From contig NMRA01000106.1 of the NCBI GenBank assembly GCA_002633005.1, positions 38,940-102,939 of the forward strand: a stretch of 64,000 bases of DNA. Direction: 5' to 3'. This document shows positions 1-64,000 of the stretch, piece after piece; positions within the stretch are counted from its first letter, which is position 1, and each line of letters starts with the position of its first letter. This stretch comes from Phoronis australis (lineage: Eukaryota > Animalia > Phoronida). A program made the position numbers and the translations under genes. The notes beneath the pieces were generated by a model. The model did not search any database and was not told where the DNA came from. It was given only the letters and a program-made list of their open reading frames with translations.

Positions 1-84
1 TTATATCCAGGTTCTAATTCACACCCTTGCACACCGAGCTCAGAGGAATAGAAGACACCTTGTGCAATGCTCGATTGTCATCCA

Positions 85-140
85 GTGAAGTCAGGATTCG
101 AACCCAGGTCTCCCAAACAGAAGTCCCGACCTCTGATTGT
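85..140 (-). mobile_element. SINE head remnant
   Basis: Minus-strand B box CCTGGGTTCGAATCCTG. Confidence 0.4.
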
Positions 141-1692
141 CTGCTAACGAGTCCTAACAGACATGAATAAAGTATCGTATTTGTACCCATTTAGTAACCA
201 TTTAAAGGGTGTGCAAAAGTTGATTAGTTATTACCACACTGATTAGATTGTATATAAATGAGCTCAGGTACACTTACTGTCAATCGTGATTCTTGAATCT
301 AACTCATTCTCAAGCATAGACAACATCTGGGGTACGAGTCAGGGCTGCGGCGACCAACGGTTTTAAATTTAAGAAGACTGAACGGGGCCCTCTGACTGCG
401 TGAAAATAGGCAGAGGCAAGGTAACCTGCAAACCGTACATTTAATTTCGATCCGGCCGTGTACGTACGGTGGTTCCGGTGGGTGATGTTCAGGCGTAGAG
501 GCCCTAAACTTTTCAGTCGCGCTGTGAAATGACCTTGACATGGATTTGATGAATGTATCGTGATGATAATTCATCAATATTCCCACTCCATGTTTTTAAA
601 ATGCAATAAAGTTCTCATTTTTCCGTGTTGGTAAGACGTGCGGTCAATGTCGCATGCACATGAAATCCAAACAAAGTATTTTAGTATCCGGGCGTTGTTT
701 TCGGTATAGGTACACCATTCAGTGTATCAAATAACCGAAGTATCATTCATTTTTGTATGTACGAGTTGAATAAGTTAAATCTTTCCGTAGTAGTGAACCT
801 TCGGAATGGCGAAGCGAGCGGTGAGTAGTAGGCTGTTCCCATTTCCAACGACGTAAGCAACTTCAGTAACACGCACAAATAAACTAGATAAACAATTTCG
901 TCAAGTTACTCTCCGCTACTTCTATCCCAGTAGGTGTAATCGTGTAATCACTCATTAAAGCATGCCTGGTTTGAAAATTTGGCAGGAAGTAACGCGAGAA
1001 CGTGTTGGACCACATTACATTCGAATTGAGTCACGTTCTTTGCAAGCAACAGTCACGGCATCCTCATCTCTGGTAGGACTAATTCCGTCTCATCTCAAAA
1101 ACATATAGCTGACTCATCGTTGTGTATACAAATTTCCCTCNNNNNNNNNNNNNNNNNNNNNNNNNNNNNNNNNNNNNNNNNNNNNNNNNNNNNNNNNNNN
1201 NNNNNNNNNNNNNNNNNNNNNNNNNNNNNNNNNNNNNNNNNNNNNNNNNNNNNNNNNNNNNNNNNNNNNNNNNNNNNNNNNNNNNNNNNNNNNNNNNNNN
1301 NNNNNNNNNNNNNNNNNNNNNNNNNNNNNNNNNNNNNNNNNNNNNNNNNNNNNNNNNNNNNNNNNNNNNNNNNNNNNNNNNNNNNNNNNNNNNNNNNNNN
1401 NNNNNNNNNNNNNNNNNNNNNNNNNNNNNNNNNNNNNNNNNNNNNNNNNNNNNNNNNNNNNNNNNNNNNNNNNNNNNNNNNNNNNNNNNNNNNNNNNNNN
1501 NNNNNNNNNNNNNNNNNNNNNNNNNNNNNNNNNNNNNNNNNNNNNNNNNNNNNNNNNNNNNNNNNNNNNNNNNNNNNNNNNNNNNNNNNNNNNNNNNNNN
1601 NNNNNNNNNNNNNNNNNNNNNNNNNNNNNNNNNNNNNNNNNNNNNNNNNNNNNGTTCCAACTCCATACAGCAAACCTTATTCCATAGCACTA

Positions 1693-2157
1693 CTAAGATG
1701 AAAAATCTATAACTCTTTTTTGGTAGGTAGTGCGGCATACTGGACAAACGAAACGCCTTTCCCCTACAGCAAACTCTTCAAAGGCGTTCAAACAAACGTC
1801 ATGAAAAACATGGGAACAAGACAGCAAAACTGTCTTTCTCGTACTGACATCCACGTCGAGCTTTCCAACATTATCCAAGTCCGTCTTGCTACTATCATCA
1901 AAAGTTTGTTCAACTTTCTCACAAAATGTTTCGCGTGGGGATTTCTTTTTCGACACTCTTGCCTTTGCAGCAAAGACAGTCTTTCTCTTGGCGCCAACAG
2001 ATGGCACACTAGTACTTTGCTTCTTATCCACGGAGGCTAATTTCTCTTGTGCTTTTGTGGTGAACTCGGTGAAGTTCTCCTCTTCGCCGTCTGCTTGTGG
2101 CTGATGTGACAATGAATTCAAGCAAATAGGACACTCTTTGTGGCTCCTCTCGACAGC
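1693..2157 (-). CDS. RNF32: RING finger protein 32, last coding exon (second RING, split by a long low-complexity insert)
   Basis: AG acceptor at 2158-2159, phase 0. Encodes AVERSHKECPICLNSL...TVLLSCSHVFHDVCLNAFEEFAVGERRFVCPVCRTTYQKRVIDFSS*, matching the RNF32 C-terminal RING. Confidence 0.95.
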   Translation of the reverse strand, partial: AVERSHKECPICLNSLSHQPQADGEEENFTEFTTKAQEKLASVDKKQSTSVPSVGAKRKTVFAAKARVSKKKSPRETFCEKVEQTFDDSSKTDLDNVGKLDVDVSTRKTVLLSCSHVFHDVCLNAFEEFAVGERRFVCPVCRTTYQKRVIDFSS

Positions 2158-2794
2158 CTGAAAGAATTTGATATTCAACACTTTCATGAAAAAATAACCA
2201 GAGACTGTTCAAACTTGTGTCTAGAATTCAGTCCTAAACGGTTGGAGAATATTATTCAGGAAAACATAAAATATTTTGAAATTAATCCGCATATTTTGAA
2301 CAGGTCATAATTTTAAGAACTTACAGTGAACACTGCATGGATCTGCACTTGAAGACAGTTCAAAATCAGTGTTCACTTATGTTAGCTAGAATTGCTAAAA
2401 TTAGGATTGTTTTTAAACATCAGTTTAGAAACTATAAAGTCCACATAAAAGAAAACACTTTTGCTGACAAAGAAAATTCTATGTTCTTAACTCTCCCTTT
2501 CAAAATTTAGAACAAAGTCTAGAAAGTGGTTATGGTAGTTAATTTCCAATGATATTGAACAAACTACCTCCAGGACATACATGTGTACACCTCCACTTCT
2601 ACCATTCAATTAATATACATCATCTCTTTTATCAGTACATATCAATTATTTCGACAGCTTGAACCTAATAAATTACAGAATGATAGTTTCAAATTACTTC
2701 ACAATTCATGTTGTTTGTAACCAGGTTGTGTGGAAGAATCTGATAGCTTTATAGTATCCACATGACAAGAATCCTACGTTGGCACCCAAACCGG

Positions 2795-3295
2795 TCAAGA
2801 TTGGGCAACTTGACCAGTTTGCCTACCTCCGGAATTGCCGGTTGGGATCAAAGACCTCATGCGGTTGTAGTTAATTAAATTGCCTCAAGCTGCTGATGTT
2901 ATTGTTCCTAGATAATCAGACCCACCATAAAAAACACTGGGGGCGACAATTGTTTTAAATTTTCAATTGGAAAGTTTTTAAATAGCATATTTGAATCTTT
3001 CATGAAAAGTAGATGTTGTTTGTGTTTTGAATTTTCAAAATCGGACAAGAAATGTGACTTTTAGCCTGTGAATTTTAACCAAATGTTGTCCAGGGCTCAT
3101 ACGTCGTTCTGTGCCTCAGTAATTTTGTAGGGTGTGCAACATAATGGGCCAAATACCAAACTAACAGGCAACTTTGGAATTAGAGGTTGGCCAAGTGTCA
3201 TCGTACAATTCTTGGCATGAACACATTACGCTCAAGCTTATATTTCGGCAGAAAACAAGCTTATTCAGAGAAAATGCGATATGAGGCATGTTTTT
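2795..3295 (+). repeat. dispersed repeat, diverged copy at ~7605-8100 (both in RNF32 introns)
   Basis: Shared blocks in the same order: GATTGGGCAACT, GTTAATTAAAT..CCTCA.GCT, TTTTGAATTTT.AAAAT.GGACAA, GGGTGTGCAACATAAT. Confidence 0.65.
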
Positions 3296-3663
3296 TTTCA
3301 TTCAGCAGCACAGAATAAGGACTTAGTGTATGGTACCAATAATACTACTAGTTCGGTTTGTTTTATAGTTAAAGTGCTGAAATGAACTTTGACCCGTTTC
3401 TTATTAAACCCTGTTTGATACTCAATGACATTGTTTCTTCCAGGAAAACTTACAAACCACGAGAAATCATGGCCGCAATATATATCTCCATGGTTAGATC
3501 TCTTAATTACTTTGAATGCAAACTCGCCCACCTCAACAGTAAAGAAAATTTTGAGTCCAGTTTGTTTGCGTTCATAAGCTTCATTGTTATATTTTGGCCA
3601 CAAGTGCATCAAGAGAGAAAATGCCACTTTAAAAGGGTTGACACTCATTACAACTTGACGCAC

Positions 3664-3828
3664 CTTCAGCTGGATGTCGAACCATTCATCCTCCGTTATA
3701 ACTTTTGACGCATTATCAAAATGCCTGAAGATGTCTCTGCTGGCCTGAAGATTACGATCGATCTCTCCCAGGAATCCATTGAGGTCATAATCACAAGACC
3801 TAATCATACGATCGTTTATGCTGCACAG
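3664..3828 (-). CDS. RNF32: RNF32 internal exon
   Basis: 165 bp, AG/GT bounded, phase 0/0. Encodes LCSINDRMIRSCDYDLNGFLGEIDRNLQASRDIFRHFDNASKVITEDEWFDIQLK (cf. RNF32 EIDQCL...ITEEEWEKIQ). Confidence 0.92.
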
Positions 3829-3933
3829 CTGAAATCAACACACAATTGTGAGACTTGTTAAGCCACACAACATTCAAAAACTATGAAGTCTTTAATAATG
3901 CAGCTGTGCACTTACCCAAGAACTTAAAGGATA

Positions 3934-4168
3934 TATCCGCGCACCCAGGGGGGGGGGCTATTTGGCGAAGTGAGCAAAAAGGTCTGCCTCAAAAAAACAA
4001 AAACTCTGAAAAAACTAGAAAACGAGACAACAGTCCACTAAAAAACCAGGAATTATTTAAATTCGGCGAATGCACAATTCATAGCTGCAAACAGACCTGT
4101 TGTTTTAGTAAAAGTTCCACATTTTCAAAAACTCGAGCCCCCCATTTTCTAGGCTGGGTGGGCGCATG
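3934..4168. mobile_element. MITE with CATGCGCGCACCC-like TIRs
   Basis: TATCCGCGCACCC...GGGTGGGCGCATG with flanks GGATA/TGATA. Relatives at ~12731-12930, 20837-21076 and ~24010-24248. Confidence 0.7.
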
Positions 4169-4696
4169 TGATACAAGAACAGAATAGTACACAGGTTATC
4201 TCTGTCACACTTTTGGACGCAGCATTAATACAAAATAAACAATGACAAACTCAAACATTACACTCATCACTACCAGTACTGACACAATTTCTCTTGTACT
4301 GCTGTCTGTTTGCACATTCAACTTGTTTAGAATACAAAAAAGTGAATGGCAAAACTATAAACTTTTTTAGACACTGTGAAGAAAAAAGGAGAAGACATTG
4401 CCATCTAACGGGCATGCAGCAATGAATTTACATAATATTAACTGTTTGAGAAGTAAAACAACCAACAAGGAAAGAAGTTAAGCCAACATTAAAATTTGCT
4501 TCCCTTCATAACTTAAAGTGTGTCACGAGATTACTCAAAAAACATTATTTGCAATCTGATGAAAGAATTATAGTTGAATATGAAAACCCAAATTAGTATT
4601 TTGCAACGCCAAGCTGTTGACATAATTATACTCATGACAACAATGAATTTACATATTATTAACTGTTTCTAAGTGCATTAGTTTGAGAATTGAAAT

Positions 4697-4786
4697 GACA
4701 AGACCAACATCAGGACAAGACCAACATCAAGACAAGACCAACATCAGGACAAGACCAACATCAGGACAAGACCAACATCAGGACAA
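4697..4786 (+). repeat. 17-bp tandem repeat x5
   Basis: GACAAGACCAACATCAG. Confidence 0.9.
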
Positions 4787-5289
4787 CATATTGCTTCCCT
4801 ACGTGTAATTGACATCATGTGTATTATTAAAGAAATTGATTTGCAATCTGACGAACGTAATGTAGTTTAATATGAAAATACAAATTCATAATTTACAACA
4901 CAAAGCTGATGAAATATATTCATACAGCTGGTAGATCCGAAAATACATGACCCGTACCTACTGTAGTGCCCCCAGAACGATGTGGGAGGAATTGTCATCC
5001 AACGGCGCTACCATTTATTCCCATGAAAAAACTCTCTACTTTGCTCACAAAACATAAAATGAAAATTTTCCAACTTTCGTTGTCTTTAACGTCAGTCGTC
5101 CCTATGCACCTCAGTGGATTAAACCAGACAAGTGAGCGTCTTTCATAGAACAACTACACAGCATGACCATTATAGGAGGTGAGAGGGGAAGGGGGAGGTG
5201 AGATTGGCTGGGCTAGGTGAGAGGGNGGAAGGTGAGAGGGGTGGGGGTAAGAAGAGTAAGGGAGGTTAGGCAAACCAAAAATTGTTTTA

Positions 5290-5679
<390 letters not shown>

Positions 5680-5742
5680 CTAGATTCGATTTTTAAAATA
5701 TATTAATGAGTGAGCATCTTTAGTATAGAAAATTTTGTGTCA

Positions 5743-6406
5743 TATGGCATCATACTGATGATAATCAGAGTAATGTGAGAGTAATTCATGGCATCCTACT
5801 GATGATAATCACAGTAATGTGAGAGTAATTCATGGCATCCTACTGATGATAATCAGAGTAATGTGAGAGTAATTCATGGCATCCTACTGATGATAATCAG
5901 AGTAATGTGAGAGTAATTCATGGCATCCTACTGATGATAATCAGAGTAATGTGAGAGTAATTCATGGCATCCTACTGATGATAATCAGAGTAATGTGAGA
6001 GTAATTCATGGCATCCTACTGATGATAATCAGAGTAATGTGAGAGTAATTCATGGCATCCTACTGATGATAATCAGAGTAATGTGAGAGTAATTCATGGC
6101 ATCCTACTGATGATAATCAGAGTAATGTGAGAGTAATTCATGGCATCCTACTGATGATAATCAGAGTAATGTGAGAGTAATTCATGGCATCCTACTGATG
6201 ATAATCAGAGTAATGTGAGAGTAATTCATGGCATCCTACTGATGATAATCAGAGTAATGTGAGAGTAATTCATGGCATCCTACTGATGATAATCACAGTA
6301 ATGTGAGAGTAATTCATGGCATCCTACTGATGATAATCACAGTAATGTGAGAGTAATTCATGGCATCCTACTGATGATAATCACAGTAATGTGAGAGTAA
6401 TTCATG
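5743..6406 (+). repeat. 44-bp minisatellite, ~15 copies, RNF32 intron
   Basis: CATGGCATCCTACTGATGATAATCA(G/C)AGTAATGTGAGAGTAATT in near-perfect tandem. Confidence 0.97.
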
Positions 6407-7054
6407 GGAAATCCTATTGATCATGAAACTATATGAAGAGTAATAATAAGAATTCTCATCAATCATACATATCAAACACCATGTGAATTCATATATCCTT
6501 AATAATGAATTGTAATCAAGCACTAGGTTTAACACATTAACTTCAAACACACAAGTCAATACAGAGTACAAGCAGACAAGAGATGGTTCTCATTGTCAGC
6601 CATAACATAACACACAATTCACAGTTGCATCTCATAAGAAAGCAGTCCTAACCATCGCGCTATATCTTGTACATGGCGCAGACTACTCAGAAGGAATGTC
6701 ATAATCCAATCAGATGGCCGTTGCAGAAATATTGCTGATATATTTATAAATCTATGTTAACTTTGAGTGACTTAATTATTCACACCTCCTCCTGCTTACA
6801 CGACTCCCTTTTTCACAGTGCCACCTTTGGAGGACAGGGAATTGTGAAAGGGTGTTGAACATGCAGAAATATGTTATGAAGGCATCAGTGCGTGTGCCTC
6901 AGTTAGGACGTTTCTAGTAAACACATGCATCGGAAATGAGCAGAAAGTAACAGTGAACCAGTTTTTTTTTTCATTTGATGCTCTTTAGATCGCCTGAGTC
7001 AAGAAATATAAACTTGAGTGGAATGAATCCATCTTGTCTGTTCTTGTAAATGTT

Positions 7055-7078
7055 GCAGCAGTAGCAGCAGCAGCTGTA

Positions 7079-7136
<58 letters not shown>

Positions 7137-7137
7137 T

Positions 7138-7168
<31 letters not shown>

Positions 7169-7174
7169 GTAGCA
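7055..7174 (+). repeat. interrupted (CAG)n microsatellite, intronic
   Basis: About 40 triplets with TAG/AAG/CTG/CAA interruptions. Confidence 0.95.
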
Positions 7175-7350
7175 AGCCACTAAGACATTTGTCAATAAAT
7201 GACACAGCATACTCATGCATTTACCAACATTCAACCAATATATATATTATTTTCTAACCAATCAGAATGTTATTTTGTTCCACCAATCAATGAGATGACA
7301 TGTTATATCATAGTTTCACTACCCTTACTATTACTGAGAGATTGTACTTA

Positions 7351-7485
<135 letters not shown>

Positions 7486-9846
7486 TTAGCAATATACAAC
7501 AATTGATGACACAGTTATTTAAAACTGTTACATACTCTGCCTTGTTGAGTCACATGTCAAGCAACATCATGAAAACAATCTTACATTGACACTCTAACTG
7601 AATGAGATTGGGCAACTCCACCTGTTGGCTCACCACAAAATTTGTAGCTTTAGATCAAAGATGCCATATTGCCGTGGTTAATTAAATCACCTCAGGCTCC
7701 TTCTCAAGACAATAATACCCTTCATTAACATATTAGGGGCAGCAACACTATTTCCAAAGTTTCGTTTTGAAAGTTAGTAAATAGCCTATTTGAATAGTTG
7801 TTTTAAAGCACACGTGACTAGGCTTTTGAATTTTGAAAATTGGACAAAGAATATGACTTTTACAACCTAAAACGTTTGATTAATATTGCAGTAATATGTT
7901 CTTTGTAATTCTGTTGGGTGTGCAACATAATTAGGCCAATCACCAAACCACAGCTGCAGCAGTTGGATGTTGAGGTACGTGAGTCAAGTGTCATCACACA
8001 GTTCTTGGAATGATGGAATGACAGTATCAAGCCCAGAACTCATTTCTAGCCAAGAACAGTTTTATGACTGGTGAGAAATCTGAATGAAAAGTGTGTTTAT
8101 TGACAGAAGGGGCACTAAAACTGTTTATTGACAGAAGGGGAACTTTATACACATGATTTGAGTTAAGTTTTCACCCACAATTTTTTTTTGTAAATAGTGA
8201 CATCATATTTCAAGGTGTCTTGTGTCCTTCTCAAAGACTTTTAACTGGCTGCCTGAAAAATGTTTCCTTCCAATTTTTCTTAATGTATCATTTATAGCAG
8301 AATGAATAAGATTTCCAAGGCTCATTAACATTCCATACACAAAACACATGGGTGTTCTCACGGTCTTCTATAGTCACCAAGCAACACAATACTTTTTCTC
8401 GCCAACAATTTCTCTTTTTCCATGCACAATATTTCAATTCTTTCATGAACATTTTTTCCCAATGAATAACACGCACCTGAATTACCAGGTAGTATTTAAA
8501 CAACAAAATGCAAGGACGCCAAGTTCACATTTGTTTAAAACACATCATGTCTAATCACATACGCAGTAAAAGTCCTCATTCATAAAGTCAAATATGTTCC
8601 TCTATACCACCCGCTGTGAAGAAGTACCTTCTGGTACAGGTGGCGCTAGTCAGCGGTCCTACTTGATCAGCCCGCATTGCTTCCTGAAAGTCACCCATTA
8701 TCTTGAGCATATACATCAGGTCATGAAATAATGAACAACCCGAAAAACCTTCCTCATTACCGCCGGGGTCGGTGGAAATTCCTGAGAAAACCACAAACCT
8801 TTGTTTGGCCAGTAACACGCAAGTTCATGCCTTTACACATCACCTGATGACATTCAGTTCCATTAACAGACCAGGCGTAATTACCATGTTTATTGCCCCT
8901 ACAGTCCGAATGGGCAATAAACTATTGAAATCACTGATATAAAAGCGTGTCAAGTTTATAGTCCCTGTAACACTCGGACATTTCGTGTTCTGACGTGATG
9001 AGATGTGGCTCATGAGAAATGAACAGTGGTTCATGAGAAAAGAAATTACAAGAACTCATGTGAAAGAATGACTTGCGCACTTTGAAGGAAGACTTCATAC
9101 TTAGAATATAACTTCCTAAAACCACTTTGAGGTAACATCATTCCTAAAATCTATTTGGTCTATTTACACCAGGCTCTAGCATATTTACATTTTTTACAAG
9201 TTGGTGTGAATAAATCAATATATTTTGGAAATGATGTTCCTACACTTAAGTGCTAAGAAAATTCTGCCGAGATTAGTGTAGTGTATTACTTATAATTACT
9301 AAGAAAAGAGTATATTAATTTTCTACTTAACTCAAAACACGTGATCCCCGGAAGCCCCGCTACCCAAGACTTCTCGTGGTGATCTCACAAACTAGTGAGC
9401 AGGGTATACTAGAATTAGTCAGTGCGCTTTTGCTTTTAATTAGACCACTAACAGAAACTGGTCTCAGCTCATTTCTTACTGAGATGATTTAGCTACTGGT
9501 TCTAAATGCCTGAACGTGAGTTTGTTATTACCCGAGACCAGACTCAGTAAGCCACAGTGGACCACATTTTATGTGCCAAGAATACTCACAACAAGTAACA
9601 GACTGTCACTTACTTTCAAACCCAGACACAGTTTCAGTTTATCTGCATAAGGAGCAGGCTGAGACCAGTGACAAGCGATCGCAAACACTTATAAGTCTGG
9701 TCTGCACACCACCTCTTGGCCACATCAAGTGATTTATATTCATTAGGTCACGTGATGCAACCAACAGGGGGCCTGCATACCAGACTTCAAAATGTTTGCG
9801 ATTTCAGAATAAAGCAATTTCAGTAGATTGCAATTTAAAGCCATAC

Positions 9847-10022
9847 CCTGTGAAACACGTGTGAGCATGAAAGTAAGACTTGCTGCAGTGTTCCAATGTG
9901 TTCTTTGCAGATTACACAAGGGTGACTGAAGTCATCTCTCTCACAAGACTTTGCCTTCAATGAGGACCAGTCCTCCTCTGTCAACAATTGGCTGGGTCCT
10001 TCAACTAACCCCATTTTCTGAG
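9847..10022 (-). CDS. RNF32: RNF32 exon (N-terminal half of RING 1)
   Basis: 176 bp, phase 1/0. Encodes AQKMGLVEGPSQLLTEEDWSSLKAKSCERDDFSHPCVICKEHIGTLQQVLLSCSHVFHR. Confidence 0.95.
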
Positions 10023-10135
10023 CTGAAATAGGAATGCAAACATGAGAAACTAGACATATTGTGCGAACATTGTGCATATTTATTGCTTGTGTTCCAACAC
10101 ATAAACAGGACAAAATCAGAACCATTAGTTAAGTA

Positions 10136-10450
10136 TGTTAACTGTCTAAATCACCTTCTAAAAAGCATAAAAGTCTAGTGAGTCACATGTTTCCGCCCTT
10201 TCTCTAAAGGCCTTGTTCACTGACTAGATTTCCCGCGTCTGGTTGACCTGGGTTTAGAATGAGGTCGTATACCGCTGGGAGCTGAAACCCTTGATCCCTG
10301 TTGGAATTGGGGCAAGGGTTATAGCTCCCAGCGGCGTACGACCTCATTCTAAAACTATGTCAACCTGACGTAGGAAATCCAATCAGAGGGAGGAAATGTC
10401 CGACTCAACAGACTTTTAGGCTTTTTAGAAAGTGATATAGCCATTTAACA
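10136..10450. mobile_element. palindromic MITE in RNF32 intron
   Basis: TGTTAA...TTAACA ends; TAGAATGAGGTCGTAxxCCGCTGGGAGCT is inverted with AGCTCCCAGCGGxxTACGACCTCATTCTA. Confidence 0.8.
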
Positions 10451-10537
10451 TCATATCATCGGAAAGCAATGAAAAACCTTTTCCATCGCATTTTTCATAG
10501 TCTTGTCAGTAATGACAGTGGGCAAAGCTTGGTATAC

Positions 10538-10618
10538 CTAGTGTTGGCTTTGGAGGTTTTGGATCAAGAACATACTCCTTGTCTTTCTCAGCAGGTTTCT
10601 TTTTTGTCATTGGTTTTC
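10538..10618 (-). CDS. RNF32: RNF32 exon
   Basis: 81 bp, phase 1/1. Encodes KPMTKKKPAEKDKEYVLDPKPPKPTL (RNF32 motif EKEYVLDPKPP). Confidence 0.93.
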
Positions 10619-11011
10619 CTGTAATTATGATAAGAATTTGATCAATGGCACAAGAAATATGTAATTTATAACTGTAAACAGAAAGTAACAATAATTAATA
10701 TTTTTTCACTAATTACAACAATATCATGGTAACTGACAGACTAAAACAACATTCTGGTATGTACGGGTATTCATATTTAAGGCCTAATAATGTTAATTCA
10801 CATCACGTGTGGATTTAGGGGAGCACACACAGAACCTGGACACCCACAATCTGGCACATATTTTTGGGCTGTTGAGAACATGTGCAAACATAATAACTGC
10901 TTCCTGTGTGATCGCATATCCAAATCTGAAAACTCTACAGCAGTCCGTAGACATACTTTGGCCTACAAAAATGCTCTCATAAACAAGATGCATGAGGAAG
11001 GCAGTGTTTAC

Positions 11012-11168
11012 CTCTGCCAGTGTCAATAGTTGCTTTTATTTCTTTCCTTGGTTTTGGTCTGCCAATCTTTCTGCTAGGGCTTGCTTTCAACACTCCGTCA
11101 GATAGGGACAAATTGCGTAATATGTGGTCCTGCAGTGCAACAGCGGCCATTGCAGTTGAGCCTCCAGT
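11012..11168 (-). CDS. RNF32: RNF32 N-terminal coding exon (start may be the internal ATG of MAAVALQDH)
   Basis: 157 bp, AG/GT bounded. Encodes TGGSTAMAAVALQDHILRNLSLSDG...KEIKATIDTGR (RNF32 AVALQDHIL and IIDTG motifs). Confidence 0.9.
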
Positions 11169-11241
11169 CTAATGAAAACAAGAATCAAGAATTTACAGGA
11201 AATAAAAACTTAACCGTGAGTTCATAAATAAAAATACTTGC

Positions 11242-11268
11242 CTTTGTGAAGTGTACCTTGTGTAACAT
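11242..11268 (-). CDS. RNF32: candidate RNF32 start micro-exon (MLHK with GT donor at 11255-11256, or MLHKVHFTK with GC donor)
   Basis: ATG at 11268-11266; both possible donors are phase 0 and fit the next exon. Only weak resemblance to the vertebrate MLKNK start. Confidence 0.3.
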
Positions 11269-11649
11269 AACAAATGAAATATAAAGTTTTGCAAAGTATT
11301 GGTAGAGTTCCAGATTCACCAACTGAAACTGGATCACAGGCCAAGACCAGCTTTGTTTCTGTAGAAGAGAATGACAATGTATAGCGACAAGCAGAGCAAA
11401 ATCATGAGGTCAATCTTATCAACTGTGATTGAAACCATCAAATACATTGTACTAGTTGTGAATTTTATGGCATAATTGCCAGGCAATAATGGCTTACAAA
11501 ACCTTTCACTTTATGGTTTCAGTTAAATTATGTTCTTACGTGGGGCATAATGAATGTTCATAATCAATTATTCAAACACACACTTCATNNNNNNNNNNNN
11601 NNNNNNNNNNNNNNNNNNNNNNNNNNNNNNNNNNNNNNNNNNNNNNNNA

Positions 11650-13325
11650 AGCACGGGTGAAACTGATGCAGCGTTTTTTAGTCGGTGAATACCGGCAAGG
11701 TAGAGTTCAGTGGCTGTCGCGGCTCAGAGAAATATCTAGCCAAAATCACGTGCCCTCTTTTAGATTACACGGCTATATATCGCGTAATCTCTCGTCTTGT
11801 TTTCTAAAAGATCTAGCATTACTGAAATCTACCCAAGTTTCAAAAGGAGTAGTTTCGGTCTACACGCTGTCGGTTTCGTGCAAGCCCGGCCGACTGAAAA
11901 CACCTTTCCTGACTTGCATTCTGTTGTTTTCCTTATATGTGGAAAGTCACATGACTTGACTAATTGATAAAGTTCTTAACTTTATCACTTTGAAAACGCT
12001 ATAGAGAGTATCGGCGCATGAAACACCGTTTGGTAATTATTTTGCTATTATTCTGTACATAATGAGTTATTCTCTAATACAAAGACAAGGGTAAATCTAT
12101 CACCTGCGAAATGCACGCAGTGATGACTCTCGTGTCAATTCCACATCATATCAACTAGGAAGATGTGAATGATTAGGGGACCAACATTACAAAAATCCCT
12201 CGTTTGGTTTCAAGTCCAGATTACAGCTGTTAATTTGAGGCTAATCTAGCTATTGGTCTAGTGTATTGTGAAGCTTTCCTGTGCTATTTTGTTCGGCAGG
12301 TCAAGGTTCAGATAGTTACTAAAACAAACCAGAAGACCGACACCCACGCATCTCTTTTGGTTATTTTTATCCTCATTTCTTCGGGCAAAATGATCCAAAC
12401 TTGAATTTTTGGAGGAATTCAACTTCAGACAAGCAGCTCCAAAAGTCCCAGTTTCGGTCCACAAGCCAGTGTTTTATTGCTGGGACTAGCCATAACTGTA
12501 CCAGTACTATTGGCGGCAATTCCTTTAGTCCACGCAGTAGGACCTTCGATCAGATTCTCTGATGAACATCCTTCTTGACGCCAGTGGGAATTGTCATCTG
12601 ACATACTAAAATGGGCCTTTGTCATTTGTGGGGACGGGCCCAGCAAGCTCGTTACCCATTACATTTTATTGAGCCATACTAGATCGGATCCGTTGATTCT
12701 CCATAGGTATTTGTCTAGAGTGGACATGCATTAGGGGAGCCTCGAGGGCTCGAACGAAGTGGGCAAAAGGTCCTCCTCAAAGAAACAAAAACTACAAAAA
12801 AGTAGATAACGAGACAAAATTAAAAGTCCATAAAAAAGGCAGGAGCTACCACTAATTCGGCGCAAATCTAAGTGAAAGGTCCGCATTTCAAAAATTCGAG
12901 CCCCCCATTTTTAGGCTGGGTGCTCGCATGCATTTTCGCAAGGCCCTAGCATTATTAGGCTTAGACAACGTACGTGGGCCTATCTGCTATGATTTTTGTC
13001 TGCTCGCGAGAACGGAATCAACCCCAGGTGTCGCAATTTGTCATTCATCCGGGAATTTCTACTAGTGTTCCGCCATTTTAAGCGTTGTTGGTTGGCGTTC
13101 TTTTCTCCGTCTTTGTTTGAAGATCTGTCANGCATTATTAGGCTTAGACAACGTACGTGGGCCTATCTGCTATGATTTTTGTCTGCTCGCGAGAACGGAA
13201 TCAACCCCAGGTGTCGCAATTTGTCATTCATCCGGGCATTTCTACTAGTGTTCCGCCATTTTAAGCGTTGTTGGTTGGCGTTCTTTTCTCCGTCTTTGTT
13301 TGAAGATCTGTCATATCGAGTGAGA
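11650..13325. promoter_or_regulatory. divergent (head-to-head) promoter region of RNF32 and ZNF207
   Basis: CpG-enriched stretches. YY1-type CGCCATTTT about 70 bp upstream of the ZNF207 ATG, GCTCGCGAGA (TCTCGCGAGA-like) near 13184, and palindrome-like GTCACATGAC near 11946. Confidence 0.55.
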
Positions 13326-13366
13326 ATGGGAAGAAAAAAGAAGAAGCAGTCGAAACCTTGGTGTTG
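13326..13366 (+). CDS. ZNF207: BUB3-interacting GLEBS zinc-finger protein BuGZ, first coding exon only
   Basis: 41 nt encoding MGRKKKKQSKPWC(W), the diagnostic ZNF207 N-terminus (MGRKKKKQLKPWCWYC), followed by GTATCCTTT. Confidence 0.9.
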
Positions 13367-13375
13367 GTATCCTTT
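13367..13375 (+). other. U12-type (minor spliceosome) 5' splice site
   Basis: GTATCCTTT matches the RTATCCTT U12 donor consensus and interrupts the Trp codon of ZNF207. Confidence 0.85.
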
Positions 13376-14158
13376 GAATGATGAAAATATTTTCAAGCAA
13401 ATTTTGCGTCGTGTCTCGTTAAATCTCTTCGTTCCGTCCACGACCAAGTCGGTAGTCGGTAGATAGACGCACAGGCGCTTGAGTTTATCTGTTACTCGAT
13501 CGCAAATGACGTCACTCACTACTAAGGAAACATAAAGGTTGGGCACTCAAAATCTGTTTGCTCAGAATTTTCTACTCAAATGAGCATGGAACTCCACGAA
13601 ACTAGCATCGAACAAACCTTTGAATACCTTCTTTCATTTGATCTCTTCAAATTGCCTTCGAGTAGGGCGGTCGAACCAAAATTTTTTTTTTCGTTTTGAA
13701 AAAATTCTTTACTATCATCGGGAAGATAATGCATCCTANTAGATTATAGACAACAGATTCGCAACTCCGCCATATCCTTACGTGCTGAGTTGAACTCTCC
13801 TGACCTATCTGCTGCAGTTTCCGGTCAGTGTATTTTGACGAGAAATACTTGCATCTACTTTACTGTCCAAAACAACGAAAAAGTATTAATTAATATTAAT
13901 TTTGGCATTGAAACGCTTTTCAAAGTCTTTCAATAGTAGAAGTTTTGGTATTATGAGTACTTTTGGTTATGCTACTGGTACTTAATTACAAAATTCAAAC
14001 TTCGGTGCCGACTGATTATGTCGTCTGCTTGCCCAATAGCAGCATAGTTATCGGACAGTTTTTGATTTATGGTTCACATAGGCCTACTGAGAAAACTACG
14101 AAAGCATGTTTATGAATCAACATTCTCAAGTGATCAGTTATTCTGGAAAGTGTTGAGT

Positions 14159-14174
14159 GGCCCTTAAAAGGGCC
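14159..14174 (-). terminator. histone-type 3' stem-loop (perfect)
   Basis: Minus strand ACCAAC-GGCCCT-TTTA-AGGGCC-ACTCA: 6-bp stem, 4-nt U-rich loop and A/C-rich flanks, as in replication-dependent histone mRNA ends. Confidence 0.8.
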
Positions 14175-14199
14175 GTTGGTTGTAGCTATAGCGTGAAAT

Positions 14200-14215
14200 G
14201 GTTTTTAAAAGAACC
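14200..14215 (-). terminator. second histone-type 3' stem-loop (one mismatch)
   Basis: Minus strand TTCAAC-GGTTCT-TTTA-AAAACC-ATTTC, one substitution away from GGTTCTTTTAAGAACC. Confidence 0.6.
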
Positions 14216-14225
14216 GTTGAATAAT

Positions 14226-14293
14226 TCAACATAAATCACACAGTATACCCTGCTCACTCAAGTACTGAAGGTCCTCTTCATTCAAGTTTTCAT
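14226..14293 (-). CDS. candidate terminal exon of an unknown non-histone gene
   Basis: Pyrimidine-rich tract CCATCTTCTCTGTTTTCATCCAATCTTCCCAG, then a phase-1 frame xENLNEEDLQYLSEQGILCDLC-TGA. The first stem-loop starts 10 nt after the stop. Confidence 0.45.
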
Positions 14294-14356
14294 CTGGGAA
14301 GATTGGATGAAAACAGAGAAGATGGCAATATCGATGACATTTGTATCACCTTATAT

Positions 14357-17300
14357 TAGGGCGGTCGAACCAAAATTTTTTTTTTCGTTTTGAAAAAATT
14401 CTCTACCATCATCGGGAAGATAATGCATCCTACTCAATAAAAATCGAAAAATTATCAAAATCGAGCCAAGCACTGCAAAGTTATTGCAATTTTTGTGGCG
14501 AAATTTGGGTCACCTTGTTTGGATCGGTTCGGCCATCTTGGACGACAGCGGAATAAGTTACAAGTTTAAAACTTAGTATAAATTATTTTCGCCGATAATT
14601 TACGGTAAAAATTAGGGAGACATATCTTTACTTACTATTCTGCGCGATTCACTAGTTTTCACTAAATTTAAGCAACGCAGTTCTTACTTATTGAGTGATA
14701 AAAGTGCTGAGAATTCCCGTTGGACTTAGTCTCATTTCCGGCGGCACCGACAACATGGCGACTTTTGCTGAACTGAAAGGCATGTTCAACCAGCTACTTT
14801 GTAATTTGTGAAGATTTAACGTTGATACATTTTGACAAACGCTGCTACAAAAAAGGAACTCTGATCAATTTTCATGTTTTTGTTCAAAAAATATTAGGAA
14901 TATTCTAATTATTTTTCCCATTCAGGTGATCTTACACTCGGCTAAAAAAGTTGAAATATTTTTGAAATGTTTTTTTTTTGTTTGACAGCCAACTGCTCTT
15001 CAAGGCTTGATTATGTACCACAAAATGATTCGTATTTCTCTGAATTTTGTGGCAAATTTGTGCTTTGAAGTTGTGTTTTGTAACTTGTTGCTTTCTTTCT
15101 TCAGGTTATCAACAGAAGGCAATAGTATTATATGAAGAATCTTAATAANATTCATATTTCTCTGAATTTTGTGGCAAATTTGTGCTTTGAAGTCGTGTTT
15201 TGTAACTTGTTACTTTCTTTCTTCAGGTTATCAACAGAAGGCAATAGTATTATATGAAGAATCTTAATAAAAGAAATAGGCTATGTTGGATTGTGAATCT
15301 TCAAGCCTCCAATCCTTGTAACTTGCAACTTCATATTATTTAAATCATGGTTGTGGAATTCTGGTGTAAGGAAATACTAGTCAGTCGCCATGGTAATAGT
15401 TATGTGCATGCAAATTAGTAGTCAAGAAAATTTTGTGCAGTTGGATACCATTTGTAATGCTTAATGATCTAAAGTACTGTGCATTCAAGGTTACTTATGG
15501 TAAAAGATTGAATCATTTTCGCTTACACATTATGGTAACTGTACTGAGATTATTTCAGTTTTGACTGATGTGGGGTAGATATAACCCTCAACTACCTTGA
15601 AAGTCTTTCACTCTAGAAAATTGAAAGGTCACTTCCTTCGTACTCACCGCTTAAATAAAAAATTATAACATTTTGTATTGGACTTATCATGCTCCTCATT
15701 TATTTTTCCAATCTTTTAGTTATCTCATAACTGAATCAGAAATAGTGAAATCAGTCCTCAGCTTGGCACAGCAATTCATTACAATGCGACTTCATTTTGG
15801 CAGTACAGGGGAAGATGTACCAGTGAAGAAGGCACCCCTTCAAGTGATCTGTACTGAAATAGAAAATCAATCAGTTGAAGGCACTGATACAAGCTTAAAN
15901 CTCTAGAAAATTGAAAGGTCACTTCCTTCGTACTCACCGCTTAAATAAAAAATGATAACATTTTGTATTGGACTTATCGTCTTTGAGCTATGTCAAGAAA
16001 TGGAATTGAAAGAACGTACGCCAGGGATTAATTATCATATGAAAAAAGCAAAATTTTGGAGGGTTGACCAATCTTGTCAAAACTGAGGGTTTTTTGTCTA
16101 GTATCTTTTCTTGCCAATGCCTTGGATGATCTGCTCAATGAAGATGAAAATAAATTTGTGTCATGTTTGGGAAGTTAATGATTATATCAGTGGCGTACAT
16201 GTACATACCTAACAGCTATAGACTGTTGCCACTGCATGGGTGGAACATAGAAAAAGTAGCCACAACAGAATTACATGTAATGTGACTGTTTTTGACTGAG
16301 ATAGAAATGAAGACCTCTTTTACATAAGATACGTTATCATCAAGGAAAATTTTTTCTCATCAATACAAAACATGCTCCTCATTTATTTTTCCAATCTTTT
16401 AGTTATCTCATAACTGAATCAGAAATAGTGAAATCAGTCCTCAGCTTGGCACAGCAATTCATTACAATGCGACTTCATTTTGGCAGTACAGGGGAAGATG
16501 TACCACTGAAGAAGGCACCCCTTCAAGTGATCTGTACTGAAATAGAAAATCAATCAGTTGAAGGCACTGATACAAGCTTAAAAATCATACAGTTAGTCAT
16601 TTAAAATACTCCAGTAACTTGTTAAAATTCATGAAAATTCACTTCCTTACTCTACTTGAAATGAAACTGGCTTTCACTGTGCAAAATGGCCCTAAAAATA
16701 GATATGATGTGATCCAAAGACACTGCATAATTTGTTTACTTGGCTGCCATGACAAATCACGTGGAAGTGGAAAAATCCACAGCTTTCATCAAACTTTGTA
16801 TCTTTTGCGCACTCAACTCTGGTTACATTTGTATTGCGATTGCTGCATTATTTAGAGGGGGTGGTGTACTCATAAAACCGGGCGAAAATTTTTCTTTTTT
16901 CTTGTCGTAGAAATATCCAATTAATTTTAAATTTTACAAAAAATAGGACTTCTAATAAAAATAAAAATTCTTCGTCAAGATTCCAAAAATTTGACCATAT
17001 TTTCGCACACAAATAACCTTCACACCCCTTCGTAAGGACTATCCTATGTGGGCAAACTCGGTCACTTGCCGGTATGCCGTCCATTTTGGGTGGTTGGTGA
17101 ATTTTGAGCTCAAGGTCGAAATTAAACGTCCCGTGGAGTATGAAAATGCAGATGAAGTCCATGAAAAGATTTGGAGATAGTATACTGAGTGTTTCTGGAC
17201 CTGTTAATGTGAGTTTTGTTTGATAGGTTAAATTTTCACGCGCGTTAAAAATTTTTAAACGTTGATGTTCAGCACGGCAAAATCACCGACACGCGGAAGT

Positions 17301-17890
17301 GACGTCACCAGCCAATATTTCAAAAGCGGTTTTAGATACACTCACATAACGCTTTTGCGCACGTCGGGGACATGTGACACTTGAATGCAGTTCAGTCCAA
17401 TATTTTAAGGGGAGGTTGGCCTATAAAGAACCGGACGAAGAATTTTGAAAAAAAAATTTTAACTTGTATTTATTTTGCTCTAAAGTTGAAATTTAACAAA
17501 ATTTTTATGTTTAAGGACGAAATTAAAAATTCTTCGTCCGGAAAGTGAAAATTTGACCTTTCTTTTATATAAAAACATTTAATGCACCCCCCCAACTGGT
17601 GAGTCCAACATGCGCATAGAGCTGAAAAATGCCTACTTGTCGGTGCCGCGGTTTCGCGAGACTGGGATTCCTGAACCTGGACCTTCATTCAAAGGTGGAA
17701 TTTCACACTTTAGTGGGCAGAGAGGTCAGACTCATTTATTGTACGTTTAGAACGTTTATTTGAGAATCTGTTACTTTACTTTTTGTAGCTTAAGAATGTG
17801 GAGTTTAACTAATAAAAATTTTTGAAAATGGAACTTGGGACATTGAAAATGGCCCATCCAAAAACAAAATGGCCGACTTCGACCGCCCTA
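14357..17890. mobile_element. TIR DNA transposon (TAGGG ends; hAT- or Academ-like, superfamily unresolved) with decayed interior
   Basis: 13-bp TIR TAGGGCGGTCGAA / TTCGACCGCCCTA and duplicated subterminal blocks near 16960 and 17525. No intact ORF and no matching TSD. A second copy of the left end lies at 13663-13738. Confidence 0.75.
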
Positions 17891-19526
17891 CCATGAGGCT
17901 AATAATTACAAAAATTCTTTACACTGAGCAAAAAAATATCACCTGATAGCCTAAATAAAAATTCAATTCCAGGTTCACGCATACGCGATCTTGAGACAAA
18001 GCAGGATTCGAAGTTCACACACACAGCAGCAACACGCCCAGTGAAATTGCCTACTTGCAGGAAGAGATATCTCTTCCTGCTACTTGTGAAGTCGGACAGG
18101 CAACAAGTAGCCGCCTGTGCACGTAGCCCCTCGGTTGTGCCTAGAAGTCAGAGTGTACAAAAACCTGAACATGCGAACAGTATTACTGAAGCCAAAGCCT
18201 TCAAATACCTTGCATATAGCTCAACTTGGATTTAAACTCATTTTTCAAAAATTTAACGCCAAATTTCAGATATGTTTTTTCACGGAAGCCATTGAAATTC
18301 AGGTGCTATGACAAGGACACCTAGCGTCGAAATGCGTAAACAAGTACGAATTTGTGCCTATTTAGTCTTATACATGAGAAGAAAACATGCACGCACATTA
18401 TGTTGGTTGGGACGGAACTGTAAAAAAGTCAAAGAGGTAACGAGACGTTATGAAATGTACGTGCGCTGCATTCATAGGATCGCCGTATNGCGTGGTTGCG
18501 CTGCACGCGAAACAAGATGGCGGACGAACTTTGGAGCCTGACGAAAATAGGTAACCGGACGATATATGAATTATAATCTGATGACAGCGATGCGTCTTGT
18601 CGATGAATCGATGCAGACGACGACGAAAGCACGTGCAATTTGATTGCATTTTAAAGTATCTTTTTGCCTTCCAAAGTATCTCTTTGCCTTTATCGTGAGC
18701 TGTCGGGTTTTGACCACAGTAAGTGTTTCATCTGTGGTTGGATTTTATTTTAAAGACAAATGAAAAAATAAACAAATGGAAGAATGTCATTGCATCCAGA
18801 TGTTTTCATTGTGGATAAATATTCTTCAACTTCTATATGTAGTCAAGCAACATAATGTGGGACGTCTTGGCGCATTTTGTATTATATAATTGGAAATACT
18901 ACGGATAGTTGTAAATCCTTTACTGAAGTAAAGACTTACCTTTACGGAATAGTTCTATTACTATATCTTGTCACCGAAAGCCACATTTATGTTCTGACTG
19001 ATCATTAAAAAACACAACTAGCAAACCTTCGGAGAACCTAAATATCGGACACCGTGTTTCCGCATACGGAAACTAACCAAGTAATGGCCGCGGGCACTTT
19101 GTCGCCAAATTGCAGCTTGAGTGTTTAGATATATTTGCTGCTAGAATACAGCTCCGCTCGCAATAAAATTATTCTTAAAACGTCATCTGATGACGGCACC
19201 AAGTTGCCTCTATGAATGAGTGCAGACGACCAAAACCACGTGTAACCTCACTGCAGATTTTGTATCTCTTTGCATTCTTGATGTGACACACACACACGTG
19301 CGCGGGTTTGACATGAGTTTAAACAGTACACACCATGGATTTTTGCACATTTTGAATTACCGGTGGCTACAGACTAAATGTATGACGTAAAATTTAGCTA
19401 AACCCATGTTTAGTTTGTGTAATTAGCTCAAAATTTTGAGTTTTCTTTCAATTTTGCCAATTTTCATATTTCCCGCCATGTGACGTCATGGGTTGAACAC
19501 AAGAGATCAGTGACTAGCATTGATCA

Positions 19527-19775
19527 ATGGCGGAGAACAGGGAATTTGAAAGCGACGACGATTATGAGCAAGAATTGAACGAATACTATGAAAAAGCATA
19601 CGAGAATGGTGGACAGGATGAGGAAATTGGGTTGCACGAAAGCGAGAACAAGTTTAATGTGCTTCCGGCTGCGTACTTTTCTACTTTGAGCCTTGCGAAC
19701 TGGATCCTCCCGCGAAAGAAGCGGTCTCGGGCTCGGCGAGTCAACCCAGTCATCCAACAGGCGATCCTGAATTAA
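19527..19775 (+). pseudogene. truncated acidic ORF, probable 5' part of the Kolobok second gene (KolX-like)
   Basis: MAENREFESDDDYEQELNEYYEKAY..., strong start context CAATGGCG, convergent with the THAP remnant inside the TIRs. Confidence 0.45.
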
Positions 19776-19789
19776 CAGCTGATGTTTCT

Positions 19790-20045
19790 GAATGATAAAT
19801 ATTGTCCTTTATTGAACCAAGCCTTCATCGTAACGTCTCCTGTGACTGGAGTCGAAACACGAGTCCTCAAAGTGGGCAGAACACAGAGTGGCCCTGGACC
19901 GAATCGCTTGGTCCACGATGACGTCCCACACTCTCGTTCGGCGCCCGAAGCGATGCCACTTCTGTGCAACTTTCATGTCCTTCGGAACACCGAGACGTTC
20001 TCCGCCTGGCTGCTGTTGCAGCAGCCTCCGGAAACACACCTTTTG
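19790..20045 (-). pseudogene. frameshifted THAP domain (transposase N-terminus)
   Basis: RCVSGGCCNSSQAENVSVF / frameshift / PKDMKVAQKWHRFGRRTR...TLCSAHFEDSCFD, then *RTIF. Shows the THAP C2CH, P, W and LCSxHF signature. Confidence 0.85.
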
Positions 20046-20836
20046 GTCCCTCTACGAACCTTCTCGACGCTAAATGTACTTTGCTTTCTCTTCACTCTAT
20101 ACACTTTGTCTCTGATCCGAACAGTATGGCAAACGACTTGGGTTTAACTCATGACGTTGTAGATAATTATTATTTTTTCAATTTTTGCGTGTTTCTTTAT
20201 GAGCTGTGCACTAAAGGCACTGAAATCAAGTAAGATATAATAATAAAAATTTATTTTGAGGTACTAGAGTCATGTTGTGTACACTTTAAAACAAATGAAA
20301 AAAAGAAACGGTGACACACTTTTAGTTCATTTAGGTAACTTCATTGTGGAAAAAGATTTATAACCGATTTATGTGATCGTCCTTTTTAAGACGACTTGGG
20401 GGTCTATATTGCACCCTCTCTCGGTGAAAACGAGGCAACGCTATAAAAACGAGACAGTGCCGAATATTGAATGCATTACAGCGCAACGAAAAATTGGTGT
20501 CATTTAGTTCTCAGATTATGCTTCAAGTATATTTAGGGTCCGTCCCATAATTAGGTACACTATGTGTACTTCAAAATACATGGAGAAAATCGTAGTGATA
20601 ACTAACGAAAGTAGCATGTACATTCTTAAACTGCATCTTTTTCTTTTCTTCATAGTTGATAAAAATCTTTGAATATGGCCTATTCTCGATGAGATTGCCT
20701 TCCGATTTATAACACATCAGTACAAAGTGCCATTTTGCAGAGGCACCCAGTTGCACAGCTTCACAAAATGGCCATTATTGGAGTGTTTTATTTGTGTGTT
20801 TTATTTGTTTATGTCAAACAGTCTTTGTGATGATAA

Positions 20837-21076
20837 AATGCGCGCACCCAGTCTAAAATATAGGGGGGCTCGAATTCTTCGATATGCGGACCTTTTACTG
20901 AAAAAAATCAACGAGGACTTAAAAAAAGACGGGGCAACTAGGTTCAGGCCTGCCAATCGTGCATCCACGCCGAATTTCTGTGGACTTAGTGGACCTTTGT
21001 CTCGTTTACTCGGACTTTTTGTTTCACTGAGGCGGAGGACCTTTTTGCCCACTTCGCCAAATTGGGTGCGCCTGTG
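20837..21076. mobile_element. MITE of the same family, 5-bp TSD GATAA
   Basis: GATAA-AATGCGCGCACCC...GGGTGCGCCTGTG-GATAA. Confidence 0.8.
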
Positions 21077-21318
21077 GATAACTAAATTAAAACGATAGAA
21101 TCTTACACTATCATCTAACTTATGTGTGAAATTTGTGTGAAATGGAGCAATGACTTCAAAAGTACACCTTTGTATATAATATCAGTGTGTGTGTGTGATA
21201 TTGGACATCACACTGTTAGGAGTGGATAACAGTTAGAATGCACTGAGTTTGCAATTTAAATTTAAATTTAAATTGAATTGAAATCCAGTTTTTGTTTGTG
21301 ACACCCTTGTAATTGTAG

Positions 21319-21481
21319 AGTAAATGCAGTTAGTGGGGTGCAACGTTCGACAGAGGAATTAACAAAGAAATGGTCAAATTATGCTTCATCAGTAAAGGGA
21401 AAAGAGGCTCAAAGAAGAAGGGAAATGAAGAGGACTGCGGGAAGGCCACCCACCAAGTCGTTAAGTGAGCTGGAAGACCAG
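21319..21481 (+). pseudogene. isolated exon encoding a Myb/SANT-like (Harbinger ORF2 / MSANTD-type) DNA-binding domain half
   Basis: TTGTAG acceptor and CAG/GTCAGA donor. Encodes VNAVSGVQRSTEELTKKWSNYASSVKGKEAQRRREMKRTAGRPPTKSLSELEDQ. The second copy at 24481-24642 has a 1-bp deletion. Confidence 0.7.
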
Positions 21482-21943
21482 GTCAGAGGCAAGGGGTCGG
21501 AGGTCGTGACCTTTTAAGAAAAGCCGGGCTATTTTTGTCAAATAATGCTTTTACTCAAAACCAATTGAAAACTTAAATATAATAGAAATAAATTGAATTT
21601 ATAAATTAAGGTTTACCAACTGTTATAGCTTAAAACACGTTTTTTCACGCTAAGTTTCGACCGGGAAATTATCGTCTGCTAAAGTAGGTTACCACTGGTA
21701 ACTGAATATAATTCTCAAGTCAAAGATCCTGACGACACGAAACCCGCATTCAAACTGGAGATCGGTGATTTACAAGTAAGAGGACATGAGAGAAAAATTT
21801 CACTGAATTAAGATATCATTTTTATGGAAATTATGTGTCTTATTTTTCGTAGCGTATAAGTACAGTATAATGCGGTTTCTTGAACATGCGATTATTGCGC
21901 GTGCTCATTTAAGTATTCTATTTTCACTCTTGATGACGTCAGT

Positions 21944-22012
21944 CACTGCATGGTTCAGTGGTAAAGTCGGCGACCAACAATTCCAGGATCCCGGGTTCGA
22001 CTCCGTCCTCGG
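21944..22012 (+). other. tRNA-derived Pol III promoter head (SINE-like)
   Basis: A box TGGTTCAGTGG and B box GGTTCGACTCC at tRNA-like spacing; no acceptor stem. Confidence 0.55.
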
Positions 22013-22397
22013 TTTCCCGCCAAATCCTTATCTCACTAGTGAGAAAACTTTATGGGTTATTACACGGTTGTATCTGTCATATGACGCTAATATTGTGGTA
22101 TAAGAGGTGATATTTAACGGAAATGAGTTATCAGTTTTTCTCTCAAACGGTCTGTAATTATTTAAGTTTTACCGCTGTTTTTCATCCATACGCTTAGTTT
22201 GAACCATTTTCTGATGCCAAACTAACAATCAGTTCATACTGCAGCTAGCTGCCAAGAAGGACAGTATGGTAAATTGGCATGATCAAACTATGAAGATGGA
22301 TATCTCCAGGTTAGAAAATGTGTATCTAATCATCTTACCCATTTGACGACCCCTGCATAATGACCCCTGTATCACAATGAGGGGGGTGGTACTGGGG

Positions 22398-22790
22398 ATC
22401 CAGGTTATAATCTTTGTAATAATAATCTAACTCGATATTAGTTTTAATGCTTCTGTTCTATCTATGCTCGAACTTATGATAATGGTAAATTATTCTGGAC
22501 TGGATTCTAGTATGGATTACGTGGATGACTGTGTACTAACCATATTTAATTTGTACTTGATGTCCCCAGCATTAAAGCTATAACTTCTAGCCTGAACTCG
22601 AAATCTCGAGCTTTTACTTTAAATATCAAGATTTCACTAGAGTTTGAACACGTATCAAGGGATTATAAAGTGCAGATTTCCATTTTACATTCACATGAGT
22701 ATTCCCTAGCAGAGAATAAGTAGTTATCTGTCTTGAGTTTGTAATAATATCCATTTCGAAGATAACAATGGGACGCCGAGCTAAGTACTT
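22398..22790. mobile_element. old degenerate relative of the 24643-25043 MITE
   Basis: Shares TAATCTTTGTA...AACTCGA, CGAACTTAxGATAAT and GAACTCGAAATxTCGAGxTTTTACT blocks. Confidence 0.5.
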
Positions 22791-23149
22791 GACGCGTTAT
22801 TTTAATTTTTTTGGAAATAGTAGTTTTCGACTTTTTAAAGTAGTTATATTACTGGCTTCCTGTCTCGAATTTGCATCAAGTTCAGCAATAGAGAAATAAA
22901 AACTATGAAATATTACATTGTGCGGTTGAAGTGCGCACAGTGACTTCGCACATTTAGTTCCACAGTTTATTTGAAAGTGCACACAGCCACTCAAGTGATG
23001 AATGCAACAGGTTTAACGCTATTTTTTCTTTTTTTCACTCAGTTCACGCTCCCAAGACCTAAATACCACTGCGACAAGAGATCAAGGGTCCATATAGAAG
23101 AGGAAACACGTTGCATGCAGCATGTAGACCGCGCGGTCAGTTGTAATCT

Positions 23150-23410
23150 TATTGATACTCAACAAAATTCAGACCCGGAGTCACAAGTTGCATGTCACAC
23201 AACATCCTAGTTTCACAGACTCTTCCATTGATGTAGGGATACTCAGCATAATTCTGGGGCGGAGCCACAAGCTACATGTCGCACAACACCCCTTAGCAAA
23301 GTAGTTTCATCGTAAAAAGGCACTTCCACCGATCTTATCGGTACTCAACAAAATTCGGGTGCGTATTCACAAACTACCTGTCGCACAACACCGCTTAGCA
23401 AGCTAGTTGC
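23150..23410 (+). repeat. three diverged tandem units (~85-105 bp)
   Basis: TACTCAxCAxAATTC...CACAAxxTxCxTGTCxCACAACA recurs near 23156, 23241 and 23342. Confidence 0.7.
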
Positions 23411-24642
23411 ACAATACAAAGGCACAGTTACGACGACTCGTAAGAACGGACTAAGCAGTAGTCTAAACAAAGGCAATGTATCCTCCTTGTCGGAGTCAGC
23501 TTAGGTCTCTCATCGGACAAGCGCAAAGTTTTTCAGCGCCAACATGCAAAAGAATTCGTATAGTAAAAAGAATGCATATATATGGACTTGTTTTTACCAC
23601 AAGAAAAGTAGCATGGATATATATATGTGTGTGTGTGNCGAATATTGAATGCATTACAGCGCAACGAAAAATTGGTGTCATTTAGTTCTCAGATTATGCT
23701 TCAAGTATATTTAGCGTCCGTCCCATAATTAGGTACACTATGTGTACTTCAAAATACATGGAGAAAATCGTATTGATAAATGACGAAAGTAGCATGTACA
23801 TTCTTAAACTGCATCTACCACTTTTTCTTTTCTTCATAGTTGATAAAAATCTTTGAATATGGCCTATTCTCGATGAGATTGCCTTCCGATTTATAACACA
23901 TCAGTACAAAGTGCCATTTTGCAGAGGTACCCAGTTGCACAGCTTCACAAAATGGCCATTATTGGAGTGTGTTTTATTTGTTTATGTCAAACAGTCTTTG
24001 TGATGATAAAATGCGCGCACCCAGCCTAAAATATAGGGGGGCTCGAATTCTTCGATATGCGGACCTTTTACTGAAAAAAATCAACGAGGACTTAAAAAAG
24101 ACGGGGCAACTAGGTTCAGGCCTGCCAATCCTGCATCCACGCCGAATTTCTGTGGACTTAGTGGACCTTTGTCTCGTTTACTCGGACTTTTTGTTTCACT
24201 GAGGCGGCGGACCTTTTTGCCCACTTCGCCAAATTGGGTGCGCCTATGGATAACTAAATTAAAACGATAGAATCTTAGACTATCATCTAACTTATGTGTG
24301 AAGTTTGTGTGAAATGGAGCAATGACTTCAAAAGTACACCTTTGTATATAATATCAGTGTGTGTGATACTGGACATCACACTGTTGGGAGTGGATAACAG
24401 TTAGAATGCACTGAGTTTGCAATTTAAATTTAAATTGAATTGAAATCCAGTTTTTGTTTGTGACACCCTTGTAATTGTAGAGTAAATGCAGTTAGTGGGT
24501 GCAACGTTCGACAGAGGAATTAACAAAGAAATGGTCAAATTATGCCTCATCAGTAAAGGGAAAAGAGGCTCAAAGAAGACGGGAAATGAAGAGGACTGCG
24601 GGAAGGCCACCCACCAAGTCGTTAAGTGAGCTGGAAGACCAG

Positions 24643-25043
24643 GGCCCGGTCTCCAATCTTTTTACTCGAAATGGAACTCGAAATTAGGTTTGGCATTTTC
24701 TACTCTACTTTTGGGCGAACTCAAGATAAGTGTCTATTATTCTATGCCCGAGTACACAATAACTTACGTAGATAATTTATTGCCCTTAGTTCACAGTTTG
24801 TAAACCCAATATTAAAGCAATAAGTTCGAGTTTGAACTCGAAATTTCGAGTTTTTACTCGAGTTTGTAGCACGAATATAAAGGTCTTCAAGGGCAAACAT
24901 GAACTAGAAATTCCTATGTATAAACTATAATGTATTCGAGCACAGTCTGATAACCAATTATCTTAAGTTCGCACAAAAGGAGCAGAGAAATTGCCAAAAA
25001 TAGTTTCGAGTTCGTTTCGAGTACAAAGATTAGAGACCGGGCC
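24643..25043. mobile_element. PIF/Harbinger-type MITE, 401 bp
   Basis: TIR GGCCCGGTCTC(C/T)AATCTTT with long imperfect palindromy and 3-bp CAG TSD (24640-42, 25044-46). The empty site is visible at 21479-21481. Confidence 0.9.
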
Positions 25044-25807
25044 CAGGTCAGAGGCCCGGGGTCGGAGGTCGTGACCTTTTAAGAAAAGCCGGGCTATTTT
25101 TGTCAAATAATGCTTTTACTCAAAACCAATTGAAAACTTAAATATAATAGAAATAAATTGAATTTATAAATTAAGGTTTACCAACTGTTATAGCTTAAAA
25201 CACGTTTTTTCACGCTAAGTTTCGACCGGGAAATTATCGTCTGCTAAAGTAGGTTACCACTGGTAACTGAATATAATTCTCAAGTCAAAGATCCTGACGA
25301 CACGATACCCGCATTCAAACTGGAGATCGGTGATTTACAAGTAAGAGGACATGAGAGAAAAATTTCACTGAATTAAGATATCATTTTTATGGAAATTATG
25401 TGTCTTANNNNNNNNNNNNNNNNNNNNNNNNNNNNNNNNNNNNNNNNNNNNNNNNNNNNNNNNNNNNNNNNNNNNNNNNNNNNNNNNNNNNNNNNNNNNN
25501 NNNNNNNNNNNNNNNNNNNNNNNNNNNNNNNNNNNNNNNNNNNNNNNNNNNNNNNNNNNNNNNNNNNNNNNNNNNNNNNNNNNNNNNNNNNNNNNNNNNN
25601 NNNNNNNNNNNNNNNNNNNNNNNNNNNNNNNNNNNNNNNNNNNNNNNNNNNNNNNNNNNNNNNNNNNNNNNNNNNNNNNNNNNNNNNNNNNNNNNNNNNN
25701 NNNNNNNNNNNNNNNNNNNNNNNNNNNNNNNNNNNNNNNNNNNNNNNNNNNNNNNNNNNNNNNNNNNNNNNNNNNNNNNNNNNNNNNNNNNNNNNNNNNN
25801 NNNNNNN

Positions 25808-26837
25808 NCCCGCCCAGGAAATTTTTCTGTTTTTACCTCTAAAAATCAAGCATTTTCCTTGATTCCTGAAGTATTATTCAAGAAAAAAAAAAAAACAAAA
25901 AAAAAACAGAGAACGTGTCAAACAGACAACTGAACGTACCAAAGACTTGAACTCACGACCTCGCAATAAGAGAGCGCGTGCGTTACCACTACACCACCAC
26001 GATTTAACTAGTGCTCTCATGCTAAAAGACCTACTTGTTTATGGTCCACAGCGTTTGCGCGCGAAACCTACTTCTTTTCGTAATGCTTATTACACGTTTT
26101 ATATTTTGTGCCATGAATTCTTAACAAATTTGTCGTCTTTAAAATAGTCTTCAAGTGCCCAAAAGACCAAATCCGTTTTTCGAGTTGGCAATAATGACGG
26201 GATTGCCTTGGAAATCGTCTAAGTTAAGGTTTGACAAAGAGAGTAATGCGAGTTTCTGAGTGATTCACTAAGGCTTCGATTGAAATTCACATCTTACCAG
26301 CAGCTTCTGTTGTTTCATCGTCACTCAGGTTCCATTCTCTTTAAAAAATGAAGTAAAATTTCTTCATTGCACAGTGGAGCAGACGACGAAAACGGAGTCG
26401 TAGTGCGCAGCGCCACTGCCGGTCGCCTGGGATATCGCGGGAGAGCCTATACTTAGCCATAGTTCCGTTACGAATGCGCAGTGTTCCGAATTTGACACTT
26501 GAAATTGGGTTTGAGCCCCCCCCCCAAACACTTAAACTGCACACATTTAAATCTTTTTTCATCCGTATAATTTTAATTAATAAATTCACCATTTCCGTNT
26601 ACTTAGCCATAGTTCCGTTACGAATGCGCCGTGTTCCGAATTTGACACTTGAAATTGGGTTTTAGCCCCCCCCCCAAACACTAAAACTGCACACACTTAA
26701 ATCTTTTTTCATCCGTATATTTTTAATTACCGGGGTTAATTAATAAACTCACCATTTCCCTACGCTCTTACTGTTTTATTTTTTGCGGCAGCCAAGGGGG
26801 GGAGGGCCCTGGCCCCCCCTCCCTAAATCCGCCTATG
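25808..26837 (+). mobile_element. non-autonomous TIR element (right part), same family as 35243-36189
   Basis: High similarity to ~35380-36189; ends in CCCTAAATCCGCCTATG. Confidence 0.8.
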
Positions 26838-27284
26838 CAGCTAAACAAGAAATCGGAATGTACAAACATTTGGAAATCACAGCTTGATTCTTACTCGTAA
26901 ACAACAAGATTAATTTGTTTTGAACCTCGGTTCTCTCAACTATTTCTGTCGCTATCCCGAGTCATTCGAAATCGACGTATCCGTGTACTTGTCTATATTA
27001 CATAATATACAGGCTACAGTCTCGTAAGTTGTGTTCAATTTTAAACCTGCAATCGAGTCTTAGTGATTCATGACTTCGTCGAGCTTGGTTGTTAACGTTT
27101 CCTCTTCTGGGAGATTATGTACAACTCGGAGGTGCACGATATCAGTTGCTTACGAAAAATAAGTTTCCTGCGTGACACTGTGATGTTCAATTTCCATGCC
27201 CTGGGACTGCATGGGTTTGCAATTACAGAGCTCTGGACCTAGTGCATGGGGTAGAAACGATTCCATGGCTGCATCTCTAAATTA

Positions 27285-27637
27285 CATTGGCGGATCGAGG
27301 ATACCATAAGGGGGGGGGGCAACATTTTGTCTTGGGCAAGTGCGGTTTACGATTGAATGCGAGAACCCAGCCCGAAAAATTGAGTTGCTCGAATTTCTGG
27401 TCCTCGTACTTGAAAGCTAACAGTGGACAAAAAAAACAAAAAAATGAGAAGGCGTTTATGCGGATTCCCTGATACGATCGGGTCCGAGCCCCCCACATGT
27501 TAAGTACCGAGATTAAGTACCGAGATTAATTACTGGACTCAATATTTCCTCGTGCTCTTGCCGTTTTGCTTCTTTTGCGGCAGCCAAGAGGGGGGAGCGG
27601 GCCAGGCCCCCTGTCCCCCCCCCTAAATCCGCCTATG
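27285..27637. mobile_element. MITE with CATWGGCGGAT TIRs, 5-bp TSD AATTA
   Basis: AATTA-CATTGGCGGATC...AATCCGCCTATG-AATTA. Confidence 0.85.
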
Positions 27638-30600
27638 AATTAATCCAAAACCCAATCCTAAACCAGTAGATGATTTCCAATCTGATAGTCATACAGTGGT
27701 TGTCTTTGTACTTGTTGGCAAATAAATCCTACAACAATACAAACAAAAGTTATGAAAATTGTTCTCATTACTGTGAATGTTGTCACTGAATTACTCTCAC
27801 TTTAGGGTCGAATCAGTCGCATGAATAAAAGAAGGAATTGAGAGACCCAATGTTGGATGTCGCCAAGCAAGACCCCCGCGTCTAGAATTTAGACTACCAG
27901 AGGTCACTTCACTGGATCATTACCCAGTACCATCAGAAGATCCATCATGGTGCCCATGTCACAGGTGTCAAGAAATGCCAACCAGAAATAAAAGTGTGCT
28001 GTGGGAAGCAATCTGCTAACTGCGTTTCATTATTACCTGTAAGTATTCACTAAACCGTTGTCTAAAAATTTAATCACTACAAAGTTTTTAGTATTGACTA
28101 CANNNNNNNNNNNNNNNNNNNNNNNNNNNNNNNNNNNNNNNNNNNNNNNNNNNNNNNNNNNNNNNNNNNNNNNNNNNNNNNNNNNNNNNNNNNNNNNNNN
28201 NNNNNNNNNNNNNNNNNNNNNNNNNNNNNNNNNNNNNNNNNNNNNNNNNNNNNNNNNNNNNNNNNNNNNNNNNNNNNNNNNNNNNNNNNNNNNNNNNNNN
28301 NNNNNNNNNNNNNNNNNNNNNNNNNNACTCAAATCAAATCTCAGTAGCAAATCCCATCCAAAACCAACCAAATGTCAATTTACAAAAATATTGGTGAGTT
28401 CAGTCTGCTATAATGAAAATAATTCTATACGTTTTGATTGTCCAATATAGGATGTCAACCCCAATCAACCAGTTGTTGTTGTATATAATTCATTTACAAG
28501 AGACAAATGTTCCTTATCAAATCTACAGTAATGCGAAACCGCACGATAATATATTTTACCAATGCTTTCAGGATTTCCAAGTGTTTTGCCTGGAGGTGTA
28601 CTTGCCTTAGACAAGCTGCAACGAAATGTGATGACACTGAAGCCAGAGACTGATTAGAATGCGTCTAACTGACATCAGGCATACAGAAACTTTATCTTGG
28701 GGCAACATGGACATCTTGGGAGACATGTGGACAGAGTTGCACAGTTGTGTTTGGACAAAAATATTCACGGACTTTATTGGGACATACAGGCTACACAACA
28801 ATTGTAGCTGAGCACTGAAACCTGCTTGTGCACAATTGTTACTTTGTGAGATGAAAGTACAACTGTCAGAGTGAACTTTTTATTTCTTAGTCTACTATAA
28901 AAAGTCCATTTGGATTTTGACTTTCAACAAGAACCTAGAGCATTCTTAAATTAGTTACCATCATGTAGGGCAACGGCCCCAATTTCGAAAAACCAGTAAT
29001 GGATTAACTTTTCAAAATAATGTAAAATACTAAAATCGACTTCCCACCTAGTTCTCTGCAACAAATTAATGCGCTGTAACCATCGAAAACCCTCAAAACT
29101 TGGAGGAAAATTTTCAAAGTCTGCTAAACAGTAAAAGCATGACCTACACTTTTAGCAAGTTGCATGCAACTGTGGGAAAGGCCACCAACCAAGGAACATA
29201 ATGTCTAATTTGAGAGATAGGGGTATGAGTTTTTAGTTGATTCCTGCTTTTGTCTTTCCTGATTAACGCCAATGATGCATTAGCAGGTGACAGAAAGATG
29301 ATTGGACAAAATTAACAAAACAAGATATCCTTTCAACAGACATAGTCTCCTGGTTGTTTGGCCATGGCCCATAATAAGAAGTTGCAACATTTTTTGATTT
29401 AAAGTTCCATAGGTTTTGCAATGACCAATCGCGAGTAATCTGCTACTCATGTAACACACCTTACTTACAAGCACAACCTCTAGCCCAACAGCATAGCCAT
29501 TCAAAATATATATTGTAATGTTCAACACCATCACTCTCAAATTCAAGATTTCTAAATGCAGGTTTTAATATGAATGTGAATTGCCTAAGCAGTAAAACAT
29601 CACTAAAACATAATTTTACGTAACAGAGAAGCTTTATGGTGACCCTTGTATACAAATATCCCCCTCTCTATGACCCACTTGTAGACAAACCACTGACTAC
29701 ACATTTGGCTGAGAAAATAGTTAAGAATCAAGAAAACTATCCAATGGTAATACAAGTTAAACTGGTATTACCAGTTGTATCTTACTCACCATGTAGAAAG
29801 TGTTTCTGTAAACCAAACGCTCCATAAAGAAATTGTTTGCACAAAGTTAAGGTTCAGGGCTTGGACTGATCAATGACAGGTGATGTATCATTCCACAAAT
29901 TAATACTAGGGTCTTTGATAGAGATTTTTGGTATAGAAGTCAAAATAATGATCAAAAAAGAGACATAAAGAGGAAATTGGAAATATAATAAGAGGAAATC
30001 AAAACCAAAAGAGAGTAAATCCTCTTAAAAGAGGAAAATTACAAGCCTTGACAGTTTCCAAATTGACACTACACAAACTGCCCATGGCAGAGTTTGAAGG
30101 TCGATGGCCTGACTGAACATGTTAACTTCTGCATAACTGGATGTATCATGACTATAAACCAAACTGTAGTACCAGATGATCCTCTGCAACAAACTAAGGC
30201 ACATGACTGAATAACACCCAGTTGCCATATCATCTTAAATAACCTCTGTCAGGCAGCTTCTTTGACGCATTGACTTCTACTAATGGCAATCATTCGAAGA
30301 CGGCAATGTTGTCAGACAACAAGCGGGAGTCATTTTGCTTTTATGTTCATGGAAGCAGTGCATGTCAGACATGTCTTTTAACCGGGTTTTCACAATCATC
30401 AGCTCGTCATAGCTCTTAGAAGCCTTCACCAGAATGGACAACCATCTCCTGCTCTTCTTGTTGAAGATAAGTTGCTCCCCTAGAAATAATAACAATTGTT
30501 TCAATGTCAGTGCCAGACACGAAAATGAATGCAGCAGCATTGATTTACCCTGAAACATGAAGAGTGTGAAACATATGAAACTCTTCAAACAATTAGTACA

Positions 30601-33209
30601 TTATGCACCTCTTTCAGTGTTATAGAAACTTTTTCGAAGTTGTTTCAAACACTGGATAACATGTTTTCGTTATTCAAAATATAAAAATATACTACATATA
30701 GTTAATTAAGTGATTAGAGTTTCACACCTTTCAAGAAGAAAAAACAATACAAATAACAGCATTTGTCACAGGGTGGCTGAATTGTTCCCCACCACATATT
30801 AGCATTTAGCAGGTGGTTCATAAACGATTTAAAGAATAGGGCGTTCAACATGAGTTAGTTTTCTAATTAATGAAGGCATCTATGACCAATGACTCTTGAC
30901 TATTTCTATGACCTTAAGTCAAATCGCTGTTATGGTGTGGAATGTTACTGTGGTCTGTAATAAAGTCTATCCCATCTTACACCATGTCTTAACTTTCTTA
31001 TTCGGCCAGGACAGTTAGCTTCCAGGGCTGTTGTTAGCTAAAAAATGGTACACTTTACTTGGGCGTCCAAAAGCTAAATAGGGCAATCTACCTAATGTGT
31101 CTAAATTTATGTCAGGTTGCGTAGTTGGACACCCTAGATGCCACCTAGATGAAGGCCTGCACCTGGGGCTGCCGCCCAGGACCGAAGGCCACCCAATGTT
31201 CAAAGCTGTGTCACTGCTATGTCTATCAGGATGTGGTGGTTTTCAAGGCTTTCATAATTTTAAATGGTAATGATTTTGAAACCAATCTTATGAAAACCTC
31301 TCTCAACCTTTGTGAACACAAAAATAACTGATGTATTTTCATGTCTATTAGGTCAATGAAATAAAAATGCTACAGTGACCTTAGGCAACAGGTAACGCCT
31401 TGGTTGGTTGCTGGGTTAGATGCGGCATTCAGGGCTATGTAATTGCATATTGTGACCTTCAAAATGTGACTAACACCTGGAGATAGGCCACCTACACCTT
31501 TGTGTAATACACAAAATTGCATGGGCAAATGTTTTTCAAGTAAAATCTTGATTTTCTAAATGTGACCGGGAATTCAAAGTCAAGGCTGTCATCTAAACTT
31601 CAGCACAAAATACAAACAAAACTTCCTTCTTGAGCAGTGCTGAAGTGGTAAAATTTGTGGTATGTAGGTGCCAAAAGACCACCGTATCACCTTGAGCACT
31701 GTACGGTGCGTAAGCGCTACCTTCAAATGCCAAAAGGTGGTTGGCTGCGCCTACAGCACTGTTCTTGAGATCATGTGACATAAGTATGCACAAGGAAACA
31801 TTGCATGGATAAAAATAAACACACAATGCACACCCACACAGGACATGTGGAGCACACTCGGACATTTTTAATTCATATGTCACAATTTTTGGTTATTTAA
31901 ATCATCTCCCATTCAAGGAACAATCAAATTCAACTTTCTTGTAAGCATTGCAGGTGGTCTTTTTGTCATAAGCTGCACTGATGTAGCCTTGGGACATAAC
32001 AGGACGTGGCATGGCTTGTTCATTGCAGAAAAGGCCTTCCCACGTCTTCTCATCTCAATTTTGTGTTTGCCCCTTTGTTTCTAGCAGAGTCCTAAATTAT
32101 CACTCATTTTAGCACTACACCGCTAATGGCCACTTACAATTTAGTTTTAAACCCTTGTTGAATACTGAGTCGTGGCCACACCAGTAGCCAAAATGCATGT
32201 TTGGCGCAGCTATGTTAATTACCTTGCATTGCCAGCTTTATCTTCCAGGACTGGCCTGCTGTGATCCTTGATAGCTAGCAGAATTCTGGTAAGCCGGTAC
32301 ACAAGGCCTTGAGAGTAGCAAAACGCTTACCAGAGTACATAAGAATCAGCAGGTTGAAAATTCCCAACACATCTCTTGTTCTACAACATAAAAATCAAAT
32401 CCATGTTAACGTGAGATGGCAATTGGCTGCTGATACCTTGGTAAAAACAATACACTTTCTGTTGCTGTTAACATTACAGAATGCTATAATGTGCCATTAT
32501 CCAAAGCTAGAATAGGTACCTGCTGTTGATGATGAAGCATTCTTCAGCAATGTTGGGTTCTTTTGAATGCATCATGGTCAGATGACCCCTTCTCAATTCA
32601 TTTGTCTTCATCAGTACCTTCTAGTAACTCCCTGCTATGCAAGTTGAAAGTACTGGCAGTTGTCAGTGGAGCAGTCCACTCATGCTTGTCTGTCATGACT
32701 ACGTTAAGATGTATAAAGATGGTTGGCTGTGCCTACGCATGACCGTAACGTACTAACTTACGGTGCGTAGGCGCTACGTTTAAATACCAAAACGTGGTTG
32801 GCTGCGCCTACGTCCCACTACAACACTGGTAATCTTTCATTAATATAGCATATACTGCTAAAAACAACTTATTGGATCAAATACAAGAACTATGTATCTG
32901 TGTCATGGATGAAAGAGTTATGAAACCTATGGTGGTTGCACCCTATTACCCACCGCGTATGAACACAGTCAAACCTAGTGCGTTGGTAATACGTTCGTTC
33001 GGACAGAACAGATTGTCTTAACTTCCGTTATGGTTGGGCGATTTTGGTGATTCAAATACTAACAAGAGTAACGCAGAGCGTTGAAATACGCCCACGAATG
33101 CACCGCAAACGGCGTGCTTCTAGGGTTGTTTATTTGTTTCATAAAAATAGCCACTACACTAGCGCAAAAAATGCAATCCACCTAAAAACGGAAAAATGCT
33201 ATCGCTTCT

Positions 33210-33786
33210 AACACCTTCTCATTTGAAATGAGCTTTTCTCAAATAAATGAGCTTCGAAAAAAGGACTTAAATTGAATACTTAATAAGGTATTTCCCAGAC
33301 AATGCCACACTTGCAAATTCATTAATCGGTCTATCCTATATATATATAGGGTATACCACTAGCGTCATTCGCTTGAGTGGTCTATCCTATATATATATAT
33401 AGGATAGACCACTCAAACGATTGACGTTCATTCCTTGGAGTGGTCTATCCTATAGACCACTCAAACGATTGACGTCAGTGGTATATCCTATATATACATA
33501 GGGTAGACCACCGACTTCATTCGTTGGAGTGGTCTATCCTATAGGATAGACCACTCCAAGGAATGAACGTCAATCGTTTGAGTGGTCTATCCTATATATA
33601 TATAGGATAGACCACTCAAACGAATGACGCTAGTGGTATACCCTATATATATATATATAGGGTAGACCGTTTAATGAATATGCAAGTGTGGCATTGTCTG
33701 GGTAATACCTTATTAAGTATTCAATTTAAGTCCTTTTTTCGAAGCTCATTTATTTGAGAAAAGCTCATTTCAAATGAGAAGGTGTT
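33210..33786. mobile_element. foldback (palindromic) element, 577 bp, 4-bp TSD TTCT
   Basis: Arms AACACCTTCTCATTTGAAATGAG... / ...CTCATTTCAAATGAGAAGGTGTT, near-perfect over most of their length. TTCT at 33206-09 and 33787-90. Confidence 0.9.
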
Positions 33787-34073
33787 TTCTTTAAAAGAAA
33801 GCTATTACCAAATTTTATAAAAATCTGTCAAGGAACTTCAGATAAACGACGGAAAACGGAAAAAAATGAAATTGCCACCATTGGGCACAGCGTTCATTGG
33901 ATCGGCCTAAAAGACGTCGTCTGTTAGCTTCATATAAATGCAATTACTAAATTTAATGAAGATCATGCAGTGTGTTAAGGAGATGCAGCAGTAGGCGCAA
34001 AACAAAATAAAACTATCACTAGGAGGCGTCACAGTAGTCGAATTCGTTATAGTCAACCGCTCTCTTCACACTG

Positions 34074-37000
34074 CAGTGGCGGATCTACGTTTTCAGCAAG
34101 GGGGGGTTTAGGATTCTCGCCAAGGTCGAATCCTAGGAGCGTGGCGCCGAGCGGGGGGAGGTCGGGAGGGGGTTTCCCCTTCCGTGTAAGATATTTTTTG
34201 TTTTTGTAGCCAAATAGTGAAATTTCCATGCATCCTGGTAAGTTTCTGGCACTTAACATGTCTCTGGAGTTTTTCTTAAGATAATTAAAAACCCTTCTCG
34301 ATTTCGTCACATGAACTTGGCACATAAGTTTCGTGAAACCATATTGTGCACATCTGGGTATGAGTCACGCCACCAGCAAAAATTTTTGTTGGAACATCTG
34401 CTTAAACACACCTTTTTTGCATACGAAAAGTCGTATACGAAAAAGTGTGGTGTGTATACAGGGGTTAAGACAATTTCCAAATATTCAAGAGCATAATTAA
34501 GAAGCACCGACGGGGCGTAAAAACTTGAATATCAGATGATCGCGTAACAGCAGCCTCAAGCTGTTTAAGAACGAAGACCTGCACTTTTAGTCCGGAAATA
34601 AACATGTGTTCTGTCTCGTTACGAGAAAAACTGGCGAACGATGATCATGGCGGCTCTCAACTCATAGTCTATTATCAAAAGCGACAATAAATAATTAGGT
34701 ATCACTTTATTAAGCTGAATCACGTTGACAACAATTGAAAAACGTCAAATCTATCAGGAAACAAATCATCTGAAAACAGTTTCACGAAACCAAAACATCC
34801 TGTGCACAGTGGTGAAAAGATACACTGGACTAGTTTGCAGAGGGACCAGATGTACACTAAGAGTACACAAAAAGCTGACCTGGTCCGTCACGAGACCAAG
34901 AGTACACCTGTGCTTATTATCCCTATACAAATAGCCGATCTGTCGCGGGACCAAACAGTACTGGCTGAGATAAATAGTTTTACAAAGCACACTTTGGTAA
35001 AAAAATCACAAGACTAGTTCGCCGAGGGACCAGAAGTACACTGAAACTCAACTGGCCTGGTCCGTCTTGAGACCTTAAGTGTACTATGCAAAAAATTTTG
35101 AATTGAAAACTTCTCTCTAAAATTTTAATCCCAAGTGGTTACTCATACGTTAGTCCTATCCTTCTGTTGTCTAGACTGCCGAGGAATTTGTATATCGGAT
35201 CCAATGATTTGCTCGTCTTGGAACCATTCTACCCACATATCTCAGTGGCGGATCTGGGATATCACAAGGGGTGGCCCAACATTTCGTCCGGCTGTAAGCT
35301 TACGCAAACTGAACCACGATTTTAGATGCGCATAGCACCAAAGTGGCGGGAGGTCGGGAGGGGGGTTTGCCCCCTTCCGCAAAAGAAATTTTTTGTTTTT
35401 ATCTCTAAAAATAAAGCATTTTCCTTGATTCCTGGAGACAAAAGAGGCAAAAAAAAAAAAACGGAGAACGTGTCGAACAGAAAAAACTGCAAGAACCTAC
35501 GACTCGAACTCAAGACCTGGCGGATACAGCGCGCGTGCGTTACCACTACACCACCACGATTCAACACGAAATCTCTTTCTGAGAGACCTACTTATTTATG
35601 GTCCACAGCGTTTGCGCGCGAAACCTACTTCTTTTTGTATTTCTTATTACACGTATTATATTTTGTGCCATCGATTCTTAACAAATTTGTCGTATTTAAA
35701 ATAGTTTTCAAATGCTCAAAAGACCAAATCCGTTTTTCGTGTTGGCAATAATGACGGGATTGCTTTGGAAATCGTCTTAAGATAAGGTTTGACAAAGAGA
35801 GTATTGCGAGTTTCTGAGTAATTCACTAAGGCTTCGATTAAACACATCTTACCAGCAGCTTCTGTTTTTCATCGTTACTCAGGTTCCATTTTCTTTAAAA
35901 AATGAAGTAAATTTTTTTCATTGCACAGTGGAGCAGACGATGGAAACGGAGTCGTAGTGCGCAGCGCCACTGCCGGTCGCCTGGGATATCGCGGGAGAAC
36001 CTATACTTAGCCATAGTTCCGTTACGAATGCGCCGTGTTCCGAATTTGACACTTGAAGTTGGATTTGAGCCCCCCTCCCTCACCCCCCGCCCCAACACTA
36101 AAACTGCACATATTTAAATCTTTTTTCATTCGTATAATTTTAATTACCGGGGTTAATTAATAAACTCAACATTGCCCTACGCTCTTACTNNNNNNNNNNN
36201 NNNNNNNNNNNNNNNNNNNNNNNNNNNNNNNNNNNNNNNNNNNNNNNNNNNNNNNNNNNNNNNNNNNNNNNNNNNNNNNNNNNNNNNNNNNNNNNNNNNN
36301 NNNNNNNNNNNNNNNNNNNNNNNNNNNNNNNNNNNNNNNNNNNNNNNNNNNNNNNNNNNNNNNNNNNNNNNNNNNNNNNNNNNNNNNNNNNNNNNNNNNN
36401 NNNNNNNNNNNNNNNNNNNNNNNNNNNNNNNNNNNNNNNNNNNNNNNNNNNNNNNNNNNNNNNNNNNNNNNNNNNNNNNNNNNNNNNNNNNNNNNNNNNN
36501 NNNNNNNNNNNNNNNNNNNNNNNNNNNNNNNNNNNNNNNNNNNNNNNNNNNNNNNNNNNNNNNNNNNNNNNNNNNNNNNNNNNNNNNNNNNNNNNNNNNN
36601 NNNNNNNNNNNNNNNNNNNNNNNNNNNNNNNNNNNNNNNNNNNNNNNNNNNNNNNNNNNATAGAAGACGGCAGTGTGCTTATTGCAGGTAGACAGACGGT
36701 AGGTGTTGAGGTCGGAAGTAGGGCTCCTTAGGAGGCCTATTTAACATCGCACGAGTCCCGCAAGACTTTGTTGTGAAAGAACAGCCTCCCCGCAATTTCT
36801 GGTACTGTACACTTTTCGCGAATGCGGTCACTTTCTCAATGTGAGTGCTCCCTTGGTCATCCTTGTAAGACATAACTTGTTATAGAGTGTGTCTTCAAAC
36901 GGACTCGCGACCAGACCACGGTGCCCGCCACAATAGCAATTCCTCGGAAAAAGATTTTTTTTCAAAAATATTACATGTACACAACATTACATGTACATGT

Positions 37001-37535
37001 ACACTGTATGATATTGCGCAAGACAACTTTACTATACATCAGTTACAAACGTGTGGGGTGTAATAGAATGACACTGCATAACAGATGAGGTAAAAACGTT
37101 GCACGTCAATTCGCCTGAATGTCAGGGTTGCGGCACCGCAGTATTTCCCCTAATGAAATCAAAACATATCTTAGAGTAAAGAAGCTAGTTACCTAAAGAA
37201 ATCAGCTATAGAACTGCTCTTTCAGCGGGGAATCCATCTAAAATGCTTGGCTACTTCAGAAGTGTCGACGGAAGCGCGGGCACAATAAATCCCCGCGCGT
37301 TTTGCCGATGAACCACAAAGACTCAGCAATTCACAATGCAAAAAACTATATTTTCAGAGTGAACCCCCCCTCTCAATTTTTTCCAAGTTGGTTTACTTGG
37401 GGTTTACACAGGCTGGCTGTGCCGTTTTTGTTTTGCTAGAGACGCTTTTGTTTTTTATTTATTTTTTAAATTTTTGGGTCCTGGCCCGAGGGGGGGGGTT
37501 TAAACCCACTGAACCCCCCCGTAGATCCGCCACTG
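34074..37535 (+). mobile_element. non-autonomous TIR element, 5-bp TSD CACTG
   Basis: TIR CAGTGGCGGATCTACG / CGTAGATCCGCCACTG. CACTG duplicated at 34069-73 and 37536-40, and the host repeat resumes across it. Confidence 0.85.
35243..36189 (+). mobile_element. non-autonomous TIR element nested in 34074-37535 (right end in gap)
   Basis: Starts CAGTGGCGGATCT; body matches 25808-26770. Confidence 0.8.
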
Positions 37536-39119
37536 CACTGAATAACATACACGCCAATTTTCAAAACCATCCTTAGAATGATTTGGTTGATCGAAGGGTG
37601 GGTGCCAAAAAACTGACTCGAAAACAGGAAAAAGGCCACTAGGTGGAGCAAAGTACCTCGACTCCATCCGAAAACGAGAGGAGAGCATCGTCACACCAAT
37701 AGATGCCTACATTCCAAATTTTCTGAAAATTTGTTGAGGACCTTTGAAGATAGAGAGGTAAACCTAAAAAACTAAAATTGCTACTAGGGAGCACAGTGGT
37801 AGTCAGATCCATTCGAAAGTTGCTGTCATCTGTTGTGAACATAATATAAATACACTTGCTAAATTAACAAAACCCTGCAAACGGTTAAGGATATAAAGCC
37901 ATGGGTGCAAAAAACTGCCACTAGGAGGCGTCACAGCAGTCGAAGTCGTCGGAAAATTATGGTCGGCTTCGCTGTAAGAACATACATGCCAATTTTCATA
38001 ATCATCCTTAGAGCCGTTTGGTTGATAGAAGGGTGGACGCCAAAAACAGACTAAGAACAGTAAAAATGGCCACTAGGTGGCGCAAACTACGTCAAATCCA
38101 TCCAAAAACGGGATGATAGCGTCGTCTCATTAATAGATGCCTTATACGCCAAATTTTATGACAATACGTTGAGGACCTTTGAAGATACAGAGGTAAACAT
38201 AAAAAAATGAAATTGCCACTAGGGGGCACACCAGTAGTCAGATGCGTCCGAAAGTCGTCGTAATCCATTGTCAACATCGTATAAATACACTTGCTAACTT
38301 TAATGAAGATCCTAGCTGCCAACGGTTTAGGAGATACAGCCATGGACGAAAAAAAAACCCACAAAACTGCCACTAGGAGGCGCCACAGTAGACGAAATCC
38401 TCGGAAAATCATTGTCAATCGTTCTCTTCATAGTAAAAACATACATGCCAATTTCCACAATCATCCTTAGAGAAGTTTGGTTGATAGAGGGGTGGACGCC
38501 AAAAACAGACTCGAAAACAGCAAAAATGGCCACTTGGTGGCGCAAACTTCGTCGAATCCGAAAACGGAAGGATAGCGTCATCTCACTAATAGATGCCTAT
38601 ATGCCAAATTTATGAAAATACGTTGAGGATCTTTGAAGATATATAGGTAAGGGTAAAAAACTAAAATTGCCACTAGGGGGCACATCGGTAGTCGGATCCG
38701 TCCGAAAGTTCACTCATGCCGTCCCATCAATGAAAGGAACATATGCGCTAAATTTCTTGAACGTATGTCAAATGATTTTGGAGATAGGGCAGCGGACGCT
38801 GGACGCGTGACGCCGGACGGACGCCGGACGGAGATGACGGCATAATGCGTCCACATATAAATATGTGGGCGCATAAGTGATCAGCATTTGACGAGGAATT
38901 CACTGAGAAATGTTATTGGTTTATGTTCAAATATTTTATAAATTAACTTTTATTTTTAACAGCACAGCCCATTCAGGCCAGATAGGATTTGATCGGAGAT
39001 TAGAACAATAGAAAGCTAGCCCTCCAACCCTAAATGCCAGAATGGAGTTCAATCAGTCATGTCAGATACTGGCTACAGAGGTCATCCTCCCAACTTGTTG
39101 CTAGGCTATAGAATCAAAC

Positions 39120-39456
39120 AAGTTGGGCTCAACGGAAAACGCCGTAATGTCTACGTTATACGGTCTTCTCATCAGGAACAAATCTGCCAATGATCCTTTG
39201 AATTGGTTAGCGGACACAGAGGCTAACGACAAAAACGCGCTAAAAATTCTCAATGGCCACCAGGTGGCGCAAAATCCGTGAAATCCGTTCGAAAACTGTA
39301 AGGCGTCATCGCCACCTTAATAGAAAACTAGTTGCCAAATTTCATAAAAATCCACCAAGGAACTCAAAAGATACAGAAATCAACATAACTAACTAAAATT
39401 GCCGGACAGAGATGACAGCCACATGCATCCACACATAAAAATGTGGGGGCATAAAA
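39120..39456 (+). mobile_element. partial copy of the same Helentron-like family
   Basis: GGCCACCAGGTGGCGCA unit and 3' hairpin ATGCATCCACA...TGTGGGGGCATAAAAA. Confidence 0.6.
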
Positions 39457-40348
39457 AGGCCGCCTGTATAAGAACATTTCGTTTCCCCCCACCCTATCCT
39501 CACTCATCTAACGCAGTCACGCAGGTAGGAGCATGTTCATTATTAATGATTTAATAGTTGAAATGGTAGACTTTATTTCATTGCTGGATACTACAGTACC
39601 AAATGCAACTTGCGATTCTAAAGCGACATTAGTTTGTTATTAGAATCATGAAAACGTACGGAATCTCCAACAGTCGGTTTTTCCAAAAACAAGGCGGGGA
39701 TGATGACTGTGATGACGTAATTAGAGGCTGGACCGGGGGGGGGGGGGGGNTTTATCAGGATGACGGGTGATGACAGAGGAAGGGTAAAAGCGGCAAATTT
39801 TGGATGACGTAATATGTGAAATTGGGTCGACTGATGGACGGGCTATCAAGGTCGGCTTATGAGTCGGCAGTGCGGTCGGCTAAAACCAGTAACCCGACCG
39901 GTCGGTTATTTTGCCGAGCCATCGTCGACTCATTGCAGACCGGTCGGACAAAAACTCGTGACGTGTATCGTACCCCTCCAGTTCATTTCTTTTTTATATA
40001 TTTCTCCAACACCATAAATTAATTAATATCAGCTTCTGAGTAGTAATCAAAGGGTTTAATAATTATGCTTTTTTATTTTTCACATTTATTGGTAACTGTT
40101 GCTTTTTAGAATTGAAATATTTGTGTAACTGGTCAGATATGAAAAATAAGAGGCCTTCGGATTTGAAAGGGTACCCTTTTTTGTCCTATTAACAGACATT
40201 AAAAATGACGTTCTCAAATAGTTCTCTAAAACAAAATAATGCTCTAGCTGTAACCCTCGACAAGAATTTGAAAATTTTTTACAAATTCTGCTTAACTGGC
40301 AAGCGTGACTTAGGCTTTAGACGAGTTACACGAGTACGTGTAATGAAA

Positions 40349-41424
40349 CTCTCTGGTTCCCTGTGTGTCCGCTAGGTGGTATAGAACACGCTGGTATCAT
40401 TCAGTTACACGCGATTTATCACTGGCTGATGTAACCTCGGCAGTCATTGGTTAGTTTACAATAAAGAATTAAATTGGCGGACTCTTAACGACTTTTAGCC
40501 TTGTCATACAAGTGGCGTGACAGCAAATATTTCGTTTCTGCAATAGTGTTTAATAGCTGCGTACGCTTTATGTAAACAAACGACATGACTGATAGATGAA
40601 GTATAAATGTGGCTATAGTGTGTGGTCTGTTCTACAGACAAATCGGTGCTTAATTCATGTTCAAGAAATTTGAATCGGAAAGTTGTGGTTGTGCCTTTTC
40701 CGAGTGCATTTTTCTAGTGCCGCTGTCTTTTGTTTACGTTGCTGTACTGTATTCACGCACAATGAATAACACAACGGTTAAATCGGTCAGACGTGTGTGC
40801 ATTGTACGTCCTTCAAGCACGCGCCAGATGTTGAGAATTCGACCTGCCAATCAGAAACGCCGGTATAAAAAAATTAACGAAAAAAGTTAAATGATGCCTG
40901 CGTGTTCTCTAAACCCCCAAGCGGACACGCCGGGAACCAGCGAGCAAACAGAGAAAATAGTGGACTATGAACGGTTTTTAGCCTTGTCAGTGGTGTGGCA
41001 GCAAATATTTCGTTTCTGCAGTAATGCGGTTTAATAGCCCCGTGCTGGAAGCACATACATGTACAGATGCATACACATCTGGCCGATTTAACTGGTGTGT
41101 TATTCATACTGTGTGAATACAGAAAGCGACGTAAACAAAAGTCTGCGACAGCAGAAAAATGCAATCTGAAAAGGAACAAGCCCAATTTTCTGATTCACGT
41201 TTCTTGAACATGAATTAAGCACATATTTTTCTGTATAACAGACCACAAACTATATCCACACTTAAATTTCCTCCATCAGTCATGCCAGCTTGTTTACGTA
41301 GAGCGCTAGCTGTTGAGAATTCAAACAGCAAATCAGGAACACCGGTGTAAAAAAATTCCCGAGGAAAATTAAAGGATAACCGCGTGTTCTCTACCACCTA
41401 GCGGACACACAAGGAACCAGCGAG
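40349..41424. mobile_element. composite inverted-repeat element
   Basis: ~45-bp TIR CTGGTTCCCTGTGTGTCCGCTAGGTGGTATAGAACACGC / GCGTGTTCTCTACCACCTAGCGGACACACAAGGAACCAG. A third terminus lies at ~40900-40945, and internal ~40600-40890 is inverted to ~41070-41370. Confidence 0.75.
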
Positions 41425-42763
41425 GTAAGGAAAGACCATCCACCATGACCCACAATATTCTATCTGACACACAGAGAATAAATTTTTAGTTGAATCCAGC
41501 TTCTATCACTCAAGTACTGGGACGCCAATAACGCATTAACATGTGACAGAACGAGGATTGGTAGAAATCATCAAAACAAGGTTTAGTATCCTTTCAAGTT
41601 ATGTCATTTACTACTTTCTTCTAATGTAATTATACACCAAGAGCTCAGCAAGACTATTGAAAAACAAAAACAAGGGCTCCGCCATGTTCACAATATTCGT
41701 TGTCACACTCACAACACTCGACTTTTTTCTCAGAAGTTGCATCAGATTAAAATTGATATACTACCCGTACATTGCATGTAGTTACAGTCACATCATTTAA
41801 AATGTTAATGCCTGCTCCATTGTCCACTACACACAGAACACGCCTACACGTTGATGTAAAAAGCAGTCTCAAAAACTGCAATTTGTAACACTGTCCAGGT
41901 TACATTTTGTTAGGTAACACATAGCCTATATCAATTAAGCATTGGGGCTACAATACTCCCGTCTTGCTATGAACACAATTCAACACCATGTATTTCAAAA
42001 AGACGGTAGTCCATTTCCAGCCACCAAGTATGAAGTTTTCACTTGGTCAAAATACATTTTACAATTAAAATTGTCACTTATTAAAGTGCTTACTTTCTTC
42101 AGCATCCTTTCCTGGATGAAGCATGTCAACAGGAATTCCTATGGACTTTGCAAAGAATTCCAACTCCGGGTTTTGGTCACGTGATCTTTTAGAGCCCAGT
42201 AAAGCACACAGCATGTCTGAGTGGCTGAATCGTTATTTTGGTTTTATTACATGCCGGCCTGTCACTGCTCAAGTCACAGGCAAATGGCTGTTGGACAAGG
42301 CTGATACTGGAAATAAAATAGGACTTGGCGTCCCACTCTTCACAACTGAACACCTGGGGTGGGGGGGGGGGGGGGCGGNGGGTTGAGAAGCGAGGGACTA
42401 TGGGTTTACTATGATGTACTCCAACACAGGATAATAGACACATATTCAGTTTGCACTAAAGTAGAGGAGAAAGCATCAATAATAATTTAGATTTTGAACT
42501 CAAAGATTAGCACAGGTCATCTAAATTTTGCAGTACTCCCTTGAAATTCAATAATCCCTGGGGGAGGCTAGAGCTGCCACACAACGCCCCCATAAGTTTT
42601 GACCAAGACAAAAATTGGTTTACCTGACTGAATATCACATTGAAACACCTTACTGGAAGAATAAATGAAAGCAAAACTTTCCTTACGGACTTGCCGCATT
42701 TATTTCTTGACTTAAAAGTCTTTTTATGAAAGCCACTGATAGCACAATTGTCTGCCTCAAACA

Positions 42764-42907
42764 TTAGTCTCTAGTTGTATACAAGTCTTTGTCTTCCTCA
42801 TTAGACTGTCCATAATCCTTTTCTGGTTCAGAGTGAGTATTGCCACTGATGTTTTCTTGTTCAATGACAATGTCTTCGTGTGGCTTTGGGGATGTATTTC
42901 CTTTCAG
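42764..42907 (-). CDS. APOOL: MICOS subunit MIC26/MIC27 (apolipoprotein O family), last exon
   Basis: Phase 0. Encodes LKGNTSPKPHEDIVIEQENISGNTHSEPEKDYGQSNEEDKDLYTTRD*, with the MIC27-type DxGQSxxEDxDxYxTR tail. Confidence 0.88.
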   Translation of the reverse strand: MKGNTSPKPHEDIVIEQENISGNTHSEPEKDYGQSNEEDKDLYTTRD

Positions 42908-43803
42908 CTGAAAAAGAAACCAAGTGACAGCTCTTGTTGTCATAACATAAAAGTTACATTAGATAGGACTGGCACTGTTTATTAATGAGAAAAACTGAGG
43001 ACACAACAGGAGCTAGTATTTTAAAACAATAAGAACTGCAACAGTGCAGGCATAATAGTTCTATGTAGGGTGTCACAGTGACTCTCAAATACTATTCCTG
43101 TACATCTGAAAAGAAAAACCATATTTTGCTATTCATTCAATTCAAGTTACAGAGCTCCGAAAAGTGTGCAAGTTGTACACACTCCAAAGTAGAGGTTTGT
43201 GGCAAACTGCCTCTTAGAAGAAACGATGGATACCGAACTGTTTGAGCCTCTTTCAGTTTATTTTCTGTTTGACAAGATAACACACTTGAACACTGATAAT
43301 AGATACATGCAACCAGCTATGCTGCATGTTAGCTAGATATTTTGAAAAGCAAAGTTGTCTATACAAATTGGTAGTTTCAACATAGAAGTGCTAATCAGAG
43401 GCGGATCTACACTTTCTGGACTTGATGCTGGATCAGCCATGGGCCTTCGAAACCAGGAACAGTTACAGCAGGCAAATTCCTCTACTGTAACCTTTCTGAT
43501 CACCATAGCCTCTGGTCGTCTGAGATGGTCAACACCAGTGTACTCAAAGCCATCTGTAATGCACAACTTAAACCACTATGTTGTGGGGCGGTGAACTTGC
43601 AAGACGAGCTTGTTTTGTGTGAGTTCCCTAAGTATTACATTATCCTACTTAATGGGAAATCAGGCACTGGGGGCCTGAAGCTTAATTAGCTTCAAGATAC
43701 ATTCGTCACTGGGTGACCATAAAAATAGAAGGATGCTTCCTGGCATTGAAGAAATATAAATTTTGAATTCAGAACTGTTGAAAATCTACCCAGTCGAACT
43801 TAC

Positions 43804-43901
43804 TTTGTCAGAAATAGTCCTGAAGTTATCATAGAAACCTTTTGGTAGAACTGATGATAAACCAGATGACTCTGCATCTGAACGTTCACTTGGCTGGTAG
43901 G
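43804..43901 (-). CDS. APOOL: MIC26/27 internal exon
   Basis: 98 bp, strong acceptor TTTACTTTTCAG, donor GTAAGT; phase 1/0 reconciles the neighbours. Encodes AYQPSERSDAESSGLSSVLPKGFYDNFRTISDK. Confidence 0.7.
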
Positions 43902-44629
43902 CTGAAAAGTAAAGTGAAGATTGAAGATTTTCACTTGATTTGCAACTTGTTTCCTTGTCTCAGCTGTCAAAAAGGTGGGATTTTCAGTCAATAAAAGCAA
44001 CACTGTCATCTTTCCCAGCCTTACATTGACCTTTCTAGTCGACCACTTGATACCTTTAGTATTTCAATATAGAAGACACACACACAGAGTTGAATCATGT
44101 GCTTCTTTGTGTGTGTACTAAAAGTAACTTTCAAAATCGCACAATAATCAATGAAAAAGAAAGAATGAATATGAAGTGAACACGTGAATGATCAACTGGC
44201 ACAAAAACAATTCTAAGAGAAAATCTTTCAGTACAACGATAAATTCGAAAAAGTCTGAAGTAGTCGTCATGTAGTAACCTCAATGCCAACTAATGAGCTC
44301 CATGAATGCTTTAGTACATGAGTTTATCGGTAGGTAGAAAAATGCAAATGGCGGAGTGACAAGCGAAAAATAAAAAAGTTGTATCTTCAAGTGATTAAGT
44401 TCTTTTGCAGGGCTTGATTTCCGTGATTCGCTCTACTATTTCTTAAGATAAATGTGTTCACGCGATTGCAATCTCGACGGATGCGGGTTAATGTTTGATG
44501 TGCAATTCGTGTGTGATGTGTATGACACTTGATTCTATGTACTTCACTATGCGGACTTCCAAGTTCCAATCCTATTAAAATTTAAGGATTGGTTTACCAA
44601 CTACAGCAGATATAACATTTGTTACTCAC

Positions 44630-44773
44630 CCTCCCCAGTGTATTGTTTGTAGGCAAAGTCTCTGGCTGAGTTAAACGCATCTCTGGATATATCTACAGCT
44701 TGGTTAGGATAGCACAGGGAAGCTGCCACTAACATAGCACTACCCGAGTAGAAGGCTCTGCGCAGATTACTAC
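44630..44773 (-). CDS. APOOL: MIC26/27 exon (second TM segment)
   Basis: 144 bp, phase 1/1. Encodes SNLRRAFYSGSAMLVAASLCYPNQAVDISRDAFNSARDFAYKQYTGE (ApoO ASLxYP motif). Confidence 0.9.
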
Positions 44774-45552
44774 CTGTAAATGAATGGATGGTCAATGCAG
44801 GTCGTTGAACTTATGTAGGCCAACTCTGGAACATCACATCTCAGTGGCTGAATGGTTTCACTTTAAACTTTCATTTTTGCTTAATGTACGCTGTTAACAA
44901 TTGTTTTTAAAATGTTCCACTTTTGCAGAACTATCAAAAATAAGACTTATGTGATTTTCCTGTGAAAATATTTGAATTTGGCACAAATGAAATAATAAAA
45001 TTTAGAAAAGTGTAACAGCATTTTTTATTAAGTTTTTATCTCAAGCATTTATATCAAATGAAATTTGATCATGAACTGATCTTGTTGTTTTGCTATGAAT
45101 GTATCTTTCTTTTTGTTAAATTTGACTAAAAAGCTGGTCAGGTGAGCATATTAATGGCAGATTGGTATAAAGTCATCAATCAAATTCTACAGAATTTCTA
45201 CATTCAGCAAATGTATATACTTTTGGTGACAGAGATAAATTCTAGTTTTGTAGATATTTGTTAAAAGTACAGACAAGAGAATAAGGTCCTACATGACCTG
45301 AAAGTTGTTCACTTTAAAGGATCTAGCCAAGCAGCCAGCACAAGTCCTGACCAGTACTTCATGCTCAACAATAGAACCATGTCAAGTGCTTCATTTTTAA
45401 ATACGTCTGGCTAGATATATGTCATGAACTTCCAAAATTGAATGCACTTAGATCTTGCAACACTTCGATAACTTTCCAGAGAGGGTTAACAAATGTTGAA
45501 AACACAGATAACGTGGTGTTAAATGAAGTATGAAAACATGGTGATCACTAAC

Positions 45553-45648
45553 GTTTATAGCCTGCAATAATTCCACCAAGCCCGGCCAACGTTATAACAC
45601 CAGCCCTGGGAAGAAGACCGGGATCATTTTGGATGTAATCTACTGTGT
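45553..45648 (-). CDS. APOOL: MIC26/27 exon (first TM segment)
   Basis: 96 bp, phase 1/1. Encodes DTVDYIQNDPGLLPRAGVITLAGLGGIIAGYK. Confidence 0.9.
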
Positions 45649-46003
45649 CTGAAAACAGGAAAACCATAATAATATTATGTTAGAGCACAACGATTCAATG
45701 TGAAAAGGGTCAATTTTATCTTAGGGAAGAAACAACTAATCATTATAAGACATAATTAATCACTCGCCAGGCTGTAGGAACCACATTGAAACTATTCATA
45801 CAGTGTATAATTGTGTTGTTATACAGTAGCTCACAGCCAACATGAAAATTGCACATGAATATCCAAAGTTTACAAATTAAGTATTTACGACAATTCAAAG
45901 AAAATTACATAGTTATTTTTGAACTTTCAAAACCGACTACAAGCGTTTTAATAGGAATGTTCCTGGATGGATAATATTTGATGATTATTTCTATAATACA
46001 AAC

Positions 46004-46058
46004 CTAGAGTTTTCGATTTAACATTCTCAAGTTTCTGGTTTGCCTTGTCATATGTTCC
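46004..46058 (-). CDS. APOOL: MIC26/27 exon
   Basis: 55 bp, phase 0/1. Encodes GTYDKANQKLENVKSKTL. Confidence 0.8.
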
Positions 46059-46388
46059 CTGCAACAACGAAACAAAAGTCACACAAAACATACACTAAAA
46101 GTAGTCAAAACTGGAGACAAAGAAAGTCAGTGAACTACAAATAAAGCAATTTTTGCATGCATAAGTGGCCATGGTTTTAAAATAAATTAAGGGAAATTTA
46201 AACGGACTCTTCACTGCTGTTTGGCGATCAACAGCAACACTTTGAGGAGTAAAATCATTACCACGCTTGCCTGATCTTGTTGGAAATGGAAATCAAGTCT
46301 TATCATGGGAATCAATATTATGAGAACAATTTCATGAGCTGAAGTGACTTAACTCATTTTCCGTATTTTGACAGGTAAACAATTTAGA

Positions 46389-47533
46389 ACAAGAGGTACA
46401 CAAAGCATTGAAATGTGCTCATGACTGCACCACAAACAGTATGCTTCTAGGTTCTTATTTAGTACGTAGAAAGGTCACTAGGGGGTGCAGCATATGGCAA
46501 ATCTATCTAAAACACGGCAACAGTTGTCGCCTCCTTGACAGACAAATTCGTTTACATGCACAAAGGAACTTGGTAAATATAGAGCCAAACACAAAATCTG
46601 CCACTGGGGTTGCCACAACAGTCTGTCCCATCCCAATATCAAAGTTAGCTTACTCTTCTTAACTGGAACACACACTACACTAAATTTCATGAACATGGAA
46701 CTTGGTAGATAATGTGGCAGATTCAAAGAACAGTTGTTACAAGGGTTGGCAGGCACAGCAAAAAACTAATTTGTCACAAGAGGATGCCAGAGTAGTCGTG
46801 ATTATCTCATTAGGAACATCTGTTGAATTTCATAATGAGCTTGCAAGCGCATTGAGATTGAGAGGTGAACACCAAAAACAGACATAAAAATAATGGCCAC
46901 TAGGGGGCACAGCATCTGAAAATGGGAATGTGTGGTCGTTTTCTTAGTAGAAATTCATTTTTAAAATTCATGAAAGTCCACAAGGGGCTGGTGTTTTTAG
47001 AAGCATATGTAATTAGAGTCTAAATTGTCATTTCGGGGAGTCACAGTAGTTCGACCCCTCCAAAACTCAACGTCACTCACACTCATCTCAATATTAAGAA
47101 CACATCTGAGAAATTTCACAATAGTCCAACCAGGAGTTTAGCTGAGAGAGAGAGAAGTCGATGCCAAAAAAATAAATATGCCCTCTAAGGAGAGCAGATT
47201 ATGTGTAATACATCAGCAAATGGCAAGGTTTCATTGCCTTCTTTTGTTGCCCTCAAATGGAAACCTCTTTGCCAAATGTCCTGACAATGAATTCAGGAAC
47301 TTGATAGGGAAACTGAGGTTAACGTAAAAACTAATTCAACTAAGCAATGGTAGTCCACCAAGTCCAAAAATTCACTTGTGCAGTCCTGGCCATGATATGA
47401 ACAAATCTGCAAAATTTCACAAAATCCATCAAGTGGTTTTGCAGATACAGCAGCCTCATTCGAGATACCAAATGGATTACGGACAAAAGAGGACGATGGC
47501 ATGATGCAACCACACACATTTGTGGGCACATAA
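46389..47533 (+). mobile_element. older copy of the Helentron-like family in an APOOL intron
   Basis: ACAAGAG...GCATTGAAATGTGCTCATGA start, degenerate CCACTAGGGGGC units, 3' TGTGGGCACATAA hairpin arm. Confidence 0.6.
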
Positions 47534-47790
47534 CAATACAGCTACAGGTCTGTACAAACAGACAGCAACAAAACAATCAACAAGACATTAATAGAAGAAA
47601 TACCAACTGTAATAGGGTTCAGTCTTCTCTGTTGGAAGAAAGATACAAACATTAAATATTGCTGGATGATGATTGATCGATTTATCAATACAATTTTGTT
47701 TTAGCATATAAAACCTGCACACATCCAGGTTAACACTCAGCTTAAATTGGTAAACTCCAAATTCATGAGGTGGGCATCAAAACAAAACAA

Positions 47791-49516
47791 ACAATAGCAA
47801 GGCAATGCATTGAAATGCTCCCATGAATGCACTGCAAATTTTATGATTCTAAGGGTGTTTATCAGTATCATAAAAATGGCATCGGACTTGTCGTCATCAT
47901 CTCTTATTTGCCAAATTTCACAACTAGCAACACAGGTCAAACCCATTTGAATCAGTGGCTGTGCTGTTGTCTAGTACATGATATTAAATAAATTTGTCAA
48001 ATTGGTGCTGCATATCCTCTATAACAGGGTTACAGAAGCTGATGAGAGTGTGACGTTGGATTATGCCTATTAAACTTGTCAGTGATTCAATACACAAATG
48101 ACTGTCTTGGACTACCATCATGTAAAAATACATAACTATAATAACTACGCAGAATTGTGCAATGGTGTCAAATAAGGTCCATGTTCACTCATTCATAAAG
48201 GCTTCAATAGCAATTCAAATCATGACACTGAAGTACTTTGCTTTGGATCAGCTTGAAATCCTTACCTTTTGGACTTGTGAGTGGTATAGTATTGATTGAG
48301 TTACCAAATGTGGTGCAGTAGTAGAAATGTTTACTAGTATGACAAGTACCATAAACCTCTAGGCGTGGAATGCCAACTTCGACCATATGCAGCAGGGGTT
48401 GCGCTGTGCATGTGTGCAAAAATTTGTTCCGGTGTTGAATTTTGCTAAGAAATATAGGGCTTAGGGGCGCATTTTTGTTCAGTATACCGGTAACCAAATT
48501 AAGTTTAGAACTGTTATCAATGAAAATTTCTTCGGAGCAAATTTGACCAACATTTCGGACTATTTTGTAATCAAATGGTCTCAAACATTGGCAAGCAGAG
48601 GATCATCTGCTAGCAATTCGGAAAATGATTTGGTGATAGCAACTTATAAGGCAAATTTTATCAACGTCCATCAAGGAACTTGGTAGATATCAAGGCAAAT
48701 GTTAAAAATTACCATTAAATGATGCTTCAGTAGCCAATTGTGTCACAAAACCCACGCCAGTTGTACTCTCTTCAATAGACACACACACACCAAATTTTAT
48801 GAAGATCCATCAACTAACTTGCATTGAGCCGCAGGCAAAAACCAACATTGCCGCAAGAGGGCACCATTGGAGACAAACGTGGTCGAAATTTATCGCCAGC
48901 CATGCATTCCCAAGTAGAAACATAAATGCTAATTTTCACAATGATCCTTAGCGTGACTTAGCCAATAGAGAAGCAGGCACCAAAAACCAAATTCAAAAAC
49001 AAAGAAAATGGCCACGAGAATGGCTTACAATACCTCGATTCCATCCAAAAATGGGAAGATCTTTAACAGAAACCTATTTGCTATGTTTCATGAAAATTCA
49101 TCAAGGAACTCAGATGATACACAGGAAAATACAAAAAGATAGAATTACCACTAGGGGTTCATCGGTAACTGGATCCGTCGGAAGATCATTGTCATCTATT
49201 GTCACGAGCAGTACACATCAAATCTATCCGAAAATGACAAGTCATAATCATCTCCTTAATAGAAACTTATTTGCTAAATTCATGAAAATCTGTCAAGGAA
49301 TTCTAAAGAAACAGAAGCAAATGTATAAAAATTACATAGTGGTAATCCCATTGGTCCAAAACTCAACGTCATCCATTGCCAGCTTCATTAGAATGCATCT
49401 GCCAAAACTCACAAAGATTCTGTGAGGGGTTTAGCCTTTTAGGAGATAAAGCGGCAGATGCTCAGACATAGTTGACAACCATATGCACCCACATATGTAT
49501 AAGCGGGGGCACAAAA
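47791..49516 (+). mobile_element. older interrupted copy of the Helentron-like family
   Basis: GCATTGAAATGCTCCCATGAATGCAC start, units at ~48600-49450, 3' ATGCACCCACAT...GCGGGGGCAC hairpin. Confidence 0.5.
48125..48350 (+). repeat. dispersed repeat, diverged copy at ~52978-53225
   Basis: Shared AAAATACATAACTA, GTGTCAAATAAGG, TTCATAAA.GCTTCAATAGCA.TTC and GTAGTAGAAATGT. Confidence 0.65.
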
Positions 49517-49693
49517 CCCAAAAATTTTTTTAAGTTGTGGACAATAACTTGATCAGAATAACTGACAAAGAGTTGTATTCATGTCAATCATGCTGTGTTC
49601 TAATTGGTAACCCAATCAAAAACAATGGAAATTAAATTGGACTACTGAAACAACAGCATTTCTGCTTCCTCAATGGCAAAATGCAGCTTGTAC

Positions 49694-49813
49694 CTTCACT
49701 CGGTCCGTAAACCTCCAGATGGCTTGTCGAAATTTTGACACGTGCTCTCGAAAACTGGAAATTTCCTCATCTTTGAATCCGTATCTAGGCTGGGGTATAT
49801 CATAAATTTCAAG
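49694..49813 (-). CDS. APOOL: MIC26/27 exon
   Basis: 120 bp, phase 0/0. Encodes LEIYDIPQPRYGFKDEEISSFREHVSKFRQAIWRFTDRVK (ApoO LxIY start of domain). Confidence 0.85.
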
Positions 49814-50607
49814 CTGAAATTCAGAAAGCATATTTAACACCACGTCACAGCAGCAGCAGAGGTAGTATTACTTCAGTTCAATAGTATTTTTAATCCAATC
49901 TCGCGTTCCGTGGCCGGCATGTGTTGATGCAATGGTACATTGAATGAAAAAGTGATTTTATTATTGAATAGCTGTCAATCTATTTTCCCACATGAAATAC
50001 ACTGGCACAATTTCAGTTTTTAATATAAATTCACCATGTATTTCCAAGTGGATGCTGTGCTGTCTGAAACCTTTCTGGTCTTTGCGTGAGTTAGTTATCC
50101 ATAATTTTTTCCCAAACCTGCATGGACATAGCCCCCCAATATGCCCGGAAGTGAAGCTTACCCGTTTCCAATTCATTCATCCTCAGTTCCTCACATGTTC
50201 GTCAACTACACGTCCACCCACAATTTTGCACAATTTCAATAAACACGACATGTTTAATTCAGTAAAATTTATCTTTCATTTTCTCTCACTTATAAATCAT
50301 CGAACTCCAGTTTATTTGTGGTACAAGCGGGATCCTTTGACTTGAACATTTTACTCAGTAACCAGTGGAAACCTACTTAAGCAGATATTTTCACGATGGA
50401 AGCTTAGCATAAGATGTGTAGTAAGCTAGGATAGTTTCAATTGGTTTTGAATAACAACATTATTTTAACAAGAATAACAGGTTTCTTAAATAGTTACAAC
50501 CTCTGATCCTGGCCCTCTGACATAGAAAGTAATAATAAAGCCAAGGCGAGTCCAGGAAGGTAAATTGATTCATAGCAATGTTTCTCATTCAGTATGTGTT
50601 GTAAGAT

Positions 50608-50752
50608 TATTACACGCTCTCAGTCGTAATCCCCCTTACCTAGAGCTCTTGTGGATTTATCAGAATTATTGCCCATGGGTCTAACGCTCCTCGGGTGATA
50701 ATTCTCCATAATCCACTCGGGCTCTAGATTACTGAGGATGACGAGATTGTCA
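50608..50752. repeat. short degenerate palindromic element
   Basis: CTAGAGCTCTTGTGGATTTATCAGAATTATTGCCC inverted with GGGTGATAATTCTCCATAATCCACTCGGGCTCTAG. Confidence 0.6.
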
Positions 50753-51189
50753 AGTTATCAGAGCAGTTGATTAAAAAACAGGTGATCAAGTTATCGCACC
50801 ACATTTTGTATTGTTACGAGTGGCTGTGGGTTACCCTTCAACATCAGATTAGATCAGAAGTGATTTTGAATTTTGTTTACCACCCGAAATCTTCAAGAAT
50901 TAGCTTAGTTGCTTATGATAGTCCTCAGGGTATAGCAAGGCTGCTTTACTTTCAGCAAACTCAAGGCATGTACAATATCTTGTTCGACTGTCTGAATATC
51001 TGAACATTTTCTAGACTTGACTATTATCAAGGAGTGTTCTTTTATAAATGACAAGGAAACGATTCCAAAGCCACGCCCTTGAATTCCAGCTACCGTACAT
51101 TCCTCTCAACTCAAGTCCCGCACCAGTAAACACTGACCCCCTGGTACAAATTCCATACTCAACGGGTTCCACACCCATGGTTTAGGTCT

Positions 51190-51395
51190 GGAATTTGGTC
51201 AACAGGTATTCTATGGAGTTTGGTTCACAGGAATTCTATTGGAGTTTGATCAACAAGTATTCTATGGAATTTGATCCCTAGGTATTCTATGGAGTTTGAC
51301 TCCTACATATAGGTATTTTATGGAATGTGGTCCCTAGATGCTCCATGGAGCTTGGTTCCCAGGTATTCTTTGGAGTTTGGTCAACAGATATGGAG
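51190..51395 (+). repeat. degenerate short tandem repeat
   Basis: Repeated GGTATTCTATGGAGTTTG-like units. Confidence 0.7.
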
Positions 51396-51721
51396 TATTT
51401 TCGGCGCCTTAGTGTCGGGGGCGTATGATGGGTTTGGAGCTTGCTGATTCAAGACTGTGGTTAAGGGATCATAGTTGGAATTCAGACTCAGAGCCATGAA
51501 ATCCTTTCCACCACTGAGGATAAGCTGCTAAGCTACATCCCAGGTCAAACTTAACACCATGAGAAACATTAAAGTTACACTACTGACAAGTGGTGCAACA
51601 TTGGAAGGATACCAAAACATTATTTGAGAAATTTAATTTTTGAGCTCTTAGAACTTTTCGCAGCTCCTGGGATTACATTACATCCAAGTCTCTAGTTTGA
51701 CACAATCTCTGCTTTCAGGAC

Positions 51722-52262
51722 ATGGCCTTACAAGATCGGATGAAAAAGCCGAGTTGGAGATTAGAATTTCCAGTTTGTTTAGAGCAGTTTACTTCCCAAA
51801 GATTTCTACCATGTCTTCATTCATTCTACGGAAAGTGTTTGGCACAACACATGGTAAAGAAGAAAGAAAAAGGGGAGTTTCATTGTCCCATAATGCAAAG
51901 CATCCTGTTCCACAGGAAGGTGTGATTGGCTTGTCGAAAGAAACATTTATCGTTTCGATATAGAGATTTTTCCCAAACAAAACTTATACCACATGTGACA
52001 TATGCAAAAAGGATGGCCGTGACATACAACCTGCTCCCATGTGTATTCAGTGTCGGGTCTTTGTAGTGTCAACAATGCCGCAAGGTTTACAGTCAGTGGT
52101 ATCTGACTCACAAATACTCACAATGTAATCAAATTAGAAAGAGTCTCAATTGACCAGTATGTGTACGAACTTCCACATTACCAAAAAGTGTATTGCACTG
52201 TTAATGAAACAAGGAATCGGAAATCTACTGGGAACAATGTGAGGTGCCCATATGTCTGTAGA
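51722..52262 (+). pseudogene. decayed TRIM (RING-B-box-B-box) gene copy, antisense in an APOOL intron
   Basis: LEFPVCLEQFTSQRFLPCLHSFYGKCL...FHCPI (RING with lost Cys), TCDICKKDGRDIQPAPMCIQC (B-box 1) and VYCTV / NKESEIYWEQCEVPICL* (B-box 2), with frameshifts and stops. Confidence 0.8.
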
Positions 52263-52360
52263 TTTAGTAGCGTATTTCATCCTTAAAAGTTTGATATGGA
52301 CAACTGTACATTTTACAGACAGTATAGAATAAAGCGTATTCTATTCTACTCCATACTCAC

Positions 52361-52429
52361 CTCACACACTTTTGGTCCTTCCTGGCTGTCAGTTGTGATG
52401 GAGTTCATGTTGTAAGCTGACCCGTTGAA
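52361..52429 (-). CDS. APOOL: MIC26/27 upstream exon (start codon exon not resolved)
   Basis: 69 bp, donor GAG/GTGAGT, phase 0. FNGSAYNMNSITTDSQEGPKVCE joins to give KVCELEIY (cf. APOO KVDELSLY). Confidence 0.7.
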
Positions 52430-55400
52430 CTACCAAATGGAACAATTAAATAACAGACAAGTTGTTACTATAAGAGGAAGTAACAATACAAGATAGGAAG
52501 AGTGAGGTAATACTTAAAACCCCAAAGTGCGTAGGATACAAAATCAATAGACAGCTAATAAGCAGGAACGAAATGCTGACTTTAAACTTCAAAGCGCAGA
52601 ACTAGATCAGTTTGAAGCGCCGTTGTACTCTGAGCAATTAGCAATCACCGAGTTTTCTGTAAGAGATAACTCGCCTACTCGCCGCTGCATACCTTCTACA
52701 ATAGAATTATGATGGCTGATGAAAGTGTATATGTGTCAGTGCCTACTATTGACTTCAGTGTGCCTGAGTTTCAAGCAATACAATTCACAAAATTATAATT
52801 GTCTTACAACTCTTGTAATAACCGAGATTTCTCGACCACGCAAATTGAACCAGCGACCCCGAGCGTGCTAACCATTCAGCTAATAGGTAATTGCCCGTTA
52901 GCGAGAGGCTAACAGAGGCTCATATAATATTATGATTCACCGGAAGCACTTTCACAATAGTAGAATTGATATACCGCAAAAATACATAACTAGAATGGAG
53001 AACTATGTCAATAATGTGGAATTGTGTCAAATAAGGATAACTTAAACTCGTTCATAAAAGCTTCAATAGCAGTTCGACTTACGACAGCGAAGTGTTTTGC
53101 TTTACATGGGCCAACTGCTCAGGATAAGTTTGGTCTCCTTAACTTTTGAGCTTGTGTGTGGCATAGTAATGATTAGCTTATCAAATGTGGCACGGTAGTA
53201 GAAATGTCTCAGTGTTGGTATGACAGCAGACTGGTGCACTGCTTTCATCTTTGCTCACGCGTACCTAATTCATATGCATACATACATAATATGCTTGTGA
53301 AATTAATAGACGAGGCCTGAAGATCTGGCATAAAACGTGTAGCAGCCTTTTACTTTGATTTTTTTTTGTTTTTCGTACAACAGCAGATTGGTCGGTAAAC
53401 GAGTTCATGAGTTTTGTTCATATGAGTTGTACATTCTGTGTTTCGAAGTGGTTACACACATTTAGAAATTCCGGAAAATTAGGTGATAAATGATGTTTCC
53501 TAATGAGTTCTTCTTGACGCTGAGGGAAATGGGTTTGTTCCCTATTTCATTTAGATACTATATCTCTCAAGGCTGATGTGAAATTTCACGGTGACACTGA
53601 AAGAGTGGCATTATCGTTATTAGATTGTGACTTTTATCCGGAAATCAATATCAGTGGCAATTCCGCCTCTGAGGGATTCCAACACTGAAGAATTTCTTGC
53701 ATTTAAATGAACATGCGCTTGAAACTGTGTTCTCGATATGAATTTATAGTATAAGCATTGTACATGTTTAAGTGGTCTTTTACAGAGAGGGCCTCCATAT
53801 TCGATAAAGTATAGATCTGTACTAGGTTACTTAAATGTACTTTTTAATAAAGTGTAGTAATATTGTATTGAATGGGTCAAGTGCTAATGACTAGTCCGTT
53901 GATGTGCTATGTTGTTGCATATGGTTATAGGAGTTCTGGATGTCACTTTGGAGATTAATTAGTGTTGGCAAATTGTAAACATGTGTTGCTTATTCGTAAT
54001 TTAATTTGCATCTACGATAAAGAATGAGAGACTTCCCAGACACAAGTTCTAGTATAACCAGAGTATTTTGCAGTAACTTGGGGGTTTTGTTTTGTATTGC
54101 TGCTTTTGAATTTTCAAATTTTCCGTCATTGACGCAGAGAACCTGGGGAGTTCTTGTAGGAGTTACCTGAAGTTTTGTATAATTGAAGACAAAATAGATT
54201 TTTTGTGTGGAATAGAAAATGACAGAATTCGCCAGTTTCACAATGTCGGTGTCTATTATATGGTTTTAGAATCATTTTATTGTTTATCTTTGTGCAAATT
54301 GTGAATGTTGCATTAAAGCTGCCGTACGTCTATCAAAATTTTGTGTTTTGTATTTCCACCATTTGCTGAGAATTATGGCTGAAACCTTTTGTTCTGTACC
54401 GCAGGCAAACGAATTTCCCCATGACTCATAACCATATGAATAGTATTCAGTGGTGATCGAGGAACAGATGAACTCAAGTGCTTGTGGTTGTAAACACTAA
54501 ATGTCTTCAAGGTACTCTAAGTTTCACATTTTTTCCATTTTGCAGCTGAGGACATGTCATGCCAGAGTTGCTATACCATAAGTACTCCACACATGCATCT
54601 GAGGACATGTCATATTCTCTTGCTGTATCATACGTACTCCAGTAGACACGCACACAAGTTCTTATTGTCTTGCTTTGAACACTCATATCATCGTTTACCC
54701 AGTTTACCATTACATATTACGTCAACACAGAAGGGAGGGTGAGAAAACATAACCGTTGGTGAACCCCCCATATGTTTCTGTAGTTGATATTAAGTGCTCA
54801 TCTTGTCTTAAATTTAATGTCCGAGGCATTACATCAGATATATAGCGAACTGTGCTATTATAATGGTTAAAACGGGAGAATGCCCATATGGTTTATTCAC
54901 AAGTAACAATAACGTTCCTGGAAGCATTGAATTCCAAGTCGCAACACTAACCATATTGGAGGTATTGTAACTTAAATTTATCCACGGTTGGATTTTGAAC
55001 TATGCTCAACCCAGACGATGCTGATGGTAGGTTTAGTAAAAATGCCTATTTTCCAAATGAAACTTAGAACGGTGAAATCGAATTTCTGGAGCTGTGTCAT
55101 TTAAAAATTGCGTCCCCACTGGCTTAGGTAAAACAGGAAAACTCGTGTATGTACACCAATTTTGACTTTTTAAAACTTAAGTGTAATATGACAGCTGGCG
55201 CGAAAATAAAGCAGGCCACTAAAGAGTTTGTATTTTTTGACAAGTTAATCATCTATACTTCAAAATAACTGAAAATTAGTTGAGAGGGAATGGTCTGCGG
55301 TAATTATACGTTCGTTATTGAATCGTTTACTATTAAAATGAAATAACAAAATCCGTTGGCTTTCACAGTAATAAATATTATCAATATATAGATGACAAAA

Positions 55401-56694
55401 CTTATTAAAATGGAAATTTGGAAAACTTCATAAGTTAAGCGTTTTTTTTGTGAAATTTTGTTGAAACATAGGTACCGGTCGGGTACCCAAGTTTCCGGTC
55501 CGCCTATGACAGAAGGGATCATTAGGCGCGAAATTGGCAAAAGTGGTGGCGATGGGGTGGAATTTGAAATTTGGGATCACGGCCGGGGGAGCAAAAGTTT
55601 GTCAAAGTCAATTTGAATACCAACAACAAATCAACATGACCTGTAGAAATAACGCTGCTCTGAGATCTGTGGCGAACACATCTTCCACACAAACGCTCAT
55701 CAACTCGATTAAAAATGCCAAATGCCCAATTTCCAACAACCAATGATCATTAATCAATGTGCCTTGGACGACGAACAAGAAGCGGTAAACGCTCTTAAAA
55801 AGATGTGAGAAACATCAAGATTTGATAAGAAGTTAATTGCATGACCTCCCACAATGGAGATGTAGTCGTAAATTATGTATTATCAAAATATGAAGAAGAC
55901 CAAAAATGTACTAAAACATAACCGGAAAGTAGTCTGGCTCACCTTGGGTGTTCGGAAATCAGTAGAAAGATATATTTTCACAACTACAAAAATACAGATG
56001 GGTGTGTAACATTATAATCTAGTAGTGTTTCTGGCTTTATCAGTTAAAAACGCAGTCGTCCACAAGATTTCCTACTAGTTGGTTAAGTTTAGAGAATAAT
56101 CCCTTGCAAATGGATGATGTTTCCGAGTCTCCGATGGGGGTCACCTTTGCAAGGAATTTCCATACAAATAGATCCCTGTCTGAGTCCACTATGTTAATGG
56201 TTGGATGTTCTAGTGTTCTTGCTGAACCCTCCATCAAAACTCAGTACTCCAGGAGTAGTGAGACGAAGAACGGTGGCGGTCACACGTGCCAGTCTGATCA
56301 GGCACGTTGGGCACAAGCCATTACTCTCAGTTTCCAAATAAAAAATGCCTCACTTTATTGTCTTCATAGGTTTTGCACGTATAAAGCTATCGTGAATGCG
56401 TACAAGACAATTTTGAAACTGGTGCACTTTCGCCATAACGTGATCGAGTCTTAGTTGTTTCTCGATTTTGTTCATGTGCACATTAACCAATGCAAGATTT
56501 ACCGTGGGGCTAGCTAGATACTTTGGGTCCCGTTCAGGGTTTGGGAAGATAAAGAAGCAGGAGGAAGGACAAGGAGGTTCCAAAATGGTGGGCAAGAAGT
56601 TTTTGGACAGGTAGCTCAATCGACCGTTATGTTGAACAGAAAAAATATTAAGCAATTAACATTTCCAGTTTCGTCCCTTTTGTATCATGCGTAT

Positions 56695-57265
56695 TAGCAA
56701 GCTGGTCTGCAAATCAACGCCGAGAAAACCAAGACGATATGCATAACGCCGGGCAAAATGGCCATCTCAGTGGCTGGGAAAGCGATAGATGTCCAGTCGT
56801 TCACATATCTGTGTAAAATGGTCAGCACTATGGGTGGAACAGGAGAAGACGCCAGGGCTCGTATTTAGAATGTCCGTCAAACGCATGCCATGGTGAAACA
56901 TGTGAGGAAGTCCAAACCGTCCCTGAAAACTAAACTCAAGAACTTCAACTCAAAACTGTCCGCTCCGCTTTACGGCTCAGAGAGTCTGACATATAGTGAC
57001 TTACAAAGTCCATCATCGACAATGTCCTAGTATTTGTAAACAGAAATGTGCGTAAAATTCTGCAAATCAAGTGCTCTGATAGAATAACGAATGAAACTGT
57101 GTGGATCAGAGCAGGGCAGGAAGCCACAGAGAGCCAGAGTACGAGAAGGAATTGGAGGTGGATTAGTGGTCACCTGCTACAAAAGCCGAATGCCAATACC
57201 ACCAGGCTTTTAACTGGAACCCCCAAGGAAGTAGGAAGCGAGGCTGATCTGTGCAAAACTTTGGT
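56695..57265 (+). mobile_element. RTE-clade LINE 3' fragment (RT C-terminus), decayed
   Basis: GLQINAEKTK, SFTYL, GGTGEDARARI, LKTKL, LYGSES, RKILQIKCSDRITNE, RRNWRWISGHLL, GSRKRG. Confidence 0.88.
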
Positions 57266-58109
57266 AAAACTGTGACGTCTGAATACTTCTTTAGGTGGCC
57301 AGAGGCGTAAGTGAATAATATTAGCAAGTATGCAGACGAGTTATGAATATATTTCCAAGCGTTTTCTAAACTGCGCGAGATGTTTAGGCATTCAGTCATG
57401 TGCGATCACACTCACGTATCTTGAAAATTTTCGTAATTCTTTTCTTCGGTAAATGTCTATCAAAAATCAAACGACGACGACTGAAACCTTTATATTTTAC
57501 TGAATTTCGCTTACCGAATCCCTGAAAACACCATTATTTTTGGCCTTTAGAAAGTTTAATATGCCGATATTGCAAAAAATATAGCTGTCTTGTTTCACTG
57601 CCCTTCATGGTAGTTAATTGTGACATTTTTACAAGAACATTCATCTTTGAAACTCATTTAAATGTGTATTCGGTTTTATTTCCATTTGCATTTTTGAAAA
57701 AAAATTTACAGCATATAACAAAATCCATTTTTTAAAGTTCATGACGCAATCCATTATTCTTAACTTCACGGTTTGTACTGAGATACTTGTGTCCTCGATG
57801 TTGCTAAGTAACCCATTGCGTCATCCTTTGTTCTTTCCATTTGTTTTTAGCAACTAGCCTCATAACAACTTCGACCACCAAGCTGTCAAGACGTGTTTGG
57901 TGATAGCTCCAGTCATGTGATTCGAGATGCGCATGTTCAGCTAACGTGTCGTTACCTGGACGACGCCTTCCTCTAAGTGCAGGTTAGCAACTAATCATGG
58001 TCTTGTTGGACAGTGTTCCTATGTTTTTTTGCCAGTATTACAGTTTATTTTCCTTCGTAGCTTAATTGATTCAGTTGACAAAAATATCCTTTCACAATCA
58101 ACTGATTAA

Positions 58110-58745
58110 TTTTTTTACTGAAACATTTATTAATTCGACCAACCAGTACATAGTTGTACAGCAATATGAAATCTAGTCAAGTACATCAGACAAATTATGG
58201 ACATTATTGAACCCTATAAAAGCTAGTTGCTAGGCAAAAAAGAAGACCACCTTGCCTGGAATCTCTCAGGGTCCAATTTGCAATTGTAAATAATTTTTCC
58301 AGGTTGTGGTAATCACACACTTCACGTAAAAATGACTGAAAATTGTGCTTAGTCTTTGAAGTCTTGCCTATATAAATGAAATTTCGCTAAGCAAAGAATT
58401 AAATTTACAACTTCTAATCTACAGTCTGGATCTCCAAACAAGGCGGTAGACATATTTAACTGCAAAGGGAAATCGCACTGATTTATCATCCATGTTTTTA
58501 AACTTCTGAACAAGTGAACATTCCCAATACAAATGTAGAATTGTTTCTTCGTGTTGCTCACAAAAAGAACACAAAGACGATTCACTAACACCTATTTTCT
58601 TTAAATGAGAGTATGCACTAATAAGTCTGTGGTTGATACGGAATTGAAACCATCTGAGTCTGAAGTACAATGATAAATTACAGAATGATTTTTTTCCGAG
58701 ACTGAGTATCATCGCATAAGTTAATTTCTCTCTCCCACTTGTAGC
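58110..58745 (-). mobile_element. L1/Tx1-clade LINE 3' fragment (zf-RVT)
   Basis: LRWFQFRINHRLI...CSFCEQHEETILHLYWEC...VNLILCLAKFHLYR; AATAAA and a short A-run at ~58110-58132 on the minus strand. Confidence 0.88.
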
Positions 58746-59558
58746 AGTGTTTCTATGTTGATTAGTGGCATAAAGACTTATCTACTAGTAGTCCATAGCA
58801 TCCAGATTATATATGTTCTTTGTGTATTGCAACTGAACTTTAGTGTTGGACATATTTGCATTTTTATAGATCTCCTCTGGGCGAAAGCTTTCAATTGCAG
58901 AGAGTCGACTAACGAAGGAGAAGCGACCCAGCTTTCCTACGGCTACACTGATAAAGTTCGACTCGCCCAATGGAGGCTGTCTAAGGGTGATAGAGCACTC
59001 GAGACAAAGAGGACACCATCTACTCCGTCTCGTACCGCCCGGCTCTAGAACCTACATGGAGAGGAAGTTACCAATAGTCTACAAAAGTACACGTGATATA
59101 TCATCAGCTGAACGGCGATCGGCGAACCCACTGATGGAGAGTAAGACCAGACACTGCTACGTGAAGGTATTTCACTTGTCGAGTCAACTATTACAAGTAA
59201 ACAAATGTGTACCTTTACCATTGGTCATCGGATGAAACAGAATAATGACCCGCAGAGGTCTTCGCAAGTTTAAACTTAAAATGAACCATCCTTATAAGGC
59301 ACACCATTGGATAATACGCATGACGCACACTCGTAGTTCTGTACCTTTGCAGTAGACGTGTGACGTCATGCTTCATATTAGTGGGAGTCGGCAGAACACT
59401 GTGAATGGTCAAACGTAAATTCAATTCACTTTTCATCTTCACATATGGTTACTTGTAAACAAGAGGACGTTGCAAATCCGTGATTCTCGACTGTTCCGCG
59501 CTTGCATCAACAGGCCTAGTGTGGTTAAGTGCTTGGTAGATGATCAAAGTTGATGAAC

Positions 59559-62500
59559 TGTGGACATCGTTTTATGATCAAAGAAAAGACTGACTGTTAC
59601 CATCCGTGTGCGAAATGGGCACGTGCACGGGGAAAACCTTTTTAGACAAAAGACGGTCGAATTGTAAGTGGCGGACCAAGACATAGCTCAACAGTCAGAA
59701 AACGCGAGGAAACGTCTAAAAGTAAAACCACTGTGTTACGAGAACTTGCGAACTTTTAAATTGTAATTTTAAAAAACTCAACGTGGATATCGTCCTGTGA
59801 TCGAGACTGACTGCTGCCTTCAGTGTGCGAAATGGGCACGTGCACGGGGGAGGACCTTTAGACAGAAGATGGTCTAATTGTAAGTGGCAGATCTACAGCC
59901 AGAAAACGCGTTGTAACGTTTAAAAAGTAAAACCATGCCACTGTGTTACGAGAATTTGCGCACCGTCGAATTGTAAGTTTTAAAAATCTCAATGTGGACA
60001 TCATCCTCTGATCAAGAGACTGACTGTACCTTCCGTGTGCGAAATGGGCACGTGCACGGGGGTACCATTTTAGACAAAGGGCGGTCTAATTGTAAGTGGC
60101 AAATCAAGACATCACTCTACAGTGAATTGTAATTTTTAGAAATCTCAATGTGGACACCGTCTTATGATCAAGCGACTGACTGTACCTTCCCTGTGCGAAA
60201 TGGGCACGTGCACGGGGTTACCCTTTTAGACAGAAGACGGTCCAATCGTATGTGGCGGATCAAGGCATCATTCTACAGTCAATTGTAACTTATAGAAATC
60301 TCAATGTGGACACCGTCTTATGATCAAGAGACTGACTGTACCTTCCGTGTGCGAAATGGGCACGTGCACGGGGTACCCTTTTAGACAGAAGACCGTCCAA
60401 TCGTATGTGGCGGATCAAGGCATCATTCTACAGTCAATTGTAACTTATAGAAATCTCAATGTGGACACCGTCTTATGATCAAGAGACTGACTGTACCTTC
60501 CGTGTGCGAAATGGGCACGTGCACGGGGTACCCTTTTAGACAGAAGACCGTCCAATCGTATGTGGCGGATCAAGGCATCATTCTACAGTCAATTGTAACT
60601 TATAGAAATCTCAATGTGGACACCGTCTTATGATCAAGAGACTGACTGTACCTTCCGTGTGCGAAATGGGCACGTGCACGGGGTATCCTTTTAGACAGAA
60701 GGCAGTCTAATTGTAAGTGGCGGATCAAGAAATCACTCTACAGTCAAATATAACTTTTAGAAATCTCTAAGTGGACATTGTATTATGATCAAGAGACTGA
60801 CTGTACCTTCCGTGTGCGAAATGGGCTCGTGCACGGGGGTACCCATTTAGACAGAGGACGGTCTAATTGTAAGTGGCGGATCATGACATCACTCTACACT
60901 CAATTGTAAATTTTAGAAATCTCAATGTGGACAACGTCTTATGATCAAGAGACTGACTGTACCTTCCGTGTTCGAAATGGGCACGTGCACGGGTGTACCA
61001 TATTAGGCAGAAGACGTTCTAATTGTAAGGGGTGGATCAAAACATCAGTCTACATTCAATTGTCACTTTTAGAGATCTCAATGTGGGCATCGTCTTATGA
61101 TAAAGACACTGACTGTTAGCTTCCGTGTGCGAAATGGGCACGTGCACGAGGGTACCGTTTTAGACAGAAGACAGTCTAATTGTAAGTGACGCATCAAGAC
61201 ATCACTCTACAGTCAATTATAACTTTTAGAAATCTCAATGTGGACACCGTCTTATGATCAAGAGACTGACTGTACCTTCCGTGTGCGAAATGGGCACGTG
61301 CACGGGGTATTCTTTCAGACAAGAGACAGTCTAATTGTAAGTGGCGGATCAAGACATCACTCTACAGTCAATTGTAACTTTTAGAAATCTCAATGTGGAC
61401 ATTGTCTTATGGTCAAGTGACTGACTCTACCTTCCGTGTGCGAAATGGGCACGTGCACGGGGGTACCCTTTTAGACAGAAGATGGTCTAATTGTAAGTGG
61501 CGGATCAAGACATCACTCTACAGTCAATTTTAACTTTTAGAAATCTCAATGTGGACATCGTCTTATGATCAAGAGACTGGCTGTTACTTTCCGTGTACGA
61601 AATGGGCATGTGCACGGGGGTACCGTTTTAGACAGAAGACGGTCTAAATGTAAATGGCGGATCAAGACATCACTCTACGGTCAAATGTAACTTTTAGAAA
61701 TCTTAATGTGGAAACCGTCTTATGCTCAAGAGACTGACTGTACCTTCTGTGCGAAATGGGCACGTGCACGGGGGTATTTTAGACAAAAGACGGTCTAATT
61801 GTAAGTGGCGGATCAAGACATCACTCTACAGTCAACTGTAACTTTTAGAAATCTCAATGTGGACATCGTCTCATGGTCAAGTGACTGACTGTACCTTCCG
61901 TGTGCGAAATGGGCACGTGCACGGGGGTACCATTTTAGACAGAGGGCGGTCTAATTGTAAGTGGCAAATCAAGACATCACTCTACAGTCAATTATAACTT
62001 TTAGAAATCTCAATGTGGACACCGTCTTATGATCAAGAGACTGACTGTACCTTCCGTGTGCGAAATGGGCACGTGCACGGGGTATCCTTTTAGAAAGAAG
62101 GCAGTCTAATTGTAAGTGGCGGATCAAGGCATCACTCTACACAAAATTGTAATTTTTAGAAATCTCAATGTGGACATCGTCTTGTGATCAAGAGACTGAC
62201 TGTACATTCCGTGTTCGAAATGGGCACGTGCACGAGTGTACCATGTTAGGCAGAAGACGTTGTAATTGTAAGGGGTGGATTAAAACATCACTCTACATTT
62301 AATTGTGACTTTTAGAAATCCCAATGTGGACATCGTCTTATGATCCAGAGACTGACTGTTAGCTTCCGTGTGCGAAATGGGCACGTGCACGGGGGTACCG
62401 TTTTAGACAGAAGATAGTCTAATTGTAAGTGGCGCATCAAGACATCACTCTACAGTCAATTGTAACTTTTAGAAATCTCAATGTGGACACCGTCTTATGA

Positions 62501-63010
62501 TCAAGAGACTGACTCTACCTTCCGTGTGCGAAATGGGCACGTGCACGGGGGTACCGTTTTAGACAGAAGACGGTCTAATTGTAAGTGGCGGATCAAGACA
62601 TCACTCTACAGTCAATTGTAACTTTTAGGAATCTCAATGTGGACATCATCTGGTAATCAAGAGACTGACTGCTACCTTCCGTGTGCGAAATGGGCACGTG
62701 CACGGGGGTAACCTTTTAGACAGAAGACAGTCTAAGTGGCGGATCAAGACATCACTCTACAGTCAATTGTAACTTTTAGAAATCTCATTGTAGACATCGT
62801 CTAATGATCAAGAGACTGACTGCTACCTTCCGTGTGCGAAATGGTCACGTGCACGGGGGAGGACCCTTTTAGACAGAGGACGGTCTAAATGTAAGTGGCG
62901 TATCAAGACATCACTCTACAATCAGAACACGCGTGGTAACTTCTATAAAGGAAAACCGCTGTGTTACGAGAATTTGTGCACTTTTAAATTGTAACTTTTA
63001 AAAATCTCAG
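59559..63010 (+). repeat. tandem satellite, ~155-bp unit, about 21 units (terminal units ~210-220 bp)
   Basis: AATGTGGA recurs at 60303, 60458 and 60613 (period 155); core GTGTGCGAAATGGGCACGTGCACGGGG. Confidence 0.95.
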
Positions 63011-63319
63011 TGTTTAAATTGATATGCATATAGTATCTATATTTACATTTTATTTAACCTCTAATATTAATCATAGTTTACTTTATTATGACGTACAAGT
63101 TGTTTGTAAATAAATACTGCAAAAATCAATAAATTGTTATACAATTACAGGCTCATCTTTCGTGTGTATGCTTCGGGGTACTCCATTCGCGGCTGGGTAT
63201 CTCAGTTGGGAAGGGTACGCCGTTAACATTTTTTAGCAAACAATGAAGAACTTTACCGTTGATTTCTATCTGTCTTCCAATCGTATGTCGCAATAACATT
63301 GAGCCAACAAGGTGTACTT

Positions 63320-64000
63320 CAGTGGCGGATCTACGTTTTCAGTAAGGGGGGGTGTAAGATTCCCGCAAAGGTCGAATCCTAGGCGCGTGGCGTCGAGCGG
63401 GGGAAGTCGGGTGGGAGGAACATTTTTTGTTTTTGTAGCCAAATAGGGAAATTTCCATGCATCCTGGTAAGTTTCTGGCACTTAACAGGTCTCTGGAGTT
63501 TTTCTTAAGATGATTAAAAACCCTTCTAGATTTCGTCACATGAACTTGGCTCATAAGTTTCGTGAAACCATTATTGTGCACATCTGGGTATGAGTCACGC
63601 CACCATCAAAATTTTTTGTTGGAACATCTGCTTACACACACTTTTTTTAGCATACGAAAAGTCGTATACGAAAAAGTGTGGTGTGTATACAAGGGTTTAG
63701 ACAACTTCCAAATATTCAAGAGCATAAAGAGCACCGACGTGGCGTAAAAACTTGAATATCGGATGATCGCGTAACAGCAGCCTCAAGTTGTCTAAGAACG
63801 AAGACCTGTACTGTTAGTCCGGAAATAAACATGTGTTCTGTCTCGTAACGAGAAAAACAGGCGAACGATGGTGCTCTCAGCTCATAGTCTATTATTAAAA
63901 GCGACAATAAATAATTAAGTATCTCTTTATTAAGCTGAATCACGTTGACAACAATTGAAAAACGTCAAATGTTTCAGGAAACAAATCATCTGAAAACAGT
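63320..64000 (+). mobile_element. second copy (left part) of the 34074-37535 element
   Basis: Colinear with 34074-34780 from the same CAGTGGCGGATCTACG terminus. Confidence 0.9.

Follow-up and report, generated by a model that had tools for sequence, protein, structure and literature searches.

The question raised by this locus is whether a gene that does not encode a histone can end in the 3' signal of histone mRNAs. To our knowledge, descriptions of the stem-loop 3' end assign it to replication-dependent histone mRNAs alone. The window, a 64,000-nucleotide (64 kb) stretch of Phoronis australis DNA, had been read from its letters alone. That sequence-only reading placed a short spliced terminal exon of a non-histone gene on the minus strand, entered through a pyrimidine tract and a CAG acceptor at 14293/14294 and followed by two tandem histone-type hairpins. 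All positions below refer to the window.

RNA data comprised one contig set (X1) of small share and three paired raw runs (X2-X4) chosen by species label. About 18-19% of each raw run was sampled and mapped onto 13760-14356 and 14105-14356. An origin of X2-X4 in a close relative would leave the frame and hairpin results unchanged.

The reading frame and its PHD finger

The frame, its stop codon and the sequences that border the gene are as follows.

14229..14354, minus strand: final 42 codons of a PHD-finger frame (C-x4-H-x2-C ... C-x2-C), recognized by homology to P0001, with a premature stop at 14346-14348 in the window copy
14226..14228, minus strand: natural stop codon, at the same end residue as in P0001
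14294..14296, minus strand: CAG read earlier as a splice acceptor, actually pieces of Pro and Asp codons
14359..17888, no strand assigned: distinct element of ~3.5 kb, bounded by short inverted ends with a TA just beyond each, and lacking a long frame
13739, no strand assigned: single N at a contig join, adjoining a third copy of the end of the ~3.5 kb element (13665)

Homologues were sought with the 39 residues below the premature stop, which generated 2 matches among 1.84 billion representative proteins. P0001 (61%, E 4.8e-10) has the same Cys as its last residue, and the second match is P0002 (54%, E 1.2e-04); the relatives align through the CAG without a break. Using tblastn, residues 52-93 of P0001 matched 14354-14229 as a single stretch across the CAG (57% identical, E 1.6e-14). 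A family profile search added P0007-P0009, and the protein searches together with the cluster of P0002 gave 9 relatives in total, a patchy spread. P0002 and P0007 exceed the Pfam cut-off for PF22908 (PHD_NSD). No Pfam family was matched by the window's own 39 residues, which are assigned to the PHD type through their homology to P0001 and P0002.

The relatives resemble known PHD fingers (PF22908 PHD_NSD, PF00628) in the C4HC3 ligand pattern of P0002, P0007 and P0008 and in their fold. They differ in standing alone at ~110 residues and in a long helical insert of 33 residues after the first CxxC. Five of the eight zinc ligands lie in the window and a sixth is supplied by the reads. The structure model of P0002 had a pLDDT of 74, was built from 7 sequences, and was the one confident model of five. 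PHD fingers ranked at the top in Foldseek (E 0.2, not significant) and in VIA-align (Z 4.3, a low value), where nearly all of the best 50 rows were PHD-type. In the ESM Atlas the best score for P0002 was 0.88 and PHD clusters held ranks 2-5, which we treat as a lead. Searches with the 42-residue piece and the family profile found no longer or fused proteins, which is weak evidence on this point. Judged by homology, then, what the window carries is half of a small PHD protein that stands alone, namely its C-terminal part. The C-terminal peptide of the sequence-only reading is present, but it is half of a PHD finger and not the short acidic tail of a spliced exon. By analogy with its relatives, the protein may bind histone tails.

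The window copy is dead, because it has a premature stop and its 5' part has been replaced by the ~3.5 kb element. In 86/96 reads the premature stop at 14346-14348 is a Cys codon. Beyond 14353 the reads continue with 30 loose letters (38, 16 and 4 reads plus one contig); translated by hand in frame, these give nine stop-free codons, and 7/9 are identical to P0001 residues 43-51. The proposal that a transposon cuts the gene off upstream holds, with the end of the element at about 14357-14359, where it has displaced the gene's 5' portion. By tblastn no upstream PHD half turned up in the window, the far side of the element included, so this was no clean insertion. Linkage of the hairpins to sequence below the contig join at 13739 is uncertain.

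Several other features of the window were recorded. The two ends of the ~3.5 kb element and the third end at 13665 share a CCT lying 5-6 nt beyond the TA, which may reflect a target preference. A gene of several exons at about 11150-7350, minus strand, encodes two RING fingers, whose Pfam matches fall below cut-off, and we take it to resemble RNF32; the contig join separates it from the hairpins. A THAP domain fragment (PF05485) at 19809-20048, minus strand, is probably a P-type transposon relic. Single Ns at 13131, 15149, 15900, 23638 and 26599 stand between near-identical duplicated stretches, which are probably unmerged contig overlaps and hence assembly artefacts. The stretch 59969-62924 is a satellite whose 156-nt unit occurs 19 times.

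RNA reads and the supposed splice acceptor

The reads fall on one shared block.

13763..14353, no strand assigned: block in common with a multi-copy transcribed repeat, with loose read ends at 13763 and 14353

At both ends of the block the reads leave the window sequence and continue into other sequence, with several forms of loose end. Among raw reads on 13760-14356, 5/876 were at least 99% alike to the window; most were 85-95% alike, and both strands were covered. Position 14250 carries three letters, whose shares are unlike in sense and antisense reads. The scarcity of reads at least 99% alike, the three letters at 14250 and the loose ends argue that the reads come from several other copies of the repeat and not from the window copy. 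Many of them may be repeat copies within other transcripts.

Strand was assigned from the reads themselves. At 14 A-to-G sites in X3, 116/303 observations in first-mate-minus reads showed the change versus 9/480 in first-mate-plus reads, and two of the loose ends reproduce the window apart from a G in place of almost every A. These clusters have the pattern of A-to-I (ADAR) hyper-editing of plus-strand (antisense) RNA in long double-stranded form. Given the A-to-G excess in first-mate-minus reads, first-mate-plus reads were taken as sense to the gene. By this internal evidence the libraries appear to be stranded.

The supposed acceptor was then compared with these reads. Sense depth before and after it was flat (51.2 to 50.2 in X2, 36.0 to 35.9 in X3). 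None of the strongest 15 of 26 loose ends lies at 14293/14294, and one X1 contig spans 14117-14353 gap-free. No splice was seen across 14229-14353 and 30 nt beyond. The A of the CAG (14295) differs in 31/145 reads, a synonymous change in a Pro codon.

The differences between reads and window also follow the frame. There are 21 differing sites in 14229-14354. Ten of them occur among the sense reads of X2 as well as X3 and were kept; set aside were 6 A-to-G sites nearly confined to antisense reads and 5 that were mainly antisense or seen in one contig. 9/10 sites fell at third codon positions (P 3.6e-4), while in the other two frames the same sites gave 0/10 and 1/10. Upstream of the CAG the figure was 6/7 (P 0.007). 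Adding the 5 non-A-to-G sites gave 10/15 (P about 0.009, by hand). Of the changes in the 14229-14354 frame, 5/11 are synonymous.

With flat depth, a silent change of the acceptor A, a third-position bias and homology straight through, the CAG at 14294-14296 is no acceptor, and the frame is unspliced across it in the sampled copies. A terminal exon starting at 14293 had been suggested by the pyrimidine-rich run and CAG ahead of that position, and the frame is indeed closed upstream in the window copy. For the sampled copies this reading is refuted, and we regard it as very improbable overall.

Two histone-type stem-loops behind the stop codon

The 3' features lie below the natural stop.

14200..14215, minus strand: stem-loop 1, histone-type, starting 10 nt past the stop, with one stem mismatch in the window copy
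14154..14179, minus strand: stem-loop 2, histone-type, a 26-nt element including A/C-rich flanks (stem plus loop 14174-14159)
14137..14146, minus strand: candidate histone downstream element, 13-22 nt beyond stem 2

The placement of the two hairpins by the sequence-only reading was confirmed: they start 10 and 51 nt past the stop, with a period of 41 nt. Hairpin 2 with its flanks matched Rfam RF00032 (Histone3) at 14179-14133, minus strand, with 36.4 bits against a gathering threshold of 34 (E 6.3e-07), and was the sole gathering-level Rfam match across the 64 kb window. Its 6-bp stem has G-C at pair 2, and the third position of its 4-nt loop is U. The claim of two tandem hairpins needs one amendment, as hairpin 1 is mismatched here and went unreported in the Rfam search of the window, even at E 5. 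The mismatch is a single C-A pair, and folding of this copy is weak (-2.6 kcal/mol, z -2.1). In 100/102 reads position 14204 differs, and the change makes hairpin 1 fully paired; the hairpin of these other copies is then a 6-4-6 structure with G-C at pair 2 and the loop U. In sense reads hairpin 2 showed just a rare change at 14174 (3/60). Because the copies differ by merely about 5-15%, conservation of the 32 hairpin bases has little power.

A motif of 16 nt is short, and prokaryote contigs carry comparable palindromes in tandem arrays; both points would favour chance as a source. In 300 dinucleotide shuffles of the window there was a mean of 0.047 such hairpins (up to one stem mismatch), and 0/300 shuffled windows held a tandem pair <100 nt apart. 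Together with the Rfam E of 6.3e-07 and the position right behind a real stop, these counts leave chance with next to no probability as an explanation. As a separate observation, a scan of prokaryote genomes for the hairpin gave 5 loci, all of them tandem palindromic repeats unrelated to the PHD-gene hairpins. Three (L004, L006 and L007, from a Methanosarcinales genome) are tandem repeats of 48-49 nt whose palindrome agrees at every position with the consensus of the histone stem-loop.

No histone coding sequence was evident, in agreement with the sequence-only reading: 11 short histone motifs were absent from the six frames of the window, a coarse test. The 41-nt units of the two hairpins are identical at 24/41 positions. 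Between stems 1 and 2 there are two compensated pair differences, U-A versus C-G at positions 3 and 4. These are suggestive of an ancient tandem duplication whose structure was under selection, although the flanks are also constrained by the consensus.

The accessible part of a recent preprint (10.64898/2026.10.14.759114) describes the histone 3' end by G-C at pair 2, the loop U, a distance of 25-60 nt from the stop and a purine-rich downstream element. Measured to the 26-nt element, the distance from the stop is 5 nt for hairpin 1, outside this range, and 46 nt for hairpin 2, inside it. The geometry in the accessible part of that preprint predicts a cut after 14154. A purine-rich stretch, 15-21 nt past stem 2, lies behind the predicted cut at hairpin 2, and its pairing with U7 is a candidate interaction; no such element lies behind hairpin 1. 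In the window the downstream element is weak, as had been noted, but in other copies it is richer in purines, since 14140 differs in 133/140 reads. Neither AATAAA nor ATTAAA was found in the 419 nt from hairpin 2 to the contig join.

The hairpins thus resemble the metazoan histone mRNA 3' end (RF00032; SLBP, U7 snRNP, CPSF73) in their 6-bp stem, 4-nt loop, G-C at pair 2 and loop U. The A/C-rich flanks, the 46 nt from the stop, the purine-rich element and a gene that is intron-free where seen are further likenesses. The differences are that the frame here is a PHD finger and no histone, that the hairpins are in tandem within a multi-copy repeat, and that processing here is predicted.

Sense RNA was followed across the hairpins, with library selection given as 'unspecified'. 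X3 depth went from 36 within the frame to 31 over hairpin 1, 40 over hairpin 2 and 38 behind the predicted cut, with 40-49 further downstream (13960-14139). In X2 it fell from 50 to 22 within the frame and from 27 to 17-19 behind the cut, and was ~40 further down. The sampled sense RNA therefore reads through both hairpins. The 3' ends expected near 14154 did not appear, as there was no pile-up there among the ends listed, at low depth and with selection 'unspecified'. The sole pile-up among the ends listed was 8 molecules at 14185 in X2. Since poly(A) selection would remove poly(A)-minus RNA, stem-loop ends could be hidden from libraries of that kind.

Probably mobile relatives and a predicted use of the histone 3' end pathway

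A metagenome scan gave 26 pattern matches, which reduced to three loci (L001, L002 and L003). L003, a weak match of 28 residues, was excluded. In L001 (1-2465) a long frame with DUF7869, broken once, begins 2 nt past the PHD stop. L002 (3070-4099) has the same order, a PHD frame then a DUF7869-type frame, in a decayed state, with an acceptor-like run immediately ahead of the PHD frame. In both loci the PHD and DUF7869 frames apparently form a two-gene message. Histone stem-loops are absent from L001 and L002, the two PHD loci with DNA, so the stem-loop signal is not family-wide. L001 has an AATAAA 152 nt beyond its last stop.

The DUF7869 frame of L001 carries motifs that we take to be Sola1-like, and we presume on this ground that it is a transposase. 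In the ESM Atlas it sits among unnamed eukaryotic DUF7869 clusters. It matched neither PDB sequences nor NCBIfam, and its single-sequence model had a pLDDT of 40, which made a fold search uninformative. The likeness of the window's family to Sola1 transposons lies in this frame behind a PHD relative, with its DUF7869 and Sola1-like motifs. The differences are that transposon ends and target duplications were not seen and that the window has hairpins where L001 begins its transposase. The accessible part of PMC3845634 describes Sola1-type DNA transposons with an AWWT target duplication. An accessory PHD gene in Sola1-type transposons was not found in the literature searched, subscription journals and Repbase being outside its scope.

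Five proteins that are 88-98% alike, encoded on five separate contigs of megabase scale, make up the cluster of P0002. No DDE transposase was found within the window, and no transposase or terminal repeat linkable to the window's PHD family was seen. By analogy with L001 and L002, the family is likely transposon-borne. The repeat family and the PHD frame bear out the suggestion of a non-histone, probably mobile gene that ends in histone-type stem-loops. Endogenous-virus origin had also been raised and is unsupported: neither the PHD family nor the L001 frame had a relative among viral contigs, where two stem-loop patterns also went unmatched.

A non-mobile host family of small PHD proteins might instead have adopted the histone 3' end pathway. 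The purifying-selection pattern in the frame fits such a family, as does the lack of a visible transposase or terminal repeat for the window's family. But the closest relatives with DNA context adjoin a transposase-like frame, mobile DNA typically shows what is seen here, with reads that are antisense and hyper-edited and a copy left as a fragment amid repeats, and the spread over 9 relatives in protein searches is patchy. We consider a host family unlikely.

Our best explanation, to which we give about an even chance, is that the window holds what is left, at the 3' end, of one dead copy of a multi-copy gene, that this gene codes for a small PHD finger standing alone, and that it is likely an accessory gene of a DNA transposon. 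In intact copies SLBP would bind hairpin 2, U7 would pair with the purine-rich element 13-22 nt past stem 2, and CPSF73 would cleave 5 nt beyond the stem, after 14154. The product would be a poly(A)-minus mRNA carrying two SLBP sites. Hairpin 1 would be an old tandem duplicate serving as an extra SLBP site, with no cleavage there, because it has no downstream element of its own and lies too near the stop. The outcome would be a chromatin-reading helper made in S phase or in oocytes. The SLBP/U7 reading is favoured by the Rfam pass, G-C at pair 2, the loop U, the 46 nt from the stop, the purine-rich element and the lack of a poly(A) hexamer; a function in 3' end processing is predicted from these sequence features.

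The same hairpins could also have been captured from the 3' end of a histone gene and be carried along passively behind a transposon's PHD gene, with transcripts that read through and are polyadenylated or lie within other RNAs. Sense reads that cross both hairpins with no drop are in keeping with this, and so are L001 and L002 without hairpins and the AATAAA of L001. Against capture stand the distance of 46 nt to the stop, the properly spaced purine-rich element and the lack of a poly(A) hexamer in 419 nt downstream, as well as the two compensated stem differences, which would require either selection or two separate captures. We hold capture to be the next most likely explanation, though well short of even odds.

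Two known systems bear on the SLBP/U7 reading. The accessible part of PMC9526256 describes a dual end of the H2AX type, with a stem-loop mRNA in S phase and polyadenylated read-through otherwise. With such an arrangement, a stem-loop could be intact and read-through RNA could still turn up in poly(A) libraries; the difference is that H2AX is a histone and that no poly(A) site was located in the PHD repeat. According to the accessible part of 10.1101/2023.08.25.554787, U7 snRNA represses HERV1/LTR12 elements through HDE-like motifs. This likewise ties U7 to mobile DNA through HDE-like motifs, but by transcriptional repression, with neither stem-loop nor cleavage.

Use of the histone stem-loop end by a non-histone gene or a transposon was not found in the literature searched, with preprint supplements, subscription journals and Repbase outside its scope, and the accessible text of 10.64898/2026.10.14.759114 has no mention of 'non-histone', 'transpos' or 'tandem'. 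What the locus presents is a 3' end of familiar type behind a client gene of a new kind; the hairpins are real, and the anatomy first proposed for the gene was wrong.

A bolder version of the SLBP/U7 reading, which we rate as rather unlikely, is that the transposon makes its own histone-tail reader through this pathway, timed with new histones in S phase or in eggs. The double stem-loop, standing where relatives begin the transposase, would then act as a switch that decides whether the message is a short PHD one or reads through.

Should many copies of a selected non-histone frame prove to carry the complete signal at their end, the pathway that forms histone 3' ends would have further clients. 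If so, mobile elements could time their expression to DNA replication or to the egg via SLBP and U7, and such elements would escape notice in poly(A) RNA-seq. The PHD repeat family offers a simple test, as it has a single predicted cut site, after 14154.
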